DNA from: a virus
Virus record (IMG/VR): IMGVR_UViG_3300008113_000084
Coordinates: 1 to 64,000 of that record
Length of the DNA stretch: 64,000 bases
Direction: 5' to 3' (one strand)
Shown here: positions 1-64,000 of the stretch, one piece after another
How the letters are laid out: the number at the start of each line of letters is the position of its first letter
Position numbering within the stretch: position 1 is the first letter of the stretch
Translations under genes and position numbers: made by a program
Notes under the pieces: generated by a model
The model's input: the letters and a program-made list of their open reading frames with translations, nothing else
The model's database searches: none
What the model was told of the DNA's origin: nothing

Positions 1-4764
<4,764 letters not shown>

Positions 4765-4776
4765 CTAAAAGCTAGC

Positions 4777-9388
<4,612 letters not shown>

Positions 9389-9456
9389 CTACGCGTCCTC
9401 TAAGAAAACAGCACGGGATAGTGAATCCCGCGCTGTCTCGGGAACAACGAGTTATT

Positions 9457-9744
9457 CTAGAGAATGCCTTGTTCTTTGCCGTAAGACTCAAGGGCTGCCT
9501 GCACAAGAACCAGAGCCTCAGCGAAGTCTGGTCGAGTTGGGATCAGAGCCCAGACGTCAGGAATGAATATGTTCTTGCGACCGCCTGGGTACACGTCCCA
9601 TGTTCCGTCTTCTTTACGGTGACCTGGGAGCAAAAAGGCCTCAGCAGCCAGGGGACGGGTAATGCCGTCACCCTCGAACACTAAGTAAACCTTGGCGGGT
9701 ACGGCAGGAATCTCTACAGGTGTTGTTGCTTCGATGTCAGGCAT
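9457..9744 (-). CDS. Small hypothetical protein, possible fibre accessory
   Basis: AAGGAG SD, 95 aa, directly upstream of the fibre genes. Confidence 0.7.
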   Translation of the reverse strand: MPDIEATTPVEIPAVPAKVYLVFEGDGITRPLAAEAFLLPGHRKEDGTWDVYPGGRKNIFIPDVWALIPTRPDFAEALVLVQAALESYGKEQGIL

Positions 9745-9880
9745 GTCTAGCTCCTTTAAGCTGTTATTTGAATATTACCTAAAAGCTTATTCAGAAGGTA
9801 GTGCAAGTGAGGGCTCAACAGCTATAGGGTAAAGCACAAAAGGATGAGCTATCGCCACAAAAGCCTGCAAAGTCTCAACG

Positions 9881-12800
9881 TTAAGACTGACTTCCTCTGA
9901 CATTGGAATCTCCTTGTTGATTGTTGCCTAAACCAAGAGCGTCGCCGTAACCAAAGTATCTAGCCACTGGCGTAGCCATAGCAGCTGTACCAGCGGCTAA
10001 ACCCAATAGAGGCAGGAAGCTGCCGCCGCTGTCCTCTTCGCCATCTTCCTCATCTTCGTCTCCGCCCGCAAGGCTACTAAACAAGCCTATGGCTCCAAGG
10101 CTTAGCCCACCCAGCGTAAGCGCCTTCTCCCACGGCTGCATGTTGCCCCAAACTTCATTGGTCAGCTTAGACCACATGCCTGGGTTGTTCTCAAGGGCTC
10201 CGTTTGACTGGTTGTTCAGAGACGCCGCAATGTTGCGCCTGCTTTCCGCGTTCAAAACATCAGCAGCTGAGTTGTCCCTAACGTCTTGAGCAGGCACAGG
10301 CTGCAAGGAATTTGGATCGATCTTATAGGCACCCTGGTTTGCTGCCATGTCTACCTGCTTACCCTTGAACAGGTCGTCAATCAGCTGCTTGGCTGCTGCT
10401 GGGTCCTTGGAAAGCTTGAGGTCCAGGTCGGCTTTTGTGATCTTCCCAGACTTCATCAGCGCCAGCATGGCACTGTTGTAGCTGTGTCTGTTGGCTGTTT
10501 CTTGCATGCTTCTAGCTTTAGCTATAGCCTGCTCACCCTCAGGCGTGTTAATGCCTTTCATCCTGTCGCTAATGGCCTTCTGGGCTGCTTGAGCCACAGC
10601 TGGCAGCTCCTGCTCCATCGGCGCGATCACCTTCCTGTACTGGTTGTCCTGGTACTTGGTCAGGAAAGGTACGACTTTCTCAGTTGCCTGCTTGGAGACA
10701 GCCTCGTAGTTCTGAAGCGACTCCATGTAGGCTTTTTCGTTATTAGCTCGAATGTCTTGCTGCTCTTTGGTTAGAGGCTTTCCAGGAGGAAGAGCCGCCT
10801 GCTGCTGCGTCATCGCTTGAAACTTTGCAGCTATCTGCTGGTTGGCTTCGTTCAAACCTTTCGATGTCTGGTTGTAGGCTTCAAGCTCGTCAAGTGAAAC
10901 GCCTAGCTGCTGCGTCACCTGTCCATTGAGCTGCATGCGCGTGGCGTTTCTGGCGACGGGGTCCGCTATGGAGTTGAGCTTGGCAAGTTGTTCCGAGAAA
11001 CCAGCTACCTGTGGGTCGCTTCCAACGATCCTGTCGGCGTTGATCGCTGCCATATGGGCTGGGAACTGGTTCTCCACAGCCTTGAACGAATCGACAGAGA
11101 TCGGCGCGTTGCCGTCGATGACGTTCTCGGGAGACACGTCGTTGGCGCGCAGAAGGGCGTCCTGGATGGGGGCTGGAGACAACGCTTTCTGTCTGTCGAA
11201 GTAAGCCTGTTCTATGTCCTTTTGAGTGCTGTAGGGATTCAGCTCAGCCGCAATGACGTCCCTGTTCTTGTAGATTTCCTTTCCGCCCATGAAGGTCGGT
11301 AGGCCAGAGCCGATCATGTTAGGCGCAGAAGAAGCCAGGCCAGCCAGGCCTCCAGACATAAACGCCTTGGCTGGCTCGTAGATAAGTCCTCTACCGCCGT
11401 AATAGCCGGTGGCCGCTATGTTGGCGATATGGCTGGCGGCATCCTCACCGACGATGGGAGTCAGAGCTTCTCGACCCAGACCTACCTGCGTGTTAAAAGT
11501 GCCGATGCCTTGCGCCAAGCCGCCAGCCAGCTCACCAACAGCCGCTGGAGCCTTGGCCGCTCCCTGAGCAGTAGCTGCCACAGCCCTGTTTCCTAAGTTG
11601 GACCATGTCCTGGTCGCTGGGTTGTTCAGCAGGTTGGCTCTAGTAGCCATATTTCTGGTCAACGCAGCCGTGCCAGCCCTACCAGCTGCTCTCAAGCCAG
11701 CTCCAGCCCCTGCGCCGATCAGCATGCCCGCATTTGAGTTGAGCATGTCCCAACCAGTGCCCGCTATATCGCCAGCGTAGCCCAGGGCACCTCGATTGGC
11801 GTAGTGCTGCTCCAGCTTCTGTATTTCCTTGAGCGCGCTGGTGTCGCCAGAGCGAGCCCGCAGTCTTAGCTCTTCTGGGATAGTGCCAGACAACCTGTTC
11901 AGCGTCGCCTCATCCAAGCCTGTCCAACGCTTGGCCGTGGCGTTTATGTCTCTGGAATATTGCTCGGCTGCCGCCTGCTGAGCGTTGATGTTCTGGAACT
12001 GGCGCTGCCTGGCGTCTGTGTCTAGCGTGGCTTTGACGCGGTTGTCAAAGTAAGCTTGGGCCAGCTGTTTTTGAGGAGTCTGTTCTTTGGAATTAAGGGC
12101 TTCTACCCAGCTAAAAGGAGCCCCTTCGTAAGCCTGTTCCTGGGCAAACTCGTTAAACCTGGACGCGTCCCTGTTCATGACGTCATACATCATTTCGGCA
12201 GACAGAGGTTTGTTGGGATTGCTCAGGACCTGACGGTCGTTGATATCGGCAACGGGTGCGATGGCGTTGAAGCGGTTCAGGTCGGGAATGGATACGCTGT
12301 CAGGGTTTACAAGACGCTGGTTAACACCGTGTCGTGATAGATTGTCCTGTCCTGAAGTGACACCCTGCCGTATTTTACCCTCAGCACTTACGTAGCCAGG
12401 AAGTTGCCTTAGGCTAAATGGGTCTTGAACAGGCTGAGGCTGCGGCGGCTGCGCTTTAATTCTGGCTCGAAGAAAGGTGGGCTCTGGAGTAGGTTGAGGC
12501 GGCGGGGTTGGAGCTGTGGGAGTCTGCGGTTTTTCTGCAAAAGCTTCCTGTATATTCTTTAGATAGTTGGGCGGTGTCTCAGCTAATTTGCGCAGGAAGG
12601 CCATCTTCTGGGGTTGCTGCGGCTGACCTAGCTGCTGAGCCTTCTGCTGCACAGCCTGCTGAGAGTTAGCGCCGTACTGCGGGCTGTTGCCGGTCAGCGG
12701 GTTTTGCTGGACTGGCTTGATACCGAGAGTGGGTCGGTTGGGGTTGATAGCCGAGGGCAGCGGCACCGAGGGTTTGCCAGAAATCCTGTTGCTGAGAAGC

Positions 12801-12970
12801 GCGGCAGCCTTGTCGAGAAGCTCAGCGCTTAAACTGGCTTCTTTCTCTTTGTCGTTTTCTTTCTTCTCTGGCAAAGCTTTCATATCTTTCGTATGGTCTG
12901 CCCACCTCTTGGCCATCTCTGGGTGGTTTGCAAACATCCAGCGCATCTGTGCTTTTGATTTGAATGGCAT
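9881..12970 (-). CDS. Large putative internal virion/ejection protein
   Basis: Starts MPFKSKAQMRWMFANHPEMAKRW (a motif I recognise from phage proteins); Q/A/P-rich, coiled coil, glycine-rich hydrophobic segments. Function inferred. Confidence 0.6.
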   Translation of the reverse strand: MPFKSKAQMRWMFANHPEMAKRWADHTKDMKALPEKKENDKEKEASLSAELLDKAAALLSNRISGKPSVPLPSAINPNRPTLGIKPVQQNPLTGNSPQYGANSQQAVQQKAQQLGQPQQPQKMAFLRKLAETPPNYLKNIQEAFAEKPQTPTAPTPPPQPTPEPTFLRARIKAQPPQPQPVQDPFSLRQLPGYVSAEGKIRQGVTSGQDNLSRHGVNQRLVNPDSVSIPDLNRFNAIAPVADINDRQVLSNPNKPLSAEMMYDVMNRDASRFNEFAQEQAYEGAPFSWVEALNSKEQTPQKQLAQAYFDNRVKATLDTDARQRQFQNINAQQAAAEQYSRDINATAKRWTGLDEATLNRLSGTIPEELRLRARSGDTSALKEIQKLEQHYANRGALGYAGDIAGTGWDMLNSNAGMLIGAGAGAGLRAAGRAGTAALTRNMATRANLLNNPATRTWSNLGNRAVAATAQGAAKAPAAVGELAGGLAQGIGTFNTQVGLGREALTPIVGEDAASHIANIAATGYYGGRGLIYEPAKAFMSGGLAGLASSAPNMIGSGLPTFMGGKEIYKNRDVIAAELNPYSTQKDIEQAYFDRQKALSPAPIQDALLRANDVSPENVIDGNAPISVDSFKAVENQFPAHMAAINADRIVGSDPQVAGFSEQLAKLNSIADPVARNATRMQLNGQVTQQLGVSLDELEAYNQTSKGLNEANQQIAAKFQAMTQQQAALPPGKPLTKEQQDIRANNEKAYMESLQNYEAVSKQATEKVVPFLTKYQDNQYRKVIAPMEQELPAVAQAAQKAISDRMKGINTPEGEQAIAKARSMQETANRHSYNSAMLALMKSGKITKADLDLKLSKDPAAAKQLIDDLFKGKQVDMAANQGAYKIDPNSLQPVPAQDVRDNSAADVLNAESRRNIAASLNNQSNGALENNPGMWSKLTNEVWGNMQPWEKALTLGGLSLGAIGLFSSLAGGDEDEEDGEEDSGGSFLPLLGLAAGTAAMATPVARYFGYGDALGLGNNQQGDSNVRGSQS

Positions 12971-13448
12971 CGCTTTTACCTGTGTAAACAAGGGCCTGCT
13001 TCAAAAAGTTACCAGCGCGCTCAATCACACCTACGCCGTGGTTGCACCTGTGGCAAAGCAGGCCTCTAACCTCGCCAGTAACGTGGCAATGATCAACGAC
13101 CTCTATTTGGTTAGAACAAAGCTTACACTTTCCACCTTGATTATTATACATCTCCATGAACATTTCTTGCGATAGCTTGTACTTCTGCATGCGTCGCCTA
13201 TTCTGATCGTCGGGTACGCAGGTTTTGCACCATATCTGTCTGGCTGACACAGGCTTGAACCACCTGGAACAGTGTTCGCAAGCCTTTTCTCGTTTGTCTG
13301 CTGCGTTTCCCAAAACAGCGCTGATGGCTCTAGACTTGTTTAAACAATCTTCGCTGCCACATGTCTTGCGGACAATTGAAACGCTTCCATCTTTGTTCCT
13401 GACAACTTTGGCAGGCTTGTCGCAAAATAGACATGTTTTTTGGCACAC
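12822..13448 (-). CDS. Endonuclease VII-family (putative homing) endonuclease with N-terminal Cys-rich region
   Basis: QGGKCKLC...VVDHCHVTGEVRGLLCHRCNHGVG signature. Confidence 0.85.
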   Translation of the reverse strand: MCQKTCLFCDKPAKVVRNKDGSVSIVRKTCGSEDCLNKSRAISAVLGNAADKREKACEHCSRWFKPVSARQIWCKTCVPDDQNRRRMQKYKLSQEMFMEMYNNQGGKCKLCSNQIEVVDHCHVTGEVRGLLCHRCNHGVGVIERAGNFLKQALVYTGKSDAIQIKSTDALDVCKPPRDGQEVGRPYERYESFAREERKRQRERSQFKR

Positions 13449-13458
13449 AGTTATAACC

Positions 13459-13824
13459 TCAAGACGACGATCTTCTTCTGAGGCGGGCTTTGGCTCTTTT
13501 TATTAGCAGTCTAAAGTACAATATAGCGTTATCTACATCGTCGTTATATGTGGCGTAATTGTACAGATGACCAATAAAAAAGTGACATCTAGAACAGAGT
13601 ACAACAAGATTCTTTTCTTCAAGCTCAAGTTCTGGGTATTCGTGTACTGGTTTTTTGTGATGTACTTCTAAATCTTTGTCACTACAGCAAACAGAGCATT
13701 TTTTATTTTTTACAAAGTTGTCTCTACAAGACTGCCAGAGAGGATGACGTCTACTTCCTTGTGTTTGAAATGCTTCAGACCGTACAAACAAAGATGTAAA
13801 CCAATAGGTGAGTTTTTTGAGCAT
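13459..13824 (-). CDS. HNH endonuclease
   Basis: CSVC...LEVHH...NLVVLCSRCH. Confidence 0.85.
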   Translation of the reverse strand: MLKKLTYWFTSLFVRSEAFQTQGSRRHPLWQSCRDNFVKNKKCSVCCSDKDLEVHHKKPVHEYPELELEEKNLVVLCSRCHFFIGHLYNYATYNDDVDNAILYFRLLIKRAKARLRRRSSS

Positions 13825-13842
13825 CTCAAAACCTCACCTTTT

Positions 13843-14244
13843 TTAGACTGGGTAAATGCCGCCAATGTCCTTTCTGACAATGTCGTCTTGGTTTACATCA
13901 GAATTCCAATAAGCCTCTATCAAGTCAACACCACTACCGTTTTCAGGAGCGTAAAACCTGTGCCAAACCCTAGGAGGAACTATGAGCCTCTCGCCAACTT
14001 CAAGTATCACTGTGTGCGCTATGTCAGATATGTTTGAAAGCGTAGGCTCGGCTCTGTAGAAATGAATGTAAAGTTCACCTTTCACGGTGTAGAACAAGTT
14101 GTATTTGTTCTGGTGGCAATGACACGACGAATAGCCACCTGGCTCTATAAAAGCGTGATGCAGCTCAAAGTTGGCATTATGAAAAACTGGGAAGTTTGTT
14201 CCCCAAGCTTTCTCCATAGCCTTTATTACGTCTGTGCTGATCAC
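13843..14244 (-). CDS. Cupin-domain protein (sugar isomerase-like)
   Basis: EKAWG, SSCHCHQNK, VPPRVWHRF cupin motifs. Confidence 0.75.
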   Translation of the reverse strand: MISTDVIKAMEKAWGTNFPVFHNANFELHHAFIEPGGYSSCHCHQNKYNLFYTVKGELYIHFYRAEPTLSNISDIAHTVILEVGERLIVPPRVWHRFYAPENGSGVDLIEAYWNSDVNQDDIVRKDIGGIYPV

Positions 14245-14254
14245 GCGCAGGCCC

Positions 14255-14548
14255 TCAGCGCATGTTGTCCTTTATGGAATACTTCAACTGTATATCATAA
14301 TCAGGTTCCGTGTCCTTAAACAATTTGAGATTGATAAGTATTTGTTTTTTACTTGTTCTTGATATGACGTCGTAATGGATGTGGTCTGTTTCCATTAGAG
14401 CAGCTTTTAAGCATTGTTTTAAACAAAGCATAGCCTGCTGATTGTCAAGCTGATGGAAACTAGAGCGGCTGACAAGGGCGTCAACCCTGTCAGCCGCTAC
14501 CATCACAGCGCGCTCGACAATCTCGTCTTTTTGACTTTCTGTCATCAT
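14255..14548 (-). CDS. Hypothetical protein
   Basis: Tiles the operon, GAGG SD. Confidence 0.6.
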   Translation of the reverse strand: MMTESQKDEIVERAVMVAADRVDALVSRSSFHQLDNQQAMLCLKQCLKAALMETDHIHYDVISRTSKKQILINLKLFKDTEPDYDIQLKYSIKDNMR

Positions 14549-14550
14549 GT

Positions 14551-14928
14551 CTACCTCGTGATCGGAACTGAGGTATCAATTTGACGGTAGACGACTGGTC
14601 CACCTTTTTTCTCTGCGTCAGTGATAGTTACAGAGCTTGCTTTATTATTGCTTTTTTCAACAGCGTTAACCAGAACAACTCGGCTATAGTCAGCGAGCTG
14701 CAAGGCCAGGCCGTTGTCCAGGAAAGTCATGGTAACTGGAGGATTCTTTAGCAGTTCCTCCTTGCAAAAAGCCACGAATTCTTGAATGGCTTTAGCCTTC
14801 TGCTTGGCCGACGTGCCTTTCTGGCCAGACATGAATCGAGCCATCATTGAGTCAAAAAGGTCAAGGTCCTCGTTGGTGGTGATGCCGAAGCCCTGCGATT
14901 TCAGAGCCTGCATTTCTTCAGGAGTCAT
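14551..14928 (-). CDS. Hypothetical protein
   Basis: ATGA overlap with kdsB, AAAGGA SD. Confidence 0.7.
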   Translation of the reverse strand: MTPEEMQALKSQGFGITTNEDLDLFDSMMARFMSGQKGTSAKQKAKAIQEFVAFCKEELLKNPPVTMTFLDNGLALQLADYSRVVLVNAVEKSNNKASSVTITDAEKKGGPVVYRQIDTSVPITR

Positions 14929-15653
14929 GGCTGTCCTTTCTCTAGCTGCGCTAGAAACCTGTCGTAATCTTCCCGAGTATCCACTCCAACAGACGAGCTT
15001 ACCGAGCTGATGACGTCTATGGTCAAACCAGAGTCGAGCAGTCGAAGCTGCTCCAGCCTGTTGGTTTTCTCGTTCTCTGATTGCGGCAGAGCTGAAAAAG
15101 CCAACAGGCCTTTCTTGGTATAGCCATAAACACCAACATGTCTTTCCAAGAATAGATCGGCAACACCACTTTGTAAAACTTTCCTGCTGAAAGTAACAGC
15201 GCTCTTTCCAGACGGATCGATGTATACCTTCACTACGTTTTCGTTAGACTCGTCTTCTGGAGCTAGCTGCTCGCATAGCGTCACGTAGTCAGAGTCGTGG
15301 TTTTCCAGGAAGCTAAACAAGTTGTCGATGTTGGCAGGGTCTATAAGCGGCTCGTCCGCCTGGACGTTGACAATGCGCTGGACTCCCAGAGACTGGGCAG
15401 CTTCACAGACCCTGTCCGTGCCGCTCTGGTGCTGTCTTGACGTTAAGACACAGTGCGCACCAAAGCTGCTGCACGCCTCCATCACTTCCTGGGAATCAGT
15501 AGCGATGACGGCGAAGTCTGCGGCTTTGCTTTTGAGTGCCTGCTCGTAAACGTGTTGCAAGAGATACTTTCCGCTCTCTTTCAACAGAACTTTGCCAGGA
15601 AGACGTGTCGAATCCAGACGGGCTGGAATGATGACGACGTTTTCTCCGTTCAT
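14925..15653 (-). CDS. kdsB: 3-deoxy-manno-octulosonate cytidylyltransferase (CMP-Kdo synthetase)
   Basis: IIPARLDSTRLPGKVL, SGTDRV, NVQADEP, HVGVYGY, LEQLRLL, GVDT motifs. Confidence 0.95.
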   Translation of the reverse strand: MNGENVVIIPARLDSTRLPGKVLLKESGKYLLQHVYEQALKSKAADFAVIATDSQEVMEACSSFGAHCVLTSRQHQSGTDRVCEAAQSLGVQRIVNVQADEPLIDPANIDNLFSFLENHDSDYVTLCEQLAPEDESNENVVKVYIDPSGKSAVTFSRKVLQSGVADLFLERHVGVYGYTKKGLLAFSALPQSENEKTNRLEQLRLLDSGLTIDVISSVSSSVGVDTREDYDRFLAQLEKGQP

Positions 15654-16729
15654 GCTTTATCCTTTCCGTATCCAAATTGCTCGAGCGTGCTGCTCCAAAA
15701 CTTGAAAAAACTTTCTTTGTGCTTGGCTAGCAGCTTGTGGCTTGTGTTCTTCAGGCTGTGTACAGACTGAGGATCGTTGTTTATAGCCTTGAACATATCG
15801 ACAATCTTTCTGTGGTTGTGCTCAACGTAGCTGACGCCCAGTTCTGTTTGCTTTGTTTCACATGGAATAAGTATGCCGTTAACCCTGTCTGACACAAGCT
15901 CATTCATGGGTGAGTGGTTATAGGTAATGACAGGGGTACCCATAGTCAAGGCTTCTATACCAACATATCCAAAGCTTTCTAGCTGGGTTGGCCAGAACAC
16001 AGCGTCGCAGAGCGAGTAAGCCAGAGGACCTTCCGACCAACCCGTACTGTCGTCGATCAGACCCAGAGAGTTGCCGCCTGTGAACGTCTTCTCGTGCTTC
16101 TTGATGTTGGCCTTGATCTGGCTAGCCACCTTGGAAGAGTAGAGAAAGTCCACGTCGATGGCTGGGCAGGCTTCCAGGGCCTCGTTCAAGGCGTCAAAAA
16201 GTTTGTTGTAATCCACGCGCTTGATCTGATACCCAGGGCAGGCGGTGATGACGCGCAGCCTATCGCCGTTGACTCTTTCGTTGTTGGTGCAGGGCCAGTT
16301 GCAGTCGAAGTAAACATGGCTGATATTGGGCAGGTTCCAGTAGGTCTTGAAATACTCGGTCTGTACCTTGGACGGGCAAACAAGTAAGTCGCACGGTTTT
16401 ACTGACGCCACCGTTTCTGAGTCAACGCTGTCCCACGTTATCGACGAGATGCAGGAGATACCCCGCTTCTTGACGACTTTCATTTCTTTCGATGTGGGGT
16501 AGCTGAAAAAGATGACCAGCTGACATTCGTCTAGCCAGGAGGAGAAATCAACGTCATTTGACGCCTGGACAAAGTCGTCCCAGTAAGCGTGAAGACTGGC
16601 TCTGGTTGTCTTGGTAGCTTTGTCGAAGAAAAGTATGCCGTAGCCTAAGTCTCTGATTACTTCGGCCGTGCGTAGGGCTGCGTAGGTTGAATCGTGACGG
16701 GTGTAGTTGAGAACTATACCTACGCGCAT
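15650..16729 (-). CDS. GT-B glycosyltransferase (GT4-like)
   Basis: PTQLESFGYVGIEALTMGTPVI E-x7-E motif. Confidence 0.85.
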   Translation of the reverse strand: MRVGIVLNYTRHDSTYAALRTAEVIRDLGYGILFFDKATKTTRASLHAYWDDFVQASNDVDFSSWLDECQLVIFFSYPTSKEMKVVKKRGISCISSITWDSVDSETVASVKPCDLLVCPSKVQTEYFKTYWNLPNISHVYFDCNWPCTNNERVNGDRLRVITACPGYQIKRVDYNKLFDALNEALEACPAIDVDFLYSSKVASQIKANIKKHEKTFTGGNSLGLIDDSTGWSEGPLAYSLCDAVFWPTQLESFGYVGIEALTMGTPVITYNHSPMNELVSDRVNGILIPCETKQTELGVSYVEHNHRKIVDMFKAINNDPQSVHSLKNTSHKLLAKHKESFFKFWSSTLEQFGYGKDKA

Positions 16730-16740
16730 GGCACACCTCG

Positions 16741-17364
16741 TCAGTTATGCACATAAAGGTAACTGTCTACCTTAGCGTGCCTCCCTTCTACTGCTTTATG
16801 AAGCTTGTGTATGAAGCTCCAGTCACCAGCAAACGTGAAGTCAGTCCACTGTACCGACTGCACCAACCCCTTTGAAGCCATCCAACAGCCAACATCAATC
16901 TTACCACGCTTCATCTCTGTCTTCATAGGCTGCCATAACTTATGGCTATGTACCATGTTGCAATAAACAAGGTTAGTGCTATCTTTCTGCATCTGATACA
17001 GCATGCTTTCAAAATAGTTTGGAGTGTACCAACAATCTCCGTTGGTTGTGCAAAGCATGTCGCAGCCGTTATCGATCAGAAACTGAAAGCCTGGGTAGCG
17101 CCTCTCATGTCCAAACTTGTTCTGCCTGGTGGGTGTCTCCTGAAAGACAAAGCGTGGGTCTGACCCCGCCACAGACTTGAAGGCTTGCTTGACCTCCTGG
17201 CTGGCAGGTCCGTCGTGAGACACCAGGATTATGAAGTTCTTCCAGGTCTGCGTTTTCAGGCAAGCCAGCAGGGACTGCAAGCAGTCTGTCTGGTTGTATG
17301 TCGCCACGACCATGCCGACTTTGTGATTGTTGCTGAGACTCTTGAGCTTCCAATAACGCATCAC
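16741..17364 (-). CDS. GT2 glycosyltransferase
   Basis: VVATYNQ, VSHDG, TNGDCWY. Confidence 0.85.
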   Translation of the reverse strand: MMRYWKLKSLSNNHKVGMVVATYNQTDCLQSLLACLKTQTWKNFIILVSHDGPASQEVKQAFKSVAGSDPRFVFQETPTRQNKFGHERRYPGFQFLIDNGCDMLCTTNGDCWYTPNYFESMLYQMQKDSTNLVYCNMVHSHKLWQPMKTEMKRGKIDVGCWMASKGLVQSVQWTDFTFAGDWSFIHKLHKAVEGRHAKVDSYLYVHN

Positions 17365-18143
17365 TTATCCTTCTTAAGCCTGAAAGCGCCCCTGTCCTTA
17401 CCGTTGGGTCGGCGAGTGACACTTCGATAGTGCCACACAAACGAAGAAGGACAGATGGCGATGGTTTTACCCATCTTCAGCCACCTGCCCTCAAGCTCAT
17501 CTTCGTTTTTGGTCATTTTGTGTTTCGGATTGAAAACACACTCTGAGTTAAAAGCACCGCTGAACCAAGTGTCGGTTTTAGCCCCCATGCAGAAGCCGTT
17601 CACTGTCGTGAACCAAAGCTCCTGAGGATACTTGACTTCAACGAACTTTTGAACCGAATCCAGATACTTCAGGTCATCCGTTATCTTGTAGCCCTTCATT
17701 ATCCTGGCTATCTGTTGTTTCGGTTTGTGACCTGGAGCGTTTGTTACGGGACCGACGAGATCGGCGCGACCCTCTAGAAGAGTCCTCGACAGCGTCCTGC
17801 TCCACCCCGCTGGGAACATCACGTCGCTGTTCGTCACCACTGTCAGCGGTATTCCCAGCTCCTTGGCCTTCGACAAGCCCCAGTTCCAGCTTCTGGTCAG
17901 GTTCTTGTCGTTCTTCGGGAAGCGGTGCAGGATCAACCGGTGCTGGGGAAACTTCTGCCAGATGTCCTCCCTCCACTCGGGGCTTGCATCGTCCACCACC
18001 ATCACAAGGCTGTCCGGTGTATTGGCAATCGCTGTCTGCACAGCCTTCAAGGCATACCCCAGATGGTTGTACGTCGGTATAACTATGGCTATCTTCGGTA
18101 CGAAAGTTCTGCGGCTCTGGAGGGACCTCCACGGCTGGAGCAG
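17361..18143 (-). CDS. GT2 glycosyltransferase (start uncertain: CTG at 18143 or frameshift fusion)
   Basis: KIAIVIPTYNH lies in frame upstream of the ORF-track start at 18050; VVDDAS and NSDV motifs. Confidence 0.8.
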   Translation of the reverse strand: MLQPWRSLQSRRTFVPKIAIVIPTYNHLGYALKAVQTAIANTPDSLVMVVDDASPEWREDIWQKFPQHRLILHRFPKNDKNLTRSWNWGLSKAKELGIPLTVVTNSDVMFPAGWSRTLSRTLLEGRADLVGPVTNAPGHKPKQQIARIMKGYKITDDLKYLDSVQKFVEVKYPQELWFTTVNGFCMGAKTDTWFSGAFNSECVFNPKHKMTKNEDELEGRWLKMGKTIAICPSSFVWHYRSVTRRPNGKDRGAFRLKKDK

Positions 18144-18849
18144 GCGTTGACTCCTCCAACACTACAGGATCGGGAGAAGGTGTGGATATAACCTCAACCA
18201 CCTCAGGCACAGACTCGACAGCCTCTGGCTCGACTTCTGACATCGTCACGCGGACGAACTGCACAGACAGGCCGCTCTCGGGATAGTCGTCAACCGGTTC
18301 CAGAACTTCGACGCGCAGGCCGCGTCGGGACTTCAACTCGTTCTCAACCAGGAAGGCACAGCCCTTGGTGAGATCGCCAGGGTAGTAATCATCCAGCAGG
18401 ATTATGGTCTTCTCGTGCGCCAGTTTCAAGGCGTGCTCGAAGTCGGACTGCACCGTGGCCAGAGAGTGACCTCCATCCACGAAAATGATGTCCATCTTAG
18501 GCAGAGTGGGCACAGCTGCTGGCAGCGTCTTTTTAGTATCACCCTTAAACAGCTTGATAATGCGAGCCTTGGTGCGCGTACGCAGGTACTTCATGACCTC
18601 GTCATAGGACTTGGCCAGGGTCTTCTTGCCGACTTCGGCCTCGTTGACCTCTGGGGTCATTTGCTCAAACATGTCGAAGCCGTAATACTCGACGAAAATG
18701 CGGCCGTTGCGAGCGGCCCGCTCAATCATCTGACGGCCGTGGGCTGCATCAAAAACGCCAATTTCCAGAATACGAAGTGGCTTGTGCTTCTTGGAATTGC
18801 CCGAAACTGTATCGACAGATTGGATTAGATGCTGGTACCTAATAGTCAT
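17674..18849 (-). CDS. Class I SAM-dependent methyltransferase with Pro/Glu/Val linker
   Basis: ILEIGVF, IFVDGGHS, LLDDY (Methyltransf_24-like). Confidence 0.85.
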   Translation of the reverse strand: MTIRYQHLIQSVDTVSGNSKKHKPLRILEIGVFDAAHGRQMIERAARNGRIFVEYYGFDMFEQMTPEVNEAEVGKKTLAKSYDEVMKYLRTRTKARIIKLFKGDTKKTLPAAVPTLPKMDIIFVDGGHSLATVQSDFEHALKLAHEKTIILLDDYYPGDLTKGCAFLVENELKSRRGLRVEVLEPVDDYPESGLSVQFVRVTMSEVEPEAVESVPEVVEVISTPSPDPVVLEESTPAPAVEVPPEPQNFRTEDSHSYTDVQPSGVCLEGCADSDCQYTGQPCDGGGRCKPRVEGGHLAEVSPAPVDPAPLPEERQEPDQKLELGLVEGQGAGNTADSGDEQRRDVPSGVEQDAVEDSSRGSRRSRRSRNKRSRSQTETTDSQDNEGLQDNG

Positions 18850-18907
18850 AACTGCCTCCAGTTGAAGATAAATTAATTTACTATCGTGCTTTTATAAACG
18901 CAAGTCC

Positions 18908-19606
18908 TTACCTATCAACAGACTTCCTTAAGTATGTGCTTGTATCTTCAGGTTTAGGAAGTTTTGGTAGCTTTAGCTCTGTGCAAATACGTGTATAGTC
19001 TTCTGAGGCGTCACATGAGCCTACAAACGGAGAAAGAGTCATAACGTTTATTTTTAGCTTTCTGAGCTCGTGTCGAGCTTTGGCTGTGTAATCTCTGTAT
19101 TCGGCGTAAACATCTTTGGGCTCTAAACCATGGAACTTGACGTGCTGGTGATGCCCGTGGTGATCGCCGCCAACAGCTGTCATGTCTACGCCGACAAGTA
19201 TTATGTTCTTAGCGCCCATAAGAGCTGCTAAGTTCATAGCCGTTTGCTGCACACCTCGGCCTATAAACAAGTGATCCGCTTTTGGTTTTGTGAAGATAGA
19301 AAAGTCGCGATCAACTGTTTTGAATATGTAGTACTCAGGGTCGTCCAGTGACTTGTTTATAAACTCGCCTTTCTGCTTGACCACCCAGTTTGTTTTATTC
19401 TTTGTCCTGCTCTGCTCGTACTCAATAACAAGTTCTGGATGTACAGATACGGAGTAAACCGTAGGCAGGTGCTTCCAAGCCTGGTTGAGGCCTATGGTGA
19501 CTTTGTCTGAAAGGTACTGCTTGTCAAAGACTCGAAGGCTAGGCCCCGTGCCGACAATGTAAATGTCAGAGTTGGCGTGCCTGTTGGCTAGAAGGCTAAT
19601 CCGCAT
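18908..19606 (-). CDS. Maf/DUF115-like (sialyltransferase-like) protein
   Basis: IYIVGTGPSL, IGLN, MGAKNIILVGVD; start moved to ATG at 19606 (GGAG SD). Confidence 0.7.
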   Translation of the reverse strand: MRISLLANRHANSDIYIVGTGPSLRVFDKQYLSDKVTIGLNQAWKHLPTVYSVSVHPELVIEYEQSRTKNKTNWVVKQKGEFINKSLDDPEYYIFKTVDRDFSIFTKPKADHLFIGRGVQQTAMNLAALMGAKNIILVGVDMTAVGGDHHGHHQHVKFHGLEPKDVYAEYRDYTAKARHELRKLKINVMTLSPFVGSCDASEDYTRICTELKLPKLPKPEDTSTYLRKSVDR

Positions 19607-20213
19607 CTGGACCAGCTCCAGCCAGGAAGCTGTTTTGCGTGTCAAATCCTCGGCTTCTAGCTTCTCCGTTCTCAACAAAGCCGAGAATCACGTTGTCTGT
19701 CAGCATGTCGTCCAAAGCCAACACGCAAGTCATGCCCTTGCCTAGGACCGCCTGGCACAGCCCCAACCACCAGTCACCGCTCTCAACGATAAGGTGTGCG
19801 TTCAGGCCGTTTTCCAGAACCTGGTTGGCAGACCGAGTGGCTATAGCCAGAAAGGCGTACTTGACGTTCTTGTCCATCAGCTTGTGCAGAAAGCTAACAG
19901 CCTGGTTGACTGTCATGTGCTCAAGAACGTCAGCGCTGAAAATGGCCTGGAAGTCCTGCTGCCAGGGGTCGGCAGAGAACTTCTCTACAAAGGGATCGTA
20001 CGGTATGGCGTTGAAACCGTAGTTGAGAATGCCACCGTTACTACCACAACCAAAGTCCAAAACTTTGATTGTCTGCTTGCTGGGTCCCAGCAGCCAGTCG
20101 AAATAGGTGAGGTAGCGTTTGAAGGTGTCGTTGCCAAAGGCATTTTTCTGGTGAAGTTTTTTGTTCCAGTCTGGAAGATTGTCTAGAAGCTTTTTACTTT
20201 CTGGGTTCTGCAT
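19596..20213 (-). CDS. SAM-dependent methyltransferase
   Basis: VLDFGCG, YDP, SADVLEH. Confidence 0.85.
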   Translation of the reverse strand: MQNPESKKLLDNLPDWNKKLHQKNAFGNDTFKRYLTYFDWLLGPSKQTIKVLDFGCGSNGGILNYGFNAIPYDPFVEKFSADPWQQDFQAIFSADVLEHMTVNQAVSFLHKLMDKNVKYAFLAIATRSANQVLENGLNAHLIVESGDWWLGLCQAVLGKGMTCVLALDDMLTDNVILGFVENGEARSRGFDTQNSFLAGAGPDAD

Positions 20214-20214
20214 A

Positions 20215-20427
20215 TTACACCGAGTTTTGGGAAGGAACCAGCATGTCGAAGTGCTTTCCGCAGTACCAGCGATGCACGACCTCTTGGCAGTCTTGACCTG
20301 TCTCGCTGGAGAATGAGGAGCTGATGCACAGATGGTGTGTGCCGTTTTTACGGCAGTTTTTAAACTCGCACCTCTGTACGGCTATGCAAAAAGGAGAATC
20401 ACTTGCAGCAGTTAACTTCGACGCCAT
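20215..20427 (-). CDS. Small Cys/His-rich hypothetical protein
   Basis: CEFKNC...YCGKH; tiles the operon. Confidence 0.5.
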   Translation of the reverse strand: MASKLTAASDSPFCIAVQRCEFKNCRKNGTHHLCISSSFSSETGQDCQEVVHRWYCGKHFDMLVPSQNSV

Positions 20428-20614
20428 TGAACTTCTCCTGTCTATTGGCTACAAGGTTTAACTTCAGCTGCCCATCCTTAGTGATAACCTCAAATTCAGC
20501 TTCGCTATCTTCTCCATTGTAAGAAGACGTAGCTAAACGAACAACCTGGTTTAGAAGAGACAGCAGCTCTTCCTGAGAATCGTCACATTGCAGACTTAGT
20601 TCAACTTTTATCAT
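20399..20614 (-). CDS. Hypothetical protein
   Basis: ATGA coupling to the upstream glycosyltransferase. Confidence 0.6.
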   Translation of the reverse strand: MIKVELSLQCDDSQEELLSLLNQVVRLATSSYNGEDSEAEFEVITKDGQLKLNLVANRQEKFNGVEVNCCK

Positions 20615-21408
20615 TTCATAATACCCAAGCCGCGTCCATGCGTTCCCTTGTTGTGCGTCAAGAAGGGGTGCAAAGGACTGTGCGGAACAACGTCAGCGTG
20701 CCCGCTAGCGTTTGTTGCTAAGTCTATAGCTTTGAGCTTGGGCATGGCTTCAGCCGTATTTTGCAACGTATAGCTGTCGTCCCACCTGGGAAACTTTCGG
20801 AACGATCCGTCTTGCAGCCGGTCATAAGCGTTCTGAACCAGGGTAAGCCCGCGATTGGCTGAGAAGCCGACAATGCCAGTCTCCCAGATTTTGCGCTTGG
20901 GTCCCTTAAGAAAAAATACGTCGTGACGATTGAACCAGGCATTGACGTCTGTCTCAGAAACGCGCTTCTTAAACAGCACGTCAGAGTCAAGCCATATGGC
21001 GTGCGTATATCCCAGATAGCTAGCCTGCATGAAACTGCGCAGAGCCAGGAACTTCCTGAACCACCTAATGGCGTGCTTGCAGAACCAGGAGCCAGGGCAG
21101 CCTGGCTTGTGACGCTTGTCCTTGGGATCATCTGGTTTGGGACACTTGCACGGCCCCGTCCAGTCACCGCCAAACTCCTTGTGGATGATGTCTCGGTTGC
21201 TTGAGACAAAGAACTGCAAGTCAGCGCTGTCGGCTGGGTCGGGCAGCAGGACGACCGACTCAGGCTTTTTGTTGCGAAAGTCAACCAGCCGTTCACCTGC
21301 TACGAATAGCTTGCCGCAGGATTGCGACTTCTCGTAGCTCTCGACGAGAGACTTGCCAGTTGCCTGGTAAAGGTCTTCGGAAAAAGAAGTGATCCAGGCT
21401 ACGCTCAT
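20611..21408 (-). CDS. GT-A nucleotide-diphospho-sugar transferase
   Basis: ITSFS, IWLDSD DxD motif, ETGIVGF, WDDS, HNKG. Confidence 0.75.
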   Translation of the reverse strand: MSVAWITSFSEDLYQATGKSLVESYEKSQSCGKLFVAGERLVDFRNKKPESVVLLPDPADSADLQFFVSSNRDIIHKEFGGDWTGPCKCPKPDDPKDKRHKPGCPGSWFCKHAIRWFRKFLALRSFMQASYLGYTHAIWLDSDVLFKKRVSETDVNAWFNRHDVFFLKGPKRKIWETGIVGFSANRGLTLVQNAYDRLQDGSFRKFPRWDDSYTLQNTAEAMPKLKAIDLATNASGHADVVPHSPLHPFLTHNKGTHGRGLGIMK

Positions 21409-22163
21409 CGGGCTAGTTCCAGGTACTTCTTGTAGTGAGGATGCAACCCGTTGGAGATGCGCTTGTCGCCGGTTGGTTTGCCCCAGCGTCCCAAAGCCTC
21501 CTCAAGGTCCGCCTTGGTAACGACACCGTCGGTCAAAGCGTCTTTGAGTTCCTTTTCCCACAGGTGGGCCAAGGGGTGGTTTGGCTTATACCAAGGTTGT
21601 TCAGGCTCCTTGGTGTAATGCAGCAGCCGTGTCTCAGCGCTGTGGACATTCAGGTTGTTCCAGTAAGTAGGAAGTTGCAGCGGCGGCTGGCGCAGCCAGT
21701 CAAGATGAATGAACTTGGGATAGTCGTGGCCTTTGCGCAGCATAGTCCACAGTCTATCGGGCTGCCAGTCGGCACAGGCCGCGCAATTGATCAACATGAC
21801 AGCCGACTGCGGCCAAGGCTTCTTGTTGAACTTGTCAGGTTGGTAGGTGCAGGCTACCTCGCGGTCAGACAGCATCAGTTGCTGCGCGTAGGTCAGCAGC
21901 TCAGCCACGTCCTTAAGGACTAGCATGTCCGCATCGACATAAATACCTATGCCCTCAAAGTTCTGACGGGTTGGAATGAGAAAGCGTCGCAGGCTGAAAC
22001 CAGTACCCTGGTGCAGGCCAGGAGGAATAACCCAGCCTTCGCCAATCATCGATGTGATGTTTACCTTGCAAGTGGCCCTACGCTTGATGGAGTAAGCCAG
22101 GACCTTTTCAGGAACCTTGGTTTTTTCCTCTGTTCCAATGTAAAAATTAAGCGTGTCAGTCAT
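21405..22163 (-). CDS. GT8-like glycosyltransferase
   Basis: TGFSLRRF, IYVDADM, SAVMLIN, WN, LLHYT, QPW. Confidence 0.8.
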   Translation of the reverse strand: MTDTLNFYIGTEEKTKVPEKVLAYSIKRRATCKVNITSMIGEGWVIPPGLHQGTGFSLRRFLIPTRQNFEGIGIYVDADMLVLKDVAELLTYAQQLMLSDREVACTYQPDKFNKKPWPQSAVMLINCAACADWQPDRLWTMLRKGHDYPKFIHLDWLRQPPLQLPTYWNNLNVHSAETRLLHYTKEPEQPWYKPNHPLAHLWEKELKDALTDGVVTKADLEEALGRWGKPTGDKRISNGLHPHYKKYLELAR

Positions 22164-22815
22164 CGCAGGTAATCCTTTTCAAATCGAGCTTATGCCTTCT
22201 AGTGGATATGGCTATTTCTCTAAACTGGACATCGAAACTTTTACGGCCGTTAGTCAAAGCCGTCAAGTCTGAAAACTGTTTATCGTATTTCGTTCCGCCG
22301 TCTATGCCTAATAGCGTTATGTTCTTTACACCAGACGAGGCTAAAAGATTGACAACAGCCACGCTGGAAAAATAGCGAACATACACAGTTCTGCCTATAT
22401 CTCTTCGCTTACACAAATGACCTAGATGGCTGGACCTGTAGGTCAGCAACCTGTTTTGCTTGAATAGGTGCCTAAAAAGCTCATGGTGAGGTTTATCTTT
22501 GCTGGACACAAGTGCGTCAGTTGACAAGTCAGAGTTGGCTTTATTATTACTGTGCAGAAAATAAGGAGTGACAAGTGTAACTGAACTGTTTGTGAGCCTG
22601 TCGGAAATCCTGTCAAAAACGTCTAGGTCAGCTACGTGTACGTAATCAACGCCGTCAATTTTGTTGACGGCGTGATTCAAGGCTATCGAGTTGTATTTGC
22701 GCAGATCAAACGAGGCTATCTTGCTGAACGAGGGACCTTTGCCGACGACAAGCCAGGGCTTTGTTTTTACCCTGGGAGCGACATTGGCCGCAAAGCCTGG
22801 AACAGCCTGCATCAA
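22156..22815 (-). CDS. Maf/DUF115-like protein, second paralogue
   Basis: LVVGKGPSF, IALN, GVKNITLLGIDG. Confidence 0.65.
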   Translation of the reverse strand: MMQAVPGFAANVAPRVKTKPWLVVGKGPSFSKIASFDLRKYNSIALNHAVNKIDGVDYVHVADLDVFDRISDRLTNSSVTLVTPYFLHSNNKANSDLSTDALVSSKDKPHHELFRHLFKQNRLLTYRSSHLGHLCKRRDIGRTVYVRYFSSVAVVNLLASSGVKNITLLGIDGGTKYDKQFSDLTALTNGRKSFDVQFREIAISTRRHKLDLKRITCDD

Positions 22816-24713
22816 CCACCGCCATACTGCTGCTGCATAACCATGTTGCCGCCAGCAGTTTGGGCCTGCTGGCGTATGTTCTCGATGGTCTGCTTGACGG
22901 CAGCGTGCAGCGTCGGGTCCTGTCCCTTCAGCTTCGTCATCTCGGACTGCCTTTGGGATTCGGGCATGCCCAACAGCTGAGAGGCAATAGCCTCGGCCTT
23001 GGCTTGCAGCTCCTGCGGCGTGATCTTCTGATTCGGAGAAGTCGGTGCTGCGAGAGCGCTGGCTTGGGCCGCAGCGTCCATAGGACCGGCTGGAGGCTGA
23101 TTGGGCGGCGTAGCACCGCCGCCTGGAGCGGGAGCGCCGCCAGGGGCAGCGCCTGGAGGAGGCTGGGGCGGAGCTGCCAGCTGGTCCATGACAGCAGCCG
23201 TCTCCATCTCCTCCTGAATCTTGGCCTGCTCCTCCTGCTTGAAACGCTCCTCGTCCATGAGCTGGCGCGTCTCCTGCTTGAAGTCCAGACCCATACCCCG
23301 CAGAGCCGTGGTCTGGCTGATCTGCTGAGCCTGCATAAGTTGCAACTTCGCCATAATATTGTTCATGTCGTCCGTCAGCGTCGGCGGCAGCAGCTTGACG
23401 GTGGCGGGCTCCCAGCCCATGCCGTCAGCGGTGCGCTTGGCAACGAACGTCAGGAAGTCGTTCATAAAGTGCGTCAGGTAGGTCCAGCTGGACTGGAACA
23501 GCCGAATTGCAGGCAGCATGGCTTGCAGACTAAGCGTGCCGTTGTACAACTCGGCAGGCATGCCGAAGCCGTTGAGCAGCGTCGTGATGCCCTGCTGCAA
23601 CAGCTCAGTCGGGGCGAGCTGGTTGGCTTCGCCGCCCAGCATCTGATACTGGATTGGGTGGCTGAGGAAGTTCCAGGCGGCTGGGTCACGTCTGCGCTTG
23701 CGCAGCATGCCGCGTACCTCCGCCGCAAAGCCGCCCATATCCAAGTTCATCAGAGGATCGCCCGCCTCGGGATTAGACGAGCTGGACGGAGCCGGATGGA
23801 TAACGCGGAATGGCACGACATAGTCGAGGGCGATGGCCTCGTTGTAACGGTGCAGAACCTGGCAGTACCAGGCCTGGCGGAAGTTGACGAGGGTCCTGGA
23901 GATGCCCCAGCCACGCGAGCGCACGCCAGACAGCGTCGGCTCGTACATGTGGAAGATAACGTCTTTGTCAAACAGCAGATAGCCGTTTGAGTTGACGGCT
24001 TCCACCACTTCCCATGGAACCTGAGGCAGAACCTGCGGATCGCCTCGGCGAATCTGTAAGCGGTAATCCTCGGGAATACGCCAGATGTAATCTTTGTGGT
24101 CAGTAATGAGGTCGTAGCGAATCTCCATCTCGTAGGGAGACCAGCGCTTCACTGTAACTTGAGTCTCGTCGGTAAGCCGACGGTCGATACGGTTCCATTT
24201 GCCGCTGTAATGGCACTTTGGGTTGGGGCACCTGGCGATAAACTCGGGCATCTTCCATTGGAAGCCGAATACCGGATTGCGCATAACCTCTTGCAGAGGA
24301 ACATCGAAGAAGCACTTAGGGCAAGAAAGGTAGCGCCTGAACGGCAGCACCAGACTGGTAAAGCTGTTGCCGTAGCACAGGAAGTCCAGACCGACAGAAT
24401 GCAGAATATTTTTTACTTTAAGAACATCAGTCAGAAACGTGTAATACTTCTGACGCTCATCCTCACCCAGGTCGTCGCCGTTGACGCCTTGTATCTCAAC
24501 ATCGGTTATGAAATAGCTGATGACCCTGCGTGCAGCCTCGCGGATCATAGAGTTTGTGTGAAATGTAAACTCGCAGAAGCGTAGCGCGTCACGGATGTTT
24601 TCAGGCATCACCGTTGACGCGTAGTCCATGAAGGGGTCAGGAAACGGTTCCTCACCCCTGTTCAGGGACCAGTTCTTACCGATAGTGCTATCGAATAGAT
24701 CGCCAGCAGCCAT
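22812..24713 (-). CDS. Probable portal protein
   Basis: 633 aa; DFLCYGNSF, LLNGFGMPAEL, CxxC insertion and Q/P/A-rich C-terminus resemble large-phage portals; location in structural region. Confidence 0.65.
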   Translation of the reverse strand: MAAGDLFDSTIGKNWSLNRGEEPFPDPFMDYASTVMPENIRDALRFCEFTFHTNSMIREAARRVISYFITDVEIQGVNGDDLGEDERQKYYTFLTDVLKVKNILHSVGLDFLCYGNSFTSLVLPFRRYLSCPKCFFDVPLQEVMRNPVFGFQWKMPEFIARCPNPKCHYSGKWNRIDRRLTDETQVTVKRWSPYEMEIRYDLITDHKDYIWRIPEDYRLQIRRGDPQVLPQVPWEVVEAVNSNGYLLFDKDVIFHMYEPTLSGVRSRGWGISRTLVNFRQAWYCQVLHRYNEAIALDYVVPFRVIHPAPSSSSNPEAGDPLMNLDMGGFAAEVRGMLRKRRRDPAAWNFLSHPIQYQMLGGEANQLAPTELLQQGITTLLNGFGMPAELYNGTLSLQAMLPAIRLFQSSWTYLTHFMNDFLTFVAKRTADGMGWEPATVKLLPPTLTDDMNNIMAKLQLMQAQQISQTTALRGMGLDFKQETRQLMDEERFKQEEQAKIQEEMETAAVMDQLAAPPQPPPGAAPGGAPAPGGGATPPNQPPAGPMDAAAQASALAAPTSPNQKITPQELQAKAEAIASQLLGMPESQRQSEMTKLKGQDPTLHAAVKQTIENIRQQAQTAGGNMVMQQQYGGG

Positions 24714-24714
24714 G

Positions 24715-24903
24715 CTATTTAGCCTCGGCGTTGCGCATTCTGTCTGACACTACGTCAGATAACGTTTTAGTCAGGTGTGACTCCAGCTCAGAGCACGCCG
24801 CCGAAGCCACCTTCGAGGCTTTCGTAAGCGTCTTCGGCTCGTCCGTCAGACGGACTGGGCTCGGAGGCGTCAGTCCCTCTTGTATGACTGCTCTCTTCTC
24901 CAT
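24715..24903 (-). CDS. Small conserved-type protein upstream of portal
   Basis: AAGGGG SD; MEKRAV start; stop 1 nt before the portal ATG. Confidence 0.6.
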   Translation of the reverse strand: MEKRAVIQEGLTPPSPVRLTDEPKTLTKASKVASAACSELESHLTKTLSDVVSDRMRNAEAK

Positions 24904-25591
24904 CGCTGCTGTCCCCTTTAGCTGAGTTTACTATACCAAGTTCTTTCATCATAGCTGAATCTAAAGTTTTAGCTCCAGCTATAGGAACTATGCAAAGTTC
25001 ATACGGGTCGCAGTCAAACTTGATGGGAAAACCTTTGATGGTGGGGTCCAATAAAAACAGGTTTGTCTCGCCCTCGACGTAAACACCTACTGGCTTTTTC
25101 TGCTCTCCTGAGCGCATGTTGCAGTAAGGGTAGAACTCGGCAGAGCCGCCAAATCGCTTGTCTGTGACAAAGACTATCTGCTCTCTTAGCGTTAAGACTT
25201 TGTGGTACTTGAATGAGATAGACCCCAGCCCAGGCATGTCAAAGAACACTTTAACCTGAGGAGGGCTGACGGAAGCAGGAACTGGGTTAGCTGGATGGGT
25301 GTGATCGACATCCTGAATATTCGGAATAGCCCTGCCAACTTTTTTGGGCGGGCTGATGGTAGGACCAGAGGCTGAAAACTTCATAAGGTTTTCGACCACA
25401 GCTGCCTTTTGCTTATCGTCCACAGCCTTCTCCTTGGGACCTAAGGCAGAACCGAGCTTACGCATATCAATAACAAACGACTCACCAAGGTGAGCCCTGT
25501 CTGGATCGACCACAATCTCGTAAATCTTTTTGTCTGCAAGAGTTGTTGGTTGAGTCGCGGATGAGACAGAATCGAAGTCAGCGCTCATCAC
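24788..25591 (-). CDS. Hypothetical protein
   Basis: AAAGGAA SD; 267 aa. Confidence 0.75.
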   Translation of the reverse strand: MMSADFDSVSSATQPTTLADKKIYEIVVDPDRAHLGESFVIDMRKLGSALGPKEKAVDDKQKAAVVENLMKFSASGPTISPPKKVGRAIPNIQDVDHTHPANPVPASVSPPQVKVFFDMPGLGSISFKYHKVLTLREQIVFVTDKRFGGSAEFYPYCNMRSGEQKKPVGVYVEGETNLFLLDPTIKGFPIKFDCDPYELCIVPIAGAKTLDSAMMKELGIVNSAKGDSSDGEESSHTRGTDASEPSPSDGRAEDAYESLEGGFGGVL

Positions 25592-25667
25592 TGTTCCTTT
25601 CTATGGTATGCCCTGAACTAATATAACCGTTTTATTGTAAACGGAAACCTGTGTTTCTCTGATAGCT

Positions 25668-25708
25668 AAAAAAAAGCCCCACAGACTAGCCCGAAGGCTA
25701 TCTGTGGG
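25668..25708 (-). terminator. Rho-independent terminator
   Basis: CCCACAGA-TAGCC stem with TTCG loop, followed by T8 on the minus strand. Confidence 0.85.
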
Positions 25709-25714
25709 ACTGTG

Positions 25715-26566
25715 TCACGCTGTAACGGAATCCCCAAAGCTGAGGACTCCATAAGGCGTGATGGCATCTAGGCCCGCCGTCAGGACAGGCTTGCGCTGGG
25801 GACGAGCGCAAGCCTTGACCTCCAGGACGTAGCCGCCATGGTTGGGGCTCATCCTGAAGTCTTCTGGGATGAGTTGCAGGGGAACTTCCCCCGCACTCAT
25901 CAAGCCGTCGATGTAATCCTCGACGAGCCTCTCGGCCTGGGACGAGGCCATGAGTTGCTCCCAGGTGTAGCTCACCTTGGGCAGCAGATCGGCGACGACG
26001 GTGCCTTGCTGCACCACGACGCCGATCTTCAGCCAGGGCTTGAGCCTGGCTGTGGGAGGGAGGGACATGACCGGACCCTCCCTGAAGCCGACAAGGGTCT
26101 CAACCTCGTCGGCTATGATTTCCTCGACCTGCCCCGTCAGGGGGGCCTTGGAGCTCGGGGCCGGTACCCCGAAGTTGACTCGGCTCAGGATAAAGTCCTG
26201 AACCGCTGGATCGTCGAACTCCACGTGGAGTTCGGGTGTGACCCGTGCCACCAGCTGTGGCATCGGGGCTGGGTAGGCCTTGTCGGCAGACCTACCCACT
26301 TCGCCCATGAGGGCGACAAGACGGGCCGTGCGCCCGTCCTCGGCCCTGCCGCCGAGGCGGGAGGGCCTTTGCCAGCTGCTGGACGGGCAGCGCAGAACGC
26401 GCTTCGTCCACAGCTGGCCCGTGCGCTGGGAGTGGTGGATTTTGTAACCCTCAACCACCCCAGCGTGGTCGAGGGTCATCATCATCCCCTCGTCGAGGGG
26501 AAAGGTCCCTTCATCGAAGGGACGGGCGTGGGTCGGCACCCACGCCATGACTTTGGGAGCGCTCAT
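25715..26566 (-). CDS. Hypothetical high-GC protein, possible barrel-sandwich hybrid motif
   Basis: GGAGG SD; 283 aa; APLTGQVEEII...LKIGVVVQQGTVVAD segment. Confidence 0.7.
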   Translation of the reverse strand: MSAPKVMAWVPTHARPFDEGTFPLDEGMMMTLDHAGVVEGYKIHHSQRTGQLWTKRVLRCPSSSWQRPSRLGGRAEDGRTARLVALMGEVGRSADKAYPAPMPQLVARVTPELHVEFDDPAVQDFILSRVNFGVPAPSSKAPLTGQVEEIIADEVETLVGFREGPVMSLPPTARLKPWLKIGVVVQQGTVVADLLPKVSYTWEQLMASSQAERLVEDYIDGLMSAGEVPLQLIPEDFRMSPNHGGYVLEVKACARPQRKPVLTAGLDAITPYGVLSFGDSVTA

Positions 26567-26567
26567 G

Positions 26568-26669
26568 TTAGCGCCCTCCCAGCGACTGGATAATCATCCA
26601 GACGCAGAAGAAGACCACAAACCCCCACATGGGGACTACGATCTTCCCTTCAACTTCTTTCTCTTGCAT
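26568..26669 (-). CDS. 33-aa single-pass membrane peptide
   Basis: Found by hand: MQEKEVEGKIVVPMWGFVVFFCVWMIIQSLGGR; AGGAG SD; stop 1 nt before the next ATG. Confidence 0.65.
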   Translation of the reverse strand: MQEKEVEGKIVVPMWGFVVFFCVWMIIQSLGGR

Positions 26670-26679
26670 TCGCTCTCCT

Positions 26680-26720
26680 AGCTAAAGAGAAATGCCCAGA
26701 GCGATAGCTGCTGGGCATTT
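26680..26720 (-). terminator. Terminator-like hairpin with overlapping CATAAT element
   Basis: AAATGCCCAG/CTGGGCATTT 10-bp stem followed by CTCTTTAGCT. Confidence 0.6.
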
Positions 26721-26747
26721 GATTATGACGTGTTTGTAGGGCTGTAT

Positions 26748-27071
26748 TTAGCTGATGAGTCCTGACTCGTTTATCTGGTCCTCTGGCTCCTCGTCAAACA
26801 GCGGTACGCGTACCTTGTTGTCGTACGACACAAGATACGGACTGTGGCCAGAGGTGGTGTGCCAGCGCTTGCCTTCAAAGATGTAAGCGTTAAACCTCTT
26901 GTGGGACTGCTTGTACTCTTTGATACAGTTAGCCACTTCCTCAGCAGAGCTGAAGGTCAGAAGCTGCGGAGCGTCGAACTCAGACACCAGAACGATATGC
27001 AGCTCAAGAGGCTGCGGCTGTTCCGTCTGTGAAGTCTGCTCCGAGTTCTCTGTACTCTGGGAAGGTTCCAT
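26748..27071 (-). CDS. Hypothetical protein
   Basis: Start refined to MEPSQ at 27071 (GAGGA SD). Confidence 0.6.
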   Translation of the reverse strand: MEPSQSTENSEQTSQTEQPQPLELHIVLVSEFDAPQLLTFSSAEEVANCIKEYKQSHKRFNAYIFEGKRWHTTSGHSPYLVSYDNKVRVPLFDEEPEDQINESGLIS

Positions 27072-27324
27072 CGGCTGTGTCCTCAACAGGCATATAGATA
27101 ACGACAATAGACAGAATGATAACTTTTCGAGTGTACGTATTGTCAAGCCATTCGGCATGCATGGCTGGCGCAGATACGTTCACTATTCGGCTATGAGTAC
27201 TGTCTACCCAGTCGCTCACCTGCTTGTCGATATCGTCGGTCTTGTTAAGCAGGGACCAGAAGTCCTGCCCTGGACTTCTCTCCAAAACAAACTGCGACGA
27301 GAATGTTTTAGTCTTATGGTACAT
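27004..27324 (-). CDS. Hypothetical protein
   Basis: Tiles the operon, GAGG SD. Confidence 0.6.
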   Translation of the reverse strand: MYHKTKTFSSQFVLERSPGQDFWSLLNKTDDIDKQVSDWVDSTHSRIVNVSAPAMHAEWLDNTYTRKVIILSIVVIYMPVEDTADGTFPEYRELGADFTDGTAAAS

Positions 27325-28003
27325 GGTTGTTTATAGCCTCTTGCAAAGCCAGGGTCTCAGGTTCAGGGTCATCATAAACAATATACGGCTTTAAACCAGA
27401 CTTCATGTAAGCCAGACGGTCTGGTCCAGACACGCCCATAACGTAGATTTTGGCGGCGGTAGGATAGTTAGGAAAAGAGACGCTGGAATAACGCGCGTCA
27501 CCGCTCAAGCCCCTATCTGCTTTTTCGCACAGGTCGCCCCAGTCAGATAAAGGAACTGTGATCTTTTCCGTGGAGCCGTTCCACAGGTAGGGGTCTGGCA
27601 GATAGACGTTCTGCACAAAGCAGGAATAAACTTTTTTGTCCAAAGCCTTGAAAAGAATGCTGTTCAAAGCCGTGCGCAAAGCAGGCCACAGCTCTTTTTT
27701 GCAGCCAAATATAACGCTGTTCCAAAACGGGTTGACCAGGTTCCTGAACAGAGGCCTGTCATAGCTAAGAAAAAACACGGAATCGCTCTGACCAGACCGG
27801 TATACGAACTCCTGTACGGGGTCCGTATCCAGTCTGATCTCGGTGAAGAGGATTCCGTGGTTGAAGAAAACAAAGTCTGACTGCATGTCAGACAACTTCA
27901 GGGAGATACCAGCCCGATCTATAGCTGGAAGGTTGGAAAGCTCCTGGGCCGACAAGGAGTCGGCTATGCAGATTCCCTCAGGCTCAGGAAGCTTTCCGTC
28001 CAT
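27314..28003 (-). CDS. Hypothetical protein
   Basis: 229-aa ORF tiling the operon. Confidence 0.7.
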   Translation of the reverse strand: MDGKLPEPEGICIADSLSAQELSNLPAIDRAGISLKLSDMQSDFVFFNHGILFTEIRLDTDPVQEFVYRSGQSDSVFFLSYDRPLFRNLVNPFWNSVIFGCKKELWPALRTALNSILFKALDKKVYSCFVQNVYLPDPYLWNGSTEKITVPLSDWGDLCEKADRGLSGDARYSSVSFPNYPTAAKIYVMGVSGPDRLAYMKSGLKPYIVYDDPEPETLALQEAINNHVP

Positions 28004-28005
28004 GC

Positions 28006-28626
28006 TTAGCCGTTGCTGCCGAAGTTTTTAACGATCTCTTCGTTAAGACCGATGGCTTTGTAAAGCTCATGCTGCTTTTCAGCCTGAGTTTTGACGTTGG
28101 CCAAATCGTCTATGGTTAGGCTTACGCCATAATATTTGAAGAGACCAAACACGCCAATCCTGGACTGCTCCTCAACAGTATTGAGAAACAGTTTGGGAAG
28201 GTCGTAAACGCAGTTGCGCACGCGGCTGTCGTGCAGAAGCCACAGAAGAGCAAAGGGGTTTGGCTTGATTCGCAGCGACTCAAAGCAAGCAATTCGCATG
28301 AAGTTGCTGCTGTTCATCAAGAAAACTTTTGCGTCGCCGTTGAAGTGCGCGTGCGCAAAGGTGGTGAAGTCGGTTACTGCGGTGGGACCGTTCCACCAGC
28401 GAGACTCCTTGACCACGCCGTCCTTGTCCACCTGCATGAGATAAATCTCCTTCACCTGAGCGGTGAAGGGTTTGGAGGAGGCAGTTGATAGCTGCTCAGC
28501 CACAGCCTTCTCTACATACTCGTCGATCTTGGCCTGGTCTTTGTAATTCCTGGGGGCTTTGACCTCAGACAAGTAGTCGCTGGCATTTTCGGCAGTAGCT
28601 GTTGTGTGACCGATGAAGTAAGTCAT
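28006..28626 (-). CDS. Degenerate 3'-5' exonuclease-like protein
   Basis: APRNYKDQAKI and PFTAQV segments resemble PolB-exo-related phage exonucleases, but FIGHTT stands where FDIET is expected. Confidence 0.4.
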   Translation of the reverse strand: MTYFIGHTTATAENASDYLSEVKAPRNYKDQAKIDEYVEKAVAEQLSTASSKPFTAQVKEIYLMQVDKDGVVKESRWWNGPTAVTDFTTFAHAHFNGDAKVFLMNSSNFMRIACFESLRIKPNPFALLWLLHDSRVRNCVYDLPKLFLNTVEEQSRIGVFGLFKYYGVSLTIDDLANVKTQAEKQHELYKAIGLNEEIVKNFGSNG

Positions 28627-29285
28627 GTCGTCGTTTCGTCCACTTCTTGTGAGATTGTGTCAAAAGTCAATCCGTTGGCGTAATGCTCCATGGTGAGCAA
28701 ACACACAAAGGCGCTGTCCGCAGCGTTGTCAAATCCAGCAGTCTCGTAGTTCTCTGGATCAAACTCAGTGCGGAACAGGGTGTTGCAAGCCTTGATCATG
28801 TCAGACTTGTTGGCATTACCTTTCCCAGTCGCTCGGCGCTTGATGGTACCGATGGGAAAGCTGCCGCAGGGTACGTTGTTCTCTTCGGCCCACGTGCAGA
28901 CCGTGGCCTTGAGGGCTCCGAAGAACTCGCAGGACGTGGCGGCTCTGGCCAGAATTGCATGCATGTTGAACTTAGTAAGCTTCTCGGAAGGCGTGTAACG
29001 CACATCTTCAAAAGCCAGCAAGTCTGGTTTCAACGCATGCAGAAACTGCCTAAGCCGAGCGAAACGAATGGCTCCGCTGTCGTAGGGACCTGCTGACAGG
29101 TCCCACTGGCCGATATGCATGTCCAGTTTTTCTGGAACTATCAGCTCGCCTTCGCGAACGTAGCAGTAGCTGTATCCGCAGTTTGTGCCCAAGTCCAAGC
29201 CAAGAACGATATTGGTCTTATCGCTTTTGGTGTTAAGCCCTTCTCTGAAAACCCAAGGATCGCTGGAGATGTTGTACTTGGGCAC
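28623..29285 (-). CDS. ruvC: RuvC-like Holliday junction resolvase
   Basis: LGLDLG, AFE, IKRRATGKGNANKSDM, DNAADS. Confidence 0.85.
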   Translation of the reverse strand: MPKYNISSDPWVFREGLNTKSDKTNIVLGLDLGTNCGYSYCYVREGELIVPEKLDMHIGQWDLSAGPYDSGAIRFARLRQFLHALKPDLLAFEDVRYTPSEKLTKFNMHAILARAATSCEFFGALKATVCTWAEENNVPCGSFPIGTIKRRATGKGNANKSDMIKACNTLFRTEFDPENYETAGFDNAADSAFVCLLTMEHYANGLTFDTISQEVDETTT

Positions 29286-29292
29286 GCTCTAC

Positions 29293-30048
29293 CTAGCTTT
29301 CTGTTGTAGCCAGCTGCTTATATTCTTGAAGCAGATGATGTGTCAGAACGCAGTCGAAGTCAGCTTCGTGGGCCTTCTCCATGCTGAGTCCGTGTTTGTT
29401 AGGTAAGTCGTACTTGACCGCGCAATGTCGGTCAAGCGACCCTTTTACTTTATGCCCGCCCAGGTGGTAAGCCCTGCGAGCAAAGTCCAGCCATGACTCG
29501 TTTTGGTCGATGTCTGGAAATATCTGGACGCTTTTCTCGATGGACAGGGTGTCAAAATAGTCGTCAGGCTTGAAGCGAAACCGCATCTCGCCTCCCGACA
29601 TGTCGCTTATAACCCTGTCCAATATGGGCTGGTCATGACGCAAGCCGTTATGGGCTATAAACCCAAAACCGTTTTTGCGACATTCAGAAAACAGCCTATA
29701 AAACTCAGAAAGAACTTGCTCTGGGTTCTCGCCCTCGGCCATGCGCTCCATGGATACGCTGTAAACGCTGCCCGTGGCGTAACCGTTCTTGAACTCAAAC
29801 TGACGCTTGGTTGTGGCTATCCTGTTTACCAGCCAGCTGTAGTCTTCGCTGGAACAGTTAGCAGCCCAGTTCATAAACCTGGCACCTGTGTCCACCAGCT
29901 TATTTTTCTCGATGATTGCCCAGCCAAGTTGGGCAGGCAAATCAACGTTGACGTTAAGCCCTGTGGTTTCGATGTCAAATACGAGGTAGCTGTCAGGTAA
30001 CGGCCCGAGACGTGTCTGGGCGTACCTGAGCCATTCTCCAGGTTTCAT
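29293..30048 (-). CDS. DEDDh 3'-5' exonuclease (DnaQ-like)
   Basis: VFDIETTG, AHNGLRHD, AHEADFD. Confidence 0.85.
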   Translation of the reverse strand: MKPGEWLRYAQTRLGPLPDSYLVFDIETTGLNVNVDLPAQLGWAIIEKNKLVDTGARFMNWAANCSSEDYSWLVNRIATTKRQFEFKNGYATGSVYSVSMERMAEGENPEQVLSEFYRLFSECRKNGFGFIAHNGLRHDQPILDRVISDMSGGEMRFRFKPDDYFDTLSIEKSVQIFPDIDQNESWLDFARRAYHLGGHKVKGSLDRHCAVKYDLPNKHGLSMEKAHEADFDCVLTHHLLQEYKQLATTES

Positions 30049-30060
30049 TGTTGAAGTCCT

Positions 30061-30558
30061 TTACGCAAAAAGTTTCCACGGCTTAAGCACGTAGTGGTAC
30101 CACCTAAGCCTGGACCTTTTGATAAAAGCTTCTTTAGCCTGCTTGCCTATTTCAACGATCTTGGCGTCGTTATAGGGCGGATCGTTGGAATCGATGTAAA
30201 CATCTCTCACAGCATAAAAGAAAGCGCCTGTGGCTACTTGACCCAGCCTGGTCAGAATCACCGCCTGGTGACTGACGGGCAGGTCAAAAAAGCCACAGGC
30301 CGCTAGTGCATCCTCAGGGCGCTTGTATTCCTTGCCGCCCTGAGCCAAACATTCTTTGAAGTAGTTGGCGTAGCGTTGAATGAGCTCACCAAGGTCGCGG
30401 TCGTTGATGTTGAACTCTTGGATAAGGAATGCCGTAATAGGCTCTCCCTTTTCCTTCTCAAAAGCAACCAGAGCAGCCTGCATAAGATTAGGCCAAGCGT
30501 AAGCTATGTCTCTGCTCGGGTTGTATCTGCGTGTGTCAACGTGCCCCTTGATGTTCAT
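30061..30558 (-). CDS. Hypothetical protein
   Basis: Start refined to MNIKG at 30558. Confidence 0.7.
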   Translation of the reverse strand: MNIKGHVDTRRYNPSRDIAYAWPNLMQAALVAFEKEKGEPITAFLIQEFNINDRDLGELIQRYANYFKECLAQGGKEYKRPEDALAACGFFDLPVSHQAVILTRLGQVATGAFFYAVRDVYIDSNDPPYNDAKIVEIGKQAKEAFIKRSRLRWYHYVLKPWKLFA

Positions 30559-30571
30559 TACCACGGCAAAC

Positions 30572-31276
30572 CTAGCCTTTCTCTCCGTCACTATTGTATC
30601 CGTGCAGCTCGCGCCACAAAGACATAGTAACAGGGAAATGCTGTTCTGCAAGCTTAAGCATAGCTTTAGCGTACTGCCTTATCTCAAACTGGGCGTCTGA
30701 GCTAAGTCGTAGGTCTAAGAAATGCATCAGAGAACGCAGGTTGCATGTGGCCCACATTGAGCTGTACATGCCTACTGGCAATACAACTCTGGCTAACTCC
30801 CTGGCAACACCGTTCTCTATCAGTTTCCTGTAGGCTCCAGCAGAAGCTGAATAAGTGGCCAGAACAGCCAGAGTCAAAGACTCATCGACGAACGATTCAC
30901 CAGAAGCCTGTCGGTTGGACTTAGACTGCCTGCGCATCCGAACGGGCAGGTAGAACTCAAGCTCGATGTCCTTGCCACCCTCCAAGTAGCGCATCGACCA
31001 TTCGTTGTAGCTCCAGCCGACCCTGTGACGGTGCCATTCGCGAAACACGAACAGTGGAGCCTTGACCTCGAACACAAGCTGGTTGTGCTCGAAGGGGGTC
31101 TCGTGCTTGTGCTCGATGAGAAAGCGCATCAGCTTCTCATCGCGCTCCGTCATGGCATCTACCTTTTTGGCTCGGCTGACGCGAGCGGAGTTGACGACAT
31201 CGATGTCGGCCCCAGATACCCGCTCAAGCCTGACCAGGGATCGCTCGTCATTCAGCGGGTCGATTTCCGTCAGCAT
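30572..31276 (-). CDS. thyX: FAD-dependent thymidylate synthase
   Basis: HETPFEH, RHRVGWSYNEWSMRY, RELARVVLP, AQFEIR; start refined to MLTEID at 31276. Confidence 0.95.
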   Translation of the reverse strand: MLTEIDPLNDERSLVRLERVSGADIDVVNSARVSRAKKVDAMTERDEKLMRFLIEHKHETPFEHNQLVFEVKAPLFVFREWHRHRVGWSYNEWSMRYLEGGKDIELEFYLPVRMRRQSKSNRQASGESFVDESLTLAVLATYSASAGAYRKLIENGVARELARVVLPVGMYSSMWATCNLRSLMHFLDLRLSSDAQFEIRQYAKAMLKLAEQHFPVTMSLWRELHGYNSDGEKG

Positions 31277-32165
31277 TCTCGGTAAAGCTCCTGAAAAGAT
31301 ATGCGCCAGTCGTATCCTCGTGCCGCTGGCAATTGACGCACTTGTCAACGGCATAACCCACGGACAAGGGATCGAACACCGATTCCTTGCCGCAGTATTG
31401 ACAGAAATCGCTCTCAAAGTCTTTGACGTGAACAGAGGCCAGGCAGGATTCCGTGCCGCGCCAGCAGCGAAAGCACGGAAGCTGCTCGGCTGTCTTGTCC
31501 AGCGGGCAGTTGAAGTTCCACTTCTGCATCGAGGTGGTGACGCAGACCTCCTTGAAGCTGGGCTTGTTGTCCCTGGCCAGGTCGGGCGTGCAGAGAGCGC
31601 CAAAGCGCATTCCGAACAGCTCGCGCTCGTCGCGAAACGGCATGTTCTTGAACGGCGGCGTGAACCCCAGGTCAGCGGCCATGTAGCGCAGGTGCTTCAG
31701 GGACATGAACTTGTCGATGGTGATGCCTGCGGCGTGGCCACATAAAATGAAGCAAGTCAGAATACAGCCACGCTGCCTCTTGTCTTTGGACTTGGCGTTG
31801 CGCAGGTAAGGTCGGCAGTAGGTGACCTGCACGGCGCACCAGCCAGCCTTGCGCACGGAGATGTCCTGCGTGATAATCTCGCCTCGTCGCAGCATCTCGG
31901 TGTTGCCAGCCAACCGCCAGGCCGTCTCGCTGAGAACCTGCTCGGTGAGAGGCCTGCCGAACAGGTGAGCCATAGAGTCCTGTATCTTGACCATGGATAG
32001 GTCTTGCGGTAGCACCTCCAGCGACCGCTTCATCAAAGACTTGAGCTGATCCTTGTCGAGGGTCAGACCGACGTAATCCCGAAAAGTCTGTTTTAGCTTG
32101 GTGACACGAGTCTTAGTCTCCGATATATCAAAATACTTTTTTATTTCAGTAGTTTGATCTTCCAT
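31248..32165 (-). CDS. Hypothetical protein with C-terminal Zn-finger motifs
   Basis: CFRC, CQYC, CVNC. Confidence 0.7.
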   Translation of the reverse strand: MEDQTTEIKKYFDISETKTRVTKLKQTFRDYVGLTLDKDQLKSLMKRSLEVLPQDLSMVKIQDSMAHLFGRPLTEQVLSETAWRLAGNTEMLRRGEIITQDISVRKAGWCAVQVTYCRPYLRNAKSKDKRQRGCILTCFILCGHAAGITIDKFMSLKHLRYMAADLGFTPPFKNMPFRDERELFGMRFGALCTPDLARDNKPSFKEVCVTTSMQKWNFNCPLDKTAEQLPCFRCWRGTESCLASVHVKDFESDFCQYCGKESVFDPLSVGYAVDKCVNCQRHEDTTGAYLFRSFTENADGNRPAE

Positions 32166-32167
32166 GG

Positions 32168-32866
32168 TTACAACCTACCTATCGGTTTGGCTGTCTTGCT
32201 GGCTCCCCTGCGCTCGGCAGCGGACTCTTTGCCTTCAGAGTTGGCATTGATCGCAACGCCTTCCCTGAAATGCTTGAGGCGCAAGCCGTGTTGATGCAGC
32301 AGAACGCCCAGAGCCACATCTCCACCGCAGTGCTGTAGCTCTGGTATGGGCCAGCCAAATGTGTTCAGGACCTGTGTCTTTATACACCACCAGCCGCCTG
32401 TAGCGAACTGCGGCCTGTCTGGAATAGTTTTGCCTGTGTACCAAGGCTGTTTTACACACCACTGCTTCTGCGACGGCGTGTAACCTATCGTGTAAACAGA
32501 ACCCAGCATATCGCATGAAGACATGGCTTTTTCTACAGAGTCAAGCCAGTCAGAAAGGTTGTCAGCCTTGACGTATGAGTCATCGTCGAACCACATAACG
32601 TAGTCCGTGCTGACAGGTTTGTCGTAGAAAAGCCTGCGCATCATTGGATACTTGAGTATCTGAGGATCGGCTGAGATAATCTCGGCTTCAGACGGGGCGC
32701 TATCCGCCACGTAGTCGCGAGTCTCCTGAGAAACCTCGTTCATGCCTATGCGCAGGTCCACCCGACCGGACCCGCAGAGCTCGAAAACAGGCTCGAGACA
32801 TCTGCGGGCCAGGTCTGGGTAGTTTCCGTAGAGAAGCACACAGACAGTGAATTTTCTGTCTGACAT
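32168..32866 (-). CDS. GT2-like glycosyltransferase
   Basis: VCVLLYG, VMWFDDDS, GGWW, GGD. Confidence 0.75.
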   Translation of the reverse strand: MSDRKFTVCVLLYGNYPDLARRCLEPVFELCGSGRVDLRIGMNEVSQETRDYVADSAPSEAEIISADPQILKYPMMRRLFYDKPVSTDYVMWFDDDSYVKADNLSDWLDSVEKAMSSCDMLGSVYTIGYTPSQKQWCVKQPWYTGKTIPDRPQFATGGWWCIKTQVLNTFGWPIPELQHCGGDVALGVLLHQHGLRLKHFREGVAINANSEGKESAAERRGASKTAKPIGRL

Positions 32867-32874
32867 AGCTTCTC

Positions 32875-33786
32875 CTACTTGGCGCGCTTCTCGGAAGTCA
32901 GGCGGTTTTGTATCGCCTGGACCTGGTCCAGGTACTCACCCACCTGCCCCTTCAAGGACTCCAGCACCTCGACAGAAGACTCGAAACCCTTGAAGACTTC
33001 CTTCTCGCAGCTGCTACCGTGAATCTCAGCTGTGGCGATGGTGAGGTCACCTACAAGCTCGACCAGCTTATCGCCAAACTTGGCGGCAGCTGTCACCAGC
33101 TTGCGCAGCACCACCTTGGGTCCGTCAGTGGACACCCAATCGTCGCCGCCGTCGGTGGCGTGCTCCTCGGGCAGCTCCTCAGACTCCTCCTCGGAATAGT
33201 CCTCGTTGGTTTCGTGCGCTGGCTGGGACATCTCGACGGGACCGGTGGCAGTCGGAAGTGCGGCATCGGCCCCGTCGGAAAACTCAGGCAGAACCTCGTC
33301 ATCATCGACGGTGATGCGCTTGCTCTTCAGCAGGTCGTGCAGGGCGCGAACAGACAGCTTGTTCTCCAGCGCCTGGCCGATCAGCTCCTCACGCAACGCC
33401 TCGTCGTTGACATGGACGAGGCAGTTGAAGTGAGACCAGGACAGGTCGAAGTTGCTGTTGTCAAAACTGTCCAACAGGTCCTGGAACTTGTCATTGTCCT
33501 GGTAGATTTCATAGAACGTGGCCAGCTTGTAGGCGTATGATCGGCTCACTCCCAGGCTGTCGGCCAGAATCTCGACAGGATTTTGGCCGTAGTCCACGGC
33601 TGTCTTACCGTCAAGACTTCGGCCGTTCTTGACGCGATTGATGACCTTGCCACGGTCACGGTGAAAGCGAAGGTTGCGACGCAACATGATGCTGCGCTCA
33701 GCCAGCTCCTGCTCGTAAACCTTGAAAAGGTTCTCGTTCATCGCAACGGGCTTGGTTTCTTTGACGACTACTGCGGTATCACTCAT
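32875..33786 (-). CDS. DNA-binding protein with DUF1016-N/YhcG-N-like helical domain
   Basis: HTH-like LADSLGVSRSYAYK followed by LSWSHF...A..NKLSVRAL. Confidence 0.55.
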   Translation of the reverse strand: MSDTAVVVKETKPVAMNENLFKVYEQELAERSIMLRRNLRFHRDRGKVINRVKNGRSLDGKTAVDYGQNPVEILADSLGVSRSYAYKLATFYEIYQDNDKFQDLLDSFDNSNFDLSWSHFNCLVHVNDEALREELIGQALENKLSVRALHDLLKSKRITVDDDEVLPEFSDGADAALPTATGPVEMSQPAHETNEDYSEEESEELPEEHATDGGDDWVSTDGPKVVLRKLVTAAAKFGDKLVELVGDLTIATAEIHGSSCEKEVFKGFESSVEVLESLKGQVGEYLDQVQAIQNRLTSEKRAK

Positions 33787-34921
33787 GATGGAGCTTCAAC
33801 TTTCCTGACAACAACTTGAATGCAACCTGCTCTATGTTGTCTTGAGCAGGTCTATCGTAAATAGGGTTGGCGCTTTCCGCTAGTAGAGCTACGAACAGGT
33901 CCAAGTGATTTTTCTTGGGCCAACTTTCGTAGCTACTGCTAGCTAGACTTGATATCGAATGCTTGGACGCGCCAGACATAAGCAAGGAAGTGATGACCTT
34001 GTCAGCCACTTTCGGTTTAAGTTTGGCACGGCACAGTTTCTTTACAAGTTTTGACTTTGTCAACTTGTCTTTTTTAAACTCACCGACAAAGCCCAGTCTT
34101 AAGGCCTGCATGCTCTCAAGAAGCGTGACGACCCTATAGCCTTCAAACTGTTTCATGCTGTTACAGCAGGCCGTAAACATCGCATTCATTCTAAGGCCAA
34201 AGTCGTCTATACCCTTCTCGAATCGAATGGGTGGACCTAAGGCTGAACCCAACGAGTCAAAGCTTATGCAGATTTGAAATGAAATATGCTTGGCCGCATA
34301 TTCACTGTGCGTAAACACAAACCCAGTCTTAAAACCCAATCTGTCCAAGCTGTAAAACTTGTTTGAGTTTGTAGGCATTACCTGAACAAACAGCTTTCTG
34401 CCTGACAACTTTGCCTGCGACGCCTCTAGTAAGGTATCGCATCGTTTATTCTCCTTTAGCATTTTGGCTAGCGAGGAGTATGCGTCACAAAGAGGTATAC
34501 GACTATGCTGTTGAGATAACAAAGTCTCAATAACATTTGTCCTTATATTCTTTATGACTTGCTTGCGTTCTAATCCCTGGCTGAAGCGCCTATTAGCGAC
34601 CATGTTGTAAACAGACACGGCATCGATGTTGGAGTAAATAATCTTGTCAGACTTTTTACTGAAACTCCTGCCGCACAGATCAGCCACAACCTTGTAGAAC
34701 CCAGATGACATGGCGTTGCAGAATTGCCGTAGCGCCAACCAGGTCAGCCTGGAGACGCCGCTTATAGTCGTGAAGTTGTTGCTCAGCAAAACTTGCTGAG
34801 TTGTATCCAGAACAAAAACAGACGTGTTTTTCTCCAAATCGTTCAAAACGTCCATCAAGCTGTTTAGCTTGGCTTTGTCAAAAACGGCTTCTGGAAGCTC
34901 TACGGCAATCTGCTTGTCCAT
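33779..34921 (-). CDS. Hypothetical protein (AT-rich)
   Basis: 380-aa ORF tiling the operon. Confidence 0.7.
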   Translation of the reverse strand: MDKQIAVELPEAVFDKAKLNSLMDVLNDLEKNTSVFVLDTTQQVLLSNNFTTISGVSRLTWLALRQFCNAMSSGFYKVVADLCGRSFSKKSDKIIYSNIDAVSVYNMVANRRFSQGLERKQVIKNIRTNVIETLLSQQHSRIPLCDAYSSLAKMLKENKRCDTLLEASQAKLSGRKLFVQVMPTNSNKFYSLDRLGFKTGFVFTHSEYAAKHISFQICISFDSLGSALGPPIRFEKGIDDFGLRMNAMFTACCNSMKQFEGYRVVTLLESMQALRLGFVGEFKKDKLTKSKLVKKLCRAKLKPKVADKVITSLLMSGASKHSISSLASSSYESWPKKNHLDLFVALLAESANPIYDRPAQDNIEQVAFKLLSGKLKLHHE

Positions 34922-34924
34922 CGG

Positions 34925-35470
34925 TCACCCTGGTAGTTGCCAAGACAGCGTCTTCAATAACTGAGACAGAGGCTCGATTATAAATCTTTCCTCAGAGCTG
35001 GGCATCTTTCGTGTAATCCAGATACCGTCTGCGTTAGCCAGGTACGACGGAGTGTACTGGTGAATGCAGCAGATACCAAAAGACGGCCACGTGAAGACGC
35101 AGCCCGTGCTGCGCTCCTCATCCTCTGGCTTGGAGTCGTGGACCTCCTCCCAAGCCTTGTAGCACGGAGTCATCGTGAAGCGCTTCAGCAGCGTACCGAA
35201 GACGTCGCGCTGCCATTCGACGCGCCTGGTGCCGAGCCAAATTGGAAAGCTCGGATACCGGTTGACGAACCAGCTCAAGTTGACGGCGTTGACGCCCGTG
35301 TCCTCACGGCACTCGGCGAGCATGCCTTTGAAAGTCTGCGAAGCGTCAGCAGCCTTGAGAATGGCTTTGACGATCTTCTCCTCGCTGGTAAACGCATGGC
35401 TGTCGTCAGTCTCGGCTCTGAAGAAGTCATCAGTCATCGAGCTTGACTCCGCCAGTTGCTGTTTCTTCAC
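34925..35470 (-). CDS. Hypothetical protein
   Basis: 181-aa ORF; start uncertain. Confidence 0.65.
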   Translation of the reverse strand: MKKQQLAESSSMTDDFFRAETDDSHAFTSEEKIVKAILKAADASQTFKGMLAECREDTGVNAVNLSWFVNRYPSFPIWLGTRRVEWQRDVFGTLLKRFTMTPCYKAWEEVHDSKPEDEERSTGCVFTWPSFGICCIHQYTPSYLANADGIWITRKMPSSEERFIIEPLSQLLKTLSWQLPG

Positions 35471-35774
35471 AAACCTTATCTATCAGCATGCGCATAACAC
35501 TGCCTTCAAGAAACTGGTCAGCCCAAATCTTCTCAAGCTGATCGCGACTAAACCGCTTGGCTAGCAAAACCTTGAAACTGTAACCCGACCAGGCCATCAC
35601 CACGTCAAATCCGTTAGAGCGCTGCATGGGCACTACTGCCAGAACGTAGGCCTTTTCAGACCCGCTGTCTGACGAGTAACGCAGCGTGCAGCTGATGTGC
35701 GTCGTCCTGTCTGTCGGGCTGTTAACGGGGAAGGCCTTGGAGATGCGGCGGTCGGCGCGATTGATCTTAGACAT
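35430..35774 (-). CDS. Hypothetical protein
   Basis: GGAG SD; tiles the operon. Confidence 0.6.
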   Translation of the reverse strand: MSKINRADRRISKAFPVNSPTDRTTHISCTLRYSSDSGSEKAYVLAVVPMQRSNGFDVVMAWSGYSFKVLLAKRFSRDQLEKIWADQFLEGSVMRMLIDKVCEETATGGVKLDD

Positions 35775-36099
35775 GACTTACTCCACTCTTCTTGTGACAG
35801 GCACATTCGCAACGACGGGCTTTGCCGTCTGCGTCCAAACCAAAAGTAAACGAGGACCCACCGCAGTACACGCAGCCAGCTGAGTGGTGGCGAAGCATGT
35901 ACTCCAGACGCAGGACCTCAATTGACAGCTTTTCTACCTTGTCGTTAGCCTCGGCTAACTTGTGTTGTAGGTTTTCGTTTTCAAGCATTAGCAAATCCTT
36001 TGAGTCTTTTAGCTCTACCCAGCTTTTATTGCAAGCTGTGAACATTGTTTTGAAGGCAGACTCAGAAGCTTCCATTTTCGATTTGCGGCAATCACTCAC
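35767..36099 (-). CDS. Coiled-coil plus Zn-ribbon small protein
   Basis: CVYC...CECAC. Confidence 0.6.
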   Translation of the reverse strand: MSDCRKSKMEASESAFKTMFTACNKSWVELKDSKDLLMLENENLQHKLAEANDKVEKLSIEVLRLEYMLRHHSAGCVYCGGSSFTFGLDADGKARRCECACHKKSGVSHV

Positions 36100-36350
36100 C
36101 GCTCCTTCTTAAACCAATACTTTCCACAACCGTTGCATCGGTCTAGACCACCAACGTCATCGTCTTCAAAGACGTCCTCTGTCCCGCAATAAGGACAGGT
36201 TCCGCCAAACTGAGCGCCGCTTTGCTCTGAAATAGCCTCTTGCTCAGAAATCGTTTTGCCGATGGCTTTTAGAATAGTGCTTAAGGCATTTACCTGCTCT
36301 TTTAAATTTTGGTTTTCTTGTTCTAATTGAGCTATACGTTCATCGGACAT
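36096..36350 (-). CDS. Coiled-coil plus Zn-ribbon small protein
   Basis: CPYC...CNGC; GGAG SD. Confidence 0.65.
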   Translation of the reverse strand: MSDERIAQLEQENQNLKEQVNALSTILKAIGKTISEQEAISEQSGAQFGGTCPYCGTEDVFEDDDVGGLDRCNGCGKYWFKKER

Positions 36351-36398
36351 GTTGTTACTCCGTGTTATTTAAACATGCATAGCTCTTTGAATAGCCTG

Positions 36399-36599
36399 TC
36401 AAAGTGTATCCTCTAGCTTTCTAGCCGTTACGGGCTTTCCCTCAGCTATTTCAAGAATAGCTTTTCTGATCGCTTCGACTTCCTCGCTGTACAGCGGATC
36501 GTCCGAAGACCGCTCTAAACCTTTGGCCAGGGCGATAAGGTCATGCCTGTCAGCCTCTGAGACTTTGGGTTTAAGCCAATCCGCCAGCCTAATGTTCAT
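36399..36599 (-). CDS. Hypothetical protein
   Basis: Start refined to MNIRL. Confidence 0.55.
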   Translation of the reverse strand: MNIRLADWLKPKVSEADRHDLIALAKGLERSSDDPLYSEEVEAIRKAILEIAEGKPVTARKLEDTL

Positions 36600-36609
36600 A
36601 CGATGGACG

Positions 36610-36798
36610 TCATAAACAATAAGCGGTATGACGCCTAAGAAGCTTCCAACCTGCCTTCTCCAGAAGTTTGACGATCCGGTCGTGCCTATCCCAGTATTGC
36701 TGCCTGGGACCATAATAAACCCCTTCTTCCTTGTTGTCCTTGAGCAGGCTCAGGACGTGGGCCGCTTCCACCAAGGTAAAGGTTACCGTTATTTTCAT
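36610..36798 (-). CDS. Hypothetical protein
   Basis: AAGGA SD before MKITV. Confidence 0.55.
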   Translation of the reverse strand: MKITVTFTLVEAAHVLSLLKDNKEEGVYYGPRQQYWDRHDRIVKLLEKAGWKLLRRHTAYCL

Positions 36799-36864
36799 GG
36801 CTTTCCTTAAAGCTGAGCGGCCAAAATTACCAAACAATCACGTAAGTGCTTTAGCCTCAACAGC

Positions 36865-36893
36865 TTGCTTGTTTAAACGCAAAGCGATAAACT
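36865..36893 (+). promoter_or_regulatory. Sigma70-type promoter, antisense to the operon
   Basis: TTGCTT-17 nt-TAAACT. Confidence 0.55.
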
Positions 36894-36899
36894 GCTCGT

Positions 36900-36957
36900 G
36901 GGAATGGGGAACCCGTTCGGAGCAGGGGTGCAGCGCAAGCCACACCCCTGCTTTTAT
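36900..36957 (+). ncRNA. Candidate ~57-nt two-hairpin small RNA
   Basis: Promoter upstream; GAATGGG/CCCGTTC hairpin; AGCAGGGGTG..GCAA..CACCCCTGCT terminator followed by a T run. Confidence 0.5.
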
Positions 36958-37008
36958 CCCTGTTACAAAACCTCGGTACTTATTGACAAGTACATACTTT
37001 TTGTACGA

Positions 37009-37317
37009 CTAGACATTAAACCTGGCCTGGCAGTCCAGGCAGTCAAAGGTGTTCTCGTAAACTGTGCTTTCAGAGATGTGCTCAGAGCCGCACACCTTAC
37101 AGGTACCGTCGTATGGCGGTGCTTCATCCTCGGTCAGGTCAATGTCTGGGTAGGCCAAGTAAGGCTCCTTAACAGATACCTCTGATATATCGACTGTCTC
37201 TCCAGCCTCGTTTTCCCATATGAGGTCGTCTCCTACGACAAACTGCTGAGACAGCCAGGATCGTGTATGTGGGTCGTAAACCTGGCGCATATAGCCGTGT
37301 GTAATCTTGTGCAGCAT
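37009..37317 (-). CDS. Zn-ribbon hypothetical protein
   Basis: CKVC...CLDC. Confidence 0.65.
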   Translation of the reverse strand: MLHKITHGYMRQVYDPHTRSWLSQQFVVGDDLIWENEAGETVDISEVSVKEPYLAYPDIDLTEDEAPPYDGTCKVCGSEHISESTVYENTFDCLDCQARFNV

Positions 37318-37319
37318 TT

Positions 37320-37604
37320 TTACTTCCTAAAAGGATAAGCCCATCCAGTTCCCTCGTAGCGCATGTCGGCAATACCTCGCCTGTTTATGCGCCCTGGCTT
37401 GCGCATACGCATTCGCTGCCTAGCCTCTTCGCTTCTGACGCGTCTATAGTTTTCTTTGGTTTGCTGGACATCTTCGTCGTCTTCGGCCTCTTCCACCACT
37501 ATTTTTTCTGCTGGAGTAGGCTCGTACTTTTTGATTACCTTCTCGTAAACTTTGGTATGCCACTTACCAATAATGAACAAAGTGTCGCTGTAGTCTGTTG
37601 GCAT
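37320..37604 (-). CDS. Hypothetical protein
   Basis: AGGAG SD. Confidence 0.65.
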   Translation of the reverse strand: MPTDYSDTLFIIGKWHTKVYEKVIKKYEPTPAEKIVVEEAEDDEDVQQTKENYRRVRSEEARQRMRMRKPGRINRRGIADMRYEGTGWAYPFRK

Positions 37605-37640
37605 GGCTTCTCCTGGTCAGAAAAACCAGAGGTGAATGAA

Positions 37641-37675
37641 GAAACGCTGTAACGCCAGAAGCGCTACAGCGTTTC
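37641..37675 (-). terminator. Terminator-like hairpin after recA
   Basis: GAAACGCTGTA/TACAGCGTTTC stem. Confidence 0.65.
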
Positions 37676-37691
37676 AAGTCAGCCAGCGTTG

Positions 37692-38918
37692 TCAGTCCGC
37701 TGACTCTACGTCCAGGCCGCCGAGATATGAAGCATCCAGCTTGGCCTTGTCCACTTGTTCGCAGTAGGGCACGCCCAACTCAAACTTGCGGCGATTACGC
37801 ACACCAAAGAACCGGTCCAAGCCCTTGACGATCTCGGGCTCTTCCATGATGGCCTTACCCAGCTCGTGCCAGGAGGTCTTCTTCAGGCCGAGAGTCGGAC
37901 AGTCGGCGGTGCGCCTGCTCTTGTCCACGCTCTCGATGTTGATGATCTCGGAGATGCGGCGCTTGCGCGTCGCGTCAAACGAGGTAAGCAACTCGATGCT
38001 AGCGTCGTGCCAGTCCCAGATGGTCTGCTGCTCGCCATTCTCGTCGAAGCGCCAGGTCATGCGAACCTTGAGCTTCTCGTGGTTGGCTGGAGACAACGAG
38101 TTCTTCTCGGTGGCGATCTCGATGTAGCGACCGCTCTCGTTCAGAGTCTCAATGTCGTCCTTGCGCGAAAGGCGCAGCAGGAAGGTCGAGGCGAACTTGA
38201 TGGCCGTGCCACCAGGAATCTTACGGTCGATGGCACCATTAGCAGCCCTGTGTTCCTTCAGGTGGTTCACACCGACGAACGACACGGGCCAGCGTGCCAT
38301 CTTGTTGCAAAACACCTTGAACCAAAGGTTGATAGACTTCGCGATCTGGGAGTAGCCTGGATCGGCGAAACCCTGCGACCAAGTCTTGTCCATCTCGTCC
38401 TGGGTTGTCACAGCGGTCAGCGAGTCAACGCCCAAAGCCACGGGGTAAGGCATGGCTCCTAGCTCGAAACGCTCCTCGGCCTTCTTGACCCAGTCCGTGC
38501 AGCTTTTCTGCCAGTCCTCGACAGAGTCGCTCTGGATGACAGGGTAGGGGCTGTACGGCCCAAGTTGAAGAATCGACTCGCGCAAGTCTGGGCTGTCGCG
38601 AGGCTCGACCAGGTTGTGGACGTAGCCGCCGTGCATCTCTGACGGGTCGTAGGCAACGAGGTCGGTGGTGTTGAAGATGTGCCACCGATAAATCTCAAAC
38701 AGCAAAGCTGTCTTGCAGCTCTCGGACACGCCCACCAGCTCAGTCACGCGACTGTATGGGAACACGTCGTTGCTGAATATGTAACGGAGGCTGATGGCAT
38801 TCAGCGGAAGGCCGATCACAATTTTGTCGAAGTTCTCCTTCTCTCGCTGTGCCAGCTGCGTGGCGAAAAAGTCATTGTTATTGAACTGCTCAACTGCGGT
38901 CGTCTTACGCTTGGCCAT
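37692..38918 (-). CDS. recA: RecA/UvsX-like recombinase
   Basis: ELVGVSESCKT, VDSL, VNHLK, PGGTAIKF, EKN; AGGAG SD before ATG 38918. Confidence 0.85.
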   Translation of the reverse strand: MAKRKTTAVEQFNNNDFFATQLAQREKENFDKIVIGLPLNAISLRYIFSNDVFPYSRVTELVGVSESCKTALLFEIYRWHIFNTTDLVAYDPSEMHGGYVHNLVEPRDSPDLRESILQLGPYSPYPVIQSDSVEDWQKSCTDWVKKAEERFELGAMPYPVALGVDSLTAVTTQDEMDKTWSQGFADPGYSQIAKSINLWFKVFCNKMARWPVSFVGVNHLKEHRAANGAIDRKIPGGTAIKFASTFLLRLSRKDDIETLNESGRYIEIATEKNSLSPANHEKLKVRMTWRFDENGEQQTIWDWHDASIELLTSFDATRKRRISEIINIESVDKSRRTADCPTLGLKKTSWHELGKAIMEEPEIVKGLDRFFGVRNRRKFELGVPYCEQVDKAKLDASYLGGLDVESAD

Positions 38919-38948
38919 GTAACAACTCCTGAGGCAAAAGGGGGCAAG

Positions 38949-38982
38949 GAACACACGCAGGAATTTCTTCCTGCGTGTGTTC
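38949..38982 (-). terminator. 15-bp perfect hairpin with GAAA loop between SSB-like gene and recA
   Basis: GAACACACGCAGGAA/TTCCTGCGTGTGTTC; weak U tail, so possibly a processing or stability element. Confidence 0.55.
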
Positions 38983-39001
38983 TGTCAACAGTCAAAGGTG
39001 A

Positions 39002-40375
39002 TTAGTTGCCTGCGGGGCGGGGAACAGAACCGCCGCGCATGGCCTCTTGACGAGCGCGCATAACCAGGTTGAGCGCGTTGGACATGTCGTCCTGGTTGGC
39101 CAGGGTCTCTCGGACTACGGGAGCACCTGTCGGTTGCACCCCTGGAAAACTAGTCCCAGGGGTATTTGTAGGGGGATCGATGCTTTCGCTGCTCCTAGGT
39201 GCTGGAGCGCCAAAGCCCGAAGCCCTAGGTCGGGCAGGGGCCGGTTGGCTGGCCGCTGGAACGTGCTGCACAGGAGCCTGGGCAACGGGAGCTTGAACAA
39301 CCGGTGCCACCTCGGGAGGACGAGTGCGCCCAAGGCGAATATTGCCCTCGCGGCGGATGGTCGGATCGAGCACGTCGCCGTAGACGTCGTCCAGAGCGTA
39401 GACCAGCAGGTCAGGATAGGGTCGGAACACCTGCTCCAGGTATTTGACCTGCTCCTCGTTGCTGGGGAAGTAAACGGCATCCTCCCAGTTCTTGACGTGA
39501 GCACGGACGATGTCTTCGTACTCAGCCAGATTGGAACCAATACCGTTCCAATCTTTGGTGAGGAAGGCGTCGTAGCCGATAACTTCACGACCGGAGCGGC
39601 TTTCTCGGGACTGGCCGAAGCCTCCAAGATGCTGCTGCGCGTTGCGGGGGTCCTTGCCCTTCGGGAACAGTACGACAAAGCAACCGTCATTCAAAGCGAT
39701 GGGGTCGCCGTGAAGATAGTGGCCAGCGATGTTCTCGGGATCGCCACGGAACTCTGGGTTGCGCTGATCCATGGCCGACTTGATGGCCTGGACAGCGCTA
39801 ACCGGAAGCAGCATGAACACAGTCTCGTCGTCGGCACCGCCGCCGCGAGGAGGGTTGTAGGTGTTGCCCTTGTGCTCAAGGAGCGCCACCTGGACCAGCC
39901 AGCACTCCTTGGCCTCAGCCAACTCAGCGCCGCGTCCCTGCCCGCCCTGCATCATCGATATCCAGTTGACGGAGAAGGGCTGCTTCTGGGCCAGCGCCGA
40001 CTTGACTGCCGTGCGCATGAGTACCAAGGGGTTCCTGCTCATGTCGTATCGGTTGTCGAGAGGGTGGCACAGCGCCCACGCCCTGCCCATGCCGGAAGCC
40101 TGGCAGCTGACATTGGCCGTGACGATGGGAAAGAACCACTGACCGTAGTTGTCAGCGCGAGTGTCGAAGCGCCAGGGATCGAACTCGACAGGGTTGTCGG
40201 GGTTTAGACCTGGGTAGATGCGAAAGACGTTGGGCTTCCCGCTGAAGTCTGGACGCCACAACTCGCCATAGCCGCGCTTCAGAATCATCGTCTGAAACGG
40301 GCGATCCGAGGTGTTGAGAGCGCTCAGGGTTGCGGAAACGCGACGGGAACGAGACATACCATCATTCGTAGACAT
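39002..40375 (-). CDS. Putative ssDNA-binding protein
   Basis: LWRP...FRIYP N-terminus reminiscent of gp32-like SSBs, disordered Pro/Ala tail, position beside recA. Confidence 0.4.
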   Translation of the reverse strand: MSTNDGMSRSRRVSATLSALNTSDRPFQTMILKRGYGELWRPDFSGKPNVFRIYPGLNPDNPVEFDPWRFDTRADNYGQWFFPIVTANVSCQASGMGRAWALCHPLDNRYDMSRNPLVLMRTAVKSALAQKQPFSVNWISMMQGGQGRGAELAEAKECWLVQVALLEHKGNTYNPPRGGGADDETVFMLLPVSAVQAIKSAMDQRNPEFRGDPENIAGHYLHGDPIALNDGCFVVLFPKGKDPRNAQQHLGGFGQSRESRSGREVIGYDAFLTKDWNGIGSNLAEYEDIVRAHVKNWEDAVYFPSNEEQVKYLEQVFRPYPDLLVYALDDVYGDVLDPTIRREGNIRLGRTRPPEVAPVVQAPVAQAPVQHVPAASQPAPARPRASGFGAPAPRSSESIDPPTNTPGTSFPGVQPTGAPVVRETLANQDDMSNALNLVMRARQEAMRGGSVPRPAGN

Positions 40376-40385
40376 GCTATACCTT

Positions 40386-40907
40386 TCAAGAAAAATCTTT
40401 ATACAGGCAGCTGGGCATGACGCCCTTTTGCCCTGAATACTTACCAGAGTATGGAACAATCTTTCCGTACGGTGTCTCGTAAGAAATCTGACAGACACAC
40501 GTACCGGCGTACACCTTCAAAGGATGCACAACAGTAATTTCCAAAGTCCACTTGCCTTTGAAGCCCACGTCGCCGAAACCGGCTGTAACGTGAACCTGCA
40601 TACCAAGCCGACCAACGGAACTGCGCCCCTCTATGTGAGGAACGTGATGAGGGGTCTCGGTGTACTCCTCAGTCTCACCCAAGTATAGGACTCCTGGGTT
40701 AAGGTATAAACCCTCTTCGGGTATTTTTATCTCCTGGACCGGATTGTCTCTGCGCATGTCCAAAATAGCGCTTTTGTAAACAAGCAGCCTTTTGCCAAGG
40801 CGCAGGTTGTAACTGTTTGGGTTCACCTGCTCCAGCTTAAACGGCTCGATCACAATTCTTTTTTGGGCAATCTCTTCGACAATAGCCGATCCAGTGAGAA
40901 TTGACAT
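40386..40907 (-). CDS. dcd: dCTP deaminase
   Basis: PNSYNLRL, EGRSSVGRLG, TAGFGDVGFKGKWTLEI. Confidence 0.95.
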   Translation of the reverse strand: MSILTGSAIVEEIAQKRIVIEPFKLEQVNPNSYNLRLGKRLLVYKSAILDMRRDNPVQEIKIPEEGLYLNPGVLYLGETEEYTETPHHVPHIEGRSSVGRLGMQVHVTAGFGDVGFKGKWTLEITVVHPLKVYAGTCVCQISYETPYGKIVPYSGKYSGQKGVMPSCLYKDFS

Positions 40908-43900
40908 TTACACTCCGTAGCTTTCACTGATGCCCATCTGCTGACACTCCTCCTTGGTAACAGGAACCGACCATTTGCGGAAGATGTCGGGAGGAGGAAC
41001 CTGCAAATGAAAAGGTCCAGCTTGAGTGTATCTCGTGCCATCCAAGTGACAAGGGTAAACCTCGACTCTTTTACTCATGCACGTTGGAATGACGTCGGTT
41101 ATCACCCAATCGACGCAGTGATATGGGACTTCCAGAACCACGGCATCATGCACCTGTAGGACGATGTCGTACCACAGGTCTGGGTTTTCCTGCTCATACC
41201 TGTACCAGTACAGGTGGTCCAGGGCGCGGGACATGGCGTCTGCCACAGCGCTCTGGATGGGGAAGTTCATCGCTTGCCTCTGCTGCTCGCTGACAACGTC
41301 CCTTTCTCGCGTGGGGACGAATCGACGATATCGGCCAAAGCAGTTGACGATGTAGCCAGGGTTCTGGCTCATCTCCCTACAGCTGTGGAAATAGTGAGGC
41401 AAAGCTTCATACATAGCCACCAGCCCGTCGATGAGGCGCTGGGCCTGCTCGACGCTGACGTCTGCACCTTCTTGCTTGGCTTTGCGTGAGGTTGCTTCAG
41501 CTTGCTGGCCGTAAGCGTAGCCGAATACCACAGCCTTGGCCGCAGTACGCAGTGCCGCCTTGCCGATGCTAGCCAAGCCTTTCTTGGTGGCTGGGCAAGC
41601 CAGACCGAAAGCAGACACGGCCACATTGCTGTGGATGTCGTAGTACTCTGGATCGGACTCGTCCAAACCAGAGCGACGTACATGGTCGATCATGTTCTTG
41701 TCGCCAGACTGCCACGCCATGATAGCCAGCTCAGCACCTGTGTAGTCGGCATCGACGAACACATGGCCAGGTCTGGCCTCGACAATGGAGCGCAGGGGAA
41801 ACTTGTACCGAAGGCCAGTCTCGTCGCCGTGTCGTTTGAAGACCGCCTTGTACTTCTCCTCAGCCGTCTTTCCCAGATTCTGCAACGGAGGACGAGCGCT
41901 GGAGGCTCGCCCCGTCTCCTTGGTCTGGAAGAACTGGCTGCGCACCCTGCCGTCGATATGGACATACGACAGCAGGCCTGACTCGTATTCAATGCGCCCG
42001 TCCTCGTCCCTGACTGCCTCGCCCTCCTCAACGCCCTTGCCTGGCCTGAGCACGTACTTGGTCAGCTGGGCAACATAGCGAATATCCCGCAGCAGGGCCA
42101 CGCACTCGTGCTGATCGGCCATGATCTGCAAGACTTCCTTGTCGGTGGAGACTTGATTCTCGGCCTCCTGGCCCTTCTGCATGATCTCGCGCCACAGTTT
42201 GGGGCGCTTGCCCGTGGACTTGTAGGGAGTCAGCTCCAGGGAAAGCGCACCCTCGGGTCGGACACGCCTAGGGCCGAAGGTCTCCTTGTCGAATATGCCG
42301 TTGTACTTGACGCCGAAAAGCATCTCGCGGCAGTGCGACACGCTGTTGGGATTGAAATCAGGCCAGTTCAGTTTTCTGCGCAGAATTTCCAGAAGACTGT
42401 CCCTGGTGCGGACATAATGCTCGGTCAGCTCCTCGGCGGAATCCAGGTTGATCTTCAGGCCGGTCATGTGCATCTCGCCGAAAGCGAGGGCGGCGCGAGC
42501 AGACACCCAGAAGGGAATACGACAGTTGTTGCCGTAGGCGTCGCGGTCCAGCAGGCCAGGGCTGTCGCCCACGCCGTTGTAGACATCGAAGAGCCGTCGC
42601 GTCGTGTCGGCGTCGTAATTGCCGTACGGCACGATGATCTCGTCTGGGCAGTCGCCGTAGCCCTCCAAGCCGTCCGAGTCCAGCTTGTTCTCCTCGCAGT
42701 AACGCTTCTTCCATTTCTGTAGTTCAACGTCGTAGCGAGGAACACCGACGAGGCGAGTGCCCAAGACCTCCAGCTTGAAGTCGCCCGTCTCGTTGACCGA
42801 GTGGGCCGCAAGCAGGGTGTCAAAGCCGCCTTGTGTCTTTGTCTTCTGGTAACCGAAGAGCTTGGTGGTCCCGTCAGCCTCATAGTCGTCAATCGGAGCG
42901 CAATACTCCTCGCGGATATCCAGACCCACGCTCATCAGCCACGGCATGTCGGCGTTGAGGTAATGGCCGACAACACGGACTGGACGCTCAGGCGTGGACT
43001 TGAGTATTTTGCGCAGTTCTTGCACAGCGGCTGGGATGCCGCCCGCTATAGGCTCCTTTCCGCCCTGGGTGTGCATGATGACAGCAGCTGCCTTGCCTGG
43101 CTTCCAGCTGATCTGGATGGTGCGAACGTAGGAGTTCTTCTCGCCAGGAAAAGCGCCATTCCACTCAGCGTCTATGGCTATGACGTCGTTTGTCTTATCG
43201 CTAAGAATTTCTTCACGCAGGTCTGCCAGCTCCTCCACGGAACGTATAGTCCTGTGGTCGATCTGGTCAACGACTACGCTGCTGCCGTTAACGCACCTGG
43301 CCAGGTACTCTACAGAACATTTGATCTCGTCGAACTTCTCGGGCTTCTTGACGGCGATACTGGGACTGATCGAGGTTATGGCGTTGGCCTCGACAATTTC
43401 TCCATCTATGGCCGTGTACGTGTACTTGAGCACGCGTCCTTGGGTGTTGCTGATAGTGTGGCCTCTGCCGAGCACGGCGGAGATGGCTTCTGACCCAAGC
43501 AGAAGAATGTGCTTGGGTTTGACGATGCGTATCTCCTGGTGCAGAATAGGCAGGCAGTTCTTCATCCAGCATGCCTTGAAGTTGGTGCTTCTGGGGTCTG
43601 GGTGATCGTGCTTGATCACGGGAGTAGCGTAGACAGGCACGGTGTTGTCCAGACCAGCGCCCATGAAGCACCTGTCCAGAATGTCATGAACGCTGCCTGT
43701 GATGGGCCTGCCCTCACGAATGTCGGTCTTCGTGGCATGCTTGTAGATCATCATGATGTCGCAAGGCTGCGGCCCCATGACAACATCGGCGTCCCAAATG
43801 CCACCGATCAAAAACGGCAGAGTATGCATTCGGGCCATGTAGGCGACGGGCATGGCGAACATATCATCGTACATCGCTCTGTAGTAGAGCTGCTGCAACT

Positions 43901-44105
43901 CAAACTCTTTGGTCTTGTAGAGAATTCCTTTGTTCTCAAGCAGACTGGAATAATTGTCGAAGTCAGGTCCTGGTCCTGGCATCTCGTCCGAATCGATAGG
44001 CAGCATTGGAAAGAGTGAACCTAGACCCGCCTCTCCGTTCTCCTCTCCGCGCAGCATGTGCAAGAACTTGATCTCGGAATAAACACTTCTGAACAGGTGA
44101 CTCAT
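40908..44105 (-). CDS. polA: Family A DNA polymerase with N-terminal UDG-like and 3'-5' exonuclease domains
   Basis: QEIRIVKPKHILLLG (UDG family 4-like), IDAE, YDAD, ETGRASS.RPPLQN, DADYTGAEL, RTAAKAVVFGYAYG, NFPIQS, QVHD. Confidence 0.95.
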   Translation of the reverse strand: MSHLFRSVYSEIKFLHMLRGEENGEAGLGSLFPMLPIDSDEMPGPGPDFDNYSSLLENKGILYKTKEFELQQLYYRAMYDDMFAMPVAYMARMHTLPFLIGGIWDADVVMGPQPCDIMMIYKHATKTDIREGRPITGSVHDILDRCFMGAGLDNTVPVYATPVIKHDHPDPRSTNFKACWMKNCLPILHQEIRIVKPKHILLLGSEAISAVLGRGHTISNTQGRVLKYTYTAIDGEIVEANAITSISPSIAVKKPEKFDEIKCSVEYLARCVNGSSVVVDQIDHRTIRSVEELADLREEILSDKTNDVIAIDAEWNGAFPGEKNSYVRTIQISWKPGKAAAVIMHTQGGKEPIAGGIPAAVQELRKILKSTPERPVRVVGHYLNADMPWLMSVGLDIREEYCAPIDDYEADGTTKLFGYQKTKTQGGFDTLLAAHSVNETGDFKLEVLGTRLVGVPRYDVELQKWKKRYCEENKLDSDGLEGYGDCPDEIIVPYGNYDADTTRRLFDVYNGVGDSPGLLDRDAYGNNCRIPFWVSARAALAFGEMHMTGLKINLDSAEELTEHYVRTRDSLLEILRRKLNWPDFNPNSVSHCREMLFGVKYNGIFDKETFGPRRVRPEGALSLELTPYKSTGKRPKLWREIMQKGQEAENQVSTDKEVLQIMADQHECVALLRDIRYVAQLTKYVLRPGKGVEEGEAVRDEDGRIEYESGLLSYVHIDGRVRSQFFQTKETGRASSARPPLQNLGKTAEEKYKAVFKRHGDETGLRYKFPLRSIVEARPGHVFVDADYTGAELAIMAWQSGDKNMIDHVRRSGLDESDPEYYDIHSNVAVSAFGLACPATKKGLASIGKAALRTAAKAVVFGYAYGQQAEATSRKAKQEGADVSVEQAQRLIDGLVAMYEALPHYFHSCREMSQNPGYIVNCFGRYRRFVPTRERDVVSEQQRQAMNFPIQSAVADAMSRALDHLYWYRYEQENPDLWYDIVLQVHDAVVLEVPYHCVDWVITDVIPTCMSKRVEVYPCHLDGTRYTQAGPFHLQVPPPDIFRKWSVPVTKEECQQMGISESYGV

Positions 44106-45121
44106 GCCAAACCCCTTTTCTCAATCTCGTGATTGATGAGGCCCCAGCACTCCTCCCTGGTCATGCTTCCTGGGTCCTTGGCCGTACTGACCACGGGAAA
44201 AACCCTTCGACCCAGGTACGGGTACAGCGCCGACGCGAAGCCGACAGACTTGTCGGAAGCGTCGGCATCGAGAAAGATGGCGACGGGCTTGTCAGCAAAG
44301 CCTTCCTGAATCAGCTTTTTCTGGTTGTCGGTCATGTCCGACCCCAGCAATGCCACAGCTTCAGGACCTACTCGCCAAACGTCAGCTGCGCCCTCGACCA
44401 CAACGCAGATATTTCTGGTCTTGGCCAGGTCGTAGTTGTAGAGCATGTCTTTCTTGGACATGCCCCTAAGGTTGAAATACTTCTGTACGTTGCTCTCCTT
44501 CCAGTTGGGATCGCCAATATAGCGACCCTGCCAGCCCACAAGCATTCCCTTGAAGGCTATAGGTATGAAAATGCGATTGGTCAGCGGATAATAGGTGCGG
44601 TCAAAGACGCTCTCACAGTAACCTACTCCGAAATTCGACTCAAGCTCGTAGGGGTCGTAGCCCCTGCCTTGCAGATAGGTTATCGCGTGGTGCTCTGGCG
44701 GCAGCTCCGAGAAAAGCCTTATGACACCTGGAAGAGGTTTTTCTTCCAGGGGTTTAGACGGGTCTATCTCAGAACCTTGCGTGACTTGCAACACAACATG
44801 ACGCTGGCCGTTGAAGATAATGTTGTACAGCTCCTTGCGGTTCTCCGATCCGAAGATACCGTCAAGGCAGCGAGTTTCGTTGTAGCAGACTGCCAACCAT
44901 CGATGCTCGGCAAACCTGTGATTAACCCACAGTCGCTGTTTCCTGTCTCCACAGAAGGGACAGTTGACGCGATAGTATTCGCCAGGGGACAAAACCTCGG
45001 TAACAACCCTGTAGCCGATTAGCCTGTCGCGCATCTGTAGCGACATGCCTTGGTTGGCGATCTTGACTACACCGAATTTCTCCTCAAGTCTTGCATACAG
45101 CTCTCGACATAGTACTCGCAT
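44102..45121 (-). CDS. DNA primase (Zn-finger plus TOPRIM)
   Basis: CPFCGD, GWQGR, VVEGAAD, FLDAD. Confidence 0.9.
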   Translation of the reverse strand: MRVLCRELYARLEEKFGVVKIANQGMSLQMRDRLIGYRVVTEVLSPGEYYRVNCPFCGDRKQRLWVNHRFAEHRWLAVCYNETRCLDGIFGSENRKELYNIIFNGQRHVVLQVTQGSEIDPSKPLEEKPLPGVIRLFSELPPEHHAITYLQGRGYDPYELESNFGVGYCESVFDRTYYPLTNRIFIPIAFKGMLVGWQGRYIGDPNWKESNVQKYFNLRGMSKKDMLYNYDLAKTRNICVVVEGAADVWRVGPEAVALLGSDMTDNQKKLIQEGFADKPVAIFLDADASDKSVGFASALYPYLGRRVFPVVSTAKDPGSMTREECWGLINHEIEKRGLA

Positions 45122-45130
45122 GGTTCACTC

Positions 45131-46771
45131 TCAGTTTGGGTTCATGTCGTCAGCCGTGACGGATGGGACCCTGGCTGAGCGTGTCGCCCTCCTCTGTGGT
45201 GCTTCGTTAGTAACGGCAACGTTCCTAGCTTCTACGTGTTGTAAAGAATTGTTTACTATGCGGAACTCGTCGGTGAGGCGCAGACCCTGGCAGTAGGGAA
45301 TGTACTCAAGAGACGGCATCTTCCTGGGTGGCTCGACGTCGCGTGCCTTCGACATGTTCATGTTGACGACAAGTTTGTCGTCGCTGTCCTTGGTGGGCTG
45401 CGACAGAGTGAAGCAGAACCAGCAGTTTTCGCCGAAGTCGGAAGCCTCGGACGAGTCTATGTGCGACAACAACGTGCCAGGCTTCTTGCTCAACGCAGCC
45501 TTGTTCATCTGCTGCAAAATCAAGGATGCGCAGTTAAACTTGTCAGCCACCTGCCGTCTGACGTAGTCGGGCAACCTGCCCAGGTGGTGTCGAATCTGCT
45601 CGGCGGAAATGCCGTTCAGGTCCATGTACCGCCTGGTGAAGGCCTTCGCATAGTCGAGTATGAACAGCGACACGCCCTTGCCGGACTCCTGGCAGTACGT
45701 GTCCGTCATCATCTCCAGGTCGGACACATAGCCCTTGCCGAGAACGTCAGACCCTTCGGTTGCCCCAGACAGATCGATGATCTTCAAAAACTTATCGATC
45801 TTTTCTATAGCCTCTTCCAGCCGAACGGTCTCGGGAAGGGCTATGCCGTACTTGACTTGGTAGTCGTCTGGGTCGGTTGGAACATAATCACGCAGTGGGT
45901 TGATGGAGTTGAAATGATCGCGAATGCGCCTAGCCGGAATCTTGGACAGGAACGACAGCACCCTAAACGATATTTCCTCGGGAGCGCCCTCGCAGTTTGC
46001 GAATACAACAATCTCAGACTCTTCTCCACGCAGGTGCTTGTTCCACTCTAGGCTGATACGGCAGGCAGCCGCCTGTGTGGCAACGGTGGTTTTACAGCCG
46101 CCGAACACGCCAAACAGACCGCTGACTGTCTTCCTGTGCAAACCGCCCTGGGTCAGCGCGTTCAGAAAATCCATGTGCTGGTCGAAGGACACATAGTTGT
46201 TCAGCCGCTGCCGTACTTGAGGAACAGAAGATATGGTGCTGCGATTCAACAACCGCTGAACTTCCAGCAGATTGCGACTGGCCGCCTCAAAGATATCGCC
46301 TGGGTTGGCTAACGACGCGTTAGAAGCGTTGAGCAAAGCGCTGCGCGTCGGCATGACTACGCGACGATCAATAATCAGTTCGCGCAGCAGCTGCGTTGCC
46401 ACAAATTCTGTGGAACGCACTTCCTCTGGTGTCGAGATAGCCAGTAGCGAGTAGATGGCCAAGGTTTCTTCGCTGGCCACTTTCTCAGAAAAGCCTGAGT
46501 GGTTCTCCCTTGCCAGACTGGTCATCTCGGCTACCGCCAAGCCCTGCACGGGCAGTTCGTTGGTAGCGTCGAAGTGCGACAGTAGCATGCGTAGGAACGC
46601 TGCGTGAAATTCTTCGCCAGGGTTGTTGAGAATCTCAGGAAGAAATGAAGGCTTTACCTTGACGAACAGTACTTTGTTTCTGACCAGAACACCGAATATG
46701 ACTATCAGATGTTCTGGTGTTATTGCCCTCTTTACAAGCGGCTGTCGATTGCCAGGTCTCTGGCCAAACAT
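45131..46771 (-). CDS. DnaB-like replicative helicase
   Basis: GVFGGCKT, FANCE, ILDY, LQQMN, KAR; adjacent to primase. Confidence 0.75.
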   Translation of the reverse strand: MFGQRPGNRQPLVKRAITPEHLIVIFGVLVRNKVLFVKVKPSFLPEILNNPGEEFHAAFLRMLLSHFDATNELPVQGLAVAEMTSLARENHSGFSEKVASEETLAIYSLLAISTPEEVRSTEFVATQLLRELIIDRRVVMPTRSALLNASNASLANPGDIFEAASRNLLEVQRLLNRSTISSVPQVRQRLNNYVSFDQHMDFLNALTQGGLHRKTVSGLFGVFGGCKTTVATQAAACRISLEWNKHLRGEESEIVVFANCEGAPEEISFRVLSFLSKIPARRIRDHFNSINPLRDYVPTDPDDYQVKYGIALPETVRLEEAIEKIDKFLKIIDLSGATEGSDVLGKGYVSDLEMMTDTYCQESGKGVSLFILDYAKAFTRRYMDLNGISAEQIRHHLGRLPDYVRRQVADKFNCASLILQQMNKAALSKKPGTLLSHIDSSEASDFGENCWFCFTLSQPTKDSDDKLVVNMNMSKARDVEPPRKMPSLEYIPYCQGLRLTDEFRIVNNSLQHVEARNVAVTNEAPQRRATRSARVPSVTADDMNPN

Positions 46772-46785
46772 AAAAACCTCCGTGA

Positions 46786-47469
46786 CTACACGGCAGAAAG
46801 CTCAGCCTCTTCAACAATGTCTTTGGGAATAATTTCTTTCCACAAAGAACTGTCGTAAGACCTTTTCTGCCTGAGATATTCGATGACAGCAGGCGACCTT
46901 GTTACCTGTGCTACAGCGTCTATTCCGTTGACGAGAGCAAGGTGGTGCCTAAACAACGCAGAAAAAGGCAGGGTTAAGTCACGAACAATACTGTCGATGA
47001 CTTTCTCTGGAGTCCAACCGTAACGTGATATGTAAACACTTCTGTTCTCCGCTTCTATCTCTAGGTTTTTAAAGTATTGGTACAACTGTTGGTTTAGCGC
47101 GTCAACAGGTACCTCTTCTTTTCTACACAAATCCAGCGCAGCGCTGGACATGCAATCTGTCGGTTCTGGAGCGCGGGGGCCTCTAGTGTGTGTAAATCTT
47201 GTCTTGATCAGCTCTATGGGGTCCACGCCTGACTTAAAAGCAAACTGAGCTATCTTTGGCCATATAGGCTTATAGCTTTTACCGTATTTGTCTTGCACTG
47301 GTCTTCTAGTAGAGCCAGGCCTGACATCGTCTGTTCCGTCCCATTTAGGTATAGGTGATAAACCATAGGAGCTAGGCCGACCGCTCAGTCTCGACTCAAA
47401 CTTTCTCCTTTCTGTAACGTATGTCTGCCGTATGCGCTGGTGCAGCTCTGTCTCTGCGTCTCTTTGCAT
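46786..47469 (-). CDS. Hypothetical protein between the two helicases
   Basis: Start refined to MQRDA; function unknown. Confidence 0.7.
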   Translation of the reverse strand: MQRDAETELHQRIRQTYVTERRKFESRLSGRPSSYGLSPIPKWDGTDDVRPGSTRRPVQDKYGKSYKPIWPKIAQFAFKSGVDPIELIKTRFTHTRGPRAPEPTDCMSSAALDLCRKEEVPVDALNQQLYQYFKNLEIEAENRSVYISRYGWTPEKVIDSIVRDLTLPFSALFRHHLALVNGIDAVAQVTRSPAVIEYLRQKRSYDSSLWKEIIPKDIVEEAELSAV

Positions 47470-47470
47470 A

Positions 47471-48976
47471 TCACAGCTTACCCCTTGTCCTGGCTGGAGG
47501 CTGCTCCCAGCCCTGTCGAACATACGTCCGTTTGCGCTCTTGGCTACGCCTGAAGAAACCGCTGTCGAAGTAGTCCATACAGTCTATGACCAAACCGTGA
47601 TCTTTGCCAGAAGCGTCATGCCTACGAACAACACGGCCAGGAGCCTGTATGTCCATAATCTCACTGGCACGAGCGTCTGCTCGTATCAGTACTGACAGCT
47701 GAGGAAAGTCCACGCCTGTGGACCATACATCTGTAGCTATCACCTTCTTCAAGGTACCAGCTTCAAAATCCTTAGACATCTTGTCTCGAATCTGCGGTGT
47801 CATGGCAGGCTCGGTTAGCTTGTCGAGCATACCCTTCTTGACAAGCGCCTCGTACTGGTCGGTATCCATTTTGTCGTAGCAAAGTTTGAAGTCTGGCAGC
47901 TCTTGCTTGAGATAAACGGCATGCTCGAGCGTGCGCACCAAGATAAGCACCTGGTCGTCAGAGTCAAACTCGTTTGCCTTCTGGGCAATGAGGTTGTTCC
48001 TGAACTGGTTGCGCCAGATGCCCCAGCGCTCCTTGGCGGTGTCCTTCTTGAACTCGCATGGATTAACCGGCATGCGCACGTCAATCCACTCAACCTGAAC
48101 AGGCAAAACCAGTCCGTGCTGTACAGCCTCCTGGTAAGTCATCTCAAAGATGCGTGGGCCGAACAGGCCTTCCAGTCGGTGGTGAGCACCGTCGAATCGA
48201 CCCTCTGGTGTTGCCGTAAACCCGAACATGCGAACATGCTGGTACTTGGCTAGCTCGACGGAATAAGACGGGGCCGCTGCTTCATGCACCTCGTCGTATA
48301 GGACGATGTCAGCGCACTCGCCTGGCGTGTGGTCAACCAGATGCAGCGAGTCAGCCGTGATAACGGTAACCCGACCCCACCGACGCTGACCGCCGCCGAC
48401 TTGACCGACGTCAGGAATGAACTTGACCAGATGGCGCAGCAATCGCTGCATAACATCTTTGCGCTTGGTGATGACGTGGATACGGGCGTTGGGATGCATC
48501 ATGCAGATAGCGCCGAACAGGAACGACTTGCCGAAGCCTGTCGGTGCGACAATGATGCCTCCCTCGCTAACGGATATGGCAGCTATACACTCGTCCTGTT
48601 TGGCCTTCAAGTCCATCCGCGCGAAAACACGATTAAAGTCTGTGTGAAAGCGCTCAGGGTTTGGCAAAGGTGGAGGGTAGTCCACAATCTCAACTGGCGC
48701 GCCGAATTCCTGACACAATCCGTAAACCCTGTGGCTGAAGCCTTTGGGAAAAATTAGACGGCCTGTCTCGTCGTAGGCGAAGAGCTTTACTTCCTCGGAT
48801 TGAAAGGGGGCGTATCCGCCTCGCTGATAGGCGTCCTGTCCGCGCAACTGGGATACGTGGGTGTAGGTCAGCTGGCTTTCAATCTTCTTGATCATGCCAA
48901 AAGGCGGTTCACCACTGACTACTTCCAGCTCCGCCAGGTTGCCTTTTCTGTGCAGTCTGAAACGTGAAGACGACAT
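47471..48976 (-). CDS. SF2 DEAD/DEAH helicase (UvsW/XPB-like)
   Basis: APTGFGKS, DEVH, GFTATP, STGVDFP, QAPGRVVR. Confidence 0.92.
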   Translation of the reverse strand: MSSSRFRLHRKGNLAELEVVSGEPPFGMIKKIESQLTYTHVSQLRGQDAYQRGGYAPFQSEEVKLFAYDETGRLIFPKGFSHRVYGLCQEFGAPVEIVDYPPPLPNPERFHTDFNRVFARMDLKAKQDECIAAISVSEGGIIVAPTGFGKSFLFGAICMMHPNARIHVITKRKDVMQRLLRHLVKFIPDVGQVGGGQRRWGRVTVITADSLHLVDHTPGECADIVLYDEVHEAAAPSYSVELAKYQHVRMFGFTATPEGRFDGAHHRLEGLFGPRIFEMTYQEAVQHGLVLPVQVEWIDVRMPVNPCEFKKDTAKERWGIWRNQFRNNLIAQKANEFDSDDQVLILVRTLEHAVYLKQELPDFKLCYDKMDTDQYEALVKKGMLDKLTEPAMTPQIRDKMSKDFEAGTLKKVIATDVWSTGVDFPQLSVLIRADARASEIMDIQAPGRVVRRHDASGKDHGLVIDCMDYFDSGFFRRSQERKRTYVRQGWEQPPARTRGKL

Positions 48977-49057
48977 GTTGACTCCGTGGACAAAAAGACA
49001 TCTATGTCGGCAGGGGTGTGCCGACATAGGAGAGTATGCGCCTGTAAGAAAAACAGT

Positions 49058-50059
49058 CTAGGTTTTCTTACAGAAAGTTTCCCTAAACCGAACTACTTCT
49101 TCAGGGCTGGCGAAGAAGTGCTCTGGAACGAACAGGGACTCGTTCCAGGGATTGGGCATAGGGTACAGCAAGTTTAGCCAGCAGCCGTGTAGATACGATA
49201 GGAATTTCTGGCACGTGGCAAGAACAGCCTCGTCAAAATATTCTTTACGCTCTAGAGGGCTGCCGCTGATAAAAGACGACGCGACGTTAAAATAAGTGCC
49301 TAGCAGGAAATCCGTCTTGCCTGAGTCAGGCGTGATTAACATGGCGTCCCAGTTCTTGTAGGCCTGCCAGGAGCTGACCACAAAACCTCGGCGCTGTGCC
49401 TTGGTGATAACGCCATCGTGGCCCTGCTCTTCGGACAGCCCGTGCTTGAGCTTGTTGACACCCATGTAGTCGTAATACTTCGACAGCTTGTTGGGGAAGA
49501 AAGTGTCAACAAACCAGCGAGGATCAATAGTCTGAGCGACGACCAGCATGCACGCATGATCGTTGACGCCTGGGACAAAACGCAGGTATTTAGCCAGAGG
49601 AAGCTGCTCGTACAGGGCCATCAAAACATCCAGGTTAGCCGACACTGAACCAGGCTCAGCCAGGATGTGCGACATCGTGTACACGATGTGATCGTCTTTG
49701 GTAACGCTGTGAAAGCCACCCAGAGTCGATGGATACTTCCAGCGACGCATGTTGAGCAAAACTTTTTCTGGGCAATATTCATCGAGATTGATCAGCTCGA
49801 CTTGAGGGCTGCAAACCTGTACGTCTTTCAGCTCTCCCTTAACTTTGGCTTCATACAAAGCCGTTATCATCCTGGCATTTCTGCTGTCACCAACCAACCG
49901 AACAGTCAGTTTCTTGTTTAGAAAAGAAGGGCTGTCGCAGTAGTCCTCGTAGAGTATGTTGGACGGCCTTGGTGTGCCGTTACCTGAGATATACCACACT
50001 TCATCGTCGAGAGAGTTGTACAACTTGAGTGTGGTTGTTTCATCGGTAAGGACACCCAT
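49058..50059 (-). CDS. IS110/Nop-domain-like protein with degenerate N-terminal domain
   Basis: YLRFVPGV...VAQTIDPRWF...SKYYDYMGV and C-terminal QKFLSYLHGCW patterns; GAGGAGG SD. Confidence 0.55.
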   Translation of the reverse strand: MGVLTDETTTLKLYNSLDDEVWYISGNGTPRPSNILYEDYCDSPSFLNKKLTVRLVGDSRNARMITALYEAKVKGELKDVQVCSPQVELINLDEYCPEKVLLNMRRWKYPSTLGGFHSVTKDDHIVYTMSHILAEPGSVSANLDVLMALYEQLPLAKYLRFVPGVNDHACMLVVAQTIDPRWFVDTFFPNKLSKYYDYMGVNKLKHGLSEEQGHDGVITKAQRRGFVVSSWQAYKNWDAMLITPDSGKTDFLLGTYFNVASSFISGSPLERKEYFDEAVLATCQKFLSYLHGCWLNLLYPMPNPWNESLFVPEHFFASPEEVVRFRETFCKKT

Positions 50060-50074
50060 GGTGCCTCCTCAGAC

Positions 50075-52201
50075 CTAATGCAGGTCTATTGTATGGTCGA
50101 ATAAGTGTCCAATGTTCTTCTCGTGAGTTACCACGAGAATCTGCACACCGTTAGAGGCTGAAAATTGTTTTAATCGGTCAAAGGCTTTCTCCAACGCGCC
50201 CAGGTTAGCCTCGTCCAAACCCACCGTGGGCTCGTCAAGGCAAAGTAAACCCAAGTTAGCAGCGAAAGTGGAATTAACAGCCAACCTGTAGGCGATGGTC
50301 AGGATAACCTTTTGACCGCCCGACAACCTGGCTGCTGGTACTTTCTTAGACCCAAAATTCGCTGTGAATGATAGGTCTTGCTCTAACTCTATATTAAACG
50401 GAACGCCAATCTGAGCCAATGTGTTATTTAGCTCTGTGACAACCTTAGCCATGTACTTGTACGACAGCACCATAGGAAGCGCGTTGTACTTGAATACCTT
50501 TTTAAGGTTGTCAATGCGCTCGTTCCAAGAGTCGTGCAGCGCTGCGAGGCTGAGCTGGTTGCGCGCCGCTTCTATCTTTTGATTGCAATTTTTGACCTCA
50601 GCTTCAGACAGGGCAATGTCCGTCTTCAGCTTCTGGATGCGCGACTTGGTGATTTTCAGCTCGGAAATCACGGTGTTTGCCGAGTTGACGCTGCTCTCGT
50701 CCAGGTCGGAGTAGCCCTTCAGCTCATCCAATTCCTTCTGCATTTCAGCTGTCTGGTGGTCCAGAGAGGTGCCAAGCCTGCCGCCCAAGACATCCAGGGC
50801 GTTGATTTTGTTACCAGTGGCGACGAACGAATCTTTCAGGATTTTCTTCTTTTCCAGTATTCCCTTGGCCTCGTCCCTGGAGACGGAGGGTTGGGCCACC
50901 TCAACCAGATCGGCCAGAGTTTTGTTGGCTGTCTCCAGTCGCTTGACGAAGTTGGTCTTCCAAGCCAGGTGCAGCACCTTCTTCTTGTCAAATGCCGCCG
51001 TGCTGGCGATCTGCTCCGTCAAGGCCGTGATGCTGTCGGACAGAGCCAGCAGCTCCTCCTTGGCCTCAAGCCACTTGTCCTTCAGGTTGCTGGCTGGAGT
51101 ACCGCAGGTGGGACAGCTGGCTGACTCGTCCTCTGGGTTGATGGACGAGATGAACTGGTTGTGTTGGCGCTGCTTGAACTTCAAGCTGTCCAGAGTCAGG
51201 GTCACGGACTCCAAGTCCGTCAGGTAGTCGTAGGGTTGCTGGGGTTCTGGATTCAGCAGCTTCTCGGCCTCCAGGATGTTCAGGGCCTTCTGGGCCTGCT
51301 GCTGCTGGTGGAGGTAGCTGTCGTACTTGATCCACAGCGCCTCGACTTTCAAAGCCTCCTCAGCTGACGGCTCGATCTGGTCTATGGCGTCATGCAAAGC
51401 CAGCAGCTCATCGGTGAGCTCCTGGGTCTTGGCATCGTGCTCCGTCTTATCCTGCTCCAGCTTTTTGATCGCCTCCAGTCGGCTGGCTACAGAGTTCTCC
51501 AGCTTTACCTTTCTTGCCCACAGGCTGACGATGTTGCTGTACTGCAAAATTTCAGAGTCGAGATCGGTCTCGGAAGGCAGTGCTTCCAGGGCAGTCGTGA
51601 GGTCCTTGACAGCCTGCACCGCCTTGCTGAAATTGTCGTTAAGCTCCTGGAGGTTCTGCGAGGCGATGCCGACGGTGGACAGCTTGAGGCTGCCGTCAGA
51701 CAGGTTGTCGCCAATCTTGTTCAGCTGCTCAATCTTGAACAGCTTCTGGAAAGCCGAGATTCGCTTCGCTGCCGACAGCGCCAGAGGACCAAAGTTGTCC
51801 CACTGCTCGACGAAAACGTATTGCCCGAGAATCTCCTTGTCTACCTCCAGGATGTGCAGCAGCTTCTCCAACACTTCCTTGTCCGAGGTGTATATCTTGT
51901 CGTTGACAAACAGCTGGCGGTCCACGGGCTCCAGCCGACGTAGCAGCCGCAGGTCCTGGCTGTTGTGTGAGAAGTGCAGGTCCACACTGCACTCTCCGCC
52001 GTCGGTGTTCAAGGAGATGTTCTCGGCTGCCTTGCCCGCATTCCTGCCGAAGTCGCCAGTCAAAGCGCCGTAGACGGCGTTTAGGATGTTTGACTTTCCC
52101 GAACCGTTAGGACCGACGATGACGTTCAGACCCTTCTGGAACTCGACGGTCCTGCTGATGTGCTGGCAGAAGTTGCGCAGTTTTACCTTCTTAAGAAACA
52201 T
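50075..52201 (-). CDS. sbcC: SbcC/Rad50-like ATPase
   Basis: GPNGSGKS, CPTC zinc hook, LSGGQ, LDEPT, VTH. Confidence 0.95.
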   Translation of the reverse strand: MFLKKVKLRNFCQHISRTVEFQKGLNVIVGPNGSGKSNILNAVYGALTGDFGRNAGKAAENISLNTDGGECSVDLHFSHNSQDLRLLRRLEPVDRQLFVNDKIYTSDKEVLEKLLHILEVDKEILGQYVFVEQWDNFGPLALSAAKRISAFQKLFKIEQLNKIGDNLSDGSLKLSTVGIASQNLQELNDNFSKAVQAVKDLTTALEALPSETDLDSEILQYSNIVSLWARKVKLENSVASRLEAIKKLEQDKTEHDAKTQELTDELLALHDAIDQIEPSAEEALKVEALWIKYDSYLHQQQQAQKALNILEAEKLLNPEPQQPYDYLTDLESVTLTLDSLKFKQRQHNQFISSINPEDESASCPTCGTPASNLKDKWLEAKEELLALSDSITALTEQIASTAAFDKKKVLHLAWKTNFVKRLETANKTLADLVEVAQPSVSRDEAKGILEKKKILKDSFVATGNKINALDVLGGRLGTSLDHQTAEMQKELDELKGYSDLDESSVNSANTVISELKITKSRIQKLKTDIALSEAEVKNCNQKIEAARNQLSLAALHDSWNERIDNLKKVFKYNALPMVLSYKYMAKVVTELNNTLAQIGVPFNIELEQDLSFTANFGSKKVPAARLSGGQKVILTIAYRLAVNSTFAANLGLLCLDEPTVGLDEANLGALEKAFDRLKQFSASNGVQILVVTHEKNIGHLFDHTIDLH

Positions 52202-53327
52202 TGGCTACTCCCTGTAAATGCTCGTTGCGCATCTCTAACAGCTCCTGCTCGACATTTCCTGAATTGAAGATGCGCACGGCATCCTTGTGGGCGACAGTGC
52301 TTTCGGAGAACCCTGTCTGTTCCACGCATTCAGATATGTCAACAAGCTCTTGTATGTGTTTACGTTCCACAGCTGCCGTGACTTCACTTGAGTTGAAGTC
52401 AGTCGGAATGATTTCGTAATTCCAGTTGCGGAACTTGTCACACAGCAAGTCGTAAGCGTTAGGAATGTTGTTTTGATATCGCACACATACCAGCGGAGTG
52501 GCTATGTGTTCTGGCAAATCCCTGTGCGGCCATTCGATCAGTAAGTCCTCGTTAGTCAGGTTCATCAGTATGTCAAAATGCTTTTCAGACTTGAGCTCAA
52601 ATAGAGCGAATGGCCTAGTCTTAAGACGATACTGAGTCCAACTAAGATCACTGTTCAAAATGAATATGAACTTGTGAGGAGGCTCATTAGTCGCCTGCAT
52701 ATTAATGGAGCCAGAAGACAAACACTCTGTGCCGTCTATGCGCAGAATCTCAGTCTTGTGGTAATCGCCAGTGTAGATAACCTTGGCGAAAGCGGCGTTT
52801 TTGAACATAAAGTTCTCGTCGCTTTTCTTTATAAAGTCAGCCCATACCTGGTGCGTCACGTATAGGTCAAAGCGGTCCTTGCCTGCATAAGAGTGCATGA
52901 CGCGACACTGATCGGCAAAGCGGTTGCCTGAGAACTCGATGTCTTGACCGACGACACGAAGACCCTGTATCTCAAACTCCTTGAACGGCTGGGAAGTCTT
53001 GAAGCTGTCAATATGGACGGCGTTGGAGCACAAGCTCATCCACGGAACTTCTGACAGCTCATGCTGGCCTTGCACGTAGAAAACAGGAATGCCGACGCGC
53101 TCCAACCGTTTCATCTGCTCAAAGCAGAATACGACAGACTCACTGGGCGGCTGTTTGATGTCGAAAAGATCGCCAGCAGCAATTAGAGGAACATCCAGCT
53201 TTATGCAAAGATCAACGATCTGTTGCAGAGAGTAATAAGAATCCCTGTGAACATTTGGATGTTTCTTCCAAGAAAAAGGACTCAGATGCCAATCGGACGT
53301 CAGCACCAGCAGGGGTTTTACAGCCAT
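52191..53327 (-). CDS. sbcD: SbcD/Mre11-like nuclease
   Basis: SDWH, AGDLFD, GQHE, THQ, GDYH; start refined to MAVKP. Confidence 0.9.
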   Translation of the reverse strand: MAVKPLLVLTSDWHLSPFSWKKHPNVHRDSYYSLQQIVDLCIKLDVPLIAAGDLFDIKQPPSESVVFCFEQMKRLERVGIPVFYVQGQHELSEVPWMSLCSNAVHIDSFKTSQPFKEFEIQGLRVVGQDIEFSGNRFADQCRVMHSYAGKDRFDLYVTHQVWADFIKKSDENFMFKNAAFAKVIYTGDYHKTEILRIDGTECLSSGSINMQATNEPPHKFIFILNSDLSWTQYRLKTRPFALFELKSEKHFDILMNLTNEDLLIEWPHRDLPEHIATPLVCVRYQNNIPNAYDLLCDKFRNWNYEIIPTDFNSSEVTAAVERKHIQELVDISECVEQTGFSESTVAHKDAVRIFNSGNVEQELLEMRNEHLQGVANVS

Positions 53328-53402
53328 AAATCTTTCTCCTGGGTTGAAGTGCTGATGCGGGTCTATACAATGTCCCAAGAGGCACGTTGAAAGGAGTTCA
53401 AA

Positions 53403-53582
53403 ATGCTCGTTGTGACGCGGAGACCTAAAGAGATTATCAGAATAAATGAGAACATAGTTGTAGAGGTTTTAATCATCAACAATGGAAGTGTCAAGATAGG
53501 CATACAGGCTCCAAAAGATATACCGGTGATGCGTGGTGAATTAAGAGGTTCGTGCAGAAAGACTAGAAAGGATAGCGAATAA
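53403..53582 (+). CDS. csrA: Carbon storage regulator CsrA/RsmA homologue (59 aa)
   Basis: Found by hand: MLVVTRRPKEIIRINENIVVEVL...VKIGIQAPKDIPVMRGEL; AGGAG SD. Confidence 0.9.
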   Translation: MLVVTRRPKEIIRINENIVVEVLIINNGSVKIGIQAPKDIPVMRGELRGSCRKTRKDSE

Positions 53583-54214
53583 TGTCAATCAAGTGCGCTG
53601 TTGTCGTGAGTCATCCTGCTGGCGGCGGCAGTCTTATCGCTAAGACGCTTATGGCCATGGGCTTCAAAACTCCAGGCATTCCGTCAGACGAAACCAACGA
53701 CTGGAACCTGGTGGCTGTCAATCAGATCATGTGCGACAGAGCGCACAAACCAAAGATATCCCTAGGCATGGCCAAGCACGCCATGGAGCCTATGACGGGA
53801 TACATCGACGACAAGATCAAAGAGGGCCAAAACTGGATCATGCACGATCCAATGCTGTGCATGACATTTTTCGAGTTCGCGCAGCTGCTGAAGGAAAAGG
53901 GAGTAGACTACAAAATAATAATAGCCCTGCGTAAGCCCCACTACAGCGCGCTGGAAATTGTCAGGTCAGACAAAGAATGGACGCTTGAAGAAGCCTCCAG
54001 CCTGTTGGGAAAATACATCGTAGCCAGGTCTCTAAACACAGACCGCTTCTATCTGGAGAACAAAGAAGACGTGTCGCGTGTGCTGCATCTGGACGTCAAC
54101 AGTCTGCTGGACGACACAGACAAGGCAGTAGAGCTGTTGGCTACAGAAATTGGCGTCGAGCTGACTGACGAGGCTAAGGAAGCAATTGGAAAGCTGCTCA
54201 AGCCTGCGTCTTGA
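53582..54214 (+). CDS. Sulfotransferase-fold protein, degenerate
   Basis: VVSHPAGGGSLIAKTL, WIMHDPMLC and IIALRKP align by eye to the MHRSGTS, WKDPR and R.P motifs. Confidence 0.55.
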   Translation: MSIKCAVVVSHPAGGGSLIAKTLMAMGFKTPGIPSDETNDWNLVAVNQIMCDRAHKPKISLGMAKHAMEPMTGYIDDKIKEGQNWIMHDPMLCMTFFEFAQLLKEKGVDYKIIIALRKPHYSALEIVRSDKEWTLEEASSLLGKYIVARSLNTDRFYLENKEDVSRVLHLDVNSLLDDTDKAVELLATEIGVELTDEAKEAIGKLLKPAS

Positions 54215-55655
54215 CGCCTTCAGCCGTTCTGGTGGTAGACATGTCAGGAACCATGTCTACCAGCATCAGCTGACCGCCGCTGTTCACAACGAACTCTGCG
54301 CCAGGAACAACAGAAGACACGTACTCGGAACCCTTGACAAGGATGTCCGGTTTGACCGCCTCGATCAGAGGCACCAGCTCTTCCTGCTCAAATGTGACAA
54401 CGGCATCAACGCACTCCAGGGCCGCAACCATACGCGCCCTGTTGGCAGCGCCGACAAACGGCCTGCCTTCCCCTTTGAGTGCCTTGATGCTGGCGTCGCT
54501 ATTCACACCAACGAGAAGATAGCCACCAGCGAATTTAGCCTGCTCGAGCAGATGCACGTGGCCTGCGTGCAATAGGTCGAAGCAGCCGTTGGCGAATACA
54601 ATCTTCTCGTTGGTAGATCGGAGTTGCTGCGCCCAAGACAGCGCAGCCTGCTGAGACATCAGCTTGGACAGAGAGCTAACCTGCGTGGGTCGGGCCATAA
54701 ACAGGTCCAGCTCCATGCGGTGAACAACAGTAGTGCCAGGCTTGGACACAGCCAAAGCGCTGGCCGCGTTGGCAAAGACGATAGCGTCCCGAATCGAGCG
54801 GCCCTCGCAGATGGCTACAGACAGCGCGGCTATAAAAGTATCTCCAGCTCCTATGACGTCTGTCTTGCAGGTTGTGAAGGCAGGCAAGCTGCCAGCCGTT
54901 TTGGTGTTGTTGTCGTACCAGCTGCAACCGTTTTGCGCCCGAGTTACCACGGCCAGGGACAGGTTGGGCAGACGCTGCGCCAACTGCGCGGCAAGAGACT
55001 CGCAAGCGGAGTCGCTTTTGGAAGACACGGCTCTGGCATCGACACCAAGCACAGCACAAGCCTCGTTGAAATTGGGCGTGATACAGTCGGCGCTGTGCCA
55101 GTCCAGCATGCCCGACGGCTTGGCGTCTACGAACAGAAAAATATTGGGGTGGCTTGAGCGTATATCCTGTAGGGCCTGGCGCAGCTCTGGGCTGACAGCT
55201 CCCTTGGCGTAATCAGAAACAATGATGGCCTTGATGTCCCTGCTAACGCTTCTGAGCTTGAACAGAACATTCTCCTGAAACTTGCCGTAAGTGGGCGAGG
55301 CGTCTGCCCGCATCTCTCTGTCGGTGCGCAGCACCTGGTAGCCTCCGACCATAATGCGCGTCTTGACAGATGTGTGGTACTCAGACAGCGTCGTAACATC
55401 TGTCGAGACATTCATAGTGTCGAGGCTGAATGTCAGGCGCTTGGCTTCGGGGTCAGCTCCGACCGGCGAGAACAGGATAACGGGGCTGTTGAGAGCCTGG
55501 ATCGACGAAGCGACGTGGGCGGCACCGCCTGGGCAAAACATCTCGTACTTGGTGGTGACGACAGGAACGGGGGCCTCTGGCGATATCCTGTGTACGTCGC
55601 CGTGGACGTAGTGATCCAGGATGGAGTCGCCGACAACCGCGATAATGGTAGACAC
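54198..55655 (-). CDS. hldE: Bifunctional heptose 7-phosphate kinase / heptose 1-phosphate adenylyltransferase
   Basis: RISPEAPVPVV, SDYAKG, TPN, DVIGAGDTF, NGCFDLLHAGH, VKG, STT. Confidence 0.95.
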   Translation of the reverse strand: MSTIIAVVGDSILDHYVHGDVHRISPEAPVPVVTTKYEMFCPGGAAHVASSIQALNSPVILFSPVGADPEAKRLTFSLDTMNVSTDVTTLSEYHTSVKTRIMVGGYQVLRTDREMRADASPTYGKFQENVLFKLRSVSRDIKAIIVSDYAKGAVSPELRQALQDIRSSHPNIFLFVDAKPSGMLDWHSADCITPNFNEACAVLGVDARAVSSKSDSACESLAAQLAQRLPNLSLAVVTRAQNGCSWYDNNTKTAGSLPAFTTCKTDVIGAGDTFIAALSVAICEGRSIRDAIVFANAASALAVSKPGTTVVHRMELDLFMARPTQVSSLSKLMSQQAALSWAQQLRSTNEKIVFANGCFDLLHAGHVHLLEQAKFAGGYLLVGVNSDASIKALKGEGRPFVGAANRARMVAALECVDAVVTFEQEELVPLIEAVKPDILVKGSEYVSSVVPGAEFVVNSGGQLMLVDMVPDMSTTRTAEGVKTQA

Positions 55656-55667
55656 GTCAGTCCTTTC

Positions 55668-55844
55668 TCAGCTGTCGCCGCCGTCGCATTTGAAAACTCT
55701 TGGGGTTCTTTCCCTGGAGTTCGAGTCGCTACAGTTGCCACAAATCCTGTTGGCGGTCATGTCGTACGACTTGAACTTCTTGCCACACTTCAAACAGTTG
55801 CGCTCACCTGGCTTTCTGTTGGGAAAATACCCTTTGTCTTTCAT
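55668..55844 (-). CDS. 58-aa Zn-finger protein
   Basis: Found by hand: RNCLKCGKKFKS...NRICGNC. Confidence 0.7.
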   Translation of the reverse strand: MKDKGYFPNRKPGERNCLKCGKKFKSYDMTANRICGNCSDSNSRERTPRVFKCDGGDS

Positions 55845-55856
55845 TCCTTGGGAACC

Positions 55857-56345
55857 TCAGTCGGACAAGTCATCGGCGTCCTCTGACTCGTCGTGCGCAG
55901 CAAACAGCCTGCCCCCAAGCCCGTCTTTGCGCTTTCGGTTCCTGCAAAACTTCTCAAGCATCACGGAAGCGTCCTTGTAGTTCTTGAACTCCGTGAGCGT
56001 GAAAGTCACTTCAGGATCACCGACGGCCTTGGCGTAGGGCTCAGTCCAAGCGTCCGCTCTTGTATGCTGCCATCTACTGTTAAATATTTCAAGAACATCT
56101 ATTGCTTCTTGATATGTGTAAGTCTGTTCATCAAGCGGAAACGTTTTAAGCTTAATAAACACATATATTTCCCTGTCGTCTTTAACTTGGCCGTAGTTTA
56201 CTTTGACATCCTGGTCTGACGGCAGATAAGGAATATGAGGAACAACCACTTTAAACTGTCGTCCCTTGAAGTTCTTGAGGAAGTCTTCAATAGATGGCTG
56301 CATAAGCTGACCCATAAAAAAATAGGCTTGAGTTTGTCGTCTCAA
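55857..56345 (-). CDS. Hypothetical protein
   Basis: ORF tiling; start uncertain. Confidence 0.6.
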   Translation of the reverse strand: MRRQTQAYFFMGQLMQPSIEDFLKNFKGRQFKVVVPHIPYLPSDQDVKVNYGQVKDDREIYVFIKLKTFPLDEQTYTYQEAIDVLEIFNSRWQHTRADAWTEPYAKAVGDPEVTFTLTEFKNYKDASVMLEKFCRNRKRKDGLGGRLFAAHDESEDADDLSD

Positions 56346-56358
56346 GCCTATAGGTGGA

Positions 56359-56664
56359 TCACTTTGTTGTCAAAAGTTTACTGCGAATAGCTTCTACAAC
56401 TTTGTTAATACCCGAACTGTTTGGCACATCCGCTCTCAAGTTAGGCTCGTCGTAAATGCCCAGGTGAGCCAGAAGGTTCTTCAAAAATATCATGTCATAG
56501 TACAGCTCAACCAGATACTTCTCTGACTGGGCTGAACCAATGGTGACATCAAAGTAAGAGCCTTTGAGCCGCTCCCGCATGTCGCTCAGTCGAGCAAAAG
56601 GATCAGCGAAATGTCGGCTAATCAGCGTCGGGTCGTCTGGGTTGTGGTCAACCGTCGTGCTCAT
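56359..56664 (-). CDS. Hypothetical protein
   Basis: GGAGG SD before MSTTV. Confidence 0.65.
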   Translation of the reverse strand: MSTTVDHNPDDPTLISRHFADPFARLSDMRERLKGSYFDVTIGSAQSEKYLVELYYDMIFLKNLLAHLGIYDEPNLRADVPNSSGINKVVEAIRSKLLTTK

Positions 56665-57427
56665 TCGGGCCTCCGCTGCCGTAGAACTCCCCGAAGGATT
56701 TGAAACCTCGATCATTTTTTGTCTTTCTTTTCAGGAAGTAAACCAACTTCTTAGTGCCAGCGTTGGCGTTTAGAAAGTTGAACGGGTACAGGCCGAAAAC
56801 AAAAGCGGCCCTTACTTTGTTTCTTGACGCCAGGTTTGGCGTGAAGTCTTCCAAAGGCTCGAACGCCTCGGAGTCGCTGGCGATCAGATAGCGCGTCACA
56901 AGGCTGAAGCCCCCGTGAGAGGGCTCGAAGTAAACCAAGCTAAATCCACCTTTTATGTGTTTACGCCTAGTTAGTTTTCTAGACATAACTACAGCTGTTT
57001 GCAAGGCTTCTTTGTATAGCTTTATGCAATTCTTTACTGATTTGTTGCCATACCTAACCTTGCGATACATCGAGTAAAAGATGTAGTTGTCTGACTTGAG
57101 CGTGCGCTTGAGCACCTCAGCAGCATATCGTCTAGACCAGCACCAAGGGCATGAGTAGAACTTGCAGGGTCGCAGCTGTTCGTTGGTCTTGTCAAACTTA
57201 CCCAGGCTAGGTGGGCAGTTTCTCAGGTACTGCACCCTGACAGGCTTGTCGGTAAACATGCCGTACTTCATAAGCTTATAGGTTTTGACGCGCCACAGGC
57301 TGAGCACCTTGGCGATGCCCATGCGCAGCTCTCTTTTGCTGCGCATGGTTTTCTTGAATAGCGTTACAGACTTGCAACGGAAAAACGCGCTGCGACGAAA
57401 AGACGCCAGCTTGAACTCCACATCCAT
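56648..57427 (-). CDS. Basic hypothetical protein with C..CPWC motif
   Basis: GGAGG SD; K/R-rich. Confidence 0.7.
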   Translation of the reverse strand: MDVEFKLASFRRSAFFRCKSVTLFKKTMRSKRELRMGIAKVLSLWRVKTYKLMKYGMFTDKPVRVQYLRNCPPSLGKFDKTNEQLRPCKFYSCPWCWSRRYAAEVLKRTLKSDNYIFYSMYRKVRYGNKSVKNCIKLYKEALQTAVVMSRKLTRRKHIKGGFSLVYFEPSHGGFSLVTRYLIASDSEAFEPLEDFTPNLASRNKVRAAFVFGLYPFNFLNANAGTKKLVYFLKRKTKNDRGFKSFGEFYGSGGPNEHDG

Positions 57428-57471
57428 ACGGACCTCCGTGAAAGCCCAAGCTGGCGTCTTTGGAAAAGGCG

Positions 57472-57831
57472 TCAGGTTTGGGTCATCAGTTTTTTGACGT
57501 GTTCAATAAGGCTGTCCTCGTCAGAAGACAGGGCATGGATAGGATTGAAAAACTCAGTGACGTCCTGGTTGGACATCCTATGCCAGGGACGAAACTGGTC
57601 GTCATCCCGCTCAGTCCTCACCCCGTGGCAGGAGCAGTGATCGAGATACTTGTACCAAAGCTCGCCATTACGATCCCTGGCAACAGCCTTACCGAAACCC
57701 TCCAAGAAGCCAGCGCTTTCGTACCAGTAGACTACCCAGACAAAGCTTTCGTCGCTGACAAGGTCTTCAAGAGTCAACGAGGAAGGACCCGCCTTGTGCA
57801 GGGCGGGTTTGGTCGAGGTAAGCATGTTCAC
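57472..57831 (-). CDS. Hypothetical protein
   Basis: AGGAG SD; HCSCHG motif. Confidence 0.65.
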   Translation of the reverse strand: MNMLTSTKPALHKAGPSSLTLEDLVSDESFVWVVYWYESAGFLEGFGKAVARDRNGELWYKYLDHCSCHGVRTERDDDQFRPWHRMSNQDVTEFFNPIHALSSDEDSLIEHVKKLMTQT

Positions 57832-58142
57832 TCCTGGTTGAAGTCAGTCAAAACAAAGACAGGCGTTCCTTCTCCGACCCAGGCTGACGTGACGTTGAAA
57901 GACATGTACTCTTCCGCGTCTTCCTCGGTCATGCCGTCTCGTTTCATCAAGATAGCTACGCACTTGCTGTGGTCGTAAGCGACGGTCTCGTGCTTAGAGG
58001 CCTGTACGCTGACGCCAATAATAGCGTCGTCAAATCCGTCCGCGAATAGAAGCTCTATACCTGTGTCTTCCGCGTACTCTTCAAGCTTTTGTCGCATGCT
58101 CATGCTGTTGCGCCTCTTCTTCAGTGGGGTTAATGTGGGCAA
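57828..58142 (-). CDS. Conserved phage hypothetical protein
   Basis: ADGFDDAIIG...GMTEEDAEEYMSFN...WVGEGTP; true start probably MSMRQK. Confidence 0.75.
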   Translation of the reverse strand: MPTLTPLKKRRNSMSMRQKLEEYAEDTGIELLFADGFDDAIIGVSVQASKHETVAYDHSKCVAILMKRDGMTEEDAEEYMSFNVTSAWVGEGTPVFVLTDFNQE

Positions 58143-58338
58143 GGGCTTGGTCTAGCAACTCGACAGCTTTGTTGAACCTGTCTGGGTCTAGCCCTACTTT
58201 GTCAAAGTCAGCAGCCACGACCTTCAAGTAATCTTTTACAACCGACAAGACGTCATGCGGAGTAACCTCTTCGCACAGACGCATGACTATCTCGTCCCAC
58301 TTTTCAATCAAATGTTTAAAGTTATAACCCTTGCGCAT
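58081..58338 (-). CDS. Hypothetical protein
   Basis: Tiles the operon. Confidence 0.6.
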   Translation of the reverse strand: MRKGYNFKHLIEKWDEIVMRLCEEVTPHDVLSVVKDYLKVVAADFDKVGLDPDRFNKAVELLDQALAHINPTEEEAQQHEHATKA

Positions 58339-58798
58339 TCTTGTCCCTTTCGATAGCCAATAGCTCGGTCAGCTCTCGAACTTTAGCAATCAACTTTGGA
58401 ACTGCGTACTTGGCTTCACAGATAAACTCCATGTTGCGGTCGTAGCAGTCGTTTACGTCTGCCAACCTTGGAGACTGCAACAAAGTGATGGCAACGCACT
58501 TGTCAGATGGATGTTCATAAATAAACCCGTTGTGTCGATAGCCTACGCCTGGGTCGGTAGAAATCCATCTTGCATTCATGCACATGTCATCATCCCCAGC
58601 CCTGGGATACCACGGGCCTGGCGTTGTCTTGGAACAGAGCTTGTCAAGCATTGCGAGGTAATCTTCGTCAAGATTCTGCCGATGATGCGAGACATCAACC
58701 TGTTTGTCTTCTTGCTCGTTGAGTCCTTTGAGAAGCTCTTCCAAATCGCCGTCAGTTAGATCGGAGTCAGAAGACATCGGTGCCTCCTTATTTGTCAA
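58322..58798 (-). CDS. Ead/Ea22-like protein
   Basis: TPGPW...FICEAKYAVPKLIAKVREL. Confidence 0.6.
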   Translation of the reverse strand: MTNKEAPMSSDSDLTDGDLEELLKGLNEQEDKQVDVSHHRQNLDEDYLAMLDKLCSKTTPGPWYPRAGDDDMCMNARWISTDPGVGYRHNGFIYEHPSDKCVAITLLQSPRLADVNDCYDRNMEFICEAKYAVPKLIAKVRELTELLAIERDKNAQGL

Positions 58799-58877
58799 GA
58801 AACTTATCTCGACAGTTCGTAAGACTTGATCTTAGGTACACGTTTTGAATCTGTTTCAGCTTTGCCTTCAAACTCAG

Positions 58878-59357
58878 CTATGGTGAGTCAGGGTCTTTTC
58901 GGTCTAATTTGCGATAAGGACTTGAGTAGACAGTTGGGACATAATCGCAGTGCTCAACGCAAATTAAGCATGTCGATATGCCTTCGCCTTTAAGGTTCAT
59001 ATCACGCATAATCAAGTCTCTGTCGCACCTAGGGCATGTGGAGTTGCTCTGAACGCCGTAACCAAGCGCGTTTTGTTCTTTAGCCCACTCTTCTTCGTCT
59101 TGTCTTAGTAGGTGCTCAGATACTTCTGGAGATATCCAGTTTTCCGGTTCGGTTATCGCTAGTTTAATATCGTCTAGCATTGTCAAAAAATCTGAGCCAT
59201 CACGATACATTTTACCTTTGAACGCAATTTCAGGCGTTCCTAAGATAATATTTCCAAATCTGGGAGAAGCTGAAACACTCCAGTTCCAGGTTTTATCGTT
59301 TAAAAAAGGACCGTACATCCAAATTTTAAAATCGTATTTGGTTAAATCTAAACGCAT
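58878..59357 (-). CDS. Hypothetical protein with Zn-ribbon
   Basis: CPRC...CVEHC; AAAGG SD. Confidence 0.65.
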   Translation of the reverse strand: MRLDLTKYDFKIWMYGPFLNDKTWNWSVSASPRFGNIILGTPEIAFKGKMYRDGSDFLTMLDDIKLAITEPENWISPEVSEHLLRQDEEEWAKEQNALGYGVQSNSTCPRCDRDLIMRDMNLKGEGISTCLICVEHCDYVPTVYSSPYRKLDRKDPDSP

Positions 59358-59377
59358 AAATTGCCTTTCTTAAAAGC

Positions 59378-59493
59378 TAACCCTGGAGGGACTCAGACCC
59401 TCATTTCCCCTTACGCGTTGGGGGTGTCCTCGTTGCGGCTCTCAGGCGACGCGCACGCTGATCCGCAACATGCCTCAATTAGACGACAGGGTT
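59378..59493 (-). ncRNA. tRNA-like RNA with ~45-nt D-loop insertion and non-canonical anticodon loop
   Basis: Acceptor AACCCTG/CAGGGTT plus A; D-arm GTCT..GGAC; CCCC/GGGG arm; T-arm GAGGG-TCTGAGT-CCCTC. Confidence 0.7.
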
Positions 59494-59502
59494 TACGGGA
59501 AA

Positions 59503-59916
59503 TTACTCAGAGTCTTTCTTGGGTGTTTTTGGCTGCTTGGGGAACTCGCCCACAGCCTTGACACGCATCGGCACGGCCACGGGCAAGCCTCGGTTATCGC
59601 GCCAGAGACGCTTGTCCCAAATAGCCAGGTACGGTACTTTGTCGCTGAAATAAATAGCAACGTACCACTGATTGGCTACAGCGTCCTCAGGGTGACGCCA
59701 CATGTCGGCCTCGGCTCTGGGAGAAGGAATAGGGATAACCGTGGAAAACGTCCTGGCGGCAGGCCTGACTTCAGCCTGCGCAAAACCAGATTTTTCTAAT
59801 TGCGTTTCTGCCTGCGGTCTAGAGACAGTGGCAACCTGCTCTGGTTTGCCCTCAGTCAACTGGGCAGTTCTATCAAGCTTTTTTAAGTTGTTTTCTGCTT
59901 TCAAAGATTTAGGCAT
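59503..59916 (-). CDS. Hypothetical protein
   Basis: GAGG SD. Confidence 0.65.
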   Translation of the reverse strand: MPKSLKAENNLKKLDRTAQLTEGKPEQVATVSRPQAETQLEKSGFAQAEVRPAARTFSTVIPIPSPRAEADMWRHPEDAVANQWYVAIYFSDKVPYLAIWDKRLWRDNRGLPVAVPMRVKAVGEFPKQPKTPKKDSE

Positions 59917-59957
59917 ATGTACCTCTTACGTACTCCTATAGCTTGTGCAATATAAAC

Positions 59958-59993
59958 ACAACAGCGTAGCCTTTTGACGGGCTACGCTGTTGT
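59958..59993 (-). terminator. Rho-independent terminator
   Basis: 14-bp stem ACAACAGCGTAGCC/GGCTACGCTGTTGT, then GTTTATATT. Confidence 0.7.
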
Positions 59994-60023
59994 AGTAAAA
60001 TCTTAGCTGTTAAGACAGCTGGC

Positions 60024-60422
60024 TCACACTTCTTCAGAAACGGGCTCAAGAGCGCTCGTAATCCGTTGGCGAGGCACAGGCGGCTTTACGGCCTCCGCGA
60101 CCACCACGCGCGATTTCTGAGGCACAGGAACGCTAGTCTGAGACTGTGCTTGAACTTGAACGAACTGGCGAGTCTGCTCGGCCAGCTGGTTCAGCTTCTT
60201 GACATCCACCAGGTGGCGGATACGCACCGGCTCGGAAAGTCGCACACCGCAAGATGTCAACTTTTTGTACCGAGCGTTCACGGAAACAACCGCCATTCCG
60301 AGAGCGTTGGCAATAGCTCGCCTGCCCTTGGAAGCGTAAGTTTCCCAGACACGGACAAAAGTCTCGTCGTCGCACTTGCGCGCAATCTTCTCAGCCTTGC
60401 GAGCCTTGGGGTCGTTCAACAT
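60024..60422 (-). CDS. HTH-like DNA-binding protein
   Basis: FVRVWE...IANALGMAVVSVNARYKKLTSCGVRL. Confidence 0.6.
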   Translation of the reverse strand: MLNDPKARKAEKIARKCDDETFVRVWETYASKGRRAIANALGMAVVSVNARYKKLTSCGVRLSEPVRIRHLVDVKKLNQLAEQTRQFVQVQAQSQTSVPVPQKSRVVVAEAVKPPVPRQRITSALEPVSEEV

Positions 60423-60631
60423 AACCTACTTCCTTTCTGGGACGTGTTTAAATTAGCGAAGATAGGGACATAAAACCGTATGCCCTATTTCCGAATACGT
60501 CAACTATCAAACAAACGCACCCAAAGCGGAACTGTTGAAGTTGTGACTTTATTATATTTTATTTTCAATAAAATATATTCTATTTTTTTCTTGCATTGCC
60601 TGGGTCCAGACAATGACAAAAAAAGGTCTAG

Positions 60632-60661
60632 TACACTCATCTTATTAATAAGATGAGTGTA
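60632..60661. repeat. Perfect 30-bp palindrome
   Basis: TACACTCATCTTATT|AATAAGATGAGTGTA. Confidence 0.95.
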
Positions 60662-60695
60662 TTAAACGCACAACCTCTACATCTCCGCCTGTGGG

Positions 60696-61064
60696 TCATA
60701 CTACTCCTGAAGAGTAATATTTAGTTATACTACCGACCAGTATCTGTGCTTGTTCTTCTTGGCTCAGTTTGTTTCTGGCACGTGTGATAGCTTTCAAAAG
60801 CTCCAAGTCTTTTGCGATGTCGTACAGAAGTTCAAGGCAGAACACACCACGAATGGAATTAACCTTTTCGTGATTCTTGTCCAGGACGGCAGCCTTGCCT
60901 TTCCTTTTCCTTCGATGTGTGTCGGTTACCCGATCAATCAGTAAAGCTGGAAATCCTTCTTGCTTCAAAAGCTCGGAGTCCAGTACTGCCCATCCGTCGC
61001 AAAATTCCAAAAGCGCCATAACCAGTTCAGGTTTCACACTCAGCCAAGTCGCCAGAGTTTTCAT
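60696..61064 (-). CDS. Hypothetical protein
   Basis: AAGGA SD. Confidence 0.65.
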   Translation of the reverse strand: MKTLATWLSVKPELVMALLEFCDGWAVLDSELLKQEGFPALLIDRVTDTHRRKRKGKAAVLDKNHEKVNSIRGVFCLELLYDIAKDLELLKAITRARNKLSQEEQAQILVGSITKYYSSGVV

Positions 61065-61350
61065 CGGTAGTTCCTTGCACCTCGCTAGACGCGTGTCCTA
61101 CGTCAGCAAAGTTCTTGGTTGTTACTTGGCTCGTCGTCTCTATCCAGACGCGAGCTCCGCAGGACAGTGGTTTGTCCGGTCGATAAATTATTTTACAAGG
61201 CCCAGAGATTTCGACCTCGTGGGCGTAAACGTTGGTCTTGCTTGTCTTGACTGTTAAGACAGGCTTCTGCTCTCCTTTCTTTTTGTTGGCGCGGATGACG
61301 TGCTGGTTTACGTGTATTACGGTCTTGCTAACTTGTTCTTTTGAAGGCAT
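61027..61350 (-). CDS. Conserved phage hypothetical protein
   Basis: IHVNQHVIRAN...PLSCGARVWIET, a widespread phage family. Confidence 0.75.
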   Translation of the reverse strand: MPSKEQVSKTVIHVNQHVIRANKKKGEQKPVLTVKTSKTNVYAHEVEISGPCKIIYRPDKPLSCGARVWIETTSQVTTKNFADVGHASSEVQGTTDENSGDLAECET

Positions 61351-62536
61351 TGACGTACTCCGTAGCCGCTGTAACATTCTCTTTCTGCAAGAACGCATGT
61401 TCAATCACAGCGTATCGCTTGTTGTACTTGGCTATGTACTTGAAAAAGTTAGCGGCTCGGCTCAAAATATTACGCGCCGTTTGCCAACCAATTTCGTCTT
61501 TGCTGGCTTCTTTAACTAACTCAGCTGTGTACACAGCCATAGAGTTTAGAGTTGAGTCATTTATTTTGTGATCCAAAGTCAAAGATATGCATGCGTACTC
61601 AGGCCATAAACGTGGTTCTTCAGCGTACCCCTTCTCGATTTCTGGTGGTAAGGCGCTTACAGTTTTGTTGAGATACTTTGCCAAGTTTTCTGTAGCCGAG
61701 TCAATGTAAGACGCGCTGTCTGTGTCTTTTGACAAAAACTTTACTGCTGCTTTCAAATATCTAACAACGTTTTCCGCTAAACGAACATTGTAAATAAAAA
61801 AGATGTCATCTAAATAGTTTGCAAACCTAAAGCTTGCTTTTAACGTTTCGTTATAACGCTTCGCTTCCTTATGCTCTGGAGCGTCTGTATCCTCGTACCT
61901 GCTTGCGATTCTGGCATTGTACTGTTCTTTTGTTAAGCTGCTTTGTTCTAGCTTTGTGTTGATCAAATCCCAAGCAGCCGCATACGCGTCCGTTGCGGCG
62001 TTTAAACGAGCATCGTCTTTAGTGACTTTAAGGTACGCCACAACCTTAGCAAACTCGTTTACTACCCTGTGCGTTCTGTCGTCTCCAAAAAGAGACGCAA
62101 ACCACTTTTGCCGCCTGCCGCACATCTCGATGATTTTGTTGAACTTTCGTATTTTTTTGTCTATGCTTTTGTCTATAGCTTCGCTGTGTTTGTTTTCGCT
62201 ATAAGCTTCTTGAAAGTATATAAATAATTTTTCTAACCCCCAGTAGTATCCGAGCCGTTCGTTTACTGGTACAACATACCTACTTTCAAATTCAGGCCAT
62301 GGTGTTTTCCTTACCTCGCTGACATATTTTGCGCACTCATAAAACTCTTCAAGCAACGGGGTCTCAAACGCCGCATCGCCGATCAGCTCTGGGTTTTCTT
62401 TCAGGTATTTTATAATACCGTAATTGCTCCAGTTTGATGGCGGCTTCTTTAGCTTCTTTTTCTGCTTGGTTTTTGCTTCGTCTTTTTTGTCCAAGCTAGT
62501 AAGCAACCTCGATATCGTGTTGAATGCTTCGCTCAT
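61328..62536 (-). CDS. Hypothetical helical protein (AT-rich)
   Basis: ~400-aa ORF; start refined to MSEAF. Confidence 0.7.
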   Translation of the reverse strand: MSEAFNTISRLLTSLDKKDEAKTKQKKKLKKPPSNWSNYGIIKYLKENPELIGDAAFETPLLEEFYECAKYVSEVRKTPWPEFESRYVVPVNERLGYYWGLEKLFIYFQEAYSENKHSEAIDKSIDKKIRKFNKIIEMCGRRQKWFASLFGDDRTHRVVNEFAKVVAYLKVTKDDARLNAATDAYAAAWDLINTKLEQSSLTKEQYNARIASRYEDTDAPEHKEAKRYNETLKASFRFANYLDDIFFIYNVRLAENVVRYLKAAVKFLSKDTDSASYIDSATENLAKYLNKTVSALPPEIEKGYAEEPRLWPEYACISLTLDHKINDSTLNSMAVYTAELVKEASKDEIGWQTARNILSRAANFFKYIAKYNKRYAVIEHAFLQKENVTAATEYVNAFKRTS

Positions 62537-62996
62537 ACTTCCACCATTCTGGTATGTCCCTGTCTCGCCACGCTGCCATGCTGGCTTTGTCGTGTATGTA
62601 GTAGGCACGATAAGCGTCTACTGCGTCGTGGCACTTGTATTTGTCAGGCATCGCCTGAGCAAAGTCTGTAAAGCTGCTTTCAGGTATGTGCTTGGACAGC
62701 CTGAAGCATTGATTGATTATGTGGTAACACTTGTGGACTTTGCCGTACCTAAACCTGTACTCGTGGCACAGTTCTAGTCCCAGGTCAACCAACCATAGGA
62801 AGTTCTGACGTGTCTCCCTTGTCCATATTGAACATGGGTGGTTCTTGTGCGCTTGTTTGTACGGAGCGGTGCCGCCATGAAAAATAACGGCCGTACACAG
62901 CATCTGCGCTGATTCCAGGGGCATCTTGACCACGTGCTTGTCCAGGTGATACCTGGCGCACAGCTGCGTGTCCCTGTCCAGGATGAATATGTTCAT
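62496..62996 (-). CDS. Pyrimidine-dimer DNA glycosylase (DenV-like) family protein
   Basis: MNIFILD...DKHVVKMPLESAQML, HKNHPC, AQAMPD, AYRAYY. Confidence 0.8.
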   Translation of the reverse strand: MNIFILDRDTQLCARYHLDKHVVKMPLESAQMLCTAVIFHGGTAPYKQAHKNHPCSIWTRETRQNFLWLVDLGLELCHEYRFRYGKVHKCYHIINQCFRLSKHIPESSFTDFAQAMPDKYKCHDAVDAYRAYYIHDKASMAAWRDRDIPEWWKYERSIQHDIEVAY

Positions 62997-63199
62997 TCAA
63001 CATCGTCTTCAGACTCTTCCAGTAGCTCTTCCCTAAAGATTGCCACCTTTTCTGACGCGTTGAACCGAAGAGAAACTTTTCTCGGGTCGATCCAGGTCAC
63101 GGTTATCCATATCTTTTCGTCTCCTATCATAAGCATTACTTTCTGGCCAGGTTTGCGAGTAAGAACCAGTCCTGGCTTTGCTTCGTCTTCTTCGTCCAT
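62993..63199 (-). CDS. csrA: Second CsrA homologue with acidic termini
   Basis: LVLTRKPGQKV...VSLRFNASEKVAIFREEL; GGAGG SD. Confidence 0.85.
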   Translation of the reverse strand: MDEEDEAKPGLVLTRKPGQKVMLMIGDEKIWITVTWIDPRKVSLRFNASEKVAIFREELLEESEDDVE

Positions 63200-63256
63200 G
63201 TTTTCCTCCGCAAGTTTTGCGGAGCTTGCGTCACTATTCTCCGCATTTTGGCTGCG

Positions 63257-63457
63257 TTAGTTACCCGACCTTTCGTTTAACACTTCCATGACTATGTCGA
63301 TAAGCACGTCAGTGAACCCTTCGTTGTAATAGTCCATCAACCTATCAACAATTCTTTTGAACTCGTCGTCACTGATGTTGGAAGGTTTGATCTCTATTAG
63401 CTCCAAGTCCTCGTCTGATACGAACAGAAATGGAGTGCCTTTTCTGTCAATTTCCAA
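63257..63457 (-). CDS. Small acidic hypothetical protein
   Basis: TTG start 6 nt after AAGGAG, downstream of a terminator. Confidence 0.6.
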   Translation of the reverse strand: MEIDRKGTPFLFVSDEDLELIEIKPSNISDDEFKRIVDRLMDYYNEGFTDVLIDIVMEVLNERSGN

Positions 63458-63474
63458 TACCGTCTCCTTGTGTG

Positions 63475-63508
63475 AAAAACCCCACCCAGCCGAGAAGGCT
63501 GGGTGGGG
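63475..63508 (-). terminator. Strong rho-independent terminator
   Basis: 12-bp GC stem CCCCACCCAGCC/GGCTGGGTGGGG plus T5. Confidence 0.9.
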
Positions 63509-63515
63509 GTGGCGT

Positions 63516-63690
63516 CCTGTGTGTTGCAAGGGCATCACCCACGATCCTTGGGTGATTTTGGTGGCTTGGCTCGACACCTTGCGGCAGAGCCAGTCGTTGG
63601 GTACGAAAAGTTTACCCCCTACCCTTGCAAGAGCTATTGACCATGTAACCAGCTCTCCACACAGGTGATCGTCTCCAGGCTGGGCCTGGT
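63516..63690 (-). ncRNA. Multi-branched structured RNA of unknown class
   Basis: Six nested helices plus a 5' hairpin readable directly; intergenic; ends at a strong terminator. Confidence 0.65.
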
Positions 63691-63693
63691 GTT

Positions 63694-63999
63694 TTACAGA
63701 GCTTTGAACGGATAAGCTACTCCACTCATCATCAGCTTTTTGCCGTCCCTGCTAGTTCTCAGTGTAGTTGAAGACTGTTTCCGCTTCTTCAAAAATCTAG
63801 CCAGAAACGCAGTGTGGATCAAGAACCTGGTTTCGTTTTTCTTGAGAAGGACGTAATTTTTGCTGGCGTTTACAACCCAACCTTTGCTGTTCTGGTTGTA
63901 CTTTACGACGTCCAGGTGCTCTGGGTTTATTCCCTCAGACTCTTTGACCCTTTGCTTTTCAGCCAGTTTTTCCAGCCTGGTCTTTCGGTTTTTGGTGTC
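63694..63999 (-). CDS. Basic hypothetical protein, 3' part (start beyond window)
   Basis: 101 open codons from the edge to TAA at 63694. Confidence 0.7.
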   Translation of the reverse strand, partial: DTKNRKTRLEKLAEKQRVKESEGINPEHLDVVKYNQNSKGWVVNASKNYVLLKKNETRFLIHTAFLARFLKKRKQSSTTLRTSRDGKKLMMSGVAYPFKAL

Positions 64000-64000
64000 A

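Follow-up and report, generated by a model that had tools for sequence, protein, structure and literature searches.

The product of the gene P0001, which is located directly after sbcC in an uncultured freshwater phage, is probably a divergent member of the TIGR-associated TasR lineage. Since the residues responsible for cutting are lost, no guide array accompanies the gene, and the gene is tied to those of the phage SbcCD nuclease, a TasR-like fold has probably been recruited in this case for DNA recombination or replication. As to the function of the protein, we see about an even chance that it is a non-catalytic, nucleic-acid-binding accessory of this Mre11–Rad50-type (SbcCD) nuclease. The stretch of DNA analysed here (the window) is the initial 64 kb of an IMG/VR virus record that is 89,381 bp long and has a CheckV completeness of 43%. 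Metagenome runs of freshwater or lake origin contain near-identical DNA in 20 cases, which belong to 13 studies, and no RNA run carrying this phage is found among the public runs listed.

P0001 is present in one copy as an ORF of 333 residues on the minus strand, as the original prediction had stated, and the strings quoted there (LPLAKYLRFVPGV, ACMLVVAQTIDPRWF, SKYYDYMGV, ATCQKFLSYLHGCW, and VQVCSP) are all found in its translation. The features of the locus are as follows.

49058..50059, minus strand: TasR-like gene P0001 (ORF; family of 770 clusters; model pLDDT 92.1; TasR Z 11.7)
49706..50059, minus strand: N-terminal RuvC/RNase-H-like domain, aa 1-118, predicted to be catalytically dead (topology, RuvC-fold matches, column counts)
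49061..49705, minus strand: helical Nop-like C-terminal domain, aa 119-333 (TasH Nop alignment, NF052498, no IS110 Ser)
50064..50070, minus strand: Shine-Dalgarno sequence GAGGAGG, read from the sequence, 4 nt from the ATG and 4 nt past the sbcC stop
50075..52201, minus strand: sbcC/Rad50-like ATPase gene, 708 aa (Pfam SMC_N, AAA_23, SbcC_Walker_B; PHROG 77)
52191..53378, minus strand: sbcD/Mre11-like phosphoesterase gene, 395 aa (weak Pfam Metallophos_2 match; conserved position)
49042..49073, minus strand: perfect 11-bp hairpin with the P0001 stop codon in its loop (arms CTGTAAGAAAA and TTTTCTTACAG, read from the sequence)
48992..49029, minus strand: terminator-like, GC-rich 11-bp hairpin with a U tract, between P0001 and the helicase gene (terminator scan)
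47471..48976, minus strand: SF2 helicase gene with ResIII and Helicase_C, the usual downstream neighbour (Pfam, PHROG 16, synteny)

The sbcD-like ORF overlaps the start of sbcC, and the sbcC-like ORF ends at 50075, leaving the 15 nt before P0001 that had been predicted, with the predicted strong Shine-Dalgarno sequence in front of the gene. In L002, a relative at 80%, such a sequence is placed likewise between the sbcC stop and the start of the TasR-like gene. The spacing of 81 nt between P0001 and the helicase gene, also part of the original prediction, is correct provided that translation of the helicase begins with the ATG at 48976, just upstream of which the sequence GGAG is present; the longest helicase ORF extends to 49027 and would cross the terminator-like hairpin. 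This hairpin is located 3' of the TasR-like gene and not of sbcC, the 96 nt around it (48970-49065) fold with an energy of -27.7 kcal/mol (z -3.4), and it is found again in L002 with one G-U change, as is an inverted repeat equivalent to the hairpin at the stop codon. The placement of both hairpins after the TasR-like gene, kept in the 80% relative, suggests that sbcD, sbcC, and the TasR-like gene form one transcriptional unit. Downstream of the SF2 helicase follow, all on the minus strand, a 245-aa ORF and the genes of a DnaB-like helicase, a DnaG-like primase, and a family-A polymerase. P0001 is a fixed, single-copy, and non-mobile gene of the recombination and replication block, with no room for an array, as had been anticipated.

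That P0001 is a genuine gene, not an ORF arisen by chance, follows from its 15 close homologues (44-90% identity), from a family profile that gathers about 770 clusters (at 50% identity) with E<=1e-3 among 1.84 billion representatives, and from the conservation of its sequence by selection. The comparison with an 80%-identical orthologue, with pN of 0.12 against a saturated pS of 0.75, indicates strong purifying selection. Nearly all proteins of the family are 290-350 residues long. Every one of the 62 family loci found in two IMG/VR scans lies on a viral contig, many of these contigs being 150-226 kb long, and the pattern [IVA][IL]DPRWY[IV]D finds no cellular relative in a set of 185,579 species of bacteria and archaea, represented by one genome each; the family is virus-only. 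Its carriers are uncultured phages of fresh water that form one lineage, with genomes of about 150-226 kb, and the four genomes that are at least 91% complete contain exactly one TasR-like copy each and no canonical Tas. P0001 itself has no match in Pfam (E<=1), in PHROGs, in PADLOC, or in sequence searches of the PDB, a search of the ESM Atlas returns only unnamed clusters, and a BFVD fold search gives nothing clear. In a tblastn search against 50,697 cultured-phage genomes, both P0001 and SbcC remain unmatched, and the helicase and polymerase of this phage have only distant matches among cultured phages.

The AlphaFold2 model of P0001, built on an alignment of 102 sequences, has a pTM of 0.91. 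The RuvC-like domain (about residues 1-118) is predicted to have the topology β1-β2-β3-α-β4-α-β5, with strands comprising residues 10-15, 20-25, 31-36, 52-56, and 79-83, and the C-terminal domain is all-helical in the model. In an all-against-representatives structural search, the best match is a TIGR-TasR (9MTY_B), with an rmsd of 5.8 Å for 256 residues spanning 9..326. It is followed by TasH (Z 9.2, 164 residues), where the matching span 124..329 corresponds to the TasH Nop domain, and by the IS110 recombinase ISCro4 (Z 7.5, 238 residues). The remaining matches have Z<=6.5, involve the RuvC-like domain only, and include poxvirus and phage resolvases, TnpB, Cas12, and RuvX. Foldseek, named in the original prediction as a check, places IS621 and ISCro4 chains in the first nine positions (E 5.6e-4, probability about 1.0), followed by TasH and TasR, and an independent, shallower model reproduces the same structural matches. 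[quoted passage not shown]

The relationship can also be followed in sequence. The NCBIfam model NF052498 (TIGR_Tas_endo) matches 43 of the 102 family members at E<=0.01 (best E 2.1e-9), always in the central Nop-like region; P0001 itself is not matched. Because all of these matches lie far below the 100-bit cut-off, the family is, as judged from its sequences, a distant relative of Tas and not an equivalog. The seed alignment of the Tas HMM (Faure et al. 2025) includes a protein, AF-A0A3M1VGY1, that carries the signature motifs of the P0001 family, and the likeness of the terminal helix to Tas, which had been proposed earlier, is seen when '...KLFLSHLHGAW...' in Table S1 of Faure et al. is set beside 'QKFLSYLHGCW' in P0001. 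The IS110 model PF02371 gives a faint match in 2 of the 102 members (best E 0.077), neither PF01548 nor PF02371 matches P0001 at E<=1, and hhalign finds nothing between the family and an alignment of the IS4321 subfamily (probability 0.14), a shallow profile with members at least 66% identical. The kinship to IS110 is structural only, and P0001 is closer to Tas than to IS110 by both sequence and structure.

Conservation of residues, counted over 160 family members, indicates which parts of the fold were retained. At the catalytic positions of the RuvC fold (β1, β4, and after β5), no acidic residue is conserved in more than 56% of the members. Strand β1 carries Lys12 (84% K/R) and His/Tyr14, with Asp16 found in 44% only, strand β4 carries Arg54 (88% K/R) and Gly57, and positions 93, 96, and 98 after β5 are Asp or Glu in 41-56%. 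The absence of an evident DEDD set, noted for P0001 alone, thereby extends to the family, and these column counts support the reading of the protein as a nuclease-dead, domesticated one. In the C-terminal domain, the loop after Gly200-Leu-x-Pro, which corresponds to the site of the catalytic Ser in IS110, varies in length and sequence, and no Ser or Thr is conserved between Gly200 and Arg223 of the family. The region that forms the coiled coil in Tas and IS110 (residues 121-160 of P0001) is modelled as four short helices of no more than 14 residues each, even though 256 of 294 TasR residues align; on the basis of the model, the dimerising coiled coil has probably been lost in this family. The conserved residues are mostly structural (Trp22, Gly57, Asn61, Pro85, Gly114-Gly115-Trp/Phe116-His117, Asp/Glu123, Tyr127, and Asp179-Pro-Arg-Trp), joined in the C-terminal half by Gly200, Arg223, Trp231, Trp294, Phe310, Pro312, and Phe316, and the Nop-like domain is the best-conserved part of the protein. 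P0001 departs from its family in several respects: His153, present in 97% of the members, is Leu (H153L), the conserved Arg/Lys254 is replaced by Gly (R254G), and the pI is an acidic 5.8 compared to a family median of 8.7. These three features fit less well with the binding of nucleic acids by P0001 itself.

The position of the gene, scored wherever the contig reaches, is the same in all 62 loci, which share the one-strand order sbcD, sbcC, TasR-like gene, SF2 helicase, (245-aa gene), dnaB-like gene, primase, and polA; a comparison of synteny across relatives had been proposed with the original prediction. This order is kept even where the TasR-like proteins are only 23-30% identical. Among 51 unique loci, 33 have the sbcC stop overlapped by the start of the TasR-like gene, and in 14 more the two are no more than 30 nt apart. 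In a search of IMG/VR anchored on the helicase, and therefore independent of the TasR-like gene, 71 of 80 loci have this gene upstream of the helicase, and in three of the nine that do not, the sequence upstream is shorter than 0.9 kb. In G007 and G009, which contain divergent TasR-like copies, the helicase is kilobases away, and the link to sbcC is kept, by an ATGA overlap with the stop of the SbcC-like gene in G007 and with one intervening ORF of 170 residues in G009; the constant partner of the TasR-like gene is therefore sbcC and not the helicase. Of the membership in a core replication operon that had been claimed, the fixed place in the recombination and replication block stands, with the qualification that the conserved partner is sbcC specifically. 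Adjacency and coupling to sbcC indicate co-expression only, a point to be set against an accessory role.

Not every SbcCD module of these phages includes the gene. In L150 (the same as G005) and in the fragmentary L130, sbcC directly abuts the helicase, so that the TasR-like gene accompanies some SbcCD modules as an accessory and is not an essential part of all of them. G005 (187.6 kb, 94% complete) and G008 (144 kb, complete, with terminal repeats) contain no TasR-like copy anywhere, and no fused forms of the protein were found among proteins of 619-2000 residues (weak evidence); both observations count against an accessory role. Most loci of the distant clade carry an ORF of 164-180 residues between the TasR-like gene and the helicase. 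Since an HMM of this ORF detects the copy in G003 at E 1e-87 but nothing homologous in G000 or in G001 (93% complete), the clade comprising the window and L002-L005, plus a few others, has the TasR-like gene without its usual small follower. The lack of this follower in the clade is what is new here.

To our knowledge, the RNA-holding fold is used in Tas, in IS110, and in Nop5, each time with a guide RNA. That every characterised relative works in this way speaks against a guide-free role for the family. In the window, TRF finds no tandem array, only collagen-like coding triplet repeats at 1-9400, and no Rfam families or tRNAs are present. As TIGR spacers would defeat TRF, any 7-mer occurring at least three times at a regular spacing of 25-90 nt was also looked for, and none was found outside the collagen-like genes in G000, in G001 (93% complete), or in G003 (complete). 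The genome-wide scan for TIGR-like arrays suggested earlier thus yields none in G001 or G003, nor in the 89-kb record. By a crude count, about 95% of these genomes is covered by ORFs, and the largest gap is 545 nt. A pattern of the PateTasR type (stem, CUU-N8-11-UG twice, stem) is no more frequent than predicted by chance in G000 and G001 and has five scattered matches, versus 0.8 expected, in G003; scans of this kind could miss stem-loop units with other box motifs. Inside the TasR-like gene, windows of 70 nt in 52 homologous genes reveal no consistent RNA structure in the variable loops, which are places where an intragenic tigRNA might lie. The orphan RNAs at 59.4 and 63.6 kb, put forward as possible guides acting in trans, prove to be poor candidates, since they are not conserved beyond the nearest relative: the element at 59.4 kb is 83% conserved and found only in that closest relative, G001, whereas the one at 63.6 kb has no match in G001 or G003.

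We propose a role that most likely combines these properties. The TasR fold has been kept, the RuvC catalytic residues, the IS110 Ser, and a guide array are missing, and the protein, presumably made from the SbcD-SbcC message and usually through translational coupling, would assist in recognising or holding DNA (or RNA-DNA) structures on which SbcCD and the SF2 helicase act, in the setting of end processing or of replication that depends on recombination. The dead RuvC-like domain may then serve as a scaffold, as in Nop5 and in nuclease-dead TasRs. In the former, such a domain recruits fibrillarin (10.1101/2024.06.21.599552; PMC12045711), and dead TasRs still bind DNA (bioRxiv 10.64898/2026.09.09.750476). 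The partnership with SbcCD, the binding of nucleic acid, and the absence of programmable guidance are all what we infer to be most likely. By analogy with Nop5, the dead RuvC domain of which brings in its partner enzyme, the TasR-like protein might go further and act as a targeting subunit, binding a guide or a specific DNA structure and recruiting the co-translated SbcCD as an effector in trans; the guide would be one concealed RNA, or else a transcript or a strand of DNA acquired in trans. We regard this extension as quite unlikely.

Among the other explanations, the one that deserves most attention is that P0001 is still an RNA-guided DNA binder, comparable to the nuclease-dead stem-loop TasR repressors, with one or a few guides that are encoded elsewhere, embedded in coding sequence, or derived from a transcript, and that it might aim SbcCD or the helicase at chosen sequences. 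The characterised Tas, IS110, and Nop5 proteins all bind guide RNA through the Nop-like domain, which is both the best conserved here and the part that matches the Tas model; stem-loop tigRNAs are flexible in position, even within genes; 'an alternative guide RNA source' was left open by Xu et al.; and the median pI of the family is basic. Nevertheless, G000, G001, and G003, the last of which is complete, yielded no dual-repeat array with either TRF or the periodic 7-mer scan, these ORF-filled genomes offer little space for one, and the PateTasR-type pattern does not rise above chance in G000 and G001 and is scattered in G003. No intragenic RNA structure was apparent in the 52 homologues, only short helices are modelled here in place of the coiled coil through which Tas dimerises on one tigRNA, and the orphan RNAs are conserved no further than the nearest relative. 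Taken together, we hold a guided P0001 to be unlikely, if by no means negligible. There is virtually no chance that the gene is a functional or recently decayed insertion sequence of the IS110 family. The likeness of its fold to IS621 and ISCro4 and the faint PF02371 match in two members would agree with such an origin, but the DEDD residues and the catalytic Ser are absent, P0001 is without a Pfam match, the hhalign comparison with the IS4321-subfamily profile is empty, and a single copy is fixed in the same position in more than 60 genomes, flanked by only 15 and 81 nt. We rejected an IS110 insertion sequence because the gene is fixed at an orthologous position and its catalytic residues are missing.

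It is very unlikely that P0001 cleaves DNA as a structure-specific nuclease or resolvase by means of a non-canonical active site, playing a part like that of NurA or RuvC beside Mre11–Rad50 and the helicase. The archaeal mre11-rad50-herA-nurA genes are a known cluster with a similar operon logic, the RuvC-like domain resembles a canarypox resolvase (Z 6.5), RuvX (Z 6.0), and a phage RuvC (Z 5.9), Glu20, Asp93, and Glu98 are invariant in the close clade, and His117, Asp/Glu123, and His153 are widely conserved polar residues. Against this, acidic residues at β1, β4, and after β5 do not exceed 56% among the 160 members, Lys12 and Arg54 being found in β1 and β4 instead, His153 is Leu in P0001, and neither fold search returned NurA. 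A similarly slim chance is left for a counter-defence or host-takeover factor that rides the early/replication operon, for example by acting as a decoy for, or by inhibiting, RNA-guided or SbcCD-type systems of the host. The family is virus-only, its gene is dispensable in some relatives, and TIGR-Tas genes are common among phages (PMC12045711); however, the sbcC-adjacent position and the translational coupling are kept down to about 25% identity, which would be unusual for accessory counter-defence genes, as these tend toward variable regions, and PADLOC gave no match.

TIGR-Tas systems were defined by Faure et al. (2025, PMC12045711), who noted TasRs with an inactive RuvC domain, and dead stem-loop TasRs were subsequently described as RNA-guided repressors (Xu et al. 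2026, bioRxiv 10.64898/2026.09.09.750476). The same preprint mentions 'one long phylogenetic branch' of compact TasRs without a coiled coil and without arrays, found in densely packed viral genomes, and assigns no function to this arrayless clade in its main text. The P0001 family probably is this arrayless divergent tas clade, matched to it by description only. Both have the TasR-type RuvC-like and Nop domains, no TIGR array, and viral genomes without intergenic room. The coiled coil is reported missing in that clade, and P0001 has short helices in the corresponding region, but the clade is called 'compact', whereas the proteins of the P0001 family (300-340 aa) are not obviously so. SbcC, Rad50, and Mre11 are unmentioned in the main text of either Faure et al. 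2025 or Xu et al. 2026.

Compared to individual characterised proteins, PateTasR and CsTasR share with P0001 the replacement of the RuvC catalytic positions, partly by Arg, a Nop-like C-terminal domain, and a length of about 330 residues. They differ in having stem-loop tigRNA arrays, a coiled-coil dimer, and hosts among CPR bacteria, whereas the P0001 family is arrayless, virus-only, and tied to sbcC. TaTasR, a dual-repeat TIGR-TasR (PDB 9MTY, PMC12045711), has the same domain order and aligns over 256 of 294 residues, but it is only 12% identical to P0001, its RuvC domain is active (Asp11), and an array beside its gene supplies the 36-nt tigRNAs that it processes and uses. IS621 and ISCro4 have the same two-domain fold and the C-domain pattern L..(I/V)PG(V/I).....A..L......D....F; unlike them, P0001 is not mobile, has no bridge RNA locus, and is without both the DEDD residues and the catalytic Ser. 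Nop5 and Nop56/58 of box C/D snoRNPs also combine a dead RuvC-like domain with a Nop domain, although the targets of Nop5 are RNAs, on which it works together with L7Ae, fibrillarin, and C/D RNAs; the recruitment of a partner enzyme by its dead domain is the functional analogy that we propose for P0001 and SbcCD.

The P0001 family thus represents a large virus-only branch of about 770 clusters in which the fold is maintained under strong selection, while the nuclease, the array, and probably the coiled coil have been lost. The question of arrayless Tas proteins raised by Xu et al. 2026 gains a concrete context, sbcD-sbcC-tasR-like, and natural controls are available in the relatives that have no TasR-like gene and in the clades with or without the 165-aa gene that follows it. 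If the TasR-like protein acts as the targeting subunit considered above, these phages would possess an RNA- or structure-directed Mre11–Rad50 nuclease for use in their replication or in an attack on host DNA, and if it is guided, this would be a new way to aim SbcCD. If it is guide-free, an RNA-guided scaffold would have been converted into a factor of DNA repair or replication.

The related viral loci and genomes include natural controls for the TasR-like gene. In both the fragmentary locus L130 and locus L150, which belongs to genome G005, the SF2 helicase gene directly adjoins sbcC, with no TasR-like gene in between. Another control is genome G008, recovered with G005 in the helicase-anchored search; no copy of the TasR-like gene is present anywhere in G005 (94% complete) or in G008 (complete).

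In the distant clade, the TasR-like gene is separated from the helicase gene by an ORF of 164-180 aa, present at the same spot in most of loci L006-L063, and an HMM search of G000, the record that contains the window, and of its 93%-complete close relative G001 returned no homologue of it. In two loci, L014 and L062, the helicase homologue itself is interrupted by an insert of ~400 aa, yielding an ORF of 919 aa vs the usual ~510. The insert starts with 'C(V/A)CISV..DDGLYLT...VTHN' and looks like an intein.

L019:10932-11429, 164-180-aa ORF
L014:12931-15690, insert-split helicase homologue
L062, around 11329-13989, insert-split helicase homologue

Very long collagen-like Gly-X-Thr triplet repeats occupy positions 1-9400 of the window, spread over three or more large ORFs of the minus strand that are probably fibre genes, and account for nearly all of its tandem repeats; similar repeats are present at 61.6-76.2 kb of G001. 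Long-period tandem repeats are borne by the related phage genomes G001 and G003.

G001:11-553, tandem repeat, 161 nt x3.5
G001:167452-167860, tandem repeat, 138 nt x3
G003:20984-21861, tandem repeat, 180-189 nt x3.6

Outside the window, two conserved intergenic stretches of 74-80 nt (G000 68627-68700 and 85833-85912) are 91-95% identical between G000 and G001, vs ~74% around them, and additional copies are found in G001 and G003. Such high conservation, together with the extra copies, makes it probable that these stretches encode tRNAs or small RNAs of a similar kind.

Four further features of the window belong to the replication block or its surroundings:

40386-40907, minus strand, dCTP-deaminase-like gene
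40908-44105, minus strand, family-A DNA polymerase, 1065 aa
53403-53582, plus strand, 59-aa ORF, MLVVTRRPKEIIRINENIVVEV...GIQAPKDIPVMRGEL
54198-55655, minus strand, full-length HldE-like bifunctional kinase/cytidylyltransferase (PfkB + CTP_transf_like)

The 59-aa ORF, which lies on the strand opposite to sbcD and just upstream of that gene, looks by eye like a CsrA-family RNA-binding regulator. In the polymerase, an N-terminal uracil-DNA-glycosylase-superfamily domain (PF03167, aa 128-257) is followed by the 3'-5' exonuclease and polymerase domains. The replication block is flanked by the HldE-like and dCTP-deaminase-like genes, which hint at phage remodelling of nucleotide-sugars or of the nucleotide pool.

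Follow-up and report, generated by a model that had tools for sequence, protein, structure and literature searches.

Between two genes of a freshwater phage lies a structured RNA element of about 215 bases, with a csrA gene a short way downstream, and the question that this locus raises is what the element does and whether it belongs to any RNA class already described. The window analysed here is the first 64 kb (64,000 nucleotides) of an 89,381-bp IMG/VR virus record, IMGVR_UViG_3300008113_000084. The estimated completeness of this record is 43%, which implies a jumbo phage, and the closest relatives with retrievable genomes measure 190-221 kb. The sequencing runs tied to the record are lake and freshwater metagenomes from 11 studies, and sampled sequence words are present in 20 DNA runs, again from 11 studies; none of the runs listed is an RNA run. 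Nearly all genes of the phage are carried on the minus strand.

The element is followed by a gene for a 66-aa acidic protein and then by csrA. The original prediction had placed the RNA two genes upstream of csrA; only one gene, that of the 66-aa protein, actually lies between them. The product of the csrA gene falls into the PHROG family 'CsrA-like regulator' and, in an alignment of its full length to solved CsrA/RsmE chains, retains the segments LTR(K/R) and REE(L/I). Judged by these matches, the second gene downstream of the RNA is a CsrA homologue, though a divergent one, and it is one of two CsrA paralogues encoded by the phage.

The extent of the non-coding region hinges on where the 66-aa gene begins. 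We assign its start to the TTG at 63457, as all homologues begin with M[EQ]IDRK and an AAGGAG lies 6 nt upstream; with the start fixed there, positions 63458-63693 are non-coding. The protein is one of a family of phage proteins, 60-80 aa long, that has 27 cluster representatives at E ≤ 0.001 and a conserved core of DEDLELIG.DP...D..F..IV..L..YYN..F..VL. No Pfam or PHROG family matched it, its predicted structure has a low pLDDT of 61, and its matches in the protein atlas are only viral clusters without names. One source names a member of the family YciU/UPF0263, a name for which Pfam gave no confirmation.

As listed in Table 1, the element spans 63689-63475 on the minus strand and consists of a 5' hairpin, a 150-nt domain and an intrinsic terminator. 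Every helix of the original prediction was found on the minus strand where it had been placed, the 12-bp terminator included. The 5' hairpin P0 begins 4 nt past the stop codon of the 226-aa gene. Within the core domain, a three-way junction joins P1, P1a and P2 through linkers of 0, 0 and 2 nt, and P2 opens into a four-way junction with H1, H2 and H3, where the linkers are 3, 6, 10 and 0 nt long. When the RNA was folded in a 276-nt context, the pairs of P1, P2, H2, H3 and the terminator mostly reached probabilities of about 0.9-1.0, with weaker pairs at helix ends (0.46 for a G.U pair of P1a and 0.66 for the end pair of H3); H1 is the least certain helix, at 0.55-0.7.

The terminator hairpin alone reaches -28.4 kcal/mol, and the Shine-Dalgarno sequence of the 66-aa gene begins 5 nt past its U tract. 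No sigma-70-like promoter was found within 62900-64000. With a terminator followed by a Shine-Dalgarno sequence and no local promoter, the downstream genes would depend on read-through. The spacing of stop codon, terminator and Shine-Dalgarno sequence further suggests that transcripts which terminate end in this RNA, and that those which read through have it as their leader.

Table 1. Positions of the genes, helices, motif copies and other strong folds discussed in the text; positions with the prefix G000:C1 lie beyond the window.
Feature	Position	Strand	Details
tRNA-Met gene	64447-64375 (G000:C1:64375-64447)	minus	ARAGORN; upstream of the 226-aa gene; anticodon CAT; one of four tRNA genes beyond the window
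tRNA gene	G000:C1:68516-68590	minus	anticodon TAT
tRNA gene	G000:C1:68627-68700	minus	anticodon TCT
tRNA gene	G000:C1:69416-69487	minus	anticodon TGT
226-aa gene	stop TAA 63696-63694	minus	upstream of the element
66-aa acidic protein gene	63257..63457	minus	TTG start 63457-63455
csrA homologue, 68 aa	62993..63199	minus	Pfam CsrA E 2.2e-11; same direction, after the 66-aa gene
166-aa protein gene			phrog_624/endonuclease-V-like family; after csrA in minus-strand order
P0, 5' hairpin	63675..63689	minus	CCAGGC-CCA-GCCUGG, 6 bp; pair probabilities 0.98-1.0
Core domain, 150 nt	63516..63665	minus	three-way and four-way junction; MFE -64.0 kcal/mol
P1	63665-63658 with 63523-63516	minus	CCUGUGUG/CACACAGG, 8 bp, closes the core
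P1a	63657-63650 with 63636-63629	minus	GAGAGCUG/UAGCUCUU, 8 bp including 2 G.U; 13-nt loop GUUACAUGGUCAA
P2	63628-63621 with 63533-63526	minus	(U)UGCAAGGG/CCCUUGCA(A), 8 bp
H1	63617-63613 with 63603-63599	minus	GGGUA/UACCC, 9-nt loop
H2	63567..63592	minus	UGGCUC..GCC-GCAA-GGU..GAGCCA; 6 bp + 3 bp, asymmetric internal loop; GCAA tetraloop at 63582-63579
H3	63534..63556	minus	AUCACCCA/UGGGUGAU, 8 bp; 7-nt loop AGGAUCG
Intrinsic terminator	63508-63480, then U5 63479-63475	minus	12-bp stem, 10 G-C pairs, loop UUCUC
Motif copy 1	63554-63545	minus	CACCCAAGGA; H3 loop; sole GGA in any hairpin loop
Motif copy 2	63515..63523	minus	CACACAGGA; P1 3' strand and linker to the terminator; both Gs paired in P1
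Motif copy 3	63474-63465	minus	CACACAAGGA; overlaps Shine-Dalgarno AAGGAG (63469-63464), 6 nt before the TTG start
Other intergenic fold	60423-60695 (window)		z -8.6
Other intergenic fold	G000:C1:85808-85981		z -8.2
Other intergenic fold	G000:C1:67683-67774		z -7.3
Other intergenic fold	G000:C1:71609-71847		z -5.5
Other intergenic fold	37605-37691 (window)		z -6.0

Two further observations concern the same stretch. An ORF of 16 codons (GUG..UAA, MWRAGYMVNSSCKGRG; 63612-63662, minus strand) starts 10 nt past a GGAG in the 5' linker and covers P1, P1a, P2 and the 5' strand of H1, with its start codon buried in P1. It is probably a chance ORF, though it would be the first one to consider for a mechanism of leader-peptide attenuation. 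P0 and the 3' strand of the terminator also form a 21-nt imperfect inverted repeat. As MITE-like ends or as a long-range helix this repeat is weak, since its complementarity is 76%, it lacks a target duplication and it occurs in a single copy.

We then compared the fold with two kinds of background. The core on the minus strand gave a z-score of -4.82, and none of 200 dinucleotide shuffles folded as well; for the 226 nt that include the terminator, the z-score against dinucleotide shuffles was -5.66. The plus strand of the core folds at -59.3 kcal/mol (z -3.76). Four G.U pairs become A.C mismatches on that strand, so the core fold slightly favours the transcribed one. Measured against the genome's own 150-nt minus-strand windows with correction for GC, the core lies at -2.4 SD, with 67 of 2975 windows scoring lower (top 2.3%), so that the shuffle z-scores overstate how exceptional its stability is. 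Among 22 intergenic gaps the region ranks sixth by z (-4.65) and second by energy per nucleotide, and its GC content of 0.57 is the joint highest, the GC of the element being about 10 points above that of its surroundings.

What sets this gap apart is the form of its fold. The other strongly folding gaps that we inspected are mostly single long hairpins or terminators, and those of Table 1 that were folded in detail (all except 60423-60695) are mostly long perfect hairpins or terminators closely preceding a Shine-Dalgarno sequence. Punctuation by a terminator and then a Shine-Dalgarno sequence is common in this phage. The compact nested domain with two junctions is particular to this gap, and a 391-nt region at about 80.8-81.2 kb is also complex. 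Unusually strong folding was also seen in very GC-rich windows (0.6-0.73) at 25600-26500 of the window, inside coding sequence of the ORF list.

The original prediction had called the RNA unclassified, and searches against known classes bear this out. Rfam 15 gave no match at gathering scores across the whole window. At E ≤ 10 the region returned only three chance matches (Antizyme_FSE, mir-1207 and mir-605), all on the plus strand at 63479-63562 and two of them on the terminator palindrome itself. ARAGORN detected neither a tRNA nor a tmRNA at 63475-63690, and a tRNA cloverleaf is also excluded by the linkers of 3/6/10/0 nt, by a GCAA tetraloop in the 'anticodon' arm and by AGGAUCG in place of a T-loop. 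A type III toxin-antitoxin locus of the ToxI kind was rejected, as there are no tandem repeats and the downstream 66-aa acidic protein has no family. For a retron msr-msd or a Y RNA, the partner gene (a reverse transcriptase or Ro60, TROVE) was not found in the 89-kb record, which, at about 43% completeness, does not prove its absence from the phage. The element is present in a single copy in the 89-kb record, which rules out a REP/MITE-type repeat. The fold thus belongs to no described RNA family.

Relatives offered little against which the fold could be compared. Contigs from four runs, each of a different study, carry the same DNA, with 0 differences over 801 bases, and thus offer no population variation. 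In protein records the 66-aa protein recurs at identities of 82-84% and 68% on other contigs, which measure about 6.6 to 137 kb. GenBank phages gave no match to the RNA region by blastn, and none to CsrA or to the 66-aa protein by tblastn; a tblastn search with the 166-aa protein found only matches below 60% identity. Searches for related loci by the 226-aa and 66-aa proteins and by an alignment (A1), in viral, metagenome and genome collections, found none. The nearest relative with readable DNA is a 192-kb genome (L004/G001) whose 166-aa protein is 73% identical. It keeps the order of upstream gene, terminator, csrA and 166-aa gene, with the RNA and the 66-aa gene both missing.

A covariance model, R1, was built from the single sequence. 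It gave no match in four near-complete related jumbo phages, in 80 loci with a homologue of the 166-aa protein, or in 4 loci that encode distant relatives of the 66-aa protein. Two of these four were read (L121 and L124), and they have a gene or a simple hairpin immediately upstream of the 66-aa homologue. Scans for the loop and junction pattern gave no match in viral contigs or in genome contigs, and one chance match, inside a coding region, in metagenome contigs. This comparison of relatives indicates that the RNA is confined to a narrow lineage and was gained or lost together with the 66-aa gene. We therefore present the element as a candidate: a real, strand-favoured, non-coding and unclassified multi-junction structure, as predicted from one sequence, that is followed by a genuine terminator.

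A lead to its role comes from a short motif. The minus strand of the 89-kb record contains the sequence CAC-N-CA(A)GGA 8 times, and three of the eight copies fall here within a span of 81 nt, where 0.02 would be expected in 236 nt; the motif was defined after viewing the sequence and partly overlaps a generic Shine-Dalgarno sequence. Despite this post hoc definition the clustering is hard to dismiss. Copies 1 and 3 are identical at 10 of 11 nt. GGA as such is not enriched, with 5 occurrences in 236 nt and about 4 expected by chance from a rough estimate of base composition. Only the GGAs of the H3 loop (CACCCAAGGA) and of the Shine-Dalgarno site (CACACAAGGAG) lie outside the modelled helices, and in the whole-region MFE structure the H3-loop GGA alone is fully unpaired. 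The CAGGACG in the 3' flank, to which the original prediction had drawn attention, is indeed present, but both of its Gs are paired in P1.

A CsrA dimer binds one GGA that a hairpin loop presents and reaches across to another that overlaps the Shine-Dalgarno sequence, and E. coli csrA is autoregulated in this manner. We tentatively propose, as a possible rather than a probable reading, that the RNA acts in cis, as a leader or intercistronic operator controlling the operon of the 66-aa gene and csrA, and is read by a CsrA-type protein. The RNA would be transcribed as a 3' continuation of the message of the 226-aa gene, with boundaries that we infer, and the 150-nt domain would fold co-transcriptionally into a very stable structure. 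The strong intrinsic terminator would stop most transcripts, and those that read through would carry the 66-aa gene, csrA and later genes. A CsrA-type dimer, which could be either phage CsrA paralogue or the CsrA of the host, may then bind the H3-loop and Shine-Dalgarno sites. Bound in this way, the protein would act as a translational repressor of the first gene and might also alter read-through or stability, giving feedback on an operon that itself encodes CsrA. P1a, H1 and H2 might serve as a scaffold or have a second function.

Besides the motif cluster and the neighbouring csrA, the operator reading is favoured by the strand-favoured structure itself, by the terminator and Shine-Dalgarno sequence in a stretch with no sigma-70-like promoter, by the relative L004, which also has a terminator immediately before its csrA Shine-Dalgarno sequence, and by the joint highest GC content among the 22 gaps. 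Several findings weigh against it. Motif copy 2 is partly buried in P1, and about 100 nt of the fold (P1a, H1 and H2) are left without an explanation. The spacing of a terminator and then a Shine-Dalgarno sequence recurs elsewhere in the genome and so need not be regulatory. L004 does without the RNA, and the distant 66-aa homologues have no such leader. Finally, the phage CsrA is divergent, and the RNA specificity assumed for it here is putative.

Two other places in the record showed features of a related kind. In the csrA leader itself (63200-63256, minus strand) a hairpin, CUCCGCAA-AAC-UUGCGGAG at 63224-63206, buries the csrA Shine-Dalgarno sequence; its CUCCGC could alternatively pair with a second GCGGAG that lies about 20 nt upstream, just past the stop codon of the 66-aa gene. 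This alternative pairing is a possible translational-coupling or CsrA-sensitive switch. In L004 there is only UUUUGCGGAGAAAAUAUG, immediately after a terminator. Far from the locus, at G000:C1:80830-81240, there is a strongly folding intergenic region of about 390 nt (z -4.2, GC 0.57) with CCACAAGGAA in a hairpin loop at about 81144, which has the same CACAAGGA core.

The site count bears directly on one alternative, a sponge of the CsrB/RsmZ type that would sequester CsrA. The GGA motifs lie beside a csrA gene, and one of them is presented by a hairpin loop in favourable CsrA-type surroundings. Sponge RNAs, however, carry many loop-presented sites, and here the 5 GGAs are about what is expected, with a single one in a hairpin loop; nor did the region match the CsrB, CsrC or Rsm families of Rfam at E ≤ 10. 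With one loop GGA and two GGAs outside helices the RNA is not a CsrB-like sponge. The site count largely refutes this reading, and we hold it to be extremely improbable. The CsrA-binding RNA that the original prediction had suggested is partly supported, by the motif cluster and the adjacent csrA homologue; the resemblance to CsrB is not. The same fold could instead belong to a stable trans-acting non-coding RNA, either processed from the 3' UTR of the transcript of the 226-aa gene and tRNA-Met or made as an independent sRNA, which might serve, for example, as a protein-binding scaffold or decoy. We regard this as rather unlikely. The element stands at the 3' end of a transcription unit with a strong terminator, and its helices are local, nested and very stable, in the manner of stable RNAs and not of switches. 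The same strand carries a tRNA gene about 680 nt upstream and three others beyond it, and the small stable RNAs at the end of the T4 tRNA cluster occupy a comparable position; the second long structured intergenic region also has a CACAAGGA loop. Yet no sigma-70-like promoter precedes the RNA, exact complements to its unpaired segments in the 89-kb record reach only 8-10 nt, which is the chance level, and it is a single-copy sequence for which no homologue was found. The gap might also have no specific function, being a spacer rich in hairpins, what is left of an insertion that carried in the 66-aa gene, or an element that acts at the level of DNA. The joint absence of the RNA and the 66-aa gene from L004 amid conserved flanking synteny fits this view, as do the core's place only among the top 2.3% of genome windows, the want of a homologue in any collection searched and the good folding of the plus strand (z -3.76). 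Six perfectly nested helices in 150 non-coding nucleotides, with P1, P2 and H3 of 8 bp each, make it unlikely nonetheless, and so do the GNRA tetraloop, the preference of the G.U pairs for the transcribed strand, a GC content that exceeds that of the surroundings by about 10 points and the single copy, which is not that of a REP/MITE-type repeat.

Readings that centre on the terminator fared less well. The original prediction had also offered a riboswitch-like attenuator, and one form of it would be a new class of small-molecule riboswitch in which the multi-junction core is the aptamer and controls the terminator. The arrangement is the right one, as an intrinsic terminator comes straight after the structured domain and is followed by a Shine-Dalgarno sequence and a gene. 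The best antiterminator pairing, between GGGUAGGGGGU (63624-63614) and ACCCCCACCC on the 5' strand of the terminator, has an energy of -20.6 kcal/mol, which is reached by 1.4% of natural windows in the genome but by 12.9% of dinucleotide shuffles of the core, and a fold forced into it is about 20 kcal/mol worse than the MFE. P1, moreover, consists of 8 perfect pairs stacked on further helices and is unusually stable for a ligand-dependent helix; the downstream gene encodes a small acidic protein rather than a metabolic or transport function; and searches with model R1 found no conservation across lineages. A small-molecule riboswitch is therefore quite improbable in our judgement, and the wider attenuator idea is weakly supported: its terminator and Shine-Dalgarno sequence are real, 13% of shuffles attain the antiterminator pairing, and P1 is unusually stable for a switching helix. 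An RNA-based processive antiterminator like HK022 put or Bacillus EAR, in which the nascent RNA binds the polymerase and carries it past the terminator, would account for a stable RNA 7 nt before a strong terminator and for co-directional genes that have no promoter of their own. The putRNA acts alone on RNA polymerase and comprises about 70 nt in two stem-loops downstream of an early promoter (PMC9378689). The RNA described here has 150 nt and two junctions, shows no sequence likeness to put and has no promoter that we could find, so that membership in the put class, which fits by position only, was rejected. L004, too, has a terminator before csrA yet no such RNA, and other sites in the genome with a terminator and then a Shine-Dalgarno sequence lack such a domain. 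We consider a put-like mechanism very improbable.

The operator reading thus remains our preferred one, and it bears on how phages use CsrA. Phages do encode CsrA homologues, and an RNA operator before a phage csrA operon, if true, would be, to our knowledge, the first handle on the circuit into which such a homologue is wired. That the 150-nt domain is the sensor, for a ligand or a protein, of a new class of phage regulatory RNA that gates polymerase into the csrA operon strikes us as unlikely. If it were, the phage would possess a self-contained post-transcriptional circuit made up of an RNA operator and two CsrA paralogues, with a second RNA with a CACAAGGA loop at about 81.1 kb. If relatives were to show covariation, the element would become a new class of structured RNA from abundant freshwater jumbo phages.

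Set beside named systems, the element shares parts with several. Like CsrB, RsmY and RsmZ it is structured, ends in a terminator, carries a CAGGA(N)G-like motif and is linked to CsrA, but it presents one GGA in a loop rather than many and matches none of these families. With HK022 putL/putR and Bacillus EAR it has in common a position as a cis-acting RNA ahead of terminators that require read-through, whereas its size, topology and sequence differ from the two stem-loops of about 70 nt in put (PMC9378689). Terminating riboswitches and attenuators show the same order of multi-junction domain, terminator, Shine-Dalgarno sequence and gene; our element, in contrast, matches no Rfam aptamer, has a very stable closing helix, and is intercistronic with no promoter in front. 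CsrA-repressed leaders such as those of E. coli glgC, cstA and csrA differ in that here the sites stand at the margin of a 150-nt multi-junction fold, on either side of an intrinsic terminator, the two accessible ones being separated by about 80 nt of sequence, and the putative binder is a divergent phage paralogue. As in those leaders, a GGA in an upstream loop is combined here with a GGA that overlaps the Shine-Dalgarno sequence, the two sites being close copies, and csrA lies in the same operon, which allows feedback.
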